The notes: a model not told the origin generated them from the letters alone. A stretch of 64,000 nt of DNA from Gammaproteobacteria bacterium (GCA_041396125.1 JAWKZG010000014.1:116229-180228), one strand, 5' to 3'. Shown: positions 1 to 64,000, numbered from the stretch's first letter. A program made the numbers and translations.

Positions 1-761
1 CCGAAATTGCCAAGGTTCTGGCCACAACTCTGAATCGTCGTCTGATCCGTTTGCAATGCTATGAGGGGCTGGATATCGCCAGTGCGGTATACGAATGGAA
101 CTATGCCCGGCAAATGGTCGAGATCCGCTTGGCCGAAGCCACCGGCAAGGCCGACCGGCAACAGCTTTCCAGCTCGATTTACAGTCCTGAATTCCTGATC
201 AAAAGGCCGCTGCTGCAGGCACTGGAAACCCCCGACGAGGGGCCGCCGGTGCTGCTGATCGACGAGCTGGATCGGACCGATGAGCCGTTCGAGGCTTATC
301 TGCTGGAAGTGCTGTCGGATTATCAGGTCAGTATCCCCGAACTGGGCACTGTGGCGGCGACTGAGCCCCCGATCGTGATACTGACGTCCAATCGGACCCG
401 CGAAATTCACGATGCCCTGAAACGACGTTGCTACTACTACTGGGTCGATTATCCCAGTCTGGAACGGGAGCTGGAAATTCTCAGCATCAAAGCCCCCGAG
501 GCACCTGCCGAGCTCAGCCGTCAGGTGGTGGCGTTCGTCCACAAACTGCGGGAAATGGATTTATTCAAACTGCCTGGTGTGGCCGAAAGCATCGACTGGA
601 CCCATGCTCTTTTGCAATTGGATGCGGTACGGCTGGACGCGGAGATTATCAATAATACACTCGGCGCGCTGCTGAAGTACCAGGACGATATCGTCAAACT
701 GCAAGGCAGCGAAGCCTCTCGCCTGTTGGCGGAGATTCAGGCAGAACTGGGCAGTCAGTAA
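1..761 (+). CDS. MoxR-family AAA+ ATPase (CoxD-like), 5' end outside window (frame from nt 3)
   Basis: Translation ...IAKVLATTLNRRLIRLQCYEGLD... continues in-frame from the window edge; MoxR/CoxD C-terminal region motifs; followed by VWA CoxE-like gene as in cox/xdh accessory operons. Confidence 0.8.
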   Translation, partial: EIAKVLATTLNRRLIRLQCYEGLDIASAVYEWNYARQMVEIRLAEATGKADRQQLSSSIYSPEFLIKRPLLQALETPDEGPPVLLIDELDRTDEPFEAYLLEVLSDYQVSIPELGTVAATEPPIVILTSNRTREIHDALKRRCYYYWVDYPSLERELEILSIKAPEAPAELSRQVVAFVHKLREMDLFKLPGVAESIDWTHALLQLDAVRLDAEIINNTLGALLKYQDDIVKLQGSEASRLLAEIQAELGSQ

Positions 762-771
762 CCGCAATCCT

Positions 772-1995
772 ATGAGCGAACCATCCGGGCAGGCTGCAGG
801 CGGCGGTCAACTCGTCGCTAATCTGCTGGCATTTGCGCGCACCCTGCGAGCTGCCGGCATGCCGGTAGGGCCGGGTAAAGTGCTGGATGCCATCGACGCT
901 GTGCAGACGGTCGGAGTGGCTGATCGGGCGGATTTTTACTGGGCCCTGCATGCAGTATTGGTCAATCGGCATGATCAACGAAAAATTTTTGATCAGGTTT
1001 TTCATGTTTTCTGGCGCAATCCGCATTTACTCGATCGCCTGCTCGCTGTCGATCTGCCGACGCTGGACGATGCACAGGCCGAAGAGGCGGGCGAGCCTTT
1101 ATTACGCCGTCTGGCCGAAGCGCTGAATGAAGGGCTGGAGGCCGAGCCGAAGCGGGAGCAGCAGGAAACTGACGCTACCGCGACGTGGTCTAATCTGGCG
1201 GGACTGATGGAGAAAGATTTCGAGCAGATGTCGCGGGCCGAACTGATGCTGGCAAAAGCCATGATGCGTCGCCTGCGCCAGCATATCGACCAAATCCCGA
1301 CCCGCCGCTTTCGGGCTGCAGCTCACGGTGAGCGGGTGGATTTGCGTAATACCCTGCGCCAGGCGCTACGCAGCGGTAGCGATATTATTGCTTTACAACG
1401 CAAGTCCCGCATCAAGCGCACACCGACACTGGTGCTGTTATGCGATGTGTCCGGCTCGATGAGCCGCTATTCGAGAATGCTGCTGCATTTTGCGCACACG
1501 CTGAGCAGTCAGCGCGAGCGGGTGCATACGTTCGTATTCGGGACACAGCTCAGCAATATCACCCGCCAGTTGCGTTACCGTGACGTCGATCAGTCCCTGG
1601 ATGAAGTCGCCCGAGTGGTCAATGACTGGGAAGGCGGCACCTGCATCGGCGCTGCTCTACACACGTTCAATCGCGACTGGTCGCGGCGGGTATTGGGGCA
1701 GGGGGCGGATGTATTGTTTATCAGTGATGGGCTGGATCGCGAAGGCAGCACTGAGCTGGGCGCAGCAATGGAGCGGCTGCACAAGTCCTGCCGTCGTCTT
1801 ATCTGGCTGAATCCACTGCTGCGTTTTGATGGGTTTCAACCCCGGGCGAGTGGCATACGGGCCTTATTGCCGCATGTGGATGAGTTTCGTCCGGCCCATA
1901 ATTTGACCAGTTTGATCGACCTGGCCGAGCTATTGGCGCGGCCGGCGCGACGACATGAAGAAGGAATCAGCGAATGGCTACACATGATGCATTAA
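772..1995 (+). CDS. VWA domain-containing CoxE-like protein
   Basis: 407 aa; MIDAS-type motif LLCDVSGSMSRYS; classic partner of MoxR ATPase. Confidence 0.8.
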   Translation: MSEPSGQAAGGGQLVANLLAFARTLRAAGMPVGPGKVLDAIDAVQTVGVADRADFYWALHAVLVNRHDQRKIFDQVFHVFWRNPHLLDRLLAVDLPTLDDAQAEEAGEPLLRRLAEALNEGLEAEPKREQQETDATATWSNLAGLMEKDFEQMSRAELMLAKAMMRRLRQHIDQIPTRRFRAAAHGERVDLRNTLRQALRSGSDIIALQRKSRIKRTPTLVLLCDVSGSMSRYSRMLLHFAHTLSSQRERVHTFVFGTQLSNITRQLRYRDVDQSLDEVARVVNDWEGGTCIGAALHTFNRDWSRRVLGQGADVLFISDGLDREGSTELGAAMERLHKSCRRLIWLNPLLRFDGFQPRASGIRALLPHVDEFRPAHNLTSLIDLAELLARPARRHEEGISEWLHMMH

Positions 1996-2309
1996 GCAGC
2001 GACGAATTACTGCAGCAGGCCGCTGACTGGCGTGCTCAGGGTCGGCAGGTAGCACTGGCACGGGTGGTGCGGACCTGGGGCTCATCACCGCGACCGGTAG
2101 GCAGTATTCTGATTGTGAATGATCAACTGGATTTCCTGGGTTCAGTGTCAGGTGGCTGTATCGAAGGTGCTGTCATCGAGCAGGCAAAAAGCATTATGGA
2201 CAGCGGTCAGCCGCAACTGCTCGAGTTTGGCGTCAGCAACGAACTGGCCTGGGAAGTCGGTCTGGCCTGCGGTGGCCAGGTGCAGGTCTTCGTGGAGCCT
2301 TTGCAATGA
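1974..2309 (+). CDS. XdhC/CoxI family protein (N-terminal domain)
   Basis: 111 aa, XdhC N-terminal-like sequence; overlaps stop of upstream gene (operon). Confidence 0.65.
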   Translation: MATHDALSSDELLQQAADWRAQGRQVALARVVRTWGSSPRPVGSILIVNDQLDFLGSVSGGCIEGAVIEQAKSIMDSGQPQLLEFGVSNELAWEVGLACGGQVQVFVEPLQ

Positions 2310-3013
2310 AGCTGACGCTGGTGCAACAGATGTTGCAGGCACGGCAGGCCAAACAGCCGTTTGCTTTGCTCACCTGGCTGGATAATGGCCGGGAATGTCT
2401 GCTGCGGCTGGATGCAAGCGGGGATACGGGCGGGGTGGATCTGCCGGCTGACTTCACAGCCCAGGTCCGACAGGCCATTCTGGACGATAACAGCGGCTTG
2501 CTCGAAACCGAGAACGGGCGTGTGTTTGTGCATGTGTTTCAACCGCCCTTGCGCCTGCTGATCGTCGGTGCGGTGCATATTGCCCAGGCGCTCATTCCCG
2601 TGGCCCGTTTGCTGGGATACCAGATAACCCTGATTGATCCGCGCCAGGCCTGGGCGGCTGAGTCCCGTTTCGCCGGTGTCAGCATCAGTACACAATGGCC
2701 GGATGAAGCGCTGCTCGAACTGGCCCCGGATACCCGTACCGCTATTGTTACGCTGAGTCATGATCCGAAGCTGGATGACCCCGCCCTTAAAGTCGCGCTG
2801 GACTCTCCCGCTTTTTATATTGGCGCCCTGGGCAGCCGCCGTACCCATGCAACACGTCTGCAGCGCCTGCAGGAAAGCGGCCTTGAGCAGGCTGCACTGG
2901 CGCGCATTCACGCTCCTATCGGACTGGACATTGGCGCCAAGTCACCGGCGGAAATCGCGCTGTCTATCATGGCTGAACTGACCCAGACCCTGCGTCGGGG
3001 CGGAGCGGCATGA
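2306..3013 (+). CDS. XdhC family accessory protein (Rossmann-like C-terminal domain)
   Basis: 235 aa; LLIVGAVHIAQAL dinucleotide-binding-like motif; 4-nt overlap with neighbours. Confidence 0.7.
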   Translation: MKLTLVQQMLQARQAKQPFALLTWLDNGRECLLRLDASGDTGGVDLPADFTAQVRQAILDDNSGLLETENGRVFVHVFQPPLRLLIVGAVHIAQALIPVARLLGYQITLIDPRQAWAAESRFAGVSISTQWPDEALLELAPDTRTAIVTLSHDPKLDDPALKVALDSPAFYIGALGSRRTHATRLQRLQESGLEQAALARIHAPIGLDIGAKSPAEIALSIMAELTQTLRRGGAA

Positions 3014-4626
3014 AGTTTGGCCCTGAATCACTCAGCAGCGCGGCTGGCGGCATCCTGGCGCATAGCTTGCGGGTGGACAACAAGCGCTTTAAAAAAGGTC
3101 GTGTACTGAGCGCTGTTGATTGCGAGTTTTTGCAGCAGCAAGGCCTTGAACGTATCGTCCTTGCCCGGCTGGAGCCGGACGATATCGCTGAAGATCAGGC
3201 AGCTCATGCGCTGGCGACAGCCCTGCAGCGGGATGGCTCGATGATCGGGGCTGCTTTTACCGGGCGCGCCAATCTGTATGCGGAACAGGCCGGACTGCTG
3301 CAAATCAATACTGAAGCCGTGGACCGCCTGAATCAGGTTCACGAAGACATCACCCTCGCTACCCTGGCACCGTTCAGCACTGTCGAACCCAAACAGATGA
3401 TTGCGACAGTCAAGATCATTCCGTTCGGGGTCAACCGCAATCATCTGCAGCAATGTCTCGATATCGCCCGTGGTCTGTCCGTCATACAGGTTTTACCGTT
3501 TAGCCGGCGTCGTATCGGAGTGGTGCAGACCTTATTACCCGGTCTGCAGGACGCCCTGCTCGATAAAACTATCCGGGTATTGCGGCAGCGGCTGGCGAGT
3601 CTGGGGGCGGAACTGAGCGCAGAACTGCGCTGCAGTCATGAACAAAGCGCGCTGGCGATGGCGATCAACCAGTTGCTGGCGAATCACTGCGAATTGATCC
3701 TGGTGGTCGGTGCTTCGGCTATCGTGGATCGGCGCGATGTTATCCCGGCGGCTATCCAGCAGGCCGGGGGGCGCATCGAGCATTACGGTATGCCGGTCGA
3801 TCCGGGCAATTTATTATTACTGGGTTATCGCAATGAGGTACCTATTCTGGGTTTACCGGGCAGCGCCCGCTCGCCCCGGCAGAGCGGTTATGATCTGGTG
3901 CTGGCACGTCTGTGCGCCGGGATGACCGTCAGCGCTCGCGACATTATGCGCATGGGCGCGGGTGGTCTGTTGAAAGAGCTTCCCTCCCGCCCGCAGCCGC
4001 GTGCCGGCAAAGGCGATGCGGCGCCAGCACGGACTGCGCCGAGAATTGCCGGGTTATTGCTGGCGGCCGGCCAGTCGCGGCGCATGGGTACGGTGAACAA
4101 ACTGCTGCTGGATATCGATGGGCAGGCCATGATCCGGCGGATCGCAGCGGAAATAGGGGCAGCATCGGTTTGCGGGGTATGGGCTGTGACCGGACATGAA
4201 GCCGAGCAAGTTGCCCCGGTTCTGCAGGATCTTGGTGTTCATATTGTCACCAATACGGCTTATGCAGAAGGACTCAGCACTTCGCTGCGGGCCGGTCTGG
4301 TTGCCTTGCCGGACGATATTGACGGGGTCGTGGTCTGTCTGGGAGATATGCCAGAGATCAGCAAAGCGCTGATTAACCGGCTGATTGCCGCTTTCGATCC
4401 ACTGGAAGGCCGGGCTATCTGTGTACCGACCTGTCAGGGTAAACGCGGTAACCCAGTCTTGTGGAGCAAGCGCTTCATTCCGGAAATGCTGGAACTGGCC
4501 GGCGACAGCGGTGCCAAGCATTTACTGGGCGAGCATAGCGAACTGGTCTACGAAGTCGAAACCGAGAACCAAGCAGTTTTGCTGGATCTTGATTCGCCGG
4601 CGGAAGTTGCGGCCTATAAAGGCTGA
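3010..4626 (+). CDS. Molybdopterin-binding domain fused to MobA/MocA-like nucleotidyltransferase (molybdenum cofactor cytidylyl/guanylyltransferase-like)
   Basis: 538 aa; C-terminal LLLAAGQSRRMG...NKLLL motif of MobA-like NTP transferases; N-terminal MoeA/CinA-like MoCF-binding domain. Confidence 0.7.
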   Translation: MKFGPESLSSAAGGILAHSLRVDNKRFKKGRVLSAVDCEFLQQQGLERIVLARLEPDDIAEDQAAHALATALQRDGSMIGAAFTGRANLYAEQAGLLQINTEAVDRLNQVHEDITLATLAPFSTVEPKQMIATVKIIPFGVNRNHLQQCLDIARGLSVIQVLPFSRRRIGVVQTLLPGLQDALLDKTIRVLRQRLASLGAELSAELRCSHEQSALAMAINQLLANHCELILVVGASAIVDRRDVIPAAIQQAGGRIEHYGMPVDPGNLLLLGYRNEVPILGLPGSARSPRQSGYDLVLARLCAGMTVSARDIMRMGAGGLLKELPSRPQPRAGKGDAAPARTAPRIAGLLLAAGQSRRMGTVNKLLLDIDGQAMIRRIAAEIGAASVCGVWAVTGHEAEQVAPVLQDLGVHIVTNTAYAEGLSTSLRAGLVALPDDIDGVVVCLGDMPEISKALINRLIAAFDPLEGRAICVPTCQGKRGNPVLWSKRFIPEMLELAGDSGAKHLLGEHSELVYEVETENQAVLLDLDSPAEVAAYKG

Positions 4627-5384
4627 AGTGCCTGGTGCAGCGCGCTGAACTCCTGACTGAGTTTATGCTGCGGGTCGAGATAAATCAGCGGTCGGGCCTG
4701 TTCGTGCGATTCCCGGATTTTCACCGAGCTGGACAGACAGGGCATAAGTACCGGCAGACCTTCCTCCTGCAGCTGCTGCACTAATTGCCGGGGCAGTTTG
4801 GCGCGGGCCTGGAACTGATTGACCACAATACCCTCGATCTGCAGATCAGGATTGTGATCAGCCCGTAATTCCTCAATCTGGGCGATCAGCTTGTACAACG
4901 CCTGGCGGGAAAAATCATCGCAATCAAACGGAATCAGGCAACGCTCGGCAGCAATCAGCGCCGAGCGTGAATAAAAATTCAGCGCTGGCGGCGTATCGAT
5001 ATAAACCGCATCGAAATCACCGCTGAGTTCGTCCAGGGCTTCGCGCAATTTGTACATTTTATAGCGCGATTCCAGCTTGCTTTCCAACTCATCCATAGCG
5101 TTATTGGCGGCCAGCAGCGACAGATTGGCAAACGGCGTGGGCGTGACATAAAACGCGGGCGGATTCTGCACCAGACGAAAGGTCAGTAGTTGCTCGAAAA
5201 AATCACTAAGCGTGGTATCGAGCTGTTCCACTTGTTTACCCAGCATATAGCGGCTGCTATTGGCTTGCGGATCGAGGTCGACCAGCAAGGTTCGCAAACC
5301 CTGATGAGCGCTCACTGCCGCTAAATTACAACTGATGGTGGATTTGCCAACGCCACCTTTCTGATTGAAGACAACACGACGCAT
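4614..5384 (-). CDS. ParA/MinD-family ATPase (orphan)
   Basis: Deviant Walker A NQKGGVGKST at N-terminus; 256 aa; no parB nearby. Confidence 0.85.
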   Translation of the reverse strand: MRRVVFNQKGGVGKSTISCNLAAVSAHQGLRTLLVDLDPQANSSRYMLGKQVEQLDTTLSDFFEQLLTFRLVQNPPAFYVTPTPFANLSLLAANNAMDELESKLESRYKMYKLREALDELSGDFDAVYIDTPPALNFYSRSALIAAERCLIPFDCDDFSRQALYKLIAQIEELRADHNPDLQIEGIVVNQFQARAKLPRQLVQQLQEEGLPVLMPCLSSSVKIRESHEQARPLIYLDPQHKLSQEFSALHQALQPL

Positions 5385-5500
5385 AATGTTCTCGAACTAG
5401 GGTGCAAAGTAACAGGGGCGGACTGAGTGTCGGGGAATAAATATATATGACATGATCCGCATTAAAGCGGATTTGTCACGCGATGCCAAGCGCCTGCTCG

Positions 5501-6661
5501 CTACAAACCCAGGAAATCCATCAGTTCCTGCCGTCTGTGCTGGGTATCTTCATAGCCCAGGCTGATCAGATCGCGACAAAAATGCGCCTCGAACAATAAA
5601 TACGTTAATAATGCTGAGTTCGACTGCGCTCCGCCCCCCAGGGCTTTCAGCAAAAACCGGACGCTGCGCGGGATATGCGCGATATGACGTGGCGCGATAG
5701 TGGCGATATCCTGACTCGGCGCCAGGGTCAGCAGTCGCACCGGACGGAAAGGATGGCCGGCCGAACCATCGTTACGGCCGTACTGCAAAAGCATATTAAT
5801 CCGTTCCAGCCGTTCGGAATCCGCCGTCAGATTATCCCGAAACAGCGTGTCCAGCACATAGCCGGCAATATGTCCCAGGGTGGGGTAATCGGCGCGTGAA
5901 TCCGTTGCGGGCATCATGCTCAGAGCAGGGTTTCGCACTGTGATGACCAGCAGTTGATCCGCCCCCAGATGCAAGGCAGGGCTGAGCGGGGCGGATTCAC
6001 GCATCGAGCCGTCGCCATGATATTCACCATTTAGATACACTGCCGGAAATACCAGCGGTAAGGCAATGGACGCCATAATATGATCGATACGCAGTTCAAC
6101 CGCCCGTCCCAGGCGTCGGCTGCGGAGCCAGCCGGTTTGCTCGGGAGTGGTCTGGAAATGACAGATGGAACGCCCGGAACTGTAGCCGCTGGTCTGGATT
6201 GCCAGCGCCTTCAGCGTACCCTGATCGATGGCCTGGCTGATCCGGGTCAGGCGGACATGATTTTCCAATAATCCGCGCAATGGTTGATTATCCAACAAAG
6301 CTTCGGGCTGCTGGCTGAATAGACCGCCGCTACTCAGGGCCAGCAGCCAGCGTGAGCCGCCCAGCAGCGCAGAACGGGTATCCGAGCGATAAATTTTGCT
6401 CGGATGCAGATGGCTCCAGATGCCGACCAAGCGCTGAATACCTTCGACCGGCTGGCTGGCAAAACTGGCGAGCATGGCAGCATTGATCGCCCCGGCCGAG
6501 GTGCCGCAGATGACCGGAAACGGATTAGCGGTATCCGCCGGCAGCCATTCTGCGAGTGCCTGCAGTGCCCCGACCTGATAGGCATTACGGGCACCGCCAC
6601 CGGGCAGGATCAGTCCGGTGACAGGGCTTGGGCTGGTCAGATTGTCAGAAGGCATATTCAT
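5501..6661 (-). CDS. Patatin-like phospholipase family protein
   Basis: GGGARNAYQVG oxyanion motif and GTSAGA serine hydrolase motif. Confidence 0.85.
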   Translation of the reverse strand: MNMPSDNLTSPSPVTGLILPGGGARNAYQVGALQALAEWLPADTANPFPVICGTSAGAINAAMLASFASQPVEGIQRLVGIWSHLHPSKIYRSDTRSALLGGSRWLLALSSGGLFSQQPEALLDNQPLRGLLENHVRLTRISQAIDQGTLKALAIQTSGYSSGRSICHFQTTPEQTGWLRSRRLGRAVELRIDHIMASIALPLVFPAVYLNGEYHGDGSMRESAPLSPALHLGADQLLVITVRNPALSMMPATDSRADYPTLGHIAGYVLDTLFRDNLTADSERLERINMLLQYGRNDGSAGHPFRPVRLLTLAPSQDIATIAPRHIAHIPRSVRFLLKALGGGAQSNSALLTYLLFEAHFCRDLISLGYEDTQHRRQELMDFLGL

Positions 6662-6731
6662 ACTGGAACAATACGCAGATGTGTCCGCTGCGGATTTTAT
6701 ACTGGCAGTCGTTCAGGCGTTTTCCAGAGTT

Positions 6732-7229
6732 TTACGCGACAGGCTTCAAGCCAAGTGCGTGTCGCCACTGCTGGTTCAGTTCCTGGTAGCCAGCGGTACC
6801 ATAGGCCTGCATCCAGTCGCGAGACATCTGCAGATACAGCGGTTTATGCTGCTGCTGCCAGTGGTTCAGACTCCAGGGTTCGCTGCTCAGGGCAATCAGC
6901 TCGGTAGCGCGGAATACCAGTGCCTCGTGAGTGGCACCGTCCAGTGTCTGCACATGGTGTTTCTGCAGTACGAATTCGTCACCCTCGAAAAAGCAGATAC
7001 GGCGGCCGTCTTCCTCACTCAATCCGCTGACCAGCAAACCCTCCACGCAGCTTTCACTGTGCGGTGCCAGGGCGGGAAAGGTTTCCTGCTCGACCCGGTA
7101 GCGGGCAAATCCCGGCAGTAAAGCCGTTTGTCTGTGCAGTGCCTGCAGCGGGCTGTCGAGCACGATGTGCAGAACATCGGGATCAAGCAGGCTGCCAAAA
7201 AAACCAATGCATATCAACCTCTGGGACAT
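6732..7229 (-). CDS. Gamma-glutamylcyclotransferase-like (AIG2/GGCT fold) protein
   Basis: 165 aa; N-terminal IGFFGSL (YGTL-like) and EGDEF motif typical of GGCT-like fold; weak. Confidence 0.45.
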   Translation of the reverse strand: MSQRLICIGFFGSLLDPDVLHIVLDSPLQALHRQTALLPGFARYRVEQETFPALAPHSESCVEGLLVSGLSEEDGRRICFFEGDEFVLQKHHVQTLDGATHEALVFRATELIALSSEPWSLNHWQQQHKPLYLQMSRDWMQAYGTAGYQELNQQWRHALGLKPVA

Positions 7230-7345
7230 CTTTCTGTCTCAATAGCATGGCGAGCGAAACGCCGCATTGCAAGTTGTGATGTGATAGTGCTGTGAGAATT
7301 AACAGGCATACTTCGACACATGTTATGAGTAAGCAGGAGAAAACC

Positions 7346-7912
7346 ATGCAACGACGTATTTTTCTGGGCGGACTGGCCGCCATGACCGCGACACTGGTGC
7401 TGTCACGCGTGACTAACAGCCTGGCCGGCAGTGCTGTGAATGTCGATATTGAAGCACTGCAAAGCAACTGGCGTGATTTGCTGGCCGCCGATATCACCGT
7501 GCCCAGCCCGCAGACGCCCTTGCCGCAGCCTTTACCGGACTGGCGTGGGACATTGCCTGCCAAGGCTTATCAGGTATTATTCGAAGAGGGCACCGAACAT
7601 CCTTTCAGTAGTCCTTTGAACGAGGAAAAACGAGCCGGTGTGTTTCTGTGTGCGGCTTGTGATCTGCCTTTGTTCAGTTCCGCCATGAAATATGATAGCG
7701 GGACAGGATGGCCGAGCTTTTTTACCAGCATCCCTGACAGTCTCGCCACCAAGACCGATTTCAAATGGGTCTGGCCGCGCACCGAATACCATTGTGTGCG
7801 TTGTGGGGGACATCAAGGACATGTCTTCGATGATGGTCCGGCCCCGACCGGCCAGCGCTGGTGCAATAACGGGCTGGCTTTGCGGTTTGTGCCGGCAGAC
7901 GGTCAGGCCTGA
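7346..7912 (+). CDS. msrB: Peptide-methionine (R)-S-oxide reductase MsrB with Tat signal peptide
   Basis: RRIFLGG twin-arginine signal; CxxC...CxxC zinc site; RCGGHQGHVFDDGP catalytic motif; SD aggag upstream. Confidence 0.9.
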   Translation: MQRRIFLGGLAAMTATLVLSRVTNSLAGSAVNVDIEALQSNWRDLLAADITVPSPQTPLPQPLPDWRGTLPAKAYQVLFEEGTEHPFSSPLNEEKRAGVFLCAACDLPLFSSAMKYDSGTGWPSFFTSIPDSLATKTDFKWVWPRTEYHCVRCGGHQGHVFDDGPAPTGQRWCNNGLALRFVPADGQA

Positions 7913-7927
7913 TAGCAACTCTGCAAG

Positions 7928-8599
7928 GTGAACACAATGTCATTACATAAACTGTTTGTAACTGGACTGGTACTGCTGGCTGCTGCCTGCAGCACTGGTG
8001 TACCGGCTGATGCCCAGGCCGAAAAAACCGCTGCACTGGTGCCGGATCAGCCAGCACCGATACCGGAGCAAAAAGAGGGGCTGGCGACCGCTATTTTTGC
8101 CGGCGGCTGTTTCTGGTGCATGGAATCACCCTACGACATACTCGAAGGGGTGCTTGCCACAACATCAGGTTACACCGGTGGTCACGTTAAAAATCCGACC
8201 TATAAACAGGTGTCCTACGAAAATACCGGACATTTCGAAGCGGTCCGGATTTTGTACGATCCAGCCAAAATCAGCTATGAAACCCTGCTGGATGTTTTCT
8301 GGCGCAATATTGATCCGCTCGATGCCCGCGGTCAGTTCTGCGATAAAGGTGATTCGTATCGTTCCGCCATCTTTTATCAGAATGCGGCTGAGCAGGCATT
8401 GGCCGAACAGTCCAAACAGGCCGTCGCCAAGCGCTTTGACAAGCCGATTCAGACGGAAGTAATAGCCGCGAGTGAATTCTATGCGGCTGAGAACTATCAC
8501 CAGGATTACTACATGACCAATCCGCTGCGGTATAAATATTACCGCTATGCCTGTGGCCGCGATGCCCGTCTGGAAGAGTTATGGGGCCAGGATGGCTGA
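7928..8599 (+). CDS. msrA: Peptide-methionine (S)-S-oxide reductase MsrA, probable lipoprotein
   Basis: GGCFWC active-site motif; signal peptide with lipobox LAAAC. Confidence 0.9.
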   Translation: MNTMSLHKLFVTGLVLLAAACSTGVPADAQAEKTAALVPDQPAPIPEQKEGLATAIFAGGCFWCMESPYDILEGVLATTSGYTGGHVKNPTYKQVSYENTGHFEAVRILYDPAKISYETLLDVFWRNIDPLDARGQFCDKGDSYRSAIFYQNAAEQALAEQSKQAVAKRFDKPIQTEVIAASEFYAAENYHQDYYMTNPLRYKYYRYACGRDARLEELWGQDG

Positions 8600-8730
8600 T
8601 CGAAGAGAAGGATTGAGATGATGTCCGCGGTCCCCTGCCAGTCAGGAAACGGCTGGCGGGGAGACGCTTTAAATACTTGATCAGAATTAGCCAGGGCTCA
8701 GTTTAAGCCAAGTCCTGGCAGTTCTCGCTT

Positions 8731-10911
8731 TTAGCCTTTGGCTTTAACTTCCCGTCGCCGCTCAGTCAGCAACCATTCGGTGTAACCGTTCGGCTGTTCG
8801 CGGCCTTTAAAAACCAGATCCAGCGCCGCCTGAAAGGCAATACTGTCATCGAAAGCCGGGGCCATCGGCTGATACACCGGGTCTGCAGCGTTCTGCCGGT
8901 CGACCACTTCCGCCATCCGCTGAAAAGTTGCCATGACCTGCTCGCGGCTAACGATGCCGTGATGCAGCCAGTTGGCAATATGCTGGCTGGAAATACGCAG
9001 AGTGGCGCGGTCTTCCATCAAGCCGACATCGTTGATATCCGGCACTTTGGAACAACCCACGCCTTGATCCACCCAGCGCACCACATAGCCAAGAATACCC
9101 TGGGCATTATTGTCGAGTTCCTGCTGAATCTCGGTGTCGCTGAGGTTCCGTCCGCCCAGCAGCGGCGGGGTAAGAATATCGTCCAGCTTGGCACGATCAC
9201 GGCTGGCCAGTTCGCGCTGGCGATTGGCGACATTGACCTGATGATAATGAATCGCGTGCAGCGTTGCGGCGGTAGGCGAGGGCACCCAGGCGGTATTCGC
9301 CCCGGCCAGCGGATGATTGATTTTCGCCTCCAGCATGGCGTTCATGGCATCCGGCATCGCCCACATGCCTTTGCCGATCTGGGCTTTGCCCTGCAGACCG
9401 CAGTTCAGGCCGATATCGACGTTCCAGTCTTCGTAAGCCAGAATCCAGGGCTGGTTTTTAATATCCGGTTTGGGAATCATCGGGCCGGCTTCCATAATGG
9501 AATGGATCTCATCACCGGTACGATCCAGAAATCCGGTATTGATGAAAATCACCCGCTCCCGGGCTGCCCGAATGCATTCCTTTAAATTGACGGTGGTGCG
9601 GCGCTCTTCATCCATAATGCCGATCTTGATGGTATTGCGTGCCAGTCCCAGCGCATCTTCAACCCGGCCGAACAGTTCTACCGTGGCGGCGACTTCTTCC
9701 GGGCCATGCAGTTTGGGTTTGACGATATAGACACTGCCGCTGCGGCTGTTGCTCACCCGGTTTTTACCGAGCAGATCGTGTTTGGCCGCCAGCACGGTCA
9801 CCATCGCATCGAGAAAACCTTCCGGGATTTCAGCACCGTCCAGGGTCACCGCATCGGTATACATATGGATGCTGACATTACGCACCAACAGCACACTGCG
9901 CCCTGGCAGGGTCAGGGTTGAACCGTCCGGCGCAGTATAACTGCGATCCGGATTCAGCCGCCGTACAAGGCTCTTGCCCCCTTTGTTCAGGGTGGTTTCC
10001 AGCGTGCCCTGCATGATACCCAGCCAGTTGCCGTAAACCCGGGTTTTATCTTCGGCATCGACCGCCGAGACAGAATCTTCACAGTCCTGAATAGTGGTCA
10101 AGGCGGATTCCATAACCACATCTTTCAGACCGGCAGGATGGACTTTCCCGATAGCATCGTTCGGATCAAATAAGAGTTCGATATGCAAACCGTTATTGAC
10201 CAGCAGCAACGTTGTCAAACGACCATCGGTTTTGTGAAAGCCAGCGAATTGTTCTGCATTGGCCAGTTCGGTATTGGCCCCATTGGCCAGCTGTACCGAC
10301 AATTGTTTGCGACCGCCGGCATCGCGCAGGGAAAACGCTGTGGCCTCGCTATAAGACCCCTGCGCCAGCGGTGCCGCCTGATCCAGTATCTGGGCGGCCC
10401 GCTCGACGACTTTGGCACCGCGCACCGGGTTAAACGTGCTGGTTTTTTCCGCTCCGTCAGTGGCGGGAATAACATCGGTACCATACAGGGCGTCATACAA
10501 ACTGCCCCAGCGCGCATTGGCGGCGTTCAGGGCGTACCGGGCATTATCGACCGGTACCACCAGCTGCGGACCAGCCAGCGTGGCGATCTCGGGGTCTACG
10601 TTTTCGGTGCTGACCGTAAAATCCGGCCCTTCCGCCACCAGATAGCCGATCTCTGCCAGAAAGGCCTGGTATTCACGCTGGTCGAGCGCTTGACCTTTAT
10701 GCGCGGTATGCCAGTCATCAAGCTTTGCCTGCAGGGCATCACGGCGCTCCAGCAGAGCCCGGTTTTTCGGCCCGAGGTCACGTACAATGCCTTCCAAGGC
10801 CTGCCAAAACGCAGCAGGTTCGACGTCGGTTCCTGGCGCGATGTCGTTATTGATCAGGTCATATAAGCATTTGGCGACTTGCAAGCCACCGACGGAGACG
10901 GTTTCACTCAT
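8731..10911 (-). CDS. glcB: Malate synthase G
   Basis: 726 aa; N-terminus [12 protein letters not shown]...; size and sequence characteristic of malate synthase G. Confidence 0.9.
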
Positions 10912-11142
10912 TAGAATCTATTCTCATACTGGAAATTACCAAGTCGGAATTGCGTTTGCCCGCGCTGGACAAAATCGCATTGTAAAAACCCGACTACAAT
11001 TTGAAAACGAGTCGCGAGACTACCGAAAACCGTATGCTTGTGCAACCGCAGCCAGCGGCTAATATAAGCGGTGCCAAGCGTACCGCACGCGAGCACTATT
11101 TTGATAAACCCTAACATTCGATAACAGGACCCTGCCATCACA

Positions 11143-12330
11143 ATGACTAAGCCACCGTTGCACGATATCCGCATTCTTGATTTAAGCCGTCTGGTTGCCG
11201 GCAATATGCTGACCCACAGCCTGGCTGATTTTGGCGCTGAGGTTATCAAGATTGAGCGCCCCGGCGTCGGTGATGATCTGCGTAACTGGCGTGTTGAAGG
11301 GGTTGCCACCCACTGGAAAGTATACGCCCGCAACAAAAAAAGCCTGAGTCTGGATCTGCGCCAGCCGCAAGGCCGCGATATTTTACTCAAGCTGGTCGAA
11401 TCGGCCCATGTTCTGGTCGAAAATTTTGTCCCTGGCACGCTGGAACGCTGGCAATTGGGGCCGGCCGAACTGCACGCGCGCAACCCCGGTCTGATCATTG
11501 CCCGCGTATCCGGCTGGGGGCAGACCGGGCCGTACCGCGAGAAACCCGGTTTTGGCAGTCTGGTCGAAGCGATGTCCGGTTTTGCCGCGATGACCGGCTT
11601 CCCGGACCGACCGCCGGTGCTGCCGCCACTGGCGCTGGCGGATATGATCGCAGGGCTGTCCGGGGCGATGGCGGTGCTGACCGCACTGCGGGCCTGTGAG
11701 TCTGGTGGTCAGGCAGGGCAGGTGATCGATTTATCCCTGTTCGAGCCGATTTTCTCGACCCTGGGGCCGCAGGCGTTGAACTATCAACTGACGGGTAAAG
11801 CCCCGCAACGCATGGGCAGTCGCACCGCTATTACGGCACCGCGTAATGTCTACGCCTGCAAGGACGGGCGTTATGTTGCCTTGTCCGCTTCCATGCAGGG
11901 CATGGCAGAGCGCTTGTTTCGCGCTATCGGTCGCGCTGAACTGATTGACGATCCGCGCTTTCGCAGTAATACCGACCGGGTCGCCAATAACGATGCCCTG
12001 GACGCCATTATTGCCGAGTTCATGGCAGCGCATACGCAGGAAGAATGTCTGGCTATTTTCAGTCAGGCCCAGGTGACCGTCGGGCCGGTTTGCGACATCG
12101 AGCAATTAATGGAACATCCTTATATAGAGGGCCGCGAGGTGCTGGTTAATGCGCCTGATCCCGAGCTGGGGTCGATCCCCATGCATAACGTCACCCCGCG
12201 GCTGAATGGTACACCCGGAAGCATCCGTTCACCCGCCCCGGAGCTGGGACAGCACAATGCGGAATTATTAGCGGAGCTGGGCTTCAGCAGCGCCGAGATT
12301 GAACAGCTGGCGCAGGACAAAATCATTTAA
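11143..12330 (+). CDS. CoA transferase family III (CaiB/BaiF)
   Basis: 395 aa; family III CoA-transferase N-terminal signature LSRLVAGNM...GAEVIKIERPG. Confidence 0.85.
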   Translation: MTKPPLHDIRILDLSRLVAGNMLTHSLADFGAEVIKIERPGVGDDLRNWRVEGVATHWKVYARNKKSLSLDLRQPQGRDILLKLVESAHVLVENFVPGTLERWQLGPAELHARNPGLIIARVSGWGQTGPYREKPGFGSLVEAMSGFAAMTGFPDRPPVLPPLALADMIAGLSGAMAVLTALRACESGGQAGQVIDLSLFEPIFSTLGPQALNYQLTGKAPQRMGSRTAITAPRNVYACKDGRYVALSASMQGMAERLFRAIGRAELIDDPRFRSNTDRVANNDALDAIIAEFMAAHTQEECLAIFSQAQVTVGPVCDIEQLMEHPYIEGREVLVNAPDPELGSIPMHNVTPRLNGTPGSIRSPAPELGQHNAELLAELGFSSAEIEQLAQDKII

Positions 12331-12450
12331 CAGATACCGGTAAAGTTTGCCGGGCCGCTGATACCCCAGGCAACCCGTCACTGGCACAATGCCGTATTGA
12401 AAAATTGATATACCATGAGCCCCAATGTTTCATGAACGAGGAGTACGACA

Positions 12451-14235
12451 ATGAAAATGACGACTGAGGAAGCCTTTGTTAAGGTCTTGCAAATGCATGG
12501 CATTGAGCATGCCTTTGGTATTATCGGCTCCGCGATGATGCCGGTATCCGATTTGTTTCCGCAAGCCGGTATCAGCTTCTGGGATTGCGCGCACGAAACC
12601 AATGCCGGGCTGATCTGTGACGGCTACACCCGCGCCACCGGCAAGATGGCCATGGCGATTGCCCAGAATGGCCCCGGTATCACGAATTTTGTCACTCCGA
12701 TCAAAACCGCGTACTGGAATCATACCCCGATGCTGCTGGTGACGCCGCAGGCAGCCAACAAAACCATTGGCCAGGGTGGCTTCCAGGAAGTGGAGCAGAT
12801 GGCGGTGTTTCGGGATATGGTCTGTTATCAGGAAGAAGTCCGCGATCCGTCCCGCATTGCCGAAGTGCTGAACCGGGTGATCGAGAAAGCCTGGCGCGGC
12901 TCGGCACCGGCCCAATGCAACGTGCCGCGGGATATGTGGACCCAGGTTATCGATATCGAACTGCCACAGATTGTGCGCCTGGAGCGCTCACCGGGTGGTG
13001 CAGAAAGTATCGCGCAGGCTGCCAAGCTGCTGTCAGAGGCAAAATTTCCGGTGATCCTGTCCGGTGCCGGCGTGGTGATCGGCGATGCGATCCCCGAGTG
13101 TGTGGCTCTGGCCGAGCGGCTGGATGCGCCGGTTTGTAGCGGTTATCAGCACAATGACAGTTTTCCCGGCTCGCATCCGCTGGCCTGTGGGCCGCTGGGC
13201 TATAACGGTTCCAAAGCGGCGATGGAGCTGATCGCCAAGGCGGATGTGGTATTGGCCCTGGGCACACGTCTCAATCCGTTTTCGACCCTGCCCGGTTATG
13301 GCATTGATTACTGGCCGAAAGAGGCCCGGATTATTCAGGTTGACCTCAATCCCGACCGGATTGGCCTGACCAAAAAGATTTCCGTAGGCATTTGCGGTGA
13401 TGCCAAAAAAGTTGCGCAACAATTACTCGAACAACTGGCTCCGAGTGCTGGCGATGCGGGGCGTGAGCAACGCAAAGCGCTGATTCATCAAACCAAATCA
13501 GCCTGGTTGCAGGCCTTGAGTTCAATGGATCATGAAGAAGATGATCCCGGCACGACCTGGAACGAGCGTGCCCGCAAGCGCGATGCCGACCGGATGAGTC
13601 CGCGTATGGCGTGGCGGGCTATTCAGGCAGGTCTGCCCAAAGACGCGATCATTTCCAGCGATATCGGTAATAACTGCGCCATCGGTAATGCCTATCCGAC
13701 CTTTGAAAAAGGCCGAAAATATCTCGCCCCCGGCCTGTTTGGGCCTTGCGGTTACGGCTTTCCGGCTATCATCGGTGCCAAAATCGGCTGTCCTGACGTG
13801 CCGGTGGTCGGCTTCGCCGGAGACGGCGCGTTCGGTATTTCCATGAACGAAATGACCTCCATCGGGCGCGAGGAATGGCCGGGCATCACCATGGTGGTCT
13901 TCCGCAATTATCAGTGGGGCGCGGAAAAGCGCAATACGACATTGTGGTATCAGGATAATTTCGTCGGCACCGAACTCAACCCGGAATTCAGCTATGCAAG
14001 GGTCGCTGAGGCTTGCGGTTTGCGCGGTGTCTCGGTTACCACCCAAACCGAACTCACCGAAGCCCTGCAGACAGCCTGCAAAGCGCAAAACGAGGGCGTG
14101 ACAACGTTTATTGAAGTTATCCTGAACCAGGAACTGGGCGAACCCTTCCGGCGCGATGCCATGAAAGCACCGGTAAAGGTTGCCGGCATTAACCGTGCCG
14201 ATATGCGCCCTCAACAAGGCGCGCAAACAGACTGA
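12451..14235 (+). CDS. xsc: Sulfoacetaldehyde acetyltransferase-like ThDP enzyme
   Basis: 594 aa; N-terminus MKMTTEEAFVKVLQMHGIEHAFGIIGSAMMP typical of Xsc; ThDP-binding GDGAF motif. Confidence 0.7.
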   Translation: MKMTTEEAFVKVLQMHGIEHAFGIIGSAMMPVSDLFPQAGISFWDCAHETNAGLICDGYTRATGKMAMAIAQNGPGITNFVTPIKTAYWNHTPMLLVTPQAANKTIGQGGFQEVEQMAVFRDMVCYQEEVRDPSRIAEVLNRVIEKAWRGSAPAQCNVPRDMWTQVIDIELPQIVRLERSPGGAESIAQAAKLLSEAKFPVILSGAGVVIGDAIPECVALAERLDAPVCSGYQHNDSFPGSHPLACGPLGYNGSKAAMELIAKADVVLALGTRLNPFSTLPGYGIDYWPKEARIIQVDLNPDRIGLTKKISVGICGDAKKVAQQLLEQLAPSAGDAGREQRKALIHQTKSAWLQALSSMDHEEDDPGTTWNERARKRDADRMSPRMAWRAIQAGLPKDAIISSDIGNNCAIGNAYPTFEKGRKYLAPGLFGPCGYGFPAIIGAKIGCPDVPVVGFAGDGAFGISMNEMTSIGREEWPGITMVVFRNYQWGAEKRNTTLWYQDNFVGTELNPEFSYARVAEACGLRGVSVTTQTELTEALQTACKAQNEGVTTFIEVILNQELGEPFRRDAMKAPVKVAGINRADMRPQQGAQTD

Positions 14236-14318
14236 TCATCTGTTATTGAGTACAGCCCGTTTAACGGGCTGTGCCAATAGTCTAAACGGTCGGCAATGCT
14301 GCACTTTAATTGTTTGTC

Positions 14319-14399
14319 ATTCCCGCGCAGGCGGGAATCCAGTGGCACTACACTCTTCACCATCATCTAAACTGTCGTCATTCCCGTGCAGGCAAGAGT
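14319..14399. repeat. Two dRS3-like inverted-repeat units (ATTCCCGCGCAGGCGGGAAT; second copy degenerate) separated by ~40 bp (NIME-like)
   Basis: Perfect ATTCCC-N8-GGGAAT palindrome at 14319-14338, related copy 14380-14399; related copies at ~26106, ~26600 and ~26824. Confidence 0.7.
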
Positions 14400-14537
14400 C
14401 CCGAGCGAAACGCTGGGATTACGCTTCGCTTCATCACCAGCCTACTTCATCCCGGTCTACGCGGGCTTTTTTAAGGTGTACATCGTAAAATGACGCTTAC
14501 TAAACTGGAAATGAATGAAAGGTTAAAACGGCTAATC

Positions 14538-15098
14538 TTAATCATTCAAATTTATTTTGGCTAACTGGAATGGGAGCAATTTCCTTTCATTATCTAGTGT
14601 CACAACCTCGAGTTCATGAAAGAGGCTGGCATTTAAATACTTGTAAGTCCATAGATAATTGAACTCGTGTTTTTCCGCCTCATATCTATCCGACACGATA
14701 ACTACTTTCAAAATCTTCGCCATACGGATTGCCATATAACAGAGCGCGCAAGGCTCTCCTGAAGCAATTAATGTTGCTCCTTTTAAAGAAAAGTCTTTTT
14801 CATTCTGTGACGCTTCTCTTATCGCCTGAATTTCAGCGTGTGCGGTACAATCCAGGTGCCTGGCGACTTGATTTACTCCTTTGCCAATAATCTCTCCATT
14901 CTGGTTAACGATAATAGCTGCAAACGGCAAACCACCTGCCTTGACATTGCTAATAGCCAAATCAAGAACGTTTTCTCCACATTTTATGAGAAGTTCATCA
15001 ATAATATGGTCACACATAGGCGATCTCATTGCTTGACGATAGAGCTGGGGTTGAAATACTAAGTTCTGCTGCAATACTTTCGGCTCGATTTTTTGCAT
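14538..15098 (-). CDS. Nucleoside deaminase (cytidine/deoxycytidylate deaminase fold; TadA/GuaD-like) with ~60-aa C-terminal extension
   Basis: CTAHAEIQAIREA (HAE) and ASGEPCALCYMAI (PCxxC) zinc-binding motifs; low-GC context. Confidence 0.75.
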   Translation of the reverse strand: MQKIEPKVLQQNLVFQPQLYRQAMRSPMCDHIIDELLIKCGENVLDLAISNVKAGGLPFAAIIVNQNGEIIGKGVNQVARHLDCTAHAEIQAIREASQNEKDFSLKGATLIASGEPCALCYMAIRMAKILKVVIVSDRYEAEKHEFNYLWTYKYLNASLFHELEVVTLDNERKLLPFQLAKINLND

Positions 15099-15440
15099 TG
15101 GCTACTGACATGCGATGTCTCTCGTCACCAAATTCTTGGTATTCAGAGGCAATCTCATACATTGTGTCCACCCCTAAATATTTACTCAGTGTCCGTAGGT
15201 GCGGTACCAAGTGACCAGAATCTTCTCGTATTGCGCCTTTTTCAAAACCAAACTCTCCGCTGGAGGTCACTATGATCAATGTCTTACCCGAGAGTATAGG
15301 CCGCAACGGGAAGTCCCCTCGTGAGAGATCAAAATCAAACGTTTTGTTTATACGTACAATTTGATCAAACCACGCTTTTAGCTGAGCCGGCATACCGTAG
15401 TTATACATAGAGGAATCAATATAACATTGGCCGTTGCCAT
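15010..15440 (-). pseudogene. FMN-dependent NADH-azoreductase (AzoR-like) C-terminal fragment
   Basis: MYNYGMPAQLKAWFDQIVR...LSGKTLIIVTSSG matches AzoR residues ~95-200; N-terminal ~90 aa missing/replaced. Confidence 0.6.
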
Positions 15441-15846
15441 CATAGCCATCAGTTGATCTGATAGTGCCAGCCCTCTTTCTGCGCCGGGGTTCTTTCTTCT
15501 GTGGGTAAACACCGCGCCAATCCAATCAGGTAATGAAATCCGGTGGATTTCACGCCAACATCACGATAGATATATCGAGTTTTTCAGGCCGATTCTGTTT
15601 CCATATGTGTCAACAAATCGGAGAGCGATATTTTTCGATATGGAATCGTGATCCGGGTTTGGGTTGTTCGCAGCTCTAACGCTTGAATCTATGTGTAATA
15701 ATGCTCATGTTCATTACCTTAGTTGATTAATGACAGGCGCTATTTTGTAAGTCTGTATAGAATAGTACAAACGAAAAAGTTACACTTACAGATGAATTTA
15801 AATCATCTATGCTATCGATGATTAGTGGTTAGTTTGGAGATTAAGT

Positions 15847-16268
15847 ATGCAGGTATCGTTACAGGCGCTGAAAGCCTTTGAGTCGGCTGCCCGTCAGGGA
15901 AGTTTTAAGTTGGCTGCAGAAGAACTTTCGCTGACGCCCACAGCCATTTCACACCACATTAGCAACCTGGAAAGTCGGTTAAATGTGAATTGTTTCATCG
16001 ACTGGGAAGGCGGATATCACTAACCGGAACAGGTATCAGATTAGCTAAAGCAACCGGACGGATTTCCGGAAAATCTGACAACGCTTTGGAAGAGGTGATG
16101 AAGGCTGGCAGTGCGGTCAGGGTGACGACGACATCATCATTAGCAGCTATGGTGCTAATCCCTTCCCAGCATGAATTTGAACAAGCTAACCCTGATATTT
16201 CTATGGAAATATCGACCGGCGAGTCGGTCGATAGCCAATCATATATCATTCCAATTCGGTCTTGGTGA
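15847..16268 (+). pseudogene. LysR-family transcriptional regulator, frameshifted and truncated
   Basis: HTH region MQVSLQALKAFESAARQGSFKLAAEELSLTPTAISHHISNLE then frame change near 15990; only ~140 aa total. Confidence 0.65.
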
Positions 16269-16844
16269 TGCCTTCAGTCGCTGAGGATTCTTGATGTCAT
16301 TAGATCTGAGTCATTCGAATGTATTTGGTGCTTATAATGACGTCTCCTTCTTGGCCTAATGAACCCATAACCTCTTTTACAACGGAGGAAAAATAAATCG
16401 TTACCGGATCCCTCCACTAGGCGCTTGGCTGGAAAAAATGGGCTGATGGGTCTAATATTAAACTCAAAATTTGGATCAAAGAGCGATCCAGCAGGCTATG
16501 GCAGGAAACGGACTTGTGTTCTGTTCCAGACGCTGACTAAAAGGCTGTTAAAATCTAACCTTCTACAACAATTTGAAACTCGATCAGTCTAATCAGACTT
16601 TTGCTATTACATACCAAATAAAGACAGCTTCGAAACTAGAAGTGCAGCCAGATTTATACATTGGATCGAAGATATTTTGAACCAATAATTCGTGCGGGCA
16701 CTTCTGGCTAACTGAGTATCCTCTAAAGCAAAATACCTGCATAACAAGTTGCAGCACACGGAAAAATTACTCGCTGCGCTCCCACTTCCAGAGCGTGGCA
16801 GAAACACCAACCGCTCGCAATGAGCGGCCTAGGGTGAATGTTTC

Positions 16845-17462
16845 GAGGACAGGCAGCTAGGAGTTATTAATCGGTGACAAGAGCTCAAGTCCATTAAGAG
16901 GCCCATTAAGCTCCATCAGACGTCCTGCAACAGCCAAAGAGCCGAGCGCAATTGGATGTAAGCCAAGTTCACCGATGAGTGTTTCTACAGTTGCCACTGC
17001 CGAGGGATCATCGCCCGCCAAAATAGAACACGTCTAACACTCGGCTCATGCGGTGCAAAGATTTTCAAAAGGCAGTGTGTTAAATGCCTTTACGGTGCGA
17101 GTGACGGTGCGAGCCTGGAAACAATCTCGCTACCCGAGTCGCCCTTTAAATCACCGACACGATAATCTGGTGCGTAGCTGAGAAATATATTGGTTGTGAT
17201 CACTAGAATATGTCCACCCCAATCCCTTTCCGGGTGAGCATCCGCACTTTAAGCCAAGGAACTGCAAGGAAAAACAATGTCACGTTTGCAGGCTTCGGTA
17301 ACTGACGCGGCGGTTAATCGATCATCTATATCCGCCAGTCGGTCTTGCAAACTTTCGCGCCCGCGGCTGTTAGCCACCAGCACTTCGGGGGCTGACGGCG
17401 ACGAACTGGGTCGCCAGTGTACGCCCAATTGTGGATGCGCCAATAATTCCAATCTTCATGGC
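16845..17462 (-). pseudogene. NAD(P)-binding oxidoreductase (NADPH-dependent F420 reductase-like) with frameshifts
   Basis: Minus-strand MKIGIIGASTIGRTLA Rossmann motif (17462 downward), frame changes to ...VLVANSRGRESLQDLA..., further fragment ~16845-17040. Confidence 0.5.
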
Positions 17463-17604
17463 ATATTCTCCAAAAAATCAATGATAGTAAGCGGGGATTT
17501 CAGGCTTTCGCTGAACGCCGCCCCTCCTTTTTGTCGGTGGGGCGGTTGCCTTCCATTTATGTTTCACGCAGACCAAAAACAGTGGTTTGCCTGGACGACA
17601 GCGA

Positions 17605-18354
17605 TCAGATTTGATTCATTCCGCCGTCGACAAACAGCTCAATCCCGTTGATAAAACTGGCGTCATCGGATGCGAGGAACAGCACGGCATTAGCAATGTC
17701 TCGGGGTTGACCGATACGGTTAGCAGGGATTTGTTCAATCAAAGCGTTCTTGATGCCCGCGGCCTGTTCACCGCCACCGAACAGATCGTCGAGGCCGGCA
17801 GTGTCAGTCAAACCAGGGCTGACAACATTGACACGGATATTCCGATCCTTGAGGTCCAGAATCCAACTACGGGCAAAGTTGCGCACAGCGGCTTTGGACG
17901 CAGAATAGACGCTGAAATTCGCAGTGCCCGCAGTGCCCGTGGTGGAAGATGTCAAAATGATTGAGGCACCGTCTCGCAGCAGTGGCAAAGCCTTTTGAAC
18001 CGTGAACAGCGTACCCTTCACATTGGCGTCGAACGTCTTCTGATAGTGCGCTTCGGTGATCGCGCCAAGGGGTAGCAGCTCGCCGCCACCGGCATTGGCG
18101 AACAGTACGTCGATTTGTGAATGACGTTGCTGAACAACATCGTAAAGCTGATCGAGATCTTCAAGATTGGCCGAATCACAGCGCACGCCGGTGACATCAC
18201 CACCGATCGCCTTTACCGCAGCGTCAAGCGATGCCTGGCGCCGTCCTGTAATAAACACTGATGCACCCTGGGAAGCGAACGCTTTAGCCGTGGCCAGACC
18301 TATACCGCTGGTGCCTCCGGTGACGATGACGACTTTGTTTTCAAAATTACTCAT
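17605..18354 (-). CDS. SDR-family oxidoreductase
   Basis: TGGTSGIG cofactor motif, YSASK catalytic motif. Confidence 0.9.
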   Translation of the reverse strand: MSNFENKVVIVTGGTSGIGLATAKAFASQGASVFITGRRQASLDAAVKAIGGDVTGVRCDSANLEDLDQLYDVVQQRHSQIDVLFANAGGGELLPLGAITEAHYQKTFDANVKGTLFTVQKALPLLRDGASIILTSSTTGTAGTANFSVYSASKAAVRNFARSWILDLKDRNIRVNVVSPGLTDTAGLDDLFGGGEQAAGIKNALIEQIPANRIGQPRDIANAVLFLASDDASFINGIELFVDGGMNQI

Positions 18355-18445
18355 GGCCTATCTCCTGATTGTTGGGCAAGACCGCCTTGCCACGTAAGAT
18401 CAGCTTACATTTGGAACAAAAAGTGTTGTAGTAGGCAAAAATGGT

Positions 18446-19396
18446 GTGAAGCGTTCTATAATTAGAACGATGAAAACGGATTTAAATGATTTTGCTTATT
18501 TTGCTGAGGTCGTAACTCATGGTGGGTTTGCGGCAGCTTCGCGTGCCCTGAAAGAACCCAAATCCAAGTTGAGCCGGCGCGTTGCCCGGCTTGAGGAGCG
18601 CCTGGGGCTTCGACTCATTGAGCGTTCCAGTCGTCGTTTTCGCGTGACCGACGTCGGGCGCTTGTTCTTTGAGCGCTGCAAGGCCATTCAATTGGAAGCA
18701 GAGCAGGCAGAAGCCCTGGTGGCAGAGGCGCAGTCTGAACCGCATGGGCGTATTCGCTTCAGTTGTCCCACCGGTATGATTGAAGTCATCTCAGATTTGG
18801 TGCAAAGCTATTTGCACCGATACCCCAAAGTGCGTTTGCAATTGCTGGCGACCGACAGGCCGGTCGATCTCATCGAGGAGCGAATTGATTTGGCGTTACG
18901 GGTTCGCGTCGCGTTGACCAGTGATGCTGAATTAACAATGCGCAGCCTTGGTAGATCAACGCGTATCCTGGTTGCGAGACCGGAGCTGGCAAATCAATTG
19001 CGCACCCCTGAGCAATTAGCGCAACGCTCAATATTGGCAACGAATGACATAGATAGTGAAACTGAGTGGACCCTTGAGAGCCAAGATGGAAAAACCATGA
19101 CATTACGTCATGAAGCTCGATTCGGTTGTGGTGACATGACCGCTGTGCGTGACGCAGCAATGGCTGGATTGGGTGTGGCGCTTTTGCCTTATCATGTATG
19201 CCGGAAGTCCATGAGTGAGGGACAACTCACTCGGGTGTTGCCGGAATGGCGTGGGCAGCAAGGCCTCGTGCATCTTGTTTTTACCACTCGGCGCGGCTTA
19301 CCACCATCGGTGCGAGCTCTGATTGACCTTCTTGCTGCGAGATTTCCAGACGATATTTTGGATGCTCCCGAAGCAGAAAGCCATAGTGCCGTATAG
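18446..19396 (+). CDS. LysR-family transcriptional regulator (divergent from SDR gene)
   Basis: HTH LNDFAYFAEVVTHGGFAAASRAL; LysR substrate-binding domain; start probably M at 18473. Confidence 0.85.
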   Translation: MKRSIIRTMKTDLNDFAYFAEVVTHGGFAAASRALKEPKSKLSRRVARLEERLGLRLIERSSRRFRVTDVGRLFFERCKAIQLEAEQAEALVAEAQSEPHGRIRFSCPTGMIEVISDLVQSYLHRYPKVRLQLLATDRPVDLIEERIDLALRVRVALTSDAELTMRSLGRSTRILVARPELANQLRTPEQLAQRSILATNDIDSETEWTLESQDGKTMTLRHEARFGCGDMTAVRDAAMAGLGVALLPYHVCRKSMSEGQLTRVLPEWRGQQGLVHLVFTTRRGLPPSVRALIDLLAARFPDDILDAPEAESHSAV

Positions 19397-19499
19397 CGTG
19401 GAAACCAATCGTAATACGCATGTGTTTTGTACATTATCGTACAACCAGCCCTTTCAAGGTGAAAAAATACAACATTAAAACAATAGCTTGCAACATTAC

Positions 19500-19808
19500 T
19501 TATAACCTGACTAGTTTGACTAGCAGCTTCCCAAACAATCAGAATATTGGTATATCAAGCAGTTACGATGGCGCAATTTGAGTCATCTTGAAAGTGCTGC
19601 TGATGTAACTCACAGGTATCATCGTTTCCCGAGTTTTCTGTAAATCCGATATCTGGGAAGAAGGATTTTGCAATAGAGAAGCCTTTGCCGCTTGGAACGA
19701 ATGGCTTCAGGCTGGTTAGTTTCATGATGGTTTACTTTTTTTTGCTGACATCTGATTTTAATGTAATCGTCCTGATACGAATCCGTTAACGATACCTGAT
19801 CGAGTGAT
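19500..19808 (-). pseudogene. Highly degraded integron-integrase (intI) 5' remnant
   Basis: Minus-strand translation TNKSPKSLDQV... parallels MNKLPILLDQV... of the intI at 58091; nucleotide similarity to 57990-58091 continues; start codon mutated (ACG). Confidence 0.4.
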
Positions 19809-19839
19809 TTGGGTGACTTATTCGTCCGGAAAATTTTAG

Positions 19840-19960
19840 GTACGTATAAAATTTATGTGAATTTTATCTTTCTGAATTTTATTGCTTTTATTGCTTTTAT
19901 TGCTGGGTGTTGACATTAGAAATTATGGGGGTCTATTTTGGCGTCTGTCTAAATTTAGTT
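19840..19960 (+). promoter_or_regulatory. attI-like region A with Pc-like promoter (TTGACA 19910-19915, TATTTT 19934-19939) ending at G|TT crossover (19958)
   Basis: ~80% identical to 58093-58217 next to intI; identity ends exactly after GTT as expected for attI x attC junction; contains 3x tandem TTATTGCT. Confidence 0.6.
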
Positions 19961-20042
19961 CGTCGCCATCAGAGAAAATCAGTAAGGTGACAAATTTAGG
20001 GTTTTCATCTCATACGCATGGGACCATAGCCGCGACTGGGTA

Positions 20043-21122
20043 TTGGCTCTTGCAGAGCGGCTTCGCAATGATGGAATCGACATTGTGCTCGATCAATGGG
20101 AAACGGTTCCCGGCGATATGCTGCCCAAGTTCATGGAATCCGCAGTTCGTGAAAGCGACTACGTGCTTGTTGTCTGCACTCCTTCGTATAAGAAGAAATC
20201 GGATGATCGAACAGGTGGAGTCGGCTACGAAGGGGACATCATGACCGCAGAGGTCTTCGCTCTCGAAAAGCGAGCGAAGTTTATCCCACTCCTCCGCGAA
20301 GGTGACTGGCGAGCGGCGTCACCGAGTTGGCTGCTGGGAGCCTATTATCTCGACCTGCGAGGGGAGCAATACTCAAGTGACACTTATGGCGAATTGCTTG
20401 ACCTTTTGCTGGGGCGTCGCAAGAAGGCGCCTGACCTGGGGACGTCTCGACCATCCTGGGCTGAGCTAAGTCCGATTGAAATCGTGCAAATTCCCCTCTC
20501 TAGCGAACTCCCTCAATTCTCCAAGGACGGATGGCTTACGCTTATAGCTCACGCATTGGCTAAGACGTTTAGTGACCAGCCAACCACGCGATTCGTCGGA
20601 CTGCTATCGCAACGGATCGTCGAACGAGATGGCAACGAGTTCACGGTGGTATCTATGACTGCACCGTTTTCCAGATTCCTGAAAAGCTATAAACTCTCAA
20701 TCTCGTCGCTGATGGAGGCTTCGCTAAGGCGGGACAGACCGGCAATGGAGGAACAGAAGGCAGACCTTGCTGATACGCTTTCGAAGTGGCGATACCGAGT
20801 AGAAGTGGGATGCGGCGAATCCTGGACGGCAAATCAGTTTGTTGTGGATGCTGAAACGAAGCTCATCGAAGTCACACCTGCCACTCTGGATACAAAGCAA
20901 AAGAAATTTTGGCGACCAAAGTCGACCAGCGAAGTTCTTGCTTTGATTGCGCATCTGAGTAATCCAATTGTTCAAATGAACATTGATGGTCTGTTAGAAG
21001 ATCCGAGGTTGACTGATTTGGTGAAAGACCTTTTAGATCATAAATACGTCAATATGGATCGCCTCCATGTGGCTTTGTCAAATCCTGAACAGTGGGAGTA
21101 CTCTGGTGATGAGGACGTTTAG
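20043..21122 (+). CDS. TIR domain protein with ~230-aa uncharacterised C-terminal domain (cassette A1)
   Basis: In-frame FRVFISYAWDHSRDWVLALAERLRNDGIDIVLDQWE...DYVLVVCTPSY fits TIR alphaA-betaB pattern; TIR homology extends upstream to ~19995 without canonical start (TAA at 19983; listed start is TTG). Confidence 0.65.
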   Translation: MALAERLRNDGIDIVLDQWETVPGDMLPKFMESAVRESDYVLVVCTPSYKKKSDDRTGGVGYEGDIMTAEVFALEKRAKFIPLLREGDWRAASPSWLLGAYYLDLRGEQYSSDTYGELLDLLLGRRKKAPDLGTSRPSWAELSPIEIVQIPLSSELPQFSKDGWLTLIAHALAKTFSDQPTTRFVGLLSQRIVERDGNEFTVVSMTAPFSRFLKSYKLSISSLMEASLRRDRPAMEEQKADLADTLSKWRYRVEVGCGESWTANQFVVDAETKLIEVTPATLDTKQKKFWRPKSTSEVLALIAHLSNPIVQMNIDGLLEDPRLTDLVKDLLDHKYVNMDRLHVALSNPEQWEYSGDEDV

Positions 21123-21132
21123 AGAAATGAGT

Positions 21133-21216
21133 GACGAACAAAGCCGTGCACCGGAGCACCCATTCACGCGGTTCATGAATTCAAACTCTTCCGTTCGTGC
21201 CCGGTGACGGCAGACG
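21133..21216 (+). other. attC A1 (inverse core GACGAAC ... GTTAGGC)
   Basis: GACGAAC complements cassette start TTCGTC; R' GTTAGGC consensus; 84 bp. Confidence 0.55.
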
Positions 21217-21266
21217 TTAGGCTTGCGTCGAGAAAATCAATCAAACTTCAATAAAGGAAAAGAATT

Positions 21267-21476
21267 ATGGCAACAACCATGTTTTTTGAAGAGCTCGTTA
21301 AGTGCCAGGGCGGAAAAGAAGAAATGGATATAGAATTCGGTCGATCCTCATTTTACGAAGAGGATAGTATATATCTGAAGGTGGATGGAAAGTCCATAGT
21401 AATGGACCGAGCGACCGCCAAGAAATTTGTAGAGGCCGCCTCTGGAGTTGGTCACTATTTTGGTTTTATTGACTAG
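21267..21476 (+). CDS. Hypothetical 69-aa protein (cassette A2, gene 1)
   Basis: ORF with RBS aaaggaaaag upstream; no recognisable domain. Confidence 0.4.
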   Translation: MATTMFFEELVKCQGGKEEMDIEFGRSSFYEEDSIYLKVDGKSIVMDRATAKKFVEAASGVGHYFGFID

Positions 21477-21491
21477 ATACTGGGATTATAA

Positions 21492-21755
21492 ATGCCAAAT
21501 ATTGATTTCAAAGATGTTGAAGCAATAGATCCGTCCACAATGGCGGTGTCATTTCCCGCTACCGTAGATGGAGTGCAAATTCGATGTGTCATTTCCACAG
21601 AAGCTTTACAAGATCACTTTAATGCTATGATTGATGATCAATTGGATGTGTTTAAATCAAACAGATATAGTATTGAATGTAAGGCCAGAGAAGTAATTGA
21701 GAGCGGTCGCTATGAAGCAGGCGGCAGCATTTTGATTCGTTCATCTGATTTTTAG
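21492..21755 (+). CDS. DUF1488 family protein (cassette A2, gene 2)
   Basis: 87 aa; VSFPATVDGVQIRCVISTEAL pattern resembles DUF1488. Confidence 0.55.
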   Translation: MPNIDFKDVEAIDPSTMAVSFPATVDGVQIRCVISTEALQDHFNAMIDDQLDVFKSNRYSIECKAREVIESGRYEAGGSILIRSSDF

Positions 21756-21757
21756 GC

Positions 21758-21866
21758 CTAACAAATTGCTGCACGCGGACACATACTGCTACGCTCGTTT
21801 TTGTGTGTCGCTGCGCTCCATTTTACACAAAAACGTTCTCCGCAGTATGTGCCGGTGAGCAAGGCG
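21758..21866 (+). other. attC A2 (GCCTAAC ... GTTATGT), long imperfect palindrome
   Basis: Inverse core complements cassette start TTAGGC; stems ACACATACTGC/GCAGTATGTG and CGTTTTTGTGT/ACACAAAAACG. Confidence 0.5.
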
Positions 21867-21890
21867 TTATGTGCCAGTCGCGAGAATTCG

Positions 21891-22193
21891 ATGCACCTAG
21901 TACCTCAATGGGATGAAATCAGGTTGATCGGCCAGTCCCGAATTGTCGGGTTGACTATGTTAGTGCCGTTCATTGGGTACCTACTACTTTTCAATGAATC
22001 CATCTGGGAATACTTCCGACTATCAACCGACCTCGTTGGTATAAAGCAGATCGAACCTGAATCAACCATTCTACGATTGCACTTTTTGTACTATGGCCTA
22101 ACGTTGGTAGGCTTAGCATCACTCCTTTACCAAGCAGTCTGCCCTCATGAGATCAAGGAGCATGGAAACGGAGTATGCCTATGTGAGTGGTGA
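21891..22193 (+). CDS. Hypothetical membrane protein (cassette A3), overlaps next ORF
   Basis: Predicted TM helices (IVGLTMLVPFIGYLLLF, LYYGLTLVGLASLLY). Confidence 0.35.
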   Translation: MHLVPQWDEIRLIGQSRIVGLTMLVPFIGYLLLFNESIWEYFRLSTDLVGIKQIEPESTILRLHFLYYGLTLVGLASLLYQAVCPHEIKEHGNGVCLCEW

Positions 22194-22551
22194 GTCAACT
22201 CTGATGACTCACGCTCGCTTTGCGAGTCTGGTAAATCCCTACGAAGAAAAACTTACGGAGGAGCCAGAGAAGTACTCGGAGTTAGAAGCCTACGTAAGTA
22301 GCTACAAAAAAGCGTCCAATCCAACCATGGACGTCTATTCTTCGAAGGAAGAACTACGAAGCGAGACTGCGGAACTTGAGCGAACTGCGTTCATAAACAC
22401 GCTGAGCTTCAATTGGCGATATCTATGCTCCAAGCACTTTTACACCAGGTTGGCTGTTTCTGCCCTCTACTTTTCTGGGTTCAGCTTGGTGTTGTGGCCA
22501 TCAGCGGTAGTGTTCGTTCAAGTCACATCTGGAATTCTGAGAGGCACATAA
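22147..22551 (+). CDS. Hypothetical protein with C-terminal TM segment (cassette A3); may be frameshifted continuation of previous ORF
   Basis: 134 aa ORF, stop embedded in inverse core ACATAAC. Confidence 0.35.
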   Translation: MRSRSMETEYAYVSGESTLMTHARFASLVNPYEEKLTEEPEKYSELEAYVSSYKKASNPTMDVYSSKEELRSETAELERTAFINTLSFNWRYLCSKHFYTRLAVSALYFSGFSLVLWPSAVVFVQVTSGILRGT

Positions 22552-22638
22552 CATGAAGTTGAAGTCGGACGTAGCAACCTGTCATCAAAATTGCTGCGCA
22601 ATTTTGCCGCCAGAACGACTACGCCGTTTAACTTGGTG
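22546..22638 (+). other. attC A3 (ACATAAC ... GTTAGGC)
   Basis: Inverse core complements cassette start TTATGT; 93 bp. Confidence 0.55.
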
Positions 22639-22664
22639 TTAGGCTATCAAGTAGGCATACAGCA

Positions 22665-23465
22665 ATGTTTGATAAGGAGTGGATCGAGAAAGCACAGAAG
22701 GTCACGGACGCGGAGTCCTGGGCTCATGGTGCCATGCTTGAACTAGATACCTCCGGTGGCATTTACCTCAACACACTTCGTATGTGGTATGAAGAATTTC
22801 CTGGATCAAAAAAGCAGAAGAAACCCCTACGACAACGGATCGAAAACTTTGGTAATGAAGACCACCTTGGTGGAGTAAACGAATTATCGTGGTGGAAATT
22901 TCTACAGAAAGGTAATTTCGGTGCTGAGCCAGTACCCACTGCTAGCAGCGCACGCCCAGATTTCAAAGTTCAGACACCGACAGAATTCTTCGTTGAAGTT
23001 TCAACGTTAAATGTTTCTGCTAATGAAAAGCAACAGATGGAAAGTGAAGGGGCTATTTCACTCAACCACGCGGAAACCCTCCGTCGCTTGTTGCTTAAAT
23101 CCACAAATGATAAACACGAACAGATGTCCTTTGCGTGCAACCAACGGCGCCCATGCTGCTTAGTGCTATTTGACTATATGACATGGAGCGCATTTGGCAC
23201 TCAATTTTTCCGCTATTTGGCAAGTTATCTTTTTCGCGAGAATGGAGGCTTCACGCAGCTGCCTACTGAACTATCTGCCCTTATCTATGTTGAAAGAAAA
23301 GTAATAGACGGGCACATTGGGTTAAGTCGTGATCGGTCAGCGGTGTACTACAATCCTAATGCGAAATACCCGCTCGCACCAGGAACATTCACTGAATTGC
23401 GGCAGTACTGGTACCAAATGGTGGAAGTCGAACCTCAATGCAAAGATTACTGGGTATGGCTGTAA
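22665..23465 (+). CDS. Hypothetical 266-aa protein (cassette A4)
   Basis: Clean ORF; possible nuclease-like RPDFKV...FFVEVST segment, unverified. Confidence 0.5.
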   Translation: MFDKEWIEKAQKVTDAESWAHGAMLELDTSGGIYLNTLRMWYEEFPGSKKQKKPLRQRIENFGNEDHLGGVNELSWWKFLQKGNFGAEPVPTASSARPDFKVQTPTEFFVEVSTLNVSANEKQQMESEGAISLNHAETLRRLLLKSTNDKHEQMSFACNQRRPCCLVLFDYMTWSAFGTQFFRYLASYLFRENGGFTQLPTELSALIYVERKVIDGHIGLSRDRSAVYYNPNAKYPLAPGTFTELRQYWYQMVEVEPQCKDYWVWL

Positions 23466-23481
23466 TTGTGGCTACGAGTTG

Positions 23482-23556
23482 GCCTAACAATGCCATTAAC
23501 ACGGACCCCAAAAAGCTACGCTGCGCTCCGCTTTGTGGGACCGGTTATGGCTGGCG
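23482..23556 (+). other. attC A4 (GCCTAAC ... GTTAGGC)
   Basis: Perfectly complementary R''/R' pair, 75 bp. Confidence 0.6.
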
Positions 23557-23581
23557 TTAGGCGTCACTAAGCGCTTCGGCA

Positions 23582-24055
23582 ATGAAATCTGAGTCCTATC
23601 GCGTTCGAGTCCTTGGCAGCTCTGACATTCAAGCAATGCGGGAAATGCTTGTCGCATTTGGCGAGGCCTTCGAAGACAAGCCGACTTACACCCAGCATCA
23701 GCCAACGGACACCTACCTCAAGGAGCTGCTCTCAAGCTCGACTTTCATCGCTGTAGCAGCGCTTTCTGAAGCAAAGGTCATCGGTGGCCTTGCGGCATAT
23801 GCGCTTCCCAAATTTGAGCAGGCCCGCTCAGAGATCTACATCTACGATCTGGCTGTACTAGAAAGCCATCGCCGCCAAGGCATTGCGACGGCGATGATTC
23901 AAGAACTCAAGAAGCTGGCCAAATCCATAGGCGCCTACGTCATCTTCGTTCAGGCAGATCATGGCGACGATCCGGCAATCAATCTCTATACGAAGCTCGG
24001 AGTTCGAGAAGATGTCCTTCACTTCGACATACTTCCTGGCGATGGTGACGCCTGA
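23582..24055 (+). CDS. Aminoglycoside 3-N-acetyltransferase, AAC(3)-I-like GNAT (cassette A5)
   Basis: Strong similarity to AAC(3)-Ia along whole length: [81 protein letters not shown]. Confidence 0.8.
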
Positions 24056-24115
24056 CCCTTCCATTGAGAGGTCGTTTTCCGGCCTACGGCCTCCAAGCGC
24101 CTCTCATGTCAAACG
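24051..24115 (+). other. attC A5 (GCCTGAC ... GTTATAC)
   Basis: Inverse-core-like overlapping stop codon; hairpin TTGAGAGG/CCTCTCATG. Confidence 0.4.
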
Positions 24116-24124
24116 TTATACATA

Positions 24125-24820
24125 ATGGATCCAAAGAAGCTGTTTATTGATGAGAGGTTAAAAGCCAATTGCGCCTATTGTGGTGCAGTCATGAATTCTA
24201 GGGATCACACTCCTTCTAAAGTATTCCTTGATGAGCCGTACCCAGAAAATCTGCCTGTCGCAGAAGCCTGCGCAAAATGCAATGGTGGTTTTTCTGCTGA
24301 CGAAGAGTATCTATCTTGCCTGATTGAGTGCGTAGTTCACGGGACAGCCAAGCCTGATGAAAGATTCAGAGATAAAGTGGCAAGAACTCTTGAAGCCCGA
24401 CCAGCCATCGCTAAACGAATCGAGAGTGGAAAGCAGTTGGATATTAGCAATAATCCAATTTGGCAACCGGAGGGGCCTCGAGTCAAGAATATTGTCCTGA
24501 AGCTTGCTCGCGGATACGTATCCTATGAGCTAGGGCTTCAGCATGTAGAAGAGCCGGTAATTATTGATATTGTGCCAAGTCCATGCATGACCGAAGATGA
24601 ATTAGAAGCTTTTAACACACTTGAGGAGCATGCTGGATTCCTATATCCAGAAATTGGCAGCCGTGCTTTCGTTAATTTACTGTCAGGAAAAGCCACAGCA
24701 TACGGTGGGTGGTATGTCGTGCAAGAAGGAAGATATCGATATGCCCTCGGTCAGTCAGCGGGTGATTGGGTGAAATTGGTGTTAAGTGAATATCTCGCAT
24801 GTCGCGTGGTTTGGGAGTAA
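24125..24820 (+). CDS. HNH endonuclease-domain protein (cassette A6)
   Basis: CAYCG...DHTPSK...CAKCN zinc-finger/HNH-like arrangement; 231 aa. Confidence 0.55.
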   Translation: MDPKKLFIDERLKANCAYCGAVMNSRDHTPSKVFLDEPYPENLPVAEACAKCNGGFSADEEYLSCLIECVVHGTAKPDERFRDKVARTLEARPAIAKRIESGKQLDISNNPIWQPEGPRVKNIVLKLARGYVSYELGLQHVEEPVIIDIVPSPCMTEDELEAFNTLEEHAGFLYPEIGSRAFVNLLSGKATAYGGWYVVQEGRYRYALGQSAGDWVKLVLSEYLACRVVWE

Positions 24821-24824
24821 TTAT

Positions 24825-24875
24825 GTATAACAAGGTGCCCAAGTTGGACGGCTTTGCCGGCCCTTGGCTTGGTAG
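24825..24875 (+). other. attC A6 (GTATAAC ... GTTAGAG)
   Basis: Inverse core complements cassette start TTATAC; short palindrome. Confidence 0.4.
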
Positions 24876-24920
24876 TTAGAGGAGAGTTAATGAATTGCCG
24901 GACTTGGAAACTGGATCTCA

Positions 24921-25860
24921 ATGGCGAATAAACCAGAAACAGCTTCAATCATACCGATACCTTCCGTGAAGAGGCTACTCAATGGCCCGAAGCGACAACA
25001 CTTTCTACCGAAATTCTACCTCGAAGGCTTTGCCATAGAGGATGGAATGGTCGGTGTTTGATCGGGAGTTGAACGAGATAAGGGTACAGCGGCCCGTGAA
25101 CACCTGCGTCATCGGACATTTCTACACAATGGAGGACTCAGGAGGGGCAAGGTTTCGACCTTGAACAATTGCTTTCCGAATATGAAAATAAGGCCAGTCT
25201 TGTTATTAAGAAACTGCGCCGCGCAGGAAGATATCAATGTGGACGAGCGGGCGGATTTTGCCATATTTGTAGCTTTAGCTGCATGCCGTACTCCTGACGT
25301 TGTGGATTCTCTTAAACTTTCAACTCCAACTTCATCAAAGATATGGCAAACCATATGTTTGCAGACGTTGACGGGGTTAAGGCACGAATTCGCGGCAAAT
25401 CTGACGTGCAGTTAACGGAGGAGGAACTGAGGCGGACGCACGCGCGCTTGTGGACTATGCGCAGAGCGGACGATATGAGGTAATTACGAACTGATGCGCG
25501 GGCCATTTGCATGGCGATGAAAATGGCTATGAGCATCGCGCCAATTTTGCAGGGCGTGACTGGATGGTTCTTCATCGTGATACCGAAAAGAAGTCTTTTG
25601 TGACCACCGATGCACCTGTTCTCCTAACCACGTTGGCTCCACGCAAGAAGAGCATTTGGGGTATCGGGTTCGGCAACATTGATGCCCTGGTACTGTTTCC
25701 CATGACGGAATCCTGCGGTTTGTTAATGTGCGGCACTGAGGGAGCACTGAGCACCGGAAACGTACAGATGCGGATAAAATACGCCGCATCAATTTGGCCG
25801 TCGCTGACCATTGCCAACGGTTTGTCGTTGGCCGTGACGAAGCGTTGGTTTGCTCATTAG
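24921..25860 (+). pseudogene. DUF4238 family protein with multiple frameshifts (cassette A7)
   Basis: KRQHFLPKFYLEGF and GHFYT motifs of DUF4238 N-terminus split across frames; later ORF 25507-25860 is the C-terminal part. Confidence 0.55.
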
Positions 25861-25936
25861 CAAATCGCTTATGTTTGGCAAACAAGAAGTGGCAACCCAA
25901 AATGCAAAGTACATAGATGACCTGAAATGAGGAAAA

Positions 25937-26035
25937 CTCTAACATTTGTGTCAAGTCGACGGGAATTTCGCTGGCGCTTCATTCCTGCTGCTTACCCATA
26001 CCGTTTGTCGCTACGCGGCGCAACCGGTCGTTCGG
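25937..26035 (+). other. attC A7 (CTCTAAC ... GTTCGGC), boundaries tentative
   Basis: CTCTAAC complements cassette start TTAGAG; TGTCAAG/CTTGACA stems. Confidence 0.3.
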
Positions 26036-26099
26036 CCTTGACAGAACCTGCTCCATTATCAGCGCTTGTATCTACAAAGATCCTTTCAGGCGATAATTA

Positions 26100-26180
26100 T
26101 CGTCATTCCCGCGCAGGCGTAACCAGTTCGGATCATTATCAGGAACATCTGATAGGCAGATCCAGACCGAATAAAGTGCC
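26100..26180. repeat. dRS3-like half repeat plus ~40-bp direct repeat copy 1 (TATCAGGAACATCTGATAGGCAGATCCAGACCGA)
   Basis: Nearly identical 38-bp sequence recurs at 26852-26890; ATTCCCGCGCAGGCG at 26106. Confidence 0.6.
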
Positions 26181-26211
26181 TTCGTGCTGGGTTCGTAATC
26201 TATATTCCTAA

Positions 26212-26364
26212 TTAATTACGATTGTTGCTGCCGCGGTGACCGGCCTGATGCTGCCAGTACTGATGCCAGGAAGAAAAGCCGTCGGGTGGTGATTTAAAGG
26301 AGATGGCGCAGGCCGATAAGCCAGTAATCAGTATCAGCGCCAGTGTAAAATTTCTCAGAATCAT
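26212..26364 (-). CDS. Possible small lipoprotein (~50 aa)
   Basis: MILRNFTLALILITGLSAC lipobox; weak. Confidence 0.25.
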   Translation of the reverse strand: MILRNFTLALILITGLSACAISFKSPPDGFSSWHQYWQHQAGHRGSNNRN

Positions 26365-26814
26365 AACTATAAACTCCTTTTTCAAATTAACTAAACGTCC
26401 GGTCAAATGTGTTTGCAACTGCCACAGTGATGCTCGTGGACAGACAGCGTTCTCGTGTAAAACGAACCGCCAACGCAAGATAAAATCCGACCGCGCGCTG
26501 ACTTCAGCGCGCATGTTTCTGATCTTTAGCTCAGAATAGCAATAAAGCGGCTTTTAGTCCCTGTAACCTGATTTCCCAATCCCTGGGGCATCTTATCCGT
26601 GTCCTTTGTCATTCCTGCGCGTCCCTGCACGGCGTCTGTCGGTTTAATAGCCGCTTGTCTGCTTGGCATCCTGTCCGTATTTCCACAGTGTTCCTTGCTG
26701 TGGGTAGAGGGAAGTTTACGCTGAAGGCGTCAGTGAAGGGTCAAGAAGTTGTTATATTTGCGTTGGTGCCACTGACGATTTTGATCATAGGCCGGCACTT
26801 TGCTGCACATCGAT

Positions 26815-26900
26815 CAGCGATTGGTATTCCCGCAGGCAGGAATACCGTCAAGTACCAGTATCAGGAACGTCTGAGAGGCAGATCCAGACCGATTCCTTCC
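26815..26900. repeat. Degenerate dRS3-like palindrome (ATTCCCGCAGGCAGGAAT) plus direct repeat copy 2
   Basis: See copy 1; located at the 3' end of the aldo/keto reductase gene. Confidence 0.55.
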
Positions 26901-26904
26901 AGTT

Positions 26905-27830
26905 CGCCGAACAATTCGTACAGCTTTTCTGACATCTGCCTGTGGCAGCGGCGGGCCGAGAATCGAATTGATATTGCTGGCCAGATGCGTCTGATCGCCG
27001 GTGCCAAACAGGATCACATCGGCACCGGGCTCATGGCGGGCAAAAGCGGTAGGCGGCATCAATCACACCGTCTGCGCCGTTTTCATGAATCAGAAAACCC
27101 AATGGGTTATCAGTTTGGGCTAGCCAGGCCGGGACTTGACCCGCATCGGCAAGTTCCTTCAGGGTGTCCTGCAACGTCCGGGGACACTGAAAATACTGCG
27201 TACCACAAACATCAGCAAAGTACCGATGCCTTTAGCCTGGGTATGCGGAAAGACCTTGCTGCGGGCTTTTTGATTCAGCATATGAAAGCCCAGCATGATC
27301 ACTTCCCAGCAATCATCTTCCTGCAGGGCGCGCTGCAGCATCGCCTGCGGGGCGTCATTAGGCGGTGATTCGGTGATGCCCAGATGGCGGATTTTGCCTT
27401 TGTCACGTTCTTTCAGCAGGGCTGGCACCAGCTCGGCCCGGACATAGTCGTACGCCCGAGGTTGTACCGCATGCAGATGAAATACATCAATATAATCCGT
27501 TTGCAGCCGTCGCAGCGATTGTTCCAGACTGGCGATGACATCACTGGCGGGTAATAACGTGTCACCCTTTTTGATCAGGGCCTTGGTCGAGACGACTACG
27601 GTATCGCGTGGCACTGCCCGAATGGCTTCGCCGACGATATCCTCGGTGCCATAAGCGGTCGCTGTATCAATGAAATTTACGCCCAGATCCAGCGCTGCGC
27701 GCACCAGCGCCACCGAGTCAGCAGTGCTTTTGCCGGTGGACTGTCCCAGACGGCTGCTGCCGCCACAGCCGAGCCCTGCAACGCTGACTTTCAGACCGGT
27801 TTTACCCAGTTCGGTGTACTGCATAATCAC
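26905..27830 (-). pseudogene. Aldo/keto reductase with apparent frameshifts near 27160 and 27065 (or sequencing errors)
   Basis: N-terminal 223 aa intact (27159-27830); C-terminal AKR motifs FARHEPGADVILFGTGDQTHLASNI appear in a different frame (26880-27062). Confidence 0.5.
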
Positions 27831-27895
27831 GTTTCCTCTCTGTAAAATTGAGCCGGGAAATCAGGTCGATACTGAGCGCCAGGCCTGGATTGTTG

Positions 27896-28612
27896 CTACA
27901 CGCTTAAATAGGCCGCCTGGACCGCTTCATCGGCTTGCAGTTCGGCTAAACTGCCGTGCCAGCGCAGATGGCCCTGTTCCAGCACATAAGCCCGATCCCC
28001 CGCATTTTTGGCGAAAGACAAATTCTGCTCCGAAAGTAATACGGTCAGCCCTTCCTGTTTCAGTGTTTGCAGGGTCTGCATCATTTGCTCAACGATGACT
28101 GGTGCCAACCCTTCGGAAGGTTCGTCCAGCAGGATCAGGCGCGGATTGCCCATCAGCGTGCGGGCGATGGCCAGCATCTGCTGCTCACCGCCGCTGGTCT
28201 GACCGGCGGGCCGGTGTTGCAGTTCGGCCAGATTGGGGAACAGTTCGAACAAGCGCTTTGGTGTCCAGTGCGGTGCATCCGACCGGGGTGGCTGGCGACC
28301 GACTTCGAGGTTTTCCAGAATGGTCAGGGCAGGGAACACGCGCCGTTCTTCCGGCACATAACCCAGCCCCATCTGGGCGATCCGGTAAGCGGGTAAGGTA
28401 TTAATAGTCTGGCCCATGAAACGGATCTGTCCGGCACTGGCGCGAACCAGCCCCATCAGTGTTTTCAGGGTAGTCGATTTACCGGCCCCATTACGCCCCA
28501 GCAGTACGACCACTTCGCCACTTTGTACCGTGAGCGACAGCTCGAACAGGATCTGGGCGCGGCCATAATGGGTGCTGATCTGTCCGACTTCCAGCAATGC
28601 CTGCTCAGTCAT
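27896..28612 (-). CDS. livF: Branched-chain amino acid ABC transporter ATP-binding protein LivF-like
   Basis: Walker A GRNGAGKST, signature SGGEQQML. Confidence 0.85.
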   Translation of the reverse strand: MTEQALLEVGQISTHYGRAQILFELSLTVQSGEVVVLLGRNGAGKSTTLKTLMGLVRASAGQIRFMGQTINTLPAYRIAQMGLGYVPEERRVFPALTILENLEVGRQPPRSDAPHWTPKRLFELFPNLAELQHRPAGQTSGGEQQMLAIARTLMGNPRLILLDEPSEGLAPVIVEQMMQTLQTLKQEGLTVLLSEQNLSFAKNAGDRAYVLEQGHLRWHGSLAELQADEAVQAAYLSV

Positions 28613-29357
28613 GGCTGTCTCCCTGGCCCAGATAAAGCGTCCGTACCTGCGGATCGGCCCGTACCTGCGCCGGCGCACCCTGGGCGATCAGTTCGCCGCG
28701 ATTCAAAACAATAATACGGTTGGCATGTTCGAATACCACATCCATATCGTGCTCGGTAAACAGCACCGCCATACCGCGTTCGCGCACGATTGTCGCGGTC
28801 AGTCGCATCAAAGCCTGGCGTTCGGCCGGGGCCATGCCGGCAGTGGGTTCGTCCATCAATAGCAGGCGCGGCTGATGGGCGAGGGCGACCGCCAGTTCGA
28901 CCCGCTTCAGATCGCCATACGCCAGCACACTGCAGGCCCGTTCTGCCTGTTCTGCCATTCCGACCTGCTGCAACAATGCCCGTGCGGCATCAGGCCGGTA
29001 ACGGTTGGCCCGTGTCCAGCCGTCGTAAAACCGGCGTTGGTGCGACAGCAGCGCCACCTGGACATTTTCCAGCACGGTCATGGAGCTGAACGTCGCTGTA
29101 ATCTGGAATGTACGCCCGACCCCGCGCCGGAATACCGTGCGCGGTGGCAAGCCGGCCAGCTCTTCGCCGTCCAGCCGGACGCTGCCGCGATCCGGTCGCA
29201 ACTGGCCATTCAACAGGTTAAAGCAAGTGGATTTGCCGGCACCGTTCGGGCCGATCATGGCCAGCAGCTCGCCCTGAGCCAGCTCGAAACTGACCTCATT
29301 GACCGCCCGTACGCCACCGAACGCTTTGCTTAACTGGCTAACGATGAGCAGACTCAT
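28605..29357 (-). CDS. livG: Branched-chain amino acid ABC transporter ATP-binding protein LivG-like
   Basis: MSLLIVSQLSKAFGGVRAVNEVSF; Walker A GPNGAGKST; ATGA start/stop overlap with livM. Confidence 0.85.
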   Translation of the reverse strand: MSLLIVSQLSKAFGGVRAVNEVSFELAQGELLAMIGPNGAGKSTCFNLLNGQLRPDRGSVRLDGEELAGLPPRTVFRRGVGRTFQITATFSSMTVLENVQVALLSHQRRFYDGWTRANRYRPDAARALLQQVGMAEQAERACSVLAYGDLKRVELAVALAHQPRLLLMDEPTAGMAPAERQALMRLTATIVRERGMAVLFTEHDMDVVFEHANRIIVLNRGELIAQGAPAQVRADPQVRTLYLGQGDSHD

Positions 29358-30316
29358 TTGGTACCCCGACGCAGCAGGCTCTGGCCGATACCGCCGAGTC
29401 CCTGCGGAAACAGCAGCACCAGCGCAATGATGGCCAGACCGAGCAACAGCCGCCAGTACTCCAGCCGCGCCAAGGTATCGTACAGCCAGGTATACAGCGC
29501 CGCTCCGAACAAGGGTCCGCTCAGGCTTTGCACGCCACCCAGCAGCACCATCATCAGGGCGTCCACCGAACGCGGGATAGCCATGGCATCGGGAAAAATA
29601 CTGCCTTTGGAAAACACATACAGACCGCCCGCCAGTCCGGCGCAGGCACCTGCCACCGTGAACGCCAGCCACTGCTGCCGCTGTACCGGGATGCCAATGG
29701 CCTCGGCCCGCAGCGGGGAGTCCCGGCCAGCCCGCAGCAAATAACCAAACGGCGAAAACACCAGCCGTCGTAACAGATAAATACCACTGCCACACAGCGC
29801 CAGGGTCAGATAGTAAAAAGCGCGCCGGTCGTTGGCCCAGTCCGCTGGCCAGATGCCGAGAATGCCATCATCGCCGCCGGTAAACCCATACCATTGAAAT
29901 ACCACCGACCAGGCAATCTGAGCAAAAGCCAGGGTCAGCATCGCCAGATACACGCCGCTCAGACGGACACAGAACCAGCCGAACAGCAAAGCTCCCAGGC
30001 CGCCAGCCAGCGGTGCTGCCAGCAGGGCCGGCAACATTGGGGCCTGCAGATACTTGACCAGCAGTGCAGCGCCATACGCGCCCAGTCCGAAATACGCAGC
30101 ATGACCGAACGACACCATCCCGCCCGGTCCCATCATGAAATGCAGACTGGCAGCGAACAGGGCAGCGATCAGAATTTCAATGGCCAGTACCAGAGTAAAT
30201 TCGTCGATCAGCCAGGGCGTCAGCCAGGGCAGGGCGAGCAGACCCAACAGCAAAACCAGCCAGCCGGCCTGGCGCTTTCCAGCCGGCCAGACGCAGCGGT
30301 TCCTGGGCCTGCACAC
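29354..30316 (-). CDS. livM: Branched-chain amino acid ABC transporter permease LivM-like (start uncertain)
   Basis: Multi-TM permease with LivM-like sequence. Confidence 0.75.
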   Translation of the reverse strand: MCRPRNRCVWPAGKRQAGWLVLLLGLLALPWLTPWLIDEFTLVLAIEILIAALFAASLHFMMGPGGMVSFGHAAYFGLGAYGAALLVKYLQAPMLPALLAAPLAGGLGALLFGWFCVRLSGVYLAMLTLAFAQIAWSVVFQWYGFTGGDDGILGIWPADWANDRRAFYYLTLALCGSGIYLLRRLVFSPFGYLLRAGRDSPLRAEAIGIPVQRQQWLAFTVAGACAGLAGGLYVFSKGSIFPDAMAIPRSVDALMMVLLGGVQSLSGPLFGAALYTWLYDTLARLEYWRLLLGLAIIALVLLFPQGLGGIGQSLLRRGTK

Positions 30317-31205
30317 CGGGCGTATGAGTGGCGTCTTCCGGCCGTCCCAGCAGACCCCAGGGACGAATAACCAGCACCACCGCCATGACCAGAAACATCA
30401 ACACCAGCGTAATCTGAGGAAATATCAGGACCCCGAATGCGTTCAGCTCGCCAATCAGCACCGCAGCCAGAAAAGCCCCGGTGATCGAACCCATGCCGCC
30501 GACCACAACGACCACAAACGCCGCCGCGATGATATTCATGTCCAGCAGCAAATCCGCGCCGCCTTTCGGCAACTGCACCGCTCCACCGAGACCGGCCAGG
30601 ACCGCGCCGACAAAAAACACTGAGGTAAACAGCCAGGCCTGATTAACGCCCAGCGCCGCGACCATCTCACGATCCTGTGTTGCAGCGCGCACCAGCGTAC
30701 CCCAGCGGGTTTTGCGAAACAGCAGCCAGAGCGCCAGCAGCACCGCTGCACTGAGCACAATCAGCGCGATATCGTATTCCGGCAGATAATCCTGACCGAT
30801 GCGGATGGCGCTATCCAGGCCCGGCGCACGCGGCCCGATCAGATCTTCCGGCCCCCACAGCCATAGCGTGGCATCCTGTACGATCAGTACCACGCCAAAC
30901 GTGGCCAGCAGCTGAAACAGCTCGGGTGCCTGGTAAATACGTCGCAGAATCAGCACCTCGACCAGTACACCGATAAGCCCGACCAGCAGGGCGGCCAGAA
31001 CCACCGCTGACCAGAAGCCGAGGCCGCTGCCACCAAAGCGCTGTCCCAGTGAATACGCCAGATATGCGCCCAGCATATAAAACGAACCGTGGGCGAAGTT
31101 GACGATACGGCTGACGCCGAAAATGATGGATAAACCGGCCGCTACCATGAACAAAGAAGCGGCGCTGGCCAAACCGGTCAGAAATTGGATCAGGAAGGTA
31201 CTCAT
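30177..31205 (-). CDS. livH: Branched-chain amino acid ABC transporter permease LivH-like with unusual 3' extension overlapping livM by ~140 nt
   Basis: MSTFLIQFLTGLASAASLFMVAAGLSIIFG typical LivH N-terminus; C-terminal ~45 aa atypical. Confidence 0.75.
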   Translation of the reverse strand: MSTFLIQFLTGLASAASLFMVAAGLSIIFGVSRIVNFAHGSFYMLGAYLAYSLGQRFGGSGLGFWSAVVLAALLVGLIGVLVEVLILRRIYQAPELFQLLATFGVVLIVQDATLWLWGPEDLIGPRAPGLDSAIRIGQDYLPEYDIALIVLSAAVLLALWLLFRKTRWGTLVRAATQDREMVAALGVNQAWLFTSVFFVGAVLAGLGGAVQLPKGGADLLLDMNIIAAAFVVVVVGGMGSITGAFLAAVLIGELNAFGVLIFPQITLVLMFLVMAVVLVIRPWGLLGRPEDATHTPGVQAQEPLRLAGWKAPGRLAGFAVGSARPALADALADRRIYSGTGH

Positions 31206-31333
31206 TACGGCTTATGCGGGCTCGTCAGCTGTCGATTGTTGTGCTTTCTGGTTATTACTTTTAGCATACCGCAATCTTTACAAGGCAGGCTATGCCGGTT
31301 GCATCGGGCAGCGGCGACGACAGGAGAGAGCTC

Positions 31334-32668
31334 ATGATCTGGAGTAAATTTGGCGGCGAATTCGTCGATGTCATCGAATGGACCGATGACAGCAAGGACA
31401 CCCTGGTCTACCGTTTCGAGCGCTACGGCAACGAAATCAAATACGGTGCCAAACTGACCGTGCGGCCTGGTCAGATTGCGGTTTTTGTCAACGAGGGCAA
31501 ACTGGCCGACACGTTCAGCCCCGGCATGTACACGCTGGAAACCCAGAATGTGCCGATTTTGTCCACGCTGCAAGGCTGGAAACACGGTTTCGAAAGCCCG
31601 TTCAAGGCGGAAGTGTATTTCGTCAGCACGCGCCGTTTCACCGATCTCAAATGGGGCACCAAAAACCCGATTATTGTGCGCGACAAAGAATTCGATATGG
31701 TCCGGCTGCGCGCTTATGGCACCTACGAAATCAAAGTCAACGATGCGTCCATGCTGATCCATGAAATCGTCGGCACCGACGGGCATTTCACCACCGACGA
31801 AATCAGTAATCAATTGCGCAATCTGATCGTTTCGCGCTTTAGCGATGTGGTGGCTGAATCCGGTATCCCTCTGCTTGATATGGCAGCCAATTACACCGAG
31901 CTAAGCGATTATGTGACGCGGGAAATTGGCCTTGAAGTCGCCCAGTACGGGCTGGAGCTGACCAAATTACTGGTTGAAAACATCTCGCTGCCGCCAGCCG
32001 TGGAAGAAGCGCTGGATCGGCGCAGCAGTATGGGTATTGTCGGTGATCTGAAAAAATACTCCCAGTTTCAGGCCGCTGAAGCGATGCCGGATGCGGCCCG
32101 AAATCCCGGCGGTGATGCTGGTGCCGGTATTGGCATGGGGATGGGTTTCGCGATGGCCAAACAAATGGCTGATGCGATGTCGAATCCTGCTGCACCACCG
32201 CCACCTGCACCCGCTCCGGCAGCACCTGCGGCGGGCGCTCCGCCACCACCACCACCAGCAGGCGCGGTGCAATATTATCTAGCTGAAAACGGTCAGCGGC
32301 AGGGGCCGTTCGGACTGGATGCCCTTAAGCAAAAAGCACAAAGCGGTGCATTCAATAAGCAGACCATGGTCTGGGCGCAAGGTATGACTGCCTGGCAGAA
32401 AGCCGGTGAGGTAGCGGAATTGCAGAGCTTGTTTAGCGCTCCACCGCCCTTGCCGGGAGCGGCTACGCCAAGTTTTTACGTCGCTGAAAACGGTCAGCAG
32501 GCCGGGCCATTCCGTCTGGAAACGCTGCGCGAATGGGCGAGTGAGGGGGTTTTTACCCGCGCCACTCTGGTCTGGCGGGAAGGCATGAACGGCTGGCAGG
32601 CTGCCGGCGAGGTGGAGATTTTGCAGGATTTATTCACGCATCTGCCGCCGCCGTTGCCGTCGCACTGA
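31334..32668 (+). CDS. SPFH/band-7 domain protein with Pro/Ala-rich linker and two C-terminal GYF-like (DUF4339) repeats
   Basis: YdjI-like SPFH N-terminal region; duplicated ...YVAENGQ..GPF....L...A..G.F...TLVW..GM..WQ.AGEV motif. Confidence 0.7.
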   Translation: MIWSKFGGEFVDVIEWTDDSKDTLVYRFERYGNEIKYGAKLTVRPGQIAVFVNEGKLADTFSPGMYTLETQNVPILSTLQGWKHGFESPFKAEVYFVSTRRFTDLKWGTKNPIIVRDKEFDMVRLRAYGTYEIKVNDASMLIHEIVGTDGHFTTDEISNQLRNLIVSRFSDVVAESGIPLLDMAANYTELSDYVTREIGLEVAQYGLELTKLLVENISLPPAVEEALDRRSSMGIVGDLKKYSQFQAAEAMPDAARNPGGDAGAGIGMGMGFAMAKQMADAMSNPAAPPPPAPAPAAPAAGAPPPPPPAGAVQYYLAENGQRQGPFGLDALKQKAQSGAFNKQTMVWAQGMTAWQKAGEVAELQSLFSAPPPLPGAATPSFYVAENGQQAGPFRLETLREWASEGVFTRATLVWREGMNGWQAAGEVEILQDLFTHLPPPLPSH

Positions 32669-32684
32669 GGGCCGATACGCCGCA

Positions 32685-33749
32685 ATGTCTGTTAAACAAT
32701 TCCCCTGCAAGAGCTGCGGTGCAGCATTTGAATACACCCCTGGCACAGCGCATCTGACCTGTCCGTATTGCGGCAGTGAAAACGCCATTCCGCAATCCGA
32801 GCAGGATATCGCGGAACAGGATTTTCACGCTACGCTGGCGCAATTGGCCAGCACCCATACGGTCGAACGCAGTGCCACGGTTACCTGCCAGAGCTGTGAC
32901 GCCGAGTTTACGCTGGCACCGAATACCCGCGCCGATGAATGCCCGTTCTGTGGCTCGGCGGTAATCAGCGAACCGGGCGAGCATGAACAACTGCCGCCGG
33001 TCGCACTGCTGCCGTTTAAACTGAATGCCCGTGACGCCCGCAAACAGTTTGCCAACTGGCTGCAAAAGCTCTGGTTTGCGCCGAATAAAGTCAAACAATA
33101 TGCTCGTGCTGACGACGGCTTTAGCGGTATTTATCTGCCGTACTGGACCTTCGACAGCCGCACTGTCAGCGTATACCGCGGCCAGCGCGGGGACGATTAC
33201 TATGTCCAGACCCGTGGCCCGGACGGCAAGACCCGGCGCGAGAAACGTACCCGCTGGCACACGGTTAGCGGTACGGTCGGTCGGGTTTTTGACGATGTGC
33301 TGGTGGTAGCCAGTGAATCATTGCCAAAAACCTACGTTGAGCGGCTGGCACCGTGGGATCTGGCGGAGCTGACGCCTTACAGCCAGGAATATCTCAGCGG
33401 GTTTCGGGCGGAAACCTATCAGATCGGACTGGAGCAGGGCTATCAGCATGCCCGCAGTCAGATGGAAGCGCTGATCCGGCAAGACGTGAAGCGCGATATT
33501 GGCGGGGACAAGCAGCGTATTCAGAACATCTCGACCCAGTACGACAATATCACCTTCAAGCATATCCTGTTGCCGGTGTACATGGCGGCCTACCGCTACC
33601 GGGACAAGGTCTATCGTTTTGTGATTAATGGCCGTACCGGCGAGGTGCAAGGCGAACGGCCCTACAGCTGGGTCAAGATCGGACTGGCTGCACTGCTTGC
33701 CGCAGCGCTGATCGGAGGACTGGTGTATATTCTGAATCAATCCCAATAA
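32685..33749 (+). CDS. Zinc-ribbon membrane protein (YdjG-like partner of SPFH protein)
   Basis: Two CxxC...CPxCG zinc-ribbon pairs at N-terminus; C-terminal TM helix. Confidence 0.6.
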   Translation: MSVKQFPCKSCGAAFEYTPGTAHLTCPYCGSENAIPQSEQDIAEQDFHATLAQLASTHTVERSATVTCQSCDAEFTLAPNTRADECPFCGSAVISEPGEHEQLPPVALLPFKLNARDARKQFANWLQKLWFAPNKVKQYARADDGFSGIYLPYWTFDSRTVSVYRGQRGDDYYVQTRGPDGKTRREKRTRWHTVSGTVGRVFDDVLVVASESLPKTYVERLAPWDLAELTPYSQEYLSGFRAETYQIGLEQGYQHARSQMEALIRQDVKRDIGGDKQRIQNISTQYDNITFKHILLPVYMAAYRYRDKVYRFVINGRTGEVQGERPYSWVKIGLAALLAAALIGGLVYILNQSQ

Positions 33750-33832
33750 AAACAGCTCCGCAGGCGCGCCCGTGTCATCCGGCTGCTGCCGTTTCCAACC
33801 ACCCATTTGCATAGAACCAGAACAATAGACTT

Positions 33833-35011
33833 ATGAACCTACCCGTTACAGCCACTGAAAAACACCCCGGTACCACTATCCGTTCCATCCGCCTGATCGG
33901 TTTAAGCCACACCCTGCCCAACGGGCTGGCCTACGGCATGAGCCGGGGTATGACCCCGTGTCGCCAGACCACTTTGGTCGAACTAACCACAGAAGATGGC
34001 GTCGTCGGTATCGGCGAAGCCTGGGGAATGCCAGCCCTGAATGCCGCCTACCTGGCGGTTATCAAGCCGTTTTATCTGGGCCGGCGGGTGTTTGATCACG
34101 AGCTGGCCTGGTATGACATCATTTCGCGCCTGTACCACCTGGGTATCCAGAACCAGATGATAGCCTGTATGAGCGGTATCGACATGGCGGCGCGTGATGC
34201 TATTGGCAAACTGCTTGGGGTTGGTGTCTGTGATCTGCTGGGCGGGCGAGGCAGCGAGCGTATTCCTGTGTATGCTTCAGGCGGTTATTTCGCCAATCAG
34301 ACGCATTATTCGCTGGAGCACCAGCTCGAACCCCTGGCCGGGCAGGGCCATAAGCGGGTCAAGATAAAAATTGGCCGCAGTCCGCAGGATGATCAGGATC
34401 GGGTCGTCCGCAGCCGGGCTGTGCTGGGGGATGACTTCGAGCTGCTGGTCGATACCAATGGCAATTATTCACCCGATCTAGTGCTTGACAGTATGCGCCG
34501 GATTGCGCCCTATAACATCGGCTGGTACGAGGAACCGCTGCCACCGCAGGATTTTCAGGGCTTGCAGCGATTACGGGAACAAGCCCTGATTCCGGTCGCG
34601 ACGGGCGAGGCTTTATACACCGCTTTTGATTTTAATCGCTTGCTCGAAGCGCGTCAGATCGACGTCCTGCAACCGGATATTACGCTCTGCGGCGGGCTGG
34701 GACAGGCACGCCACAGTGCACTGCAGGCGCTGCAGGCGAATCTGCGGGTTTCGCCTCATGTCTGGGGCAGCGCGGTCGGTCTGGCTGCAGCCTGTCATTT
34801 TGTCGCCTCACTGCCTACCTATCCGCATGGTGATAATAATCCGGCACCGACGCTGATCGAATACGATATCGGGATCAATCCGCTGCGTGATGAACTGCTG
34901 AGCACGCCGCTGACCGCCCAGGCCGGAGAAGTCGCAGTGCCGACTGGCGCGGGGCTGGGCATTGAGCTTGATCCGGACGCCGTGGCCAAGTACCAGACCG
35001 AGGTTTATTAA
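33833..35011 (+). CDS. Mandelate racemase/muconate lactonizing enzyme (enolase superfamily) protein
   Basis: 392 aa; ...DGVVGIGEAWG... capping/barrel domain motifs. Confidence 0.75.
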   Translation: MNLPVTATEKHPGTTIRSIRLIGLSHTLPNGLAYGMSRGMTPCRQTTLVELTTEDGVVGIGEAWGMPALNAAYLAVIKPFYLGRRVFDHELAWYDIISRLYHLGIQNQMIACMSGIDMAARDAIGKLLGVGVCDLLGGRGSERIPVYASGGYFANQTHYSLEHQLEPLAGQGHKRVKIKIGRSPQDDQDRVVRSRAVLGDDFELLVDTNGNYSPDLVLDSMRRIAPYNIGWYEEPLPPQDFQGLQRLREQALIPVATGEALYTAFDFNRLLEARQIDVLQPDITLCGGLGQARHSALQALQANLRVSPHVWGSAVGLAAACHFVASLPTYPHGDNNPAPTLIEYDIGINPLRDELLSTPLTAQAGEVAVPTGAGLGIELDPDAVAKYQTEVY

Positions 35012-35015
35012 GCGT

Positions 35016-35944
35016 ATGGCAAAACGGGTCTTGCTGGTTGGCTGCCAGGGGTTTGTGGGTCGTCATGTGCTGCAGGCGCTGCGTGCGGCCGGCTGGTCTG
35101 TGTACGGTTATGACCTGGCAGCGGATTGTACTGACGACCGGCTGGAGCATTATTTTTGCGGCCAGTTGCAGGATCGTGCCTGCCTGGCAGCGCTGGCGCA
35201 GACAAAAGCGGATCTGATTGTCTCGCTGGCAGCCTACAATGCCGGCGATGGCATGGTGAGCTCAGTGAACAGGACGACGATCAGGCGATCCAGGTCAATG
35301 CGCTGGGCCTGAAAACACTACTGGATGCTGCCCGCCAGGCCGGTGTGGCACGGGTATTATGGGCCAGCTCGACGGTGGTGTACGGTGCTGCCGGGCGCTA
35401 TCCGCCCGGTCCCGTCAACGAAGATGCGCCGTGTCGGCCGCTGCTGAGTTACGGCTTAAGCAAAGTGCTGGCGGAACAGATCGCCTGCTTTCAGCGCGAT
35501 CGTTACGGTCTGGAGGTCTGTGGCCTGCGCCTGCCGCTGGTGTTCGGGCCGGGCCGCTGGTATCGCGGCGCGCTGGGCAGTCTGGCCGATGTGTTTGCGC
35601 AGGCCGGATCTGGCCGCAGACTCCGGCTCGACGGCCCGTCCGAACCTTTCGATTTCCTGTATGCCGTCGATGCCGGACGGGCATTTGCCGCCGCTGCAGA
35701 CTGCCCGAAACCGTTGTCGGCAGTCTACAATGTGGCGGGTTTTGTTACGGATTATGAGGCGATTGCCAGTGCGCTGGAGCAACGTTTCGAACAGCTGCAT
35801 ATCGAGCGACATTTAAGCCCGAGCGACTGGGTTTTACCGCTGCTTGACGGCCACTATTTCCAGCATGATACCGGCTTCCAGGCCGCGTTTGATCTGGCTC
35901 GTGCGGTGGATGATTTTCTGCATCATGCCGGCTCCCCGTCCTGA
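35016..35944 (+). pseudogene. NAD-dependent epimerase/dehydratase family protein with frameshift near 35240-35290
   Basis: N-terminal VLLVGCQGFVGRHV Rossmann motif in one frame, remainder (YGLSK catalytic motif) in ORF 35156-35944. Confidence 0.55.
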
Positions 35945-37158
35945 TTTGGGCTGGCGCTGACCAGTACCCCGGCGCTGGTCAGCTGCTCGATCTCGCTGTC
36001 GGCAAAACCGGCGGCGTGCAGGACTTCCTGATTGTGCTGGCCGATACTCGGGGGCTGGCGCTGCAGCGGGATGCGTTCCCGGTCACTGCCAAATTCCAGC
36101 GGCAGAGCGGGCAGCAGGGTTTGCTCACCCACGCCACCACCAGCAGCGGTAATCGCGGTTGCCAGCAGCCCGCCACTGTCCAGTAAATGCGGATCGGTAA
36201 AAAGATCTTCCGGCCGTCCGACCGGCGCCCAGGAAATTTTGGCCGACTCGCAACGTGCAATGACCTGCTCGTACGGCAGTTCAGAAAAGATCGCACCGAG
36301 TTGGGGAATCAGCCAGGTACGTTCCTTGGCCCGTTGCGCGTTGCTGGCAAGGCGTTCGTCCTGCGCCAGCGTGGGTAATTCGAACACCTGGCAGAACCGC
36401 TCCCATTGCGCATCACTGGTAACACCGATAAAGAGTTGCTCACCTTCCTGCGTTTTGAAGACATCGTAAATACCCCAGGCCCCGCGCCGGGCGGTCATCG
36501 GCGGTACGGTTTCACCGGTGGCGGCCGCGCCTGCCATATGCGAGCCCATCAGAAATACGGCCGATTCGAACAGTGAACTGCCGACGCGCTGGCCTTGGCC
36601 GGTTTGCTCGCGCTCGCGCAGGGCAGCCAAAACACCCGTAACGCCAAACACTGCACCCAGAATATCGACGATCGATGCGCCGGCGCGCAGGGGCTGACCC
36701 GGCGGGCCTGTCATATAAGCCAGACCGCTTTGAAATTGTACGACTTCGTCCAGTGCCGGTTTCTGTTCGTAGGGGCCGGCCAGAAATCCCTTCAGCGCGA
36801 GATAAATCAGTCTTGGATTGAGCGCGCTCAGTGTTTCCCAGCCGCAGTTCAGTCGCTCCATGGTACCAGGGCCGTAATTTTCCAGTACCACATCGGCATC
36901 GCGCACCAGACGATGCAGAACGGCCTGACCTGCCGGATTTTTCAGATCAATGGCGAGACTGCGCTTGTTGCGATTGAAATTGGCGAAAAAGCCGGCTGCG
37001 AAACCCGGCAGGCGGCGGGTATGATCGCCACCGGGTGCGGGTTCGACTTTGATAACATCAGCGCCCAGATCGGCGAATAGCAATCCGGCACAAGGTCCCA
37101 TGATAGTGTGGCTGAACTCCAGTACTTGCAGTCCCGCTAAAGGTTTCGGTGTACTCAT
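35923..37158 (-). CDS. CoA transferase family III (CaiB/BaiF)
   Basis: 411 aa; LEFSHTIMGPCAGLLFADLGADVIKVEPAPGGD signature. Confidence 0.85.
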   Translation of the reverse strand: MSTPKPLAGLQVLEFSHTIMGPCAGLLFADLGADVIKVEPAPGGDHTRRLPGFAAGFFANFNRNKRSLAIDLKNPAGQAVLHRLVRDADVVLENYGPGTMERLNCGWETLSALNPRLIYLALKGFLAGPYEQKPALDEVVQFQSGLAYMTGPPGQPLRAGASIVDILGAVFGVTGVLAALREREQTGQGQRVGSSLFESAVFLMGSHMAGAAATGETVPPMTARRGAWGIYDVFKTQEGEQLFIGVTSDAQWERFCQVFELPTLAQDERLASNAQRAKERTWLIPQLGAIFSELPYEQVIARCESAKISWAPVGRPEDLFTDPHLLDSGGLLATAITAAGGGVGEQTLLPALPLEFGSDRERIPLQRQPPSIGQHNQEVLHAAGFADSEIEQLTSAGVLVSASPNQDGEPA

Positions 37159-38134
37159 GCTGCTGCTTTGGCCCGAAATCTGGTCAGACTGCCACCCCGC
37201 AGCGCGGCGCTGGGGAGCTGATGGCCTACGATGCGCTCCGCCATTTGGGCAACGTCCAGTAGTGCATCAAGATCGACGCCGGTACTGATACCCATCTCTT
37301 CGGCCAGCAACACCAGTTCTTCCGTGGCGATATTGCCCGGTGCACCCTTGTGTGCCGCGAACGGACAGCCGCCCAGCCCGGCAACTGTGGTGTCAAAGCG
37401 CTCGACACCCAGACGCAGGCCGGTATGGGCATTGGCAATACCCAGACCACGGGTATCGTGCAGATGCAGTTTCAGTTGTAGTTCCGGCCAGCGCTCACGC
37501 ACTGCGCTGACGAGTTTTTCAATGCGTGCCGGAGTCGCCCAGCCCATCGTGTCGGCCAGGGATAATTCCTCGATGGTGACGCCGGCTTCGGCTGCCAGTT
37601 CGAGACCGTCAGCCACTGTGGTCAGCACCTGCGCAGGAGCAATATCGCCGGCGAAATTACAGCCGAAAGCCGCCATGACACCAATCCGGGTAACCGGGAC
37701 GCCGGCTTTGAGGTGGGCCTGGGTTTGCACACGCATGGCCTCTAGATTGCCCGCGTGGTCACGATTGAGGTTCTTACGCGAAAACGCATCAGAAGCGGCC
37801 AGCGAGATGGAACCGCTCAAGGTCAGTTTATCCCGGTACGCCAGGGCACGATTCAGACCTTTTTCGTTAAACCAGAGTGCGTGTACTCGACGCCGGCACG
37901 CGGACTGAAACCGGCGGCGACCTGCTCGGCATCGGCCCAGCCGGGCACCAGCCGGGGCGATACGAATGAACAAATCTGGATATGGCTCAGCCCGGTGGCT
38001 GACAGGGCATCAATCAGCGCGATCTTGTCCGCACTGGCAATAGGGCCGGGTTCGATCTGGAACCCTTCCCGCGGGCCCTCTTCGGTAATCAGAATCCGGT
38101 TTGGAAGATCAGACATATAAATAACTCTCCTCAA
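37155..38134 (-). pseudogene. HMG-CoA lyase-like (citramalyl-CoA lyase-like) protein with frameshift near 37880
   Basis: N-terminal 93-aa ORF (37853-38134) and 272-aa ORF (37155-37973) together cover an HMGL-like TIM-barrel; LHLHDTRGLGIANA motif. Confidence 0.6.
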
Positions 38135-38146
38135 GCGTACACAAGG

Positions 38147-39679
38147 TTACGGTTGGGTATCGGTATGAGATAGATTTTTGCGCTGTTGCGCCCGCCGCCG
38201 CGCCCGCAGCGCTGTGAAAACGGCGATCAGCAAGGCCACTGTGGTTGCACCGTACAGGGTCAGGGCAATCGGGCTTTCTATTAAAATTGAGGCATCGCCG
38301 CCCGAGATACTGAGTGCCCGGCGGTAATTGTTCTCCATTTCAGTCCCCAGCAGCAGTCCGAGCACAATCGGTACAATCGGAATATCGAGCTTGCGCATCA
38401 GATAACCCAATACCCCGAAACCCACCATCACAAACAGATCGAAGGTTGAGTGGTTGATCGAGTAAACGCCGACAAAGCTGATCATCACTACTGCCGGCAG
38501 CAGCAGCCACATTGGCAGCGCCAGCAGGCGGGTGAAGAAGCCAACCAGCGGCACGTTGAGCAGCAACAGCACCACATTGGCGATATACAGCGAGGCAATC
38601 AGACCCCATACCACGTCAGGCTGTTTTTGAAACAATAAAGGACCCGGTGTGATGTTCAGCGAAATCAGCAGCGCCAGCAGAACGGCGGTGGTGCCGCTGC
38701 CGGGAACACCCAGGCTGAGCATCGGGATCAGTGCACCACCGGCCGCCGCATTATTGCCCGCTTCGGGTGCAGCTACACCGCGCGGATCACCAGTGCCAAA
38801 CGTTTTATCGCGATTGGAGACCTTTTTTTCCAGCGCATAAGCCAAAAAGCTGCCGAGCGAAGCACCCGCACCGGGCAGTACCCCCGACACAAAACCGACC
38901 AGTGAGCCACGCAGCATGGCGCCAAATGTTGCGGCAATCTCGGAGAATTTGGCGTAGGCGCGATGCACCGGCACCATCGGTCCGGCAGTGCTGTGCTGCT
39001 GTTCGAGATAGACCAGAATCTCGCTGATGGCAAAAAGCCCGACAATGGCCACAATCGGATGAAAGCCATCAAACAGATGGAAAACGCCGAAGGTATAGCG
39101 GGCCGTGCCGCTGACCGGGTCGAGTCCGACCGTGCCGAGCGCGAGCCCGAACGCGGCTGCCATTAATGTTTTGGCCGGATTGGCACCGGTAACGCCGCCG
39201 ATGGTGGCAAACGCCAGAATGTACAGCGCAAAATATTCCGCCGGGCCGAAATGAATGGCAATTTTGACCAGCATCGGTGCAAACAGCGTCAGTCCGATGG
39301 TCGCCAGGGTAGCACCCACAAATGAGGCAATTGCCGAGATGGCTAGCGCTTCAGAGGCTTTACCTTTGCGCGCCATGGGATGTCCGTCCAGACAGGTCAT
39401 CATGGCCGGTTCATCACCTGGAATATTCAGCATGATCGATGAAATACGGCCCCCGTACATACAGCCGTAATACACGCAGGCAAGCAGAATAATAGCTGAC
39501 GCCGGTTCCAGCCCCAGGGTAAAGGCCAGCGGTATCAGGATCGCGACCCCGTTGACCGGACCAAGCCCCGGTAGCGCACCGACAACGGTGCCGGCAATGC
39601 AGCCGAAGACGGCCAGCATAAAATTGGTGGGGGTCAGTGCAACGCCCAGACCTTGGGCAAGAAAGCCGAGTATTTCCAT
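38147..39679 (-). CDS. tctA: Tripartite tricarboxylate transporter permease TctA
   Basis: 510 aa, multi-TM, TctA-like N-terminus. Confidence 0.85.
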   Translation of the reverse strand: MEILGFLAQGLGVALTPTNFMLAVFGCIAGTVVGALPGLGPVNGVAILIPLAFTLGLEPASAIILLACVYYGCMYGGRISSIMLNIPGDEPAMMTCLDGHPMARKGKASEALAISAIASFVGATLATIGLTLFAPMLVKIAIHFGPAEYFALYILAFATIGGVTGANPAKTLMAAAFGLALGTVGLDPVSGTARYTFGVFHLFDGFHPIVAIVGLFAISEILVYLEQQHSTAGPMVPVHRAYAKFSEIAATFGAMLRGSLVGFVSGVLPGAGASLGSFLAYALEKKVSNRDKTFGTGDPRGVAAPEAGNNAAAGGALIPMLSLGVPGSGTTAVLLALLISLNITPGPLLFQKQPDVVWGLIASLYIANVVLLLLNVPLVGFFTRLLALPMWLLLPAVVMISFVGVYSINHSTFDLFVMVGFGVLGYLMRKLDIPIVPIVLGLLLGTEMENNYRRALSISGGDASILIESPIALTLYGATTVALLIAVFTALRARRRAQQRKNLSHTDTQP

Positions 39680-39685
39680 TGCGGC

Positions 39686-40117
39686 TTAACTGAAATTTTC
39701 AGGCAACATGGGTAGATGCAGTCCTAATAACTGATCGAAAATGACAAACAGGGCCAGCGAGATGGTGATTGCCGAGACCAGCCCGGCACGCAGACCAGCG
39801 CCCAGCAGCCAGGCCATAATCATGATGCCCAGCGCGGTGGACAGCGGAAAGCCCAGCGGCTCCAGCAGCAGCGGATAGCCCAGCAGCACCAGCAGCATGC
39901 CGCATTGGCGCAGCAGCGGGTGGCCGCTAGGCCAATGCGGGTCAGGATCCGGGCGCAGAATAAGATAAAACGCGAACAGCCCCAGCGGTATCGCAACCAG
40001 TTGCGGAAATGCCGCGGGGCCGACCGGATCGCCGAACCCCTGGTCGAAGCTGTTCGCATGCCAGGCATACCAGATCGCCAGCGCGGCGATCAGGAGCCCG
40101 GTGATGCGATCACTCAT
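39686..40117 (-). CDS. tctB: Tripartite tricarboxylate transporter TctB family protein
   Basis: 143 aa, 4 TM, adjacent to tctA. Confidence 0.7.
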   Translation of the reverse strand: MSDRITGLLIAALAIWYAWHANSFDQGFGDPVGPAAFPQLVAIPLGLFAFYLILRPDPDPHWPSGHPLLRQCGMLLVLLGYPLLLEPLGFPLSTALGIMIMAWLLGAGLRAGLVSAITISLALFVIFDQLLGLHLPMLPENFS

Positions 40118-41094
40118 TATTGAATAACGCCGATCGCCTTGGAGACATCGTGCATGTCACGCTCGGACTGACGCACGAATTCGTCGAATTCCTGGCCACC
40201 GCGCCAGATCAGGGTCAGCCCCTTGGCGGTTGCTTCCTGCTGCCAGGCATCGGACTGGTAGAGTTTGCCGAGGATATCCACCCAGGCATTGTATTCCTCG
40301 TCGCTGACCTTGCCCGGCATGTAGAAGCCGCGCCAGTTGTAGCCGGTCACATCCAGCCCTTGTTCTTTTGCTGTGGGGATATCCTGGAAGGCAGTCAGAC
40401 GGTCATCCGACATGACGGCGAGCGGGCGCACATCACCGGATTCGAGAAAACCGGCTACTTCGCCAATATCTGTGAGCACCGCGCCGATGTGGTTGCCCAT
40501 TAACTGGGTGACCGCATCACTACCACCGGAATACTGCACCCAGCGAATTTTTTCAGATCATCGTCGCTCATGCCGGCTTTTCTGGCCAGCAGCAGCAACC
40601 GTAAATGATCCCAGCCGCCGACATTGGAGGAGCCGCCGGCTACAACCGAGGTCGGATCGTTTTTCAGCGCATCCAGCAGACCGTTCAGGTCGGTGTAGGG
40701 AGAGTCATTATTGACCATCACAATACCGACATCGGCGCCCAGCATGCCAATCCAGCGCATGGCATCTACGCCGGCGGGGTATTTACCCCTGGGCGATCTG
40801 GGTGATACCTACAGTGCTGGCTGCGACGATCAGGTTCGGATCGCTGTCACGCTTGGAGGCGACATTGGCATAGGCAACCGCACCGACACCACCGGCCATA
40901 TTGGTCACCTGAACCGGCTCGTCCAGCAGGTTTTCTTCCTGTAATAATTTCCCCACCGTGCGGCAGGTGAAATCCCAGCCACCGCCCGGATTGGCGGGGG
41001 CAATGCATTCGACATTGGCCGGCTTGAATGCCAGCAAGGGTAATGAGAGCGCGACAATACCAACGGCGCGGCCAAATCTGGATAATTTCAGCAT
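40117..41094 (-). pseudogene. tctC: TctC/Bug-family substrate-binding protein split into three ORFs by two frameshifts (near 40540 at T6 and near 40790)
   Basis: ORFs 40783-41094 (signal peptide), 40500-40760, 40117-40539 all match consecutive parts of Bug-family SBP. Confidence 0.6.
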
Positions 41095-41603
41095 GTGGTT
41101 TCTCCTCGGGATAAAGTCAGGATTTTTTAAAAGGTGCCACGGATTTTTGCTTAAGCGTTTTAATTAACGTCTTGGTTTGAACGTTACGGGCCAAATTACG
41201 GGCCAAATCCGATGGCGAACAACCCCGCCGAACCGGGCAGGGACTGTTATGGGTTCCGACGCGTTAGATTATCAACTCCACGCCATAAAAATGCTACTGC
41301 TGCTATGCTTAATATGTTCACTAAGGCGATACTACACGGGATTGAGCACAAATCCGCAAGTATCTTAAGTTGTTATGAGACAGCCTGAAAACGGGGTTCC
41401 AGAGCGGTTTGTCTAGCATTTTTTTACCGCAGGAAAAAAGGATATATCATGCCCTTATGCCTGACAAGCAGGCTGCCGGGTATGTTATCAGGCGTTAAAA
41501 CTGTACGGTAGGCAGGTGTCTATCATTCCGGCAGAATGATTATATTTATCGCCTGCAATAATCACTATGCAATAACAGACTGACAACACTGCTGGAGATC
41601 TGC

Positions 41604-42063
41604 ATGAGTATTACCGAAAAATTGCAGGCGCTGGGCTATACCCTGCCAGCGCCTGCCCAACCTGCGTTTAATTACGTCCCGGTCACGGTCCATCAGGGCG
41701 TCGCTTATGTCAGTGGCCAGTTGCCGAAAGAAGATGGTGAGGTGCGTATCCAGGGCAAAGTCGGTGCTGAGGTCGATCTGACCCAGGCCAGCCACGCGGC
41801 ACGGGTGTGCATCCTGCAGGCACTGGCCTGTCTGCAGGCCGAGCTGGGTGATCTAAACCGTATTACACAGATCCTTAAAGTGAACGGTTATGTCGCTTCA
41901 GCGCCGGGGTTCAATGCCCAGCCTAAAGTGCTGGATGCGGCCTCGACCCTGCTGGTTTAGCTGTTCGGTGCGCCCGGCCGGCATGCTCGGGCAGCGGTCG
42001 GAGTGGCTGAATTACCCCGGAATGCTCCGGTGGAAATCGAATTAACCGTAGCGGTGACGACAG
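41604..42063 (+). pseudogene. RidA/YjgF-family protein interrupted by in-frame TAG at 41958-41960
   Basis: ...STLLV*LFGAPGRHARAAVGVAELPRNAPVEIELT continues in same frame after TAG. Confidence 0.6.
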
Positions 42064-42073
42064 GAGAGACGCA

Positions 42074-42844
42074 ATGAGCGACTGGTATGAAATGGCGCAA
42101 ATGACCTCGACCGAGTTTGCACAGGCGCGCGAAACCATCAAATTGGCGCTGGTGCCGGTCGGTGCCACCGAGCAGCACGGCTCCAATCTGGCTCTGGCAA
42201 CCGATTACGTGGTGGGGCATCGGCTGGCACAAAGACTGGCGCAGCGCCTGCACCCCAGCGCAGTGGTCGTGCCACCGCTGCCTTTTGGTTTGTCCTACCA
42301 TCACACCGGTTTCGCTGGTACGATGACTTTATCGCCGGAAAGTTTTATCGCTGTCTGTGTGGATATCGCCCGCTCTCTGAAGCGTAATGGTATCCAGCAT
42401 GTGCTGTTCGTGAATGGTCACAATGGCAACACCGCTATACTCAATGTGATTACCACGAAACTGGTCTATGAACTGGACATGAAAGCGGCGACCAGTTTTT
42501 ATTTTGCCCAGGCCTCAGATGTCATCAAACAGCACAGCCAGACCGCCCGTTTTGGCCATGCCTGCGAGATTGAAACCAGTGTGCTGCTGGCGCTGGCACC
42601 GGAACTGGTGCGTCAGGATGCGCTGACAGCCGGTGATCTGAAACCGGCCAGTTTGCAACTCGCGTTCAATAACCAGCCTTTCGCGCTGCAGGTGCCGGTG
42701 CCGTTTCACGAACAGACCCGTAACGGGGTTTTCGGTGATGCCCGTCTGGCCAGCCGCGAAATCGGTGAAGCCATCGTCGAAACCGCTATTGAGCGCACGC
42801 TGACCTTTGTCGAGAGCTTTTTGGCAACGTATCCTGACAAATAA
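42074..42844 (+). CDS. Creatininase-family amidohydrolase
   Basis: LVPVGATEQHG...LFVNGHNGN motifs. Confidence 0.8.
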   Translation: MSDWYEMAQMTSTEFAQARETIKLALVPVGATEQHGSNLALATDYVVGHRLAQRLAQRLHPSAVVVPPLPFGLSYHHTGFAGTMTLSPESFIAVCVDIARSLKRNGIQHVLFVNGHNGNTAILNVITTKLVYELDMKAATSFYFAQASDVIKQHSQTARFGHACEIETSVLLALAPELVRQDALTAGDLKPASLQLAFNNQPFALQVPVPFHEQTRNGVFGDARLASREIGEAIVETAIERTLTFVESFLATYPDK

Positions 42845-42983
42845 ATATATAAAGATAACAACAACAAGATAATAGAAAACAACAAGAGGTGAGAAAAATG
42901 GCCGGGCAGCACAGCGCTGGCTTGTCATGGACAATCATTCATTCCATTGACTGCTAAAAAAACGGAGAAGTAAGGAGAAGACT

Positions 42984-44567
42984 ATGCCTAACGTTCATAA
43001 ATCTGGCTTGTATAAACTGGCACAGGCGGCTGTACTGCTGTCCTGCAGCGCGCTGATCGCAACGCCGACACTGGCGGAACCCTACGGGCCAAGCCCTGAG
43101 AATCCGAAACAGGGTGGCTCGCTGAACCTGGGCTCACTGGTTGAGCCACCCGCGCTGGATCCCTTTCATCAGGCCGCTGATGCCCGTATCCGGGTGAGTG
43201 TGCTGGTGTACCAGGGCTTGCTGTACGAGGATGCCTCCGGTGTCGCGCAGCCTTTGCTGGCGGAGCAGTATCAGGTGTCGGAGGATGGCCTGCGCTATAC
43301 CTTCAAAATTCGCTCGGGGGTGAAATTTCATACCGGCGCGGTCATGACGCCCGCTGATGTCAAATATTCCTACGATTACATCCGCGATCCTGCCAACGGT
43401 TCGCCCGGGGCCAAGGATTTCGCCACCATCGAAGCGATTAATCTGCTGGCTGATGACACCGTCGAGTTCGTGCTCAGTGAACCGAATGCCGCCCTGCCAA
43501 TGACCCTGACCAATAAATACGGCGCTGTCGTGCCGCAGGGCACTTTCGATGATCCCGCTGCCAAAGCGGCACTGAACCAGACCAGCGTGGGTACCGGGCC
43601 GTTCAAACTGGCAGCCTTTGAAACCAACAGTTATCTGCGCCTGGTACGTTTCGAGGACTACTGGCAAGCCGGTCTGCCGTATCTGGACGAGGTCACGTTC
43701 CTGTTTATGCCAAATTCCGCTGCGATGCTGGTGGGACTGCAGAATCAGCGTATTGATCTGGCGCTGCTGGACCGCCCGCAGGACATCGACCGGATTGAAA
43801 AACTCGAACACATCGAGGCTAAGCGCTGGCCTTCGCTGAATCAAAAAGCACTGGATCTGGACAGCGCCTATGGGCCTTTACAGGATGTGCGGGTGCGCCA
43901 GGCCATTTCACTGGCTATCGATAAGCAAAAAATCATGGAAGCTGCATTCAGCGGATATGGTCAGGTGATCGGCACTATGGTAGCCGGTATGCAGGAAACC
44001 TGGGGCGTGCCGCTGAGCGAGCTGCCCATGCAGGGACCGGACCTGGCAGCAGCCCGTCAGTTAATGGCCGACGCAGGCCACAGCGACGGTCTGGAAATGG
44101 ATCTGATCACCATCATCGGCTATGACTGGATGGATCCGGCAGCGCTGACCCTGGCCCAGCAGTTGAGTGAAATCGGCATTACCCTGAACATCCAGAAACT
44201 TGAACTGGGGGTCTGGATTCAGAATTTCCGTAGCCGTCAGATGAAACTCACCTTCAATGACTGGGCTACCAGCCCGGATCCCAATCTGTTGTTCTACCGG
44301 CATTTTCACAAACAACCGGAAGGCGCGGATTTCCGTAACTGGAACAACGATAAAGCCAGTGCTTTGCTGGATCAGGGCCGGACTGAATCCGATCCGGACA
44401 AGCGGCGCGATATTTACCTCGATTTTCAGCGGGAACTGGCCACCACCGTGCCGACGATCATGTTGTTCAGTGCGGATTGGATTTCAGCCGCCAATCGCAA
44501 GGTGAAAAATTACCAGCATCATCCCACCGGCTGGTATTTCGGTCTCGTGAAAACCTATCTGGATTAA
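42984..44567 (+). CDS. ABC transporter substrate-binding protein, peptide/nickel family (DppA-like)
   Basis: 527 aa with signal peptide; SBP family 5 architecture. Confidence 0.8.
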   Translation: MPNVHKSGLYKLAQAAVLLSCSALIATPTLAEPYGPSPENPKQGGSLNLGSLVEPPALDPFHQAADARIRVSVLVYQGLLYEDASGVAQPLLAEQYQVSEDGLRYTFKIRSGVKFHTGAVMTPADVKYSYDYIRDPANGSPGAKDFATIEAINLLADDTVEFVLSEPNAALPMTLTNKYGAVVPQGTFDDPAAKAALNQTSVGTGPFKLAAFETNSYLRLVRFEDYWQAGLPYLDEVTFLFMPNSAAMLVGLQNQRIDLALLDRPQDIDRIEKLEHIEAKRWPSLNQKALDLDSAYGPLQDVRVRQAISLAIDKQKIMEAAFSGYGQVIGTMVAGMQETWGVPLSELPMQGPDLAAARQLMADAGHSDGLEMDLITIIGYDWMDPAALTLAQQLSEIGITLNIQKLELGVWIQNFRSRQMKLTFNDWATSPDPNLLFYRHFHKQPEGADFRNWNNDKASALLDQGRTESDPDKRRDIYLDFQRELATTVPTIMLFSADWISAANRKVKNYQHHPTGWYFGLVKTYLD

Positions 44568-44591
44568 CGCGCTGGCAATCCCGACCCGGCA

Positions 44592-45533
44592 ATGAGTGGT
44601 TTTTTAGTACGACGTTTGCTGGCATCGCTGCTGACAGCGTTGCTGGCGAGCATGGTGGTATTCGCTATTGTGCGCACCGTACCCGGCGATATTGTCATGC
44701 AAATGATGGGGCAAAGCAGCGATGATCCGCGTGCCGAGGCTGCTTTGCGAGCCTTTTTCGGCCTGGATCAACCGCTGTACCGGCAATATCTGGACTGGCT
44801 CTGGCGGGTGCTGCAGGGTGATCTGGGGCGCAGCTGGAATAAAGGCCTGGATGTTGCCGACGCGGTCTGGAGTGCGTTTCTGGTGACTCTGGAACTGGGC
44901 TTGCTGACCTTGCTGCTGGCAACGTTCATCGGTGTGCCTTGGGACTGCTGGCAGCGTTGCGGAAGGGCGCTGGCTGGATCACGCGCTGCAGACCATCAAC
45001 CTGCTGGGACTGTCGGCACCGGTATTCTGGGTGGGGCTGATGCTGCTGGTGGGGGCATCATCCCTGCTGGCCTGGTCGCCGCCGCTGATTTACCGGGGGC
45101 CGTCCGAATCGTTCAGCGATAATCTGGCTATGCTAGTGCTGCCGGTGCTCAGTCTGGGCGTCCTGCAGGCCGCCGCCTATGCCCAGTTCACCCGACAGGC
45201 GGTCATCAGTGCCAAGCGCGAAGACTATGTGCGCACCGCACGGGCCAAAGGGATACCGCTGGCCAGCGTTTACTTCAAGCATATTCTGCGCAATATCCTG
45301 ATTCCCCTGGTGACATTTATGGGTTTGATCCTGATACAGATTCTCGGTGGTGTTGTGATCATCGAATCGCTTTTTTCCCGCCAGGGCTGGGCCGGTTGCT
45401 GCTGAGCAGTCTGCAGCAGCGTGATTTTCCACTGGTGCAGGGCGCTTTATTACTGATTGTCGTGGTGGCGCTGCTGGTCAATCTGACCGTGGATCTGCTG
45501 TATCGCCTGATTGATCCGCGTACCCGCTCATGA
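44592..45533 (+). pseudogene. ABC transporter permease (DppB-like) with two frameshifts (~44935 and ~45385)
   Basis: Three consecutive ORFs in different frames together cover a DppB-like permease. Confidence 0.6.
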
Positions 45534-46378
45534 GTGTGCTCAATGAATCCGCTGCCAAACCGGGCTGGTGGCGGCAGAGCGGCGTGCAGCCGCAATTACT
45601 GTTCGGTACAGCGCTGATCGCTTTGCTGCTGGCAATGGTTATCGCACCGCAGTTGTTCAGCAGCCAGTCGCCGACCGCCATCGATCTGGCGCAGGCTTTA
45701 CAGCCACCCTCGCAGGCGCACTGGTTCGGTACCGACGATGTCGGTCGTGATATCTACACCCGGGTAATCTATGGCGCCCGCATTACTCTTGGGGTGGTGG
45801 CCGGTTCACTGCTGATTGCCGCATTTGTGGGCGGCTGGCTGGGGCTGCTGGCCGGTTTTTACGGCCGCACGGTAGATATGTTAAGCGGGCGTGTGATCGA
45901 TGTGGTGCTGAGTTTCCCGCCGATTATTCTCGGTGTGATTATCACCGGTATTCTGGGACCGGGCCTGCAGAATCTGGTGCTGGCGCTCAGTCTGGTGTAT
46001 CTGCCGGTGTTTTTCCGTATTGCCCGCTCGGGCGCGATCAGCGAAGCGAATAAAACCTATGTTGAGGCAGCGCGCGCGCTCGGTATGAGCCGGCGCCGGA
46101 TTCTGGCACGTCATATCGCCCGTAATGTGCTGCCGTTACTGCTGCTGCAATACATGATTCTGTTTCCGCTGGCCTTGCAAATTGAAGCTGCTCTGGGATT
46201 CCTGGGGCTGGGTATTCAGCCGCCGACGCCGGACTGGGGCGCGATTCTGGAGCAAAGTAAGGATTTTGTCCTGTTTGCGCCCTGGATGTCCTTGTTTCCA
46301 GGCTTGTTCATATTGTTGTCAGCGTTTGGGGTGATGCTGGCGGGTCGTGGCCTGCAACAGCGTCTGGGGCTGGATTGA
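45530..46378 (+). CDS. ABC transporter permease (DppC-like)
   Basis: 282 aa, 6 TM. Confidence 0.8.
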   Translation: MSVLNESAAKPGWWRQSGVQPQLLFGTALIALLLAMVIAPQLFSSQSPTAIDLAQALQPPSQAHWFGTDDVGRDIYTRVIYGARITLGVVAGSLLIAAFVGGWLGLLAGFYGRTVDMLSGRVIDVVLSFPPIILGVIITGILGPGLQNLVLALSLVYLPVFFRIARSGAISEANKTYVEAARALGMSRRRILARHIARNVLPLLLLQYMILFPLALQIEAALGFLGLGIQPPTPDWGAILEQSKDFVLFAPWMSLFPGLFILLSAFGVMLAGRGLQQRLGLD

Positions 46379-48239
46379 GATGACGCCTTTACTTGATGTC
46401 CGTAATCTGAGTGTCCGTTATGGCCACGGTACTGGCGCAGTGATGGCTGTGCAGGATCTGTCGTTCCAGATTCAACCCGGTGAAACCGTCGCGCTGGTGG
46501 GGGAATCCGGCTCTGGCAAAACGGTCACTGCACTGAGCCTGCTGGGATTGCTGGATATCAGCGGCGGCGAAGTGCTGAGCGGTTCGGCCCTATTGCAAAG
46601 CGATTCGGTGCGAAGCGATCCACTTGCGCTGGATCTGCTGACGGCAGATGAACAGCAGCTGGAACGGGTGCGGGGTGATCGTCTGGCGATGATTTTCCAG
46701 GAACCGATGACCGCACTGAATCCGGTGTTCAGTATTGGTGAACAAATTGCAGAATCGCTGCGCCGGCATCGCGGACTGGATCGTGCTCAGGCGCGGCAAC
46801 AGGCGATTGACTTGTTGCATCAGGTGCGCATTTCGGATCCCGAGCAGCGTATTGATCAATATCCACATCAATTATCCGGCGGCATGCGGCAGCGGGTGAT
46901 GATCGCCATGGCGATATGCTGCAAACCGGCTTTGCTGATTGCCGATGAACCCACCACGGCGCTGGATGTGACCGTGCAGGCGCAGATTCTGGAGTTGCTG
47001 CGTACATTGCGTCAGGAAATGGGTATGGCAATGCTGTTCGTAACGCACGATATGGGTGTGGTGGCGGAAATCGCAGACCGGGTGATCGTCATGCGGCATG
47101 GCCGCAAGCAGGAGGAAAACCTGGTTCGGCAATTGTTCGAAGCGCCGCAGCATCCGTATACAAAAACCTTGCTGCAGGCGGTACCACGGCTGGGCAGTAT
47201 GCAGGGCAAAGCCGAGCCGGAACCGTTTGACTTGCTCGATGAAACGCTGTCAGAGTCGCCCGACGAGCCACTATCTGCAGAATCAAATCCTGCTGAGCCA
47301 GCAGCTGACAAGACAGAGCAGGAACCGGAGACAGCCTTATTGCAGGTTACTGATCTCAGTGTCCGGTTCCCGGTACGGGGTGGTTTGTGGCGGCGGATTA
47401 TCGGCCATGTGCAGGCGGTAAATGGCGTTTCACTGCAGCTGCAGCCAGCAGAAACCCTGGCGATTGTCGGCGAAAGCGGTTCGGGCAAATCTACGCTGGC
47501 CAGAGCCATATTGCGGTTGCTGGAACCGGCAGCCGGTGAGATACGGTTTGCTGATAAAACAGTCAGTGCACTGACCGAAGACGCGTTGTTTGCGTTTCGG
47601 CGGGAAGCACAGATGATTTTCCAGGATCCTTACGCAGCGCTTAATCCCCGTATCCGGGTCGGCGATGCGATTGCCGAACCGTTACTTTTGCATCGTCTGG
47701 TCGAGGCGGGGGAGGTGGCTGCAGTTGTCACTGATCTGCTCCGTCAGGTGGGCCTGGATGCCTCGTTTGCCCGGCGGTTTCCGCGCCAGCTGTCCGGCGG
47801 GCAGCGGCAACGCATCTGTATTGCGCGGGCGCTGGGGCTGAAACCGAAGCTGATCGTCGCGGACGAGCCGGTATCAGCGCTGGATGTCTCGATCCAGGCC
47901 CAGATCATTAATCTGATGCTGGAGTTGCAACGGGCTTTTGGTTTGTCCTATCTGTTTATTTCGCACGACATGGCGGTGGTCGAGCGTATCAGTCACCGGG
48001 TGGCCGTGATGTATCAGGGCCAGATTGTTGAAATCGGACCGCGGGCAGCCGTGTTTGACAGTCCACAACACCCGTATACACAAAAACTGCTGGCAGCCGT
48101 GCCAAGTCTCGATCCTGCTCAGCACCGCTTGCGGGAAGCCGCTGATCCCGAGCCGGTAAGCGGGCAGACTGTATCCATGGGGATGCCCGCTGCAGAAATG
48201 CTTGAAGCGGGTGTTGGACATTTTTTCAGAGCGTATTGA
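46347..48239 (+). CDS. ABC transporter ATP-binding protein with duplicated ATPase domains (DppD/DppF fusion)
   Basis: Two Walker A (GESGSGKT / GESGSGKS) and two LSGG signature motifs. Confidence 0.85.
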
Positions 48240-48380
48240 ACATGCTCGCTGCAACGCCCAAAAACTGCCTCGCAAACAGCTTATGGTTTGGGGCAGGGGT
48301 GCCCCTTCAAAAATGTCTGGAGGGTATTTTTGAAACAAACGCTAAAACAGTCTCTCGCGCCAGCAACCAGGCGGCCAGGG

Positions 48381-48872
48381 TCATGCCATCCCAGAGTGCC
48401 GCTGGCGGATGAGCTGATCCAGTTCGGCGGGCGTGTACTGATAACACTCGATCTCTTCGGTTGGATCGGCCTGCGCCTGGGTTGGCGTCAGCTCCGTGGC
48501 CAGATAGACCTGACAGGTTTCCTTGGCGGCACCATTCCAGGGGTTAAAGTCACCCAGTAGTTCCAGCCGGGCTGCTTTATAACCGGTTTCCTCGGCCAGT
48601 TCAAAGTGTGCGGTCTGTTCGTGCGTGTGAGTGGCTTTTACGCCGCCGCAGGGGAATTCCAGACTTTCACGCTCACCCAGATAACGATACTGATTAACCA
48701 GAATCAGTTGTCCTGTTGCGGTCAGCGGTACGATCATGCTGGAGCCGTTGGTTTCGGCGTAATGGTATTCGTGCTGGCCATAGCCCGGCACCTCGACATA
48801 ATCCCGGCGATACGTCCACCAGGGGTTCTGCAGCATAACTTCACTGTTTTTCTTACGCCAGCGTTTCAGCAT
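48381..48872 (-). CDS. NUDIX hydrolase (start uncertain)
   Basis: Nudix box GGVKATHTHEQTAHFELAEETGY. Confidence 0.75.
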   Translation of the reverse strand: MLKRWRKKNSEVMLQNPWWTYRRDYVEVPGYGQHEYHYAETNGSSMIVPLTATGQLILVNQYRYLGERESLEFPCGGVKATHTHEQTAHFELAEETGYKAARLELLGDFNPWNGAAKETCQVYLATELTPTQAQADPTEEIECYQYTPAELDQLIRQRHSGMA

Positions 48873-49713
48873 GATGGCTTGTTCCCAGAAGTTCAATCGT
48901 CATAGGAGGGGTATGGGCAGTCGGCATAAATTGTCTGATGCGGGGCCTGATAGAGGATGGAAAGGGCATTTGCGCCGGATTTTCGCAGCACAGCGCCAGC
49001 TTGTGGTTTGGGCCCAGCTGATACAGCCAGAAAGCCCAGTGTGCCGGGGTATCCTGCAAGGTGTCGGCGACTGTCAGACCAATAGTTTTCCGGCCGGGGC
49101 CGGCATGCAGCTGAAAACCGAAACTATCCAGCGCCAGTGCCAGGCCCATGCCTTTCGCTTTGATGAAGGATTCTTTCAGCGTCCAGTAATCGAAAAAACC
49201 GGCATGTTGTTGCGAACCGGGCAGACGCTGCAGATCGGCGCATTCCTGCGGGGAAAAATAACGATCCGCGATATCCAGCAGGCGATTGCTGCGCTCCAGT
49301 GTTTCGACATCGACCCCGATTGCCTGCTCACGAGTAACTGCGCAAGCTACCAGGCCCTTGGTGTGGGAGATATTGAAGCGCAGTGACAGCTGCTCCGGAT
49401 TGGCAACTTCGGGTCGCCCGTAGGTATTGCGACTGAATCGCCAGGCTGTCGGCGGCAGTGGGGCATAACGCGACAGGGTCAGACGCAGCAGCGCGTGCGC
49501 AATCAGGTATTCATGCTGTACGCGGGGGATTTTAATACGCGCCCAGCGGGCGTGTTCCTCACGGTCCAGCAATGCCTGATAGGCTTTGAGAAGGGCCGGG
49601 TCAAAGATGCTTGCAGGCTGGCTCAGCCAGATATGAATATCCTGCTGGCTTAAGTGTTCCGGCGCATTGGCGGCAGGGTCTGGAGTGGTCATGCAGGCAT
49701 TAAAAAACCCCAT
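48853..49713 (-). CDS. 4'-phosphopantetheinyl transferase superfamily (Sfp/EntD-like)
   Basis: FDYWTLKESFIKAKG motif; GVDVE motif. Confidence 0.75.
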   Translation of the reverse strand: MGFFNACMTTPDPAANAPEHLSQQDIHIWLSQPASIFDPALLKAYQALLDREEHARWARIKIPRVQHEYLIAHALLRLTLSRYAPLPPTAWRFSRNTYGRPEVANPEQLSLRFNISHTKGLVACAVTREQAIGVDVETLERSNRLLDIADRYFSPQECADLQRLPGSQQHAGFFDYWTLKESFIKAKGMGLALALDSFGFQLHAGPGRKTIGLTVADTLQDTPAHWAFWLYQLGPNHKLALCCENPAQMPFPSSIRPRIRQFMPTAHTPPMTIELLGTSHHAETLA

Positions 49714-49750
49714 CCGTGCAGAACACGAATGGGGTTTTGTTACAGGCTAA

Positions 49751-50416
49751 TCAGTCGTCGCCGCCGAAAATACCCAGGATCATCAACAAGCTTTGAAAGA
49801 TGTTGAAGATCGATACATACAGGGAGACGGTCGCCATGATGTAATTGGTTTCACCACCGTGGATGATATTGCTGGTTTCCCACAGGATAAAACCGGACAT
49901 CAGCAGAATCACGGCAGCTGAAATCGCCAGTGACATGGCCGGAATCTGGAAGAAGATATTACCCAGCGCAGCCAGAAAAATAACCAGCATGCCGACCATC
50001 AGGAAGCCACCCATAAAGGTGAAATCTTTGCGGGTGGTCAGGACATAGCCCGACAGCGCCAGGAAAATCGCACCGGTACCGAACATGGCGGTCGTGACGA
50101 TCTGTGAACCGTTCGACAGGCTCAAGACAGCGGTCAGCAGCGGTCCCAGGGTATAACCCATAAAACCGGTCAGGGCGAACACCATCAAAATGCCCCAGGC
50201 ACTGTTACGCAGTGCTGAGGTGGCGAACAACAGACCGAAATAACCGAGTAATGTCCACAGACCCATATACGGGGCGTTGGTCATCACCGCAAAAGCAGCC
50301 ATCGCACCGCTGAACAGCAGCGTTAGCGACAATAGCATGTAGGTGTTGCGTAATACCTTGTTAGTCGCCAGTGCTGAGTCTCGGGTACCGGCAACAGAAA
50401 AAGCTCGATCAACCAT
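49751..50416 (-). CDS. Bax inhibitor-1/YccA family membrane protein
   Basis: 221 aa, 7 TM, BI-1 family pattern. Confidence 0.8.
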   Translation of the reverse strand: MVDRAFSVAGTRDSALATNKVLRNTYMLLSLTLLFSGAMAAFAVMTNAPYMGLWTLLGYFGLLFATSALRNSAWGILMVFALTGFMGYTLGPLLTAVLSLSNGSQIVTTAMFGTGAIFLALSGYVLTTRKDFTFMGGFLMVGMLVIFLAALGNIFFQIPAMSLAISAAVILLMSGFILWETSNIIHGGETNYIMATVSLYVSIFNIFQSLLMILGIFGGDD

Positions 50417-50567
50417 AGTAAACCTCCAAAAAATCCTATTGAGTTGTCTAAACCTTGGATAATAATTGCGTTGTGTAGTTCCTGCAAAAACACCGCAAGT
50501 ATAACGAAAAGACAGGTTTGTTACGGGACTTTAACCTGTTTTTAATCGTTAAGGGGCCGTTGGTGCT

Positions 50568-52214
50568 TCACATATTGGGATAATTCGGACCACCCCCGCC
50601 TTCCGGCACCACCCAGACTATATTTTGGGTCGGATCCTTGATATCACAAGTCTTGCAGTGTACACAATTTTGCGCGTTGATCTGTAAACGAGGGTCAGAG
50701 CCGTCGTCATTGCGTACGATCTCATAAACACCGGCCGGGCAATAGCGCTGCTCAGGAGCATCGTACAGGGCCAGATTATACTGTATGGGAATCGCCGGAT
50801 CTTTCAGGGTCAGATGCGCGGGCTGGTTTTCCTCATGATTGGTGCCGGACAGAAAGACCGACGACGGTTTGTCGAAGCTGATTTTGCCGTCCGGCTTGGG
50901 ATAGTCGATCTTGTCGAAAAAACGCGCCGGTTGCAGTGCGGTATGATCAGCATGCTGACGCAGTGTCCAGGGTGCCCGGCCTTGCAGCAGATAGGTATCC
51001 AGCGCGGCGTAAGCGATACCGCCGACCAGTCCCCAGCGGAAAGCGGGTCGAATATTACGCACCTGCTTGAGTTCCTGCCATAACCAGCTTTGCTTGAGCT
51101 TTTCCGGGTAAGCGGTGAGTTCTGCAAACTGGGCGCTATCCGCCTGCAGGGCCTCGTACACGGTTTCAGCCGCCACCATGCCGGATTTCATAGCGGTGTG
51201 GCTGCCCTTGATTTTGGGTACGTTGAGAAAACCTGCCGAGTCGCCGATGATGAGGCCGCCCGGAAACGTCAGTTTGGGAATGGACTGCAGGCCGCCTTCG
51301 CTCAACGCACGGGCACCATAGGCAATGCGCCGGCCACCTTCAAAAAATAGCTTGATTTCCGGATGGGTTTTGAAGCGCTGGAATTCATCGAAAGGGCTCA
51401 GATAGGGATTTTCGTAATCCAGTCCGATGACAAAGCCTACCGCGACCTGATTGTCTTCCAGATGATACAGAAACGAGCCGCCGTAGGTGCCCAGATTCAG
51501 CGGCCAGCCTACCGTGTGTATCACCAGTCCGGGCTCGTGTTTGGCCGGATCGATTTCCCAGAGTTCCTTGATACCAATACCGTAGGTTTGCGGATCAGCC
51601 TCTTCGCGCAGCTTGAAACGATCAAACAGCGTGCGGGTCAGGGAGCCGCGACATCCCTCCGCAAACAGGGTTTGCTTGGCATGCAGTTCCATGCCGGGCT
51701 GGTAATTCTCGGTCTGCTGGCCATCTTTGCCGATCCCCATATCACCGGTCGCAACTCCTTTAACGCTGCCGTCAGGGTGGTATAAAACCTCGGCGGCGGC
51801 AAAACCGGGATAGATCTCCACGCCCAGTTCTTCAGCCTGTTCGCCCAGCCAGCGGCAGACATTGCCCAGGCTGACAATATAATTGCCATCATTATGCATT
51901 TGCGGCGGTGTTGGCAGACGGTAAGCATGTTCGTGCGTCAACCACAGGAATTTGTCCTTCCGGGCCGGGGTTTTCAGCGGCGCGCCACGCTCTTTCCAGT
52001 CGGGCAGGAGCTCGTTCAGCGCGCGTGGCTCGATAACCGCACCTGACATAATGTGCGCGCCAACCTCGGAGCCTTTTTCCAGTACGCACACACCGATTTC
52101 CTGGTCGTTTGCCTGCGCAAGTTGCTTGAGCCGGATTGCTGCAGACAGGCCCGCCGGGCCGGCCCCAACAATCACGACATCGTATTCCATACTTTCGCGT
52201 TGCAAGGATGTCAC
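50568..52214 (-). CDS. Electron transfer flavoprotein-ubiquinone oxidoreductase
   Basis: 548 aa; N-terminal FAD motif [14 protein letters not shown]; C-terminal 4Fe-4[13 protein letters not shown]. Confidence 0.9.
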
Positions 52215-52497
52215 CTCATGATGAATGAATAATTAATCAGTCTAAAACGCTAAAATACCACTTGGCGGGTTCATCATGACAGCACTGCTGGCACAACACC
52301 CCCGCGAATCAGGATTTGCACGGAATTATAAACCTATGGCCATCGGTCTGGCGTACTATCTGAAACCTGTGCGTGTGCAAACAAGGCCTGGCTGGTGGCG
52401 GATAACGTCGTGATCAGATAGTTAATAAACGGGCCAATAAACAGTTAAATGAAGCGAAAGTGGCGGAAAGTATAGTGAAAAGCAAGGCAATGATGCC

Positions 52498-53250
52498 ATG
52501 AGCTTGTATCAAAAGCTGCGCCAGCTGCAGTTGGGTTATCTGCTGGTCCTCTGGCTGGCGGCGCTGTGGCTGGCCTGGCTACTGGTGGCGCAGTGGAATT
52601 TTTTTTATACCGTTTGGTACGACTGGCTGGCTATTGATCACACAATTGCCGAATACGGTCCGCAGAATCGTTACCGGCAGGGTTTTGAACAGACCAGCCG
52701 GGCCGAGCGGGAACGCTTGCTGGCCGCGCTGGTGACCGCCATCCATAATGACGGTGCCGGGCTGGAAACACTGCGCTATCACGCGCCTGATGGCAAAGTA
52801 CTGGGGGTTTTTCTGCGACCGCCGGAAATTCTGCATCTGCAGGATGTGGCGAGGCTGCTGAACATATTACGTTGGCTGGGCTGGGTGGCGGTAGTGACCT
52901 GGCTATTGCTGACATTGCATCGAGCGTTGCGGCGTATCCCGCCGCCAAGTCCGCGCCGGGTGGTGCTGAGTTCGCTGGCCGTGCTGGCTGTACTGGGTGC
53001 CGGGGTTGTGCTGATGGGTCCGGTACGGGTGTTTTATCAGCTGCATATATGGATTTTTCCGCCCGGACATCCCTGGTTTTTTTACTATCAGGATTCCCTG
53101 ATGACCACCTTGCTGAAGGCACCGGATATTTTCGCGCCGATCACACTGAGCTGGCTATTGCTCAGCGTGCTGGTCCTGGCGCTGCTGCTGGGTCTGGCCC
53201 GCGTGCTAAATACCGTCTTGACGACGACCGGCAAAGCAGCCGCTGAATAG
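52498..53250 (+). CDS. Integral membrane protein, DUF1461 (Lit-like) family
   Basis: 250 aa with 4-5 TM; weak family assignment. Confidence 0.45.
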   Translation: MSLYQKLRQLQLGYLLVLWLAALWLAWLLVAQWNFFYTVWYDWLAIDHTIAEYGPQNRYRQGFEQTSRAERERLLAALVTAIHNDGAGLETLRYHAPDGKVLGVFLRPPEILHLQDVARLLNILRWLGWVAVVTWLLLTLHRALRRIPPPSPRRVVLSSLAVLAVLGAGVVLMGPVRVFYQLHIWIFPPGHPWFFYYQDSLMTTLLKAPDIFAPITLSWLLLSVLVLALLLGLARVLNTVLTTTGKAAAE

Positions 53251-53252
53251 AC

Positions 53253-54005
53253 TTACCATTGATCGTCGCCGGATTGCACGGTAGGCAGACCGGCTTCATA
53301 CCAGGCTGCAAGGCCGCCGCGATACCACAACACATTTCTGTAGCCGAGGTTGACAGCGCGCAGCGCTGCGTTATAGGCGTACCAGCTATCAAATCCGCCA
53401 CAATAGAACACCAGGGTTTGTTTGCGATTGTTGCCGGTCAGGGTTTTCAGACGCTCGCCCAGATGTTGTTGTGTGTCGTCGGTGAATTTGCCTTTTGTAC
53501 TGGCACCGCTGAGCCACACGGAACCGGGGATTATTTCGGTCGATTCGCCAGTCAGTGTATTGATGAGCAAGGGCGGTTTTTTGCCTGTGATCCGCTTTTG
53601 CAGCTGAACCGTACTGATCAGTTTGCCACCGGCCAGCGTGACGGGCGTAGGCCCCCGGTAATTAGTTGGAAGCAGTCCTGAGACGGGTGGGGTGCCGTGG
53701 TTGGTGGCTTCTTCAGCATAAGCCTGGTTGGCGATCTTGATATCCGCCAAAGGCAGATCAGAGCGCACCGGTTTGAGGTCGGCAATCGGATTGGAGCTGG
53801 TCGCGGCGACCGGGACGGTAGCGGGTGGTGTGGTTGCCGTTGCAGGTGATACGGGTGGTGTGGTGGAGACGGGGGGAGGGGCGGGGGCGGAAAAGGTATC
53901 GCTGAGCGTGTCTTTGGTGGTGTCCCAGGCGGCGTTCATGCTTTCACAAGCGCTTAAAGCGAGCACGCAGACGGGGATGCAAAAATAATGTAATCGATAT
54001 CTCAT
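53253..54005 (-). CDS. Rhodanese-domain lipoprotein with Pro/Thr-rich linker
   Basis: Lipobox LALSAC; C-terminal rhodanese active-site loop FYCGG. Confidence 0.75.
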   Translation of the reverse strand: MRYRLHYFCIPVCVLALSACESMNAAWDTTKDTLSDTFSAPAPPPVSTTPPVSPATATTPPATVPVAATSSNPIADLKPVRSDLPLADIKIANQAYAEEATNHGTPPVSGLLPTNYRGPTPVTLAGGKLISTVQLQKRITGKKPPLLINTLTGESTEIIPGSVWLSGASTKGKFTDDTQQHLGERLKTLTGNNRKQTLVFYCGGFDSWYAYNAALRAVNLGYRNVLWYRGGLAAWYEAGLPTVQSGDDQW

Positions 54006-54183
54006 AGAGTGTGTCCATCGTTTAAAAAATAGAGCCCATACTGATTTAGGCCGAAAGTGCTTTGCACTTTAACGGCTGCCGTTTAAAAATCAACAGCAAG
54101 TTATCGCGCGGCTATAATAATGGTACCTGCAGAATTATCTGCTATAGCTATCCGCTTTGTTTTTTTTAGGGGAATTAAGCAAT

Positions 54184-54393
54184 ATGAAAAAATACGGTAT
54201 CCGTATGACGTTGCCCAAAGGTGATCCTATGGCCCAGCCCCATTTGCTGGGTGAGGGCTGGGAAACATACCGCTGGTACGATACTGAACAAAAACGGGAT
54301 AAGGAGCTGACCGACATGCTCTCCAAACATCCTTATTACCGCACGGGCGACAGCGCCAGCCTGATTTATAGTAAAACCGAGCGCGACGCATAG
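54184..54393 (+). CDS. Small conserved hypothetical protein (~69 aa) upstream of FadB-like gene
   Basis: MKKYGIRMTLPKGDPMAQPHLLGEGWETYRWYD...; compact, RBS present. Confidence 0.4.
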   Translation: MKKYGIRMTLPKGDPMAQPHLLGEGWETYRWYDTEQKRDKELTDMLSKHPYYRTGDSASLIYSKTERDA

Positions 54394-54396
54394 GTT

Positions 54397-56700
54397 GTGA
54401 CTGTCGCCATGAAAGCCAGCAAACCTGATTTTTTTCAGCGAATTGCGGTTCTCGGTGCTGGTGCTATGGGGCTGCAGTTGGCCGCTCATCTTGCCAATGC
54501 CCGCACCGAGGTTATCTTATTTGATCTGGCAACGACAGGGCCGGATCCGGATGCCAAGTTACAACAAAAGCTGGCGGACTTATTGCAGTTGCAACCGCCG
54601 GCTTTTGCATTGCCTGAATATAGCCGTGCCATCACGCCGGCAACGTTTCAAAACGATCTGGCCCGCTTGCGTGATTGCGATTTAATCATTGAGACCACGA
54701 CCGAGCAGGGTGATTGCAAGGAAGGTGTGCTGGCGCGAGTGGCGCCGTATATAAACCGGCGTGCGGTTATCACCACAACCACCGATACCGTGAGCATCGA
54801 ACGCCTGGCCAGAGCATTGCCGGAGTGTTTGCGGGCGCAGTTCTGTGGTCTGCATTTATTAATGCCGCCGCGCTATACCCAGCTGGTCGAGTTGGCCGCC
54901 TCCAGTTACACCGATGCGCGGGTGCTGGATCAACTGGCACATTTTTCCGTCCGCGTTCTGGGCAAACAGGTGGTGCGGGTCAAGGATTCTCCGCTGTTTA
55001 TTGCCGACCGCCTGGCAGTCTGTCTGTTTAGCATGGCCTGGCGTTATGCCTTGCGCTTTGAATTGACCCTGGAAACCGTCGATGCGCTGCTGGAACGGGT
55101 TTTCGGTCTGTCCACAGGGGTTTTCCGGACGATTGACCGGCACGGCGCGAACCGCTTTGTAGCTCTGCTTGAAGAGGCGCGGGCAGCCTTGCCGCAGGAT
55201 CGCTGGCTGGCTCAGGTGCAATGGCCCGACGTGTTGCCGGCTGCGGCCAGATTGACAGATAAAGACAGCGATGCCACCGCTGTTTTTTTCATTAAGCAGA
55301 CGGGCCAGTGGTTGAGTATGGACCCGCTGAACGGCGCGTATCGTCCCATTTTACAGGCACCTCTAGGTGCTTTTTCCGCTGTGGTGGATGCCGCAGAATG
55401 GCAGCAGCTTATCCGTCAGTCCAATGCCCTGGAAGCACAGTTTTTGCGTGCTTTCCTGGCCGAGTTTTGCCTGTATTCTGCCTTGCATTTGCAGCAACTT
55501 GCACACAGCTGCGCCGAGTTTGATCTGGTCGTCCGGTATGCTTACGGTGCCCAGATCGGGATTTTTGAACTCTGGCAAAAGCTGGGCTGGGAGACCGTGC
55601 AGGACTGGTTGCCGGAGGCAGCGCAAACACGGGCTGACTGGCCGGACTGGGTCAAGCATCAGACGGCCGCCTATAGCCGCAAAGGTGTTTATACCCCTGA
55701 CCTGAACGGCCATCAGCCGTATGTTTTTGAAGCGGCCTACCAGCGCCAGATACCTTTGCCGGCACTGCCCGGTGGCGAGACGCCTGACCATGCTTCCAGT
55801 GGCAGCGGGCAGGCCAGTATTGGTTTTCGGGTCTGGGAAGCTGATCCGCATACTACCGTGCTGTCGATTTGCGATGGTGCCGCGTTGCATTGCGCGGCGA
55901 CACTGCAGGACTTGCAGCGCGTACTCGGTGAGCTGTTCAAACGCAGTGAGACGGTCGTGCTGGAACTGCAGGGACAGACCGCCTGTTATGACCGCTTAAG
56001 TCTGGAACCCAATCTGAACGCCTGTCTGCGGGAAATCGAAGCGCTTTATCTGCAGTTACGCTATGCGCCGGTGCCGGTAGTTGCCACCCTGAACGGTGTC
56101 ATTGCCGGGCCTGCGCTGTCGCTGGCGCTGGCCTGTCCGGTGCGGGTCTGTGCACAAAATAGTTTGCTCTATGCCGGTTTATACGCCGGGCGCTGCAGCC
56201 GTTCTGCAGATGTTTATTTGCCGGCTGTGGTGGGCGTTGGACATGCGTTAATAACCTATCTGGCGACAGCGCCCACGCCGCTGGCGCGACAGGTGCAGAC
56301 GGCCTGTGTCATCGCAGTGTTGTTACAAGCACCACTGAGCATTGGCGCTGAGGCTGCCCGTCAGCAGGGTTTGCTGCAGGCGCAGGATATTGTTTTGCTG
56401 AACCCCGCCGAGCTGGTCGGCAATGCGCTGGGTCAGGGGCAACAGTTGCGGCATCAGGCGTACCGCCCACCGCCGTGCTGGCCGGTACCGGTGTTGGGAC
56501 GTGACAGTGTTGACTCGGTCAGCAGTTTGCTGGCGGATCAATTTCCGGATCTCCACGCTAGCAGACTGGCGGTGAAGTGGAAAATACCGCTCATCCGTTT
56601 ACTGTGCGGCGGTGATCAGCCGGCAAACAGTTTGCTCAGTGATGAGAGTTTGCTGCGTCTGGAGCAGAAAACCTGCCAGGCGTTATGGCACTCGCCCTGA
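54397..56700 (+). CDS. 3-hydroxyacyl-CoA dehydrogenase (N-terminal) / enoyl-CoA hydratase-like (C-terminal) fusion protein
   Basis: IAVLGAGAMG NAD-binding motif at N-terminus; crotonase-like ATLNGVIAGPALSLALAC in C-terminal third. Confidence 0.65.
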   Translation: MTVAMKASKPDFFQRIAVLGAGAMGLQLAAHLANARTEVILFDLATTGPDPDAKLQQKLADLLQLQPPAFALPEYSRAITPATFQNDLARLRDCDLIIETTTEQGDCKEGVLARVAPYINRRAVITTTTDTVSIERLARALPECLRAQFCGLHLLMPPRYTQLVELAASSYTDARVLDQLAHFSVRVLGKQVVRVKDSPLFIADRLAVCLFSMAWRYALRFELTLETVDALLERVFGLSTGVFRTIDRHGANRFVALLEEARAALPQDRWLAQVQWPDVLPAAARLTDKDSDATAVFFIKQTGQWLSMDPLNGAYRPILQAPLGAFSAVVDAAEWQQLIRQSNALEAQFLRAFLAEFCLYSALHLQQLAHSCAEFDLVVRYAYGAQIGIFELWQKLGWETVQDWLPEAAQTRADWPDWVKHQTAAYSRKGVYTPDLNGHQPYVFEAAYQRQIPLPALPGGETPDHASSGSGQASIGFRVWEADPHTTVLSICDGAALHCAATLQDLQRVLGELFKRSETVVLELQGQTACYDRLSLEPNLNACLREIEALYLQLRYAPVPVVATLNGVIAGPALSLALACPVRVCAQNSLLYAGLYAGRCSRSADVYLPAVVGVGHALITYLATAPTPLARQVQTACVIAVLLQAPLSIGAEAARQQGLLQAQDIVLLNPAELVGNALGQGQQLRHQAYRPPPCWPVPVLGRDSVDSVSSLLADQFPDLHASRLAVKWKIPLIRLLCGGDQPANSLLSDESLLRLEQKTCQALWHSP

Positions 56701-56813
56701 TCTGTCCCGGATAGAGACTTGATGACGGGGAATAGTGACGGACGTAGTAACGCTGGCAATTATACCTGAATAGCCTGCGCGGGTATTGCCAGTCATCATT
56801 TTCAGTTCATGTA

Positions 56814-57416
56814 ATGCAGGCCAATGATGCTGGAGGACAAGCAATGCAAACCGTAGCCTTTACCCGCATGGCGGATGGCACCCGCGAAGAATACCAGTTC
56901 CTGGAAAAGCTCGAAGAGGAGTATATACAGGCGTTGCCGCAACGGCTGATGGAGGCCTTGCAGCGTCTGGAGCATTCTTTTTCAGGCTATAAGGTAACGC
57001 GCCTGGGGCACTCCCTGCAGGGGGCGACCCGTGCCTACCGCGACGGCCGGGAGGAAGACTATATTGTCGCAGTGCTGCTGCATGATATTGGCGACGAGCT
57101 GGCACCGCATACGCACAGCGAACTGGCTGCTGCCGTGCTGCGTCCGTTTGTTCCGGAAAAGCTGTACTGGATTGTCAAGCACCACGGCGTGTTTCAGATG
57201 GTGTATTACGCCCATCATTTCGGCGCTGACCCGAATGCGCGCGACCGTTTCAAAGACCACCCCTGGTATCAGGACGCGGTCGAGTTCTGCGAACTGTACG
57301 ACCAGAACTGCTTCGACCCGGATTACGATACCTTGCCGCTGACGTTTTTCCAGCCCATGCTGGAGCGCGTCTTTGGGCGCAAACCGCAATTCGGTGGCGA
57401 GCGGGATATGAACTAG
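56814..57416 (+). CDS. HD-domain phosphohydrolase
   Basis: LLHDIGDE HD motif. Confidence 0.7.
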   Translation: MQANDAGGQAMQTVAFTRMADGTREEYQFLEKLEEEYIQALPQRLMEALQRLEHSFSGYKVTRLGHSLQGATRAYRDGREEDYIVAVLLHDIGDELAPHTHSELAAAVLRPFVPEKLYWIVKHHGVFQMVYYAHHFGADPNARDRFKDHPWYQDAVEFCELYDQNCFDPDYDTLPLTFFQPMLERVFGRKPQFGGERDMN

Positions 57417-57497
57417 GCGTTTTGCAATGCCCAGACCGGCAAAAAGAGAATTGATTTTTGCCGGTTTCACGATGTTACAAACCACTACAGCGGTTAG

Positions 57498-58091
57498 TCA
57501 GGTCGATACCGGCGTAGCTGGTATTAAGTGTTTGGCCTTAATTAGTTGGTCTTTTAAGGGTAGTAACAGATTTTCCGGAAGCATAGTCACCCGGTCCTTA
57601 TTACCTTTGCCTTCGCGAACGATGATTTCGCGCCGCTCAAATTCAATATCTTTGACGCGTAACCGCAAGCTTTCCAGCAAACGCATGCCTGTGCCATAAA
57701 GCAAACTTGCCACCAGCCACATGGTACCGTTCAATTCCGCTAGCAATGCCGACACTTCGCGTGGTGTCAACACCACCGGCAATCGTTTGGCTGCTTTGGC
57801 TTCCACCATTTCTTTCAACCACGGCAAATCGATATTGAGCACTTCTTTATAGAGAAAAAGTAAAGCCGATTTAGCTTGATTTTGGGTCGAGGCCGAAACC
57901 TTGCGTTCAACTGCCAGATACGTCAAAAAGGCTTCCACTTCTTTGACACCCATATCTTTGGGATGGCGCTATTGGTGGTACAAGATGAAACGCTTTGCCC
58001 AGTCGGCGTACGCGTCTTCGGTCCGAATGGAATAATGTTTGACACGTATCCGGTGACGAACCTGGTCAAGTAGTATTGGCAGTTTATTCAT
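57498..58091 (-). pseudogene. intI: Integron integrase intI: in-frame TAG (57969-57971) and loss of C-terminal half
   Basis: [84 protein letters not shown]... is the IntI N-terminal fold; only ~190 of ~320 aa present; catalytic RHRY C-terminal region absent. Confidence 0.75.
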
Positions 58092-58092
58092 C

Positions 58093-58217
58093 CGCAAAGT
58101 TTTAGGTTCGTATAATATTAATGTAAAGTTTATCTTTATGAATTTAATGGTTTTTATTTTTTGACGTTGACATTATAAAGTATGGCGGTTTATTTTTGCG
58201 TCTGTCTAAATTTAGTT
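58093..58217 (+). promoter_or_regulatory. attI-like region B with Pc-like promoter (TTGACA 58167-58172, TTATTT ~58189-58194); crossover G at 58215
   Basis: Divergent from intI start; ends GTT|AGCC; ~80% identical to 19840-19960. Confidence 0.6.
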
Positions 58218-58416
58218 AGCCAAAATTATTATTTTTTAGAGTTGGCTCAGCGTTGGTGGCCAAAAGAACGCATCAGTGTGCAGGCCGGTGCCCGATTACA
58301 TTCAATGACAGAATGCCAAACGGTTGGATTGAAAGTCAGCGGAGAGTTTGGGCGTATGACTCATAAAATCATCTCATTATCACGGGCTGGTGTTGCATCT
58401 GGCGCAAGTCTGTGGT

Positions 58417-58471
58417 GTCTAACAAGGCATTCAAGCGGAGCGTCTTTACAAGCCGCTCGCTTAGTTTATCG
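58417..58471 (+). other. attC B1 (GTCTAAC ... GTTAGGT), 55 bp
   Basis: Inverse core one mismatch from complement of cassette start TTAGCC; hairpin AAGCGGAGCG/CGCTCGCTT. Confidence 0.4.
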
Positions 58472-58488
58472 TTAGGTGATCAGCCGGG

Positions 58489-58860
58489 ATGAGTAACAGT
58501 CTCAGGATATTAATATTGCTGGCTTTTCTGATTCATTCACTCTATCTGTTCTTCGATAGAGAATCGGTAATGTATTACGATGGCTATTATGCTGTCTGGG
58601 CAGAATATGCTTGGTATGCGGTTCAGGTCTTATTATTATGTTCTTTAGTCGGGCTGTTTTTCCTTGTGAAAGTATCACGCTATTTTTTAATCGTAGCACT
58701 CTCTGAGCTTAACTTTTGTTTACGCGCAAGGTTCAACCATCTATGCTCCTGCGCATCATGTAATGGTTCAAGTGGGCTCGGCATCTACGGTGCTATTCTT
58801 TCGATAGTGTTTTTTTCAAATATTGTTTGGCGTCAAAAAAGGCCGAATAATGGCGTGTAA
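58489..58860 (+). CDS. Hypothetical 3-TM membrane protein (cassette B2)
   Basis: 123 aa with three hydrophobic helices. Confidence 0.45.
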   Translation: MSNSLRILILLAFLIHSLYLFFDRESVMYYDGYYAVWAEYAWYAVQVLLLCSLVGLFFLVKVSRYFLIVALSELNFCLRARFNHLCSCASCNGSSGLGIYGAILSIVFFSNIVWRQKRPNNGV

Positions 58861-58863
58861 CTC

Positions 58864-58930
58864 ATCTAACAAAAGCATCAACAGGGATGTCTGCTTCGCA
58901 GCCACCCGTTATGAAAATCGTTAGACCGAT
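58864..58930 (+). other. attC B2 (ATCTAAC ... GTTAGAC)
   Basis: Inverse core/R' pair flanking short palindrome. Confidence 0.45.
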
Positions 58931-58958
58931 CGCGCCCCGGACCTAGGAGGCATGCTGC

Positions 58959-60003
58959 GTGAAAGTTCTAATCGTTGGCTCCCTGCATCATGATTTTGAT
59001 GAAGAAGTGAGGAACGCCTTCGTCGGCGCCTGCAAGGAGATCGGGGCCACCTTGGCACGCGGTGGGTTCGAGTTCGTCGTGGGATCATCAAGCCCGAACA
59101 CAGCTGACAAATGGGTTCTGGAGGGCGCCGCGCACGTTGAGGGCAAGCACAAAGTATTCGTCTTTCGACCGGACGATGGCCCAACGCCGAAGCTGCCGTC
59201 CGATGACACCACAAAGGGAGAATTCATTGTCAGCTACAAGCGACTGCGTGGTCCATGGGCCGGTGGTCGTCTCCCAGATCCAGGCGGCCGATTGTGTTCT
59301 TATGGTTGGCGGGGCGCGAGGCAGTGCGCAGGTCGGGTATTCAGCGATGGCACTGGAGAAGCCCGTCCTTGCGGTAGCTTGTTTTGGTGGTTCAGCCGCA
59401 GAAGCCTGGACACAGTTCGAGCCATTCTACGAGCGTCTGTCGACGACCAGAGAGCGGGTTGGTAGCCTTCGAGAAAAATGGCAACCGGGCAACGACGAGA
59501 TCGTGGTCAACGTTCTGACAGAACTTGTCCGGCGCAAGATTTTCAGCCGAACGCACCTCGCTACAGATGCGGTTCCCTTACTGCTCAACATGGCCTTGTT
59601 TGCAGCGTGGGTGTGGCTTTTCGTTGCGCCCCCCAAGCCATTGCAAGCATCTTTCTTTGCGTTGCTAGCCGTGTCGGCGTTTCTGGGGACAGCTCTTCGA
59701 GGATCGCTTCGGGTGGTTGTCGATCCAACTGCAGGTCCCTCACGAAGCGAACTCATTGCTGAATTCAGTGCCGGCCTTGTTCTCGCGTTTGCACTCGCGC
59801 TGCTCTACCTCGCAGGCAGCTTCACTTTCACAGGTGATTTCAATGCCATCTCCTCGAATTCCACCACCGTCACCGTGGACTACCAGAGGGTGGCGGTTGC
59901 AATGGGGTTACTTGGAATTGCAGGTGGTTGGTTGCTTGAGCGAGTTGCCGAGAACTTGACCGGCTGGTTCGGTAGTCGTCTGCCAAGTGCTGACGGGCCG
60001 TGA
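58959..60003 (+). pseudogene. LOG/SLOG-like Rossmann domain fused to C-terminal 4-TM domain; frameshift near 59240 (cassette B3)
   Basis: N-part MKVLIVGS...GGFEFVVGSS and C-frame VLMVGGARGSAQVGYSAMALEKPVLAVACFGG resemble LOG-family PGGxGTxEE/GG region; four TM helices after residue ~190. Confidence 0.5.
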
Positions 60004-60014
60004 GTTGAAAAGTC

Positions 60015-60065
<51 letters not shown>

Positions 60066-61925
60066 AGCGTGTGTGCCGGGCATGGCACGAAACGAGTCGG
60101 GTGAGAGTCCCGATACCAGGTATTCGCAGAGCCGAAGGTTAGGAGAAGGGCAAGGGCGTCATCGTGAGGTGGGGTCTGTAGGAAGCCCAATCCAAAGCGG
60201 CGGGGCGACGAACAGGAACTGGATACGAGGTGTGACACCGACGGGGCCAGTGGGCACGTGACCATCAAGCCCTCCATCTGCACGGGTCGGTGTTTTATAA
60301 ATCCAGCGTCTACGTCGCGAACGTTTCGTGTCTTACCCCGGGAGGTCTGTCAATTGTTCACGGATCGAACTGAAACGGGAGTAATCGCGTTTGATCGGTT
60401 GGCAGAAGTCAGCAGCGGGCATAGTAGGCGAGATCTCACCGCCGAAGGCCCAAACCTTTGTGGAAGTGACCGCCGGTGAAGAACCCATCGAACGCCTCAG
60501 CCCCGCAGCTTGCGCTGCCTCTGGTGATGCCGGAGGAGGAACGATGTGTTGAGGATCCGGACGACTCACCTTCCAAGACGAGCGCTTCATCGCTCATGGC
60601 GCAGGTATTGGAGCGGGAGAATCTGCTACGTGCGCTCAGACAAGTCCAACGTAATCGAGGTGCGCCAGGCATCGACGGCATGTGTGTCGAACAACTGTCT
60701 GGCTATCTCACCCTCCATTGGCCGCGCATCCGGACTGAACTGGCCGAAGGGCGCTATCGCCCCAAGCCGGTTAAGCGGGTCCTGATTCCGAAGCCTGACG
60801 GACGGCAACGCAAACTGGGTATTCCCACGGTCCTCGACCGTTTTATCCAGCAGGCGATTGCGCAAGTCGTGCAACGGCACTGGGAGCCGCACTTTCATGA
60901 CAACAGTTATGGATTTCGTCCCGGGCGCAACGCCCATCAAGCGATCAGGCACGCGCAGAGCGCGATCCGAGGCGGCAAGCGCTGGGTCGTTGACCTGGAT
61001 CTGGATGCCTTCTTTGATCGGGTCAACCACAGCCGCCTGATTCGGCGGTTGTACCGTCACCTGTCTGAACGTGGCCTGCTGCAACTGATCACTCGCTACC
61101 TGAAGGCGGGGGTCATGACAGAAGGCCAACGACAGGCGAGCGCCGAAGGGGTGCCGCAAGGCGGCCCCTTATCGCCGGTGCTCTCCAACGTCGTGCTCGA
61201 TGAGCTGGATTGGGAGCTGCACCGTCGAGGCCACACCTTTGCCCGTTATGCGGACGACTGCCAGGTATACGTCAGCAGTCAGCGAGCAGGCGAGCGGGTG
61301 ATGGCTCGTCTACAGCGCTATATCGAGCGGACCCTTCGACTCAAGGTCAACGCCGGGAAAAGTGCCGTGGACAAACCCTGGAAGCGTAGCTTCCTGGGCT
61401 TCACCTTCAGCCGCCGGGGTGCCCGGGTGAAAGTGGCCGAGAAGGCCATCGACCGCCTGCAAGCCAACATCCGGCAGCTGAGCCGTCGCACGAGAGGCTA
61501 CAGTTTGCGTCAGATCATCGCTGAGCTGAAGAAAACCCTGCTTGGATGGAAAGCGTACTTCGACTTGAGCGAGGTACTGAGTCCGCTGCGGGATCTGGAC
61601 AAGTGGCTGCGACGTCGATTGCGGTGTTATCAGTGGAAGCAATGGGGCCGCTCGGGGTATCGCCGTCTGCGCAAGCTTGGCGTTCCCCGGGTACTGGCCT
61701 GGAATACGGCCAAATCGGCGCATGGGCCTTGGCGTATCAGTCACAGCCCTGCACTGTACCAGGCGATGCCGAAGCGTTACTTTAGGGACTTGGGGCTGCC
61801 GGAACTGGCAGCACGATGAACCTCACAAAGGAACCGCCGTGGTACGTGATCCGTATGCCCGGTGGTGTGGGAGGAGAGGGGCTGCGAGGCCTCTCCCTAT
61901 CCCGATTATACGTAAGTAATGATCG
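60066..61925 (+). mobile_element. Group II intron (bacterial class C-like, attC-associated); boundaries approximate
   Basis: 5' GTGTGCC... (GUGYG) right after a stem-loop; RT/maturase ORF in domain IV; GC-rich D5-like hairpin GGGAGGAGAGGGGC...GCCTCTCCCTATCCC and short D6-like hairpin near 61870-61920. Confidence 0.55.
60476..61819 (+). CDS. Group II intron reverse transcriptase/maturase (no endonuclease domain)
   Basis: RT blocks 0-7 (PKPDGRQRKLGIPTVLDRFIQQA, YADDCQVYV) and maturase X domain; 447 aa. Confidence 0.9.
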   Translation: MKNPSNASAPQLALPLVMPEEERCVEDPDDSPSKTSASSLMAQVLERENLLRALRQVQRNRGAPGIDGMCVEQLSGYLTLHWPRIRTELAEGRYRPKPVKRVLIPKPDGRQRKLGIPTVLDRFIQQAIAQVVQRHWEPHFHDNSYGFRPGRNAHQAIRHAQSAIRGGKRWVVDLDLDAFFDRVNHSRLIRRLYRHLSERGLLQLITRYLKAGVMTEGQRQASAEGVPQGGPLSPVLSNVVLDELDWELHRRGHTFARYADDCQVYVSSQRAGERVMARLQRYIERTLRLKVNAGKSAVDKPWKRSFLGFTFSRRGARVKVAEKAIDRLQANIRQLSRRTRGYSLRQIIAELKKTLLGWKAYFDLSEVLSPLRDLDKWLRRRLRCYQWKQWGRSGYRRLRKLGVPRVLAWNTAKSAHGPWRISHSPALYQAMPKRYFRDLGLPELAAR

Positions 61926-62299
61926 AGAAACTGTTCGCGAATACGGTTTACGTGAAAGTCTTTCCGAATCGCTTTGAGCTAAAGCACATCGAGCCGGGAA
62001 GGTCAGAGGTGGAAGTAAGCAGTGAGCCATTCACAACGGCTAGGTTACTCGTGGGGAAATTTTCCGTAGCAGAGTGTGTTCTGAAGCGCGGCATGAAACG
62101 GTTGCACGAAAAAAGGTGGTTTTCGCCAAGTCCAATCGTGGTAATTCAGCCTATGGAAAAAACTGACAACGGCCTGAGTGAAGTCGAAGAAAGGGTCTTG
62201 CTGGAGTTGGCAGCTGGAGCCGGTGCACGAAAAGTATCTATATGGGTGGGGAACGAACTTTCGGATGATGAAGTCACCGAAAAGGCAGCACGCGCATAA
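61919..62299 (+). CDS. Truncated MreB-like (actin-fold ATPase) fragment, ~126 aa; real start may be GTG ~61961
   Basis: FSVAECVLKRGMKRLH..RWFSPSPIVVIQPMEKTDNGLSEVEERVLLELAAGAGARKV parallels MreB [52 protein letters not shown]; stops after phosphate-2 region. Confidence 0.5.
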   Translation: MIEKLFANTVYVKVFPNRFELKHIEPGRSEVEVSSEPFTTARLLVGKFSVAECVLKRGMKRLHEKRWFSPSPIVVIQPMEKTDNGLSEVEERVLLELAAGAGARKVSIWVGNELSDDEVTEKAARA

Positions 62300-62484
62300 C
62301 AAGACGGCCAAGCTGTTCGCCTGTGGCTCACTCCGACGCTCAGCACTTCGCGCCTGCTCAGGCATGGCGTTCCCGCTCTTCTTTCCTAGTAAAGGGTTAC
62401 CACAATTGGATCAAAACCTAACGCCAAGGTAAGCGGCGCTCAGCATGGAGCGCTTGATCGGGCAAAAATGGCAAAGCCATGTGC

Positions 62485-62512
62485 TTGCATCTATACGGCA
62501 TGGCCGTATAAT
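62485..62512 (+). promoter_or_regulatory. Sigma70-like promoter of TA cassette (TTGCAT-16 nt-TATAAT)
   Basis: Near-consensus hexamers 17 nt upstream of toxin start. Confidence 0.55.
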
Positions 62513-62528
62513 AGGATTATGTTTACCG

Positions 62529-62854
62529 TAGTCGAAACGCCTACCTTTACAAAACTTGCCGCTGATTATTGGGATGAAGATGAGCGAGGGGAATTCGCTG
62601 CATGGATAGCATCTGATCCAGAATTTGGTGATGTAGTTCCGGGGTCTGGAGGCGTGCGCAAAATACGTTGGAACAGAAAAGGCAGCGGCAAGCGAGGTGG
62701 TGTCCGTGTTATCTATTTTAATCGACGGATTAATGGTGAAGTATGGTTGCTGTTGATTTACGCAAAAAGCGCTAAAGATAATATCCCCGCTCATATACTG
62801 AAAGAAATCAAAGAGGAAATTGAACAATGCCAAAGACAGAAAAAGAGTTGTTAG
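62529..62854 (+). CDS. Type II toxin, RelE/ParE superfamily (HigB-like, phage Gp49-like)
   Basis: VETPTFTKLAADYWDEDERGEFAAWIASDPEFGDVVPGSGGVRKIRWNRKGSGKRGGVRVIYF pattern. Confidence 0.75.
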
Positions 62855-63135
62855 AGCGAGATGCTAAGCGCGATATCTGCGCAGAACTTTTACAGTCTGT
62901 GCGAGAAATGAAAGCAGGTAAGCGCAACCGAGTACACCAAATAAAGATATCTTCGGTGATTGAAGCCCGTCAAAAAGTTGGATTGTCTCAAGCAGAATTT
63001 GCTGAGCTGCTAGGAGTGTCAAAGCGAACGCTTCAAGACTGGGAGCAAGGTAGGCGAGAGCCGTCGGGTGCAGCGAAGTCATTACTTGAAGTTGCAAGAA
63101 AGCGGCCTGAAGTATTATTAGAAATATTTAGCTAG
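62827..63135 (+). CDS. HTH XRE-family antitoxin (HigA-like)
   Basis: GLSQAEFAELLGVSKRTLQDWEQGRREPSGAAKSLL; overlaps toxin stop. Confidence 0.75.
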   Translation: MPKTEKELLERDAKRDICAELLQSVREMKAGKRNRVHQIKISSVIEARQKVGLSQAEFAELLGVSKRTLQDWEQGRREPSGAAKSLLEVARKRPEVLLEIFS

Positions 63136-63147
63136 CATTGAGCGCAA

Positions 63148-63242
63148 ACCTAACATCAGGTTGAGGCGGACTTTTTACAAACTGGCCCAACTTGAGTTCT
63201 GCCAGAACAGGCCAATTTGTAAAAAGCCTCTTAACCTGGGCG
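63148..63242 (+). other. attC B5 (ACCTAAC ... GTTATGT), 95 bp
   Basis: Long stems GGACTTTTTACAAACTGGCC/GGCCAATTTGTAAAAAGCC; R' GTTATGT identical to attC A2. Confidence 0.6.
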
Positions 63243-63430
63243 TTATGTGATTGTTTTATGAAATAATATCAAGAAAATGTGTACTAAAGTACCTGTGAGT
63301 GAGTTAGTCCAGCTTCCGATTACCTGGGTTAGAGGTGATGACGAATGACTTAAGACGGTGTTTAAGTCGTTAAAGTCAGGAAACTGTATCAAGCAACCCA
63401 TTAGACTACTAAATTGTGGCTGTGGAAAAA

Positions 63431-64000
63431 CCCATCTCTTTACACACAAGTCAAAAAGCCCCGATTTGCCGGGCATAGCGCAGGCCTGCGGTGAAATCCA
63501 TCACCCGCTGCAAGCCCAGCCAGAGGGTCTTTGCACCGGGCTCGCCATCGCCCTTGCGCCCTAAAAAGCCGCCCAGTCTGGCGATCATGCGCAAGGCAGC
63601 GTTGAGTGTGGGGGGCTGCTGGGGCATGGGCTGTTCGGCCAGTAAATACGCCCCCTGCCACTCCTCCTCAGCCAATACCAGGTTGACGTCCAAATCCGGC
63701 ACTGTGCGTCCCAGGCGCATCAAACGGCCTATACGCCAGCTCACGATCAGATACAGCGCTATAGCCCGCTCCATGCGCGCTAACGTAGACAGTTGTAGCG
63801 CTTCGAGCCGACAGCCCTGTTTGAGAATCAAAAAAAACAGTTCGATTTCCCAGCGTGCCAGATACCAGCTGATCAGCTCCCGTGCCGCCGCCTGATGGGG
63901 GATGTCGCGATTGCTCAGTAAACGCCACAGCACCGGCTTGACGCCCGCCGGGGCCTCGATTTCCTCGGCCATTAATAAATTCACCGTGAGTGCCGGCGCA
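63431..64000 (-). mobile_element. IS4-family (IS50-like) insertion sequence, right end; continues beyond window
   Basis: Terminal sequence CCATCTCTTTACACACAAGT resembles Tn5/IS50 outside end CTGACTCTTATACACAAGT; transposase C-terminus follows. Confidence 0.65.
63451..64000 (-). CDS. IS4-family DDE transposase, C-terminal part (N-terminus outside window)
   Basis: WYLARWEIELFF...IARLGGF motifs match Tn5 transposase (YRRRWRIEEFHKAWK...IARLGGFMD). Confidence 0.75.
   Translation of the reverse strand, partial: APALTVNLLMAEEIEAPAGVKPVLWRLLSNRDIPHQAAARELISWYLARWEIELFFLILKQGCRLEALQLSTLARMERAIALYLIVSWRIGRLMRLGRTVPDLDVNLVLAEEEWQGAYLLAEQPMPQQPPTLNAALRMIARLGGFLGRKGDGEPGAKTLWLGLQRVMDFTAGLRYARQIGAF

Follow-up and report, generated by a model that had tools for sequence, protein, structure and literature searches.

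A frameshifted SLOG-4TM gene in an integron cassette: a probable decayed relative of candidate Thoeris-type effectors

Overview

The cassette described here carries a gene for a protein that joins an N-terminal SLOG domain to a C-terminal domain of four transmembrane helices (SLOG-4TM). Our preferred reading, in which we have moderate confidence, is that intact members of this family act as Thoeris-type effectors in the place of ThsA, and that the copy in the window (the whole 64-kb stretch of DNA that was analysed) is an orphan, broken and decaying. Judged by gene order and domain content, a large unnamed family of predicted SLOG-4TM proteins holds the ThsA position of candidate Thoeris-like operons in some genomes, and the family probably senses signals of the 3'cADPR type and damages the membrane. 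The architecture itself is not new, having already been flagged, unvalidated, in a preprint (bioRxiv 10.64898/2025.12.03.692087).

The original prediction for this gene was of a nucleotide-sensing membrane effector, possibly inactivated by a frameshift. It gains computational support from a profile match to PDB 1rcu, from domain swaps within the family and from TIR/ThsB partners in relatives, each of which is described below.

The gene and its cassette

The features of the locus are as follows.

57498-58097, minus strand: degraded integron integrase gene, intI (Pfam Phage_int_SAM_4; Phage_integrase matched only over profile positions 2-86 of 172)
58864-58926, plus strand: upstream attC, ATCTAAC...GTTAGAC, 63 nt, an imperfect inverted repeat with R''/R' cores complementary at 6/7 positions and a fold of -17.8 kcal/mol
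58945-58950, plus strand: Shine-Dalgarno sequence AGGAGG, read directly, 8 nt before the GTG start at 58959
58959-59270, plus strand: codons 1-104 in frame A, the N-terminal half of the SLOG domain, last residues RLRGPWAGGR (translation and alignment to intact homologues)
59270-59271, plus strand: frameshift point, a 2-nt deletion (GT), located by DNA comparison with relatives L001, L005, L008 and L023
59269-60003, plus strand: codons 105-348 and stop in frame B, the rest of the SLOG domain and the 4-TM domain (translation)
59308-59325, plus strand: GGxxG(S/T) loop, within the frame B part (translation)
60016-60068, plus strand: 5' part of the cassette's own attC, read directly, with R'' core GTCTAAC at 60016-60022, 13 nt past the stop
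60069 to about 61912, plus strand: group II intron, beginning GTGTG, inside the downstream attC (Rfam RF02001, 120 bits, and RF01998; the 3' boundary is approximate)
60476-61819, plus strand: RT/maturase ORF of the group II intron (Pfam RVT_1 and GIIM)

The window gene is arranged like an integron gene cassette, the usual form of which is an ORF that has no promoter of its own, is flanked on both sides by attC and belongs to an array beside intI. Its left boundary is the GTTAGAC core of the upstream attC, and the arms of the downstream attC are CAGCAT(G)CAGCGG and CCGCTGATGCTG, with an extrahelical G. The integrase gene is split into ORFs of 42 and 151 aa (57969-58097 and 57498-57953), and its C-terminal catalytic half is missing. 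The predicted cassette location is thus borne out by the attC at 58864-58926, the attC core at 60016-60022 and the remnants of intI. The cassette holds a single gene, and the integrase of its array is dead. The gene does not begin at 58931, as had been proposed: that position lies only 5 nt past the upstream attC, and the start codon is at 58959. Related arrays include further cassettes with toxin-antitoxin and defence-type genes.

The frameshift

ORF calling and translation give two overlapping plus-strand ORFs, 58959-59465 (frame A) and 59062-60003 (frame B). Joined with the GT restored, they encode a 348-aa protein that is co-linear with intact homologues of 342-350 aa. At the frameshift site, close intact relatives read GGTCGTGTCTC and the window reads GGTCGT--CTCC, so one of the two GT units of a GTGT repeat has been lost at 59270/59271. 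The window assembly has GGTCGTCTCC at the lesion, where intact relatives have CGTGTC, and the homologues' stretch around this position is RLRGPWAGGRVSQIQAAD. The predicted frameshift is therefore present in the sequence, but it lies about 30 nt downstream of the position first given for it (near 59240). It falls inside the SLOG domain and ahead of the GGxxG(S/T) loop. Translation would yield either a product with neither the ligand loop nor the membrane domain, or one that is missing the sensor's first half.

A search with a provisionally repaired protein returned 40 clusters, most of them intact at 340-350 aa and with identities of up to 88%. One entry, P0012 (the NCBI call, 218 aa, starting MALEKPV), corresponds to the frame B part, so the public record is equally broken; its name, 'MAG: Gammaproteobacteria bacterium R3F53_24380', marks the source genome as metagenome-assembled. 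Two other short entries of 216-242 aa, P0025 and P0038, suggested recurrent truncation of the family, a possibility that we rejected: the genes at their loci (L001 and L003) are intact and begin at GTG or alternative start codons, which makes both entries artefacts of gene calling.

The metagenomic origin of the sequence raises the question of whether the frameshift is an assembly or consensus error, or else is bypassed in the cell, either by +1 ribosomal frameshifting or by phase variation through slippage, which would allow a toxic effector to be switched on and off. A second broken relative, L002 (73% identical), lends this some weight, as it has its own frameshift two codons upstream of the window's (an extra G in a G7 run, +1-restorable), and each lesion affects a simple repeat (GTGT or G6) of one and the same stretch encoding W-A-G-G-R-V. 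The two lesions are nevertheless separate slippage events that differ in type and position, and DNA comparison found no slippery motif conserved around the lesion across intact homologues. Frame A stays open for 64 more codons beyond the frameshift, with no nearby stop or rare codon to stimulate +1 frameshifting. Programmed frameshifting was rejected as the main reading on these three grounds (differing lesions, no conserved slippery motif and no stimulatory stop). In a third lineage, L020/L021, the break is at another place (residue ~224), as would be expected of ordinary decay. Damage also extends to other integron-associated genes of the window (intI and a bSEFIR-type gene described below), while long housekeeping ORFs elsewhere in it are intact, which argues against a generally noisy assembly. 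Taken as a whole, error or bypass seems to us quite unlikely, and we read the frameshift as ordinary decay of biological origin at a mutable spot. Such decay may even have been favoured, since an effector without its controller is perhaps useless or harmful.

The sensor domain

58959-59535, plus strand: SLOG (LOG/ThsA/DprA-like Rossmannoid) sensor domain, residues ~1-192

The N-terminal domain is a SLOG domain. Among proteins of solved structure, the nearest by sequence is TM1055 (PDB 1rcu, LOG-like/TIGR00725), which the family profile matched over residues 2-184 with an E-value of 2e-5 when built from 34 sequences and 3.5e-10 when built from 95. On its own, the repaired window protein gave sub-threshold matches to LDcluster4 in Pfam (E 0.24, 11.4 bits, where the cut-off is 26.3 bits) and to TIGR00725 in NCBIfam (E 0.18), and no match to the PADLOC models, those for ThsA included. 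Among 95 diverse relatives, the Pfam models matched were LDcluster4 in 45 (E<0.01, best 2e-6), STALD in 10 and Cap17-like_N in 4.

Structure prediction agrees with the profiles. The AlphaFold2 (AF2) model of P0001, which is 88% identical, has a pLDDT of 82 and consists of an alpha/beta domain (residues 1-192) followed by four long helices (201-339). Foldseek matched this model to 1rcu and to ThsA-SLOG, LOG, MCP, DprA and TRPM N-terminal domains. The predicted domain is a Rossmannoid three-layer alpha/beta fold that can be superposed on solved SLOG domains, and the fold search relates it to ThsA-SLOG in complex with 3'cADPR. Similarity to ThsA was detected at the level of fold and not at that of sequence.

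Both of the glycine-rich nucleotide-contact loops typical of the superfamily are present: G-S, which follows strand 1, and GGxxG(T/S), which follows strand 4. In an alignment of 95 sequences (A3), the conserved SLOG loops of the family are G7-S8, T48-A49-D50, D112 and G118-G119-x-x-G-T, with G7 found in 92/95 sequences, S8 in 89/95, G118 in 86/95, G119 in 95/95, G122 in 62/95 and T123 in 74/95. The corresponding window loops are VGS and GGARGS, and the GGxGS-rich segment that had been picked out, VLMVGGARGSAQVGYSAMALEKPVLAVACFGG, is found in the frame B translation. The claim that the N-terminal ~190 aa are LOG/SLOG-like thus stands on the 1rcu profile match (E 3.5e-10), Foldseek and AF2. The original prediction was staked on such a relationship and on intact homologues elsewhere, and both are there.

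Kinship with TM1055, and the presence of LOG enzymes among the structural matches, could mean that the protein is a membrane-anchored enzyme of the LOG type that hydrolyses a nucleotide N-glycosidic bond (a cytokinin-type phosphoribohydrolase or an AMP nucleosidase). We consider this highly improbable. In 85/95 family members, the LOG catalytic Glu of the motif (P)GGxGTxxE, which aligns through 1rcu with P0001 residue 126, gives way to A, V, T, I or L. The five commonest residues there do not include Glu, and the window protein, which has Val, lacks this hallmark of LOG-type phosphoribohydrolases. Its replacement across the family points to a binding domain and not a LOG-type hydrolase. The window protein also falls far below the TIGR00725 and LDcluster4 cut-offs, and the domains to which this SLOG subtype is fused (TIR, patatin and EAD7) have effector and not metabolic roles.

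These fusions come from relatives in which the same SLOG domain carries a swapped C-terminus: a CAP12/Pycsar-type TIR (P0126, E 4e-34), a patatin (P0132, E 1e-11) or EAD7 (P0150). As predicted from domain content, a SLOG domain with an exchangeable C-terminus is the sensor-plus-interchangeable-effector pattern of signal-activated defence proteins. The SLOG-4TM form is abundant: an exhaustive HMM search gave 1,295 clusters (50% identity) at E<=1e-3 and 206 at E<=1e-30, most of them ~340 aa long with both domains present. Plasmids carry full-length members as well, in Rhodococcus opacus (a megaplasmid) and in Streptomyces europaeiscabiei. A scan of genome contigs yielded only 2 loci, and one of viral contigs found no family members.

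The membrane domain

59557-59973, plus strand: four-helix transmembrane domain (hydropathy profile, AF2 helices and conservation in alignment A3)

Four transmembrane helices had been predicted in the C-terminal half, and both hydropathy and the P0001 model agree. The window sequence has hydrophobic segments at residues ~204-226, 229-250, 264-293 and 312-330, which coincide with AF2 helices 201-223, 229-255, 263-292 and 304-339 of P0001. Alignment A3 shows conserved residues within this domain (in P0001 numbering W218, present in 95/95 sequences, G244, R248, E/D269, R309 and E326), the polar ones of which suggest a specific oligomer interface or the lining of a pore. Under the positive-inside rule, the basic linker ELVRRKIFSRT before the first helix would place the SLOG domain in the cytoplasm.

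The membrane domain matched none of the Pfam, PADLOC or SLATT models. For SLATT, there was no match to the window protein at E<=10 or to the 95 relatives at E<=0.01, and the domain has four transmembrane helices, not two. There was likewise no match to channel families and no pore-loop signature, and the region downstream of the SLOG domain is not the 6-TM pore domain that follows SLOG/MHR in proteins of the TRPM type. No structural analogue of the membrane domain stood out in two fold searches, because SLOG matches dominate both.

Partner genes in relatives

In three independent lineages, the SLOG-4TM gene has an operonic partner of the TIR/DrHyd class.

The first is L001, which is 85% identical to the window protein and has the following features.

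5254-5260: end of the upstream attC, GTTAGAC
5291-6331: SLOG-4TM gene
6388-7260: TIR_2 gene (E 4.8e-29)
About 7266-7320: downstream attC

The spacer between the two genes is 57 nt long and contains no attC. Since attC sites lie outside both genes and not between them, this is a single, complete two-gene integron cassette.

In the second lineage (L032, L033 and L034; 40% identical, on at least 9 contigs), a gene of 260 aa lies upstream and has a 4-nt overlap with the start of the SLOG-4TM gene. This upstream gene matches the PADLOC ThsB model over its whole length (E 3.5e-78), and the ThsB and SLOG-4TM pair sits in a type I RM island. Over its full length, the ThsB is 44% identical to type IX ThsB and 43% to type V ThsB, both of which are reported to make 3'cADPR on infection (bioRxiv 10.64898/2025.12.03.692087).

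The third is L031, on a Rhodococcus plasmid, where a 162-aa upstream gene with a match to nucleoside 2-deoxyribosyltransferase (Nuc_deoxyrib_tr, E 2.4e-8) overlaps the SLOG-4TM start; an AbiEii gene adjoins. Aravind and colleagues assign TIR, DrHyd and SLOG domains to one clade and count TIR and DrHyd as signal-generating enzymes (PMC9503650).

Weaker cases are L025 (a TIR_2 gene two genes off), L002 (an NTase-conflict gene 596 nt downstream) and L026, a Caballeronia copy adjoined by a NACHT STAND gene. Adjacent to L003-L007, L009, L012-L019, L023, L024, L026 and L030, no TIR, ThsB or other signal synthase could be recognised. Only a minority of loci proved to have partners when their neighbours were compared with Pfam and PADLOC models, and an all-against-all BLAST of flanking ORFs from 22 loci found no conserved neighbour. 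Most relatives with readable flanks therefore have no adjacent synthase, making a dedicated partner the exception.

The many solitary copies are a reason to consider that SLOG-4TM proteins might be stand-alone membrane proteins gated by a nucleotide or metabolite, such as ADPR, NAD breakdown products or modified AMP, with no dedicated TIR. By analogy with SLOG-gated TRPM, the SLOG domain might gate or assemble the 4-TM domain, and the protein might be a single-gene defence or a physiological channel. Most members do sit alone and in varied contexts (beside rpoD in L024, in lone cassettes in L023 and the window, beside the NACHT STAND gene in L026), and the family is large (~1,300 clusters at 50% identity). 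Two features of the data make us regard this as unlikely, if worth keeping in view: three lineages have operonic TIR, ThsB or deoxyribosyltransferase-like partners, in two cases with overlapping start and stop codons, and the four-helix domain has none of the channel features sought above, its likeness to TRPM being confined to the SLOG part.

Under the preferred reading, in which an intact SLOG-4TM protein replaces ThsA as a Thoeris-type effector, we infer a ligand, membrane disruption and a role in defence, as follows. During phage infection, the cytoplasmic SLOG domain would bind a signal that a TIR/ThsB-type enzyme makes from NAD, the likeliest candidate being 3'cADPR or a closely related isomer. 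Binding would cause the four-helix domain to oligomerise or open, membrane integrity would collapse, and the infection would be aborted.

The orphan copy in the window

Thoeris effectors lie next to a gene for a TIR-domain ThsB, an arrangement found in L001 and L032-L034 and absent from the window and most other loci. The window cassette has no second gene, as the attC follows the stop, and tblastn searches with the ThsB, TIR, NDT-like and NTase partners found no homologue in the 64-kb window. A TIR gene does lie at a distance.

19986-21122: TIR gene, ~38 kb from the SLOG-4TM gene (TIR_2, E 2.8e-15)

This gene had been put forward as the signal generator. It exists at about the distance stated, but that role finds no support. 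Its product is a strong match to PADLOC's model of bSEFIR, a single-gene defence (E 1.5e-59, over positions 40-203 of the 412 in the profile), and matches none of the PADLOC ThsB models, and its identity to the L001 partner TIR is 28% over just 144 aa. Five codons ahead of RVFISYAW, its first conserved strand, there is an in-frame stop, and the interval contains no ATG, GTG or TTG, so the gene appears to be 5'-truncated. With a bSEFIR match, no ThsB match, low identity and an apparently lost start, it is neither a plausible signal generator nor obviously intact, and we rejected it as the partner of the SLOG-4TM gene.

Given the lack of a partner in the cassette or elsewhere in the 64 kb, the broken reading frame and the degraded intI, the window gene is most likely a non-functional remnant. 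Since intact relatives occur beside TIR genes, it is probably a decayed anti-phage suicide effector and not a new kind of system. A bolder idea is that orphan SLOG-4TM cassettes are free-standing 'listeners' that respond in trans to the 3'cADPR-type signals of any Thoeris TIR in the cell, with integrons shuffling sensors and effectors separately and the frameshifts in the W-A-G-G-R-V stretch serving as a slippage switch that holds a toxic effector off. We would call this a long shot.

Comparison with known systems

Several known systems resemble SLOG-4TM proteins in part. The closest in organisation is type I Thoeris, in which ThsA (SIR2-SLOG) responds to 3'cADPR from ThsB; SLOG-4TM genes in some relatives likewise lie beside or overlap a ThsB/TIR gene. 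Type I ThsA, however, has an N-terminal SIR2 NADase, whereas SLOG-4TM proteins have a four-helix membrane module C-terminal to the SLOG domain. SLOG-4TM proteins have no sequence-level match to type I ThsA and match STALD weakly, and in the window the gene is frameshifted and stands without a ThsB.

The December 2025 preprint lists operons of a TIR gene with 'SLOG and 4TM' (or '4TM SLOG') as a candidate, unvalidated Thoeris type in Tables S1 and S2; it gives ~5 TIRs in one cluster for this type, assigns no type number, and in Table S2 scores the two operons of this type that it tried in E. coli as 'No' for defence (bioRxiv 10.64898/2025.12.03.692087). The architecture as stated there, a TIR beside a SLOG plus 4-TM protein, is the same as ours. 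Its TIR cluster differs from the partners found here, as the L001 TIR is only ~20% identical to it and the L001 TIR_2 and L032 ThsB belong to other TIR lineages. As a bridge to the preprint's effectors, a search with a Nitrospira TIR domain found TIR homologues at L028 and L029, neither of which has a SLOG-4TM neighbour. The same preprint also lists 'SLOG Patatin' as an architecture, which the domain-swapped relative P0132 matches.

Type II ThsA (TM-Macro), type V ThsF (DUF2270, 3 TM) and the SLATT 2-TM effectors follow the same logic, in which a signal sensor is coupled to a transmembrane module presumed to breach the membrane. In each, the sensor or the transmembrane module is different, and SLOG-4TM proteins have no Pfam SLATT, DUF2270 or Macro match. 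TM1055/TIGR00725 and LDcluster4 (SLOG cluster 4) have the GS and GGxxGT loops in common with SLOG-4TM proteins, but they are soluble single domains of ~160-170 aa that keep the Glu after GGxxGT, whereas SLOG-4TM proteins lack this Glu and have the 4-TM extension.

Streamlined defence systems in integron cassettes (bioRxiv 10.1101/2024.07.02.601686 and 10.1101/2024.07.02.601719) are likewise compact, attC-bounded defence-type genes in a chromosomal array; the window copy differs from them in being broken and having a degraded integrase. Neither 'SLOG' nor 'Thoeris' appears in the text of bioRxiv 10.1101/2024.07.02.601686.

Implications

The window copy is mainly an illustration of decay: an effector has been parted from its signal generator, its frame has shifted and the integrase of its array is dead, so it adds little new biology of its own. 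The larger interest is in its relatives. If the family reading is true, SLOG-4TM proteins would be a further replacement for ThsA, one that couples a ThsA-type sensor to a membrane-killing module, and L001 would be a complete signalling defence system within a single integron cassette. The ThsB and SLOG-4TM pair of L032, the two-gene cassette of L001 and the Rhodococcus pair of a deoxyribosyltransferase-like gene with SLOG-4TM would then be better candidate operons for this type than the two that failed in the preprint.

The SLOG-4TM cassette and its neighbours

The attC of the cassette carrying the SLOG-4TM gene (N-terminal SLOG sensor domain, four C-terminal transmembrane helices) is interrupted by a group II intron, and the remnant of an integron integrase lies on the other side of the gene. 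The elements at this end of the window are:

57498-58097, minus strand: degraded integron integrase, consisting of a 42-aa N-terminal ORF and a 151-aa ORF in different frames
60069-61912 (3' end approximate), plus strand: group II intron (Rfam RF02001 and RF01998)
60476-61819, plus strand: RT/maturase ORF of the intron
62520-63135, plus strand: two small overlapping ORFs, read by eye
63148-63248: 101-nt attC-like hairpin (ACCTAAC...GTTATGT, -41.8 kcal/mol), 3' of these ORFs
63451-63984, minus strand, at the window's right edge: C-terminal fragment of a Tn5-family transposase (Dimer_Tnp_Tn5, E 3.4e-38)

The intron has the same orientation as the ORFs of the cassettes. Since group IIC-attC introns are described as entering the bottom strand of attC (PMC3001079), this orientation looks atypical. 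In the integrase remnant, the Phage_integrase match goes no further than position 86 of the 172-position profile. The remnant adjoins a gene for an HD-domain protein at 56814-57416 on the plus strand. By eye, the two overlapping ORFs look like a cassette with a RelE/HigB-type toxin and an HTH-XRE antitoxin, and the transposase fragment may mark the end of the array.

A probable second cassette cluster

The following features lie in or beside the region at about 19.4-26.6 kb:

17605-18354: SDR-like ORF, flanking, identified by eye
18446-19396: LysR-type ORF, flanking, identified by eye
19986-21122, plus strand: bSEFIR-type TIR/SEFIR protein gene (PADLOC E 1.5e-59)
23482-23562: near-perfect 81-nt attC-like palindrome (GCCTAAC...GTTAGGC; cores 7/7 complementary, -34.6 kcal/mol)

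The palindrome, which has one small ORF on each side, supports a second cassette cluster here; no integrase was found near it in the window. The bSEFIR-type gene is probably 5'-damaged, or else has an unusual start: its first canonical start codon (TTG, 20043) is downstream of the conserved first strand RVFISYAW, and an in-frame stop lies five codons upstream of that strand.

Homologues and domain partners

An independent homologue, 73% identical (L002, Logan SRR24887436, 578-640), is frameshifted two codons upstream of the window copy's lesion, the cause being a run of seven G where six are expected; the following gene, 596 nt downstream, encodes a PF20697 'NTase-conflict' protein (E 1.5e-75). 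In ENA ERZ18650346 scaffold_187 (L032, 605-11032), a ThsB and SLOG-4TM pair sits inside a tightly packed same-strand gene string, which includes genes for an N6-methyltransferase, a type I specificity subunit, a DUF1016/YhcG nuclease, a PDC-S49-like 597-aa protein and, just downstream of the pair, an unknown 405-aa protein.

The SLOG subtype also occurs with other partners. In three proteins (P0126, P0132, P0150), the 4-TM domain is replaced by a CAP12/Pycsar-type TIR, a patatin phospholipase or EAD7, and the SLOG-patatin fusion corresponds to another candidate effector type in Table S2 of bioRxiv 10.64898/2025.12.03.692087.

On the Rhodococcus opacus plasmid pRho-G13 (NZ_CP110470.1, a megaplasmid record without annotation), the first bases of a full-length SLOG-4TM gene also belong to a nucleoside 2-deoxyribosyltransferase-like gene, and an AbiEii toxin gene adjoins the pair (locus L031, 4516-6044, record 93965-95493). 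Here the SLOG-4TM effector may be paired with a signal generator of the DrHyd type in place of a TIR, namely the deoxyribosyltransferase-like protein.
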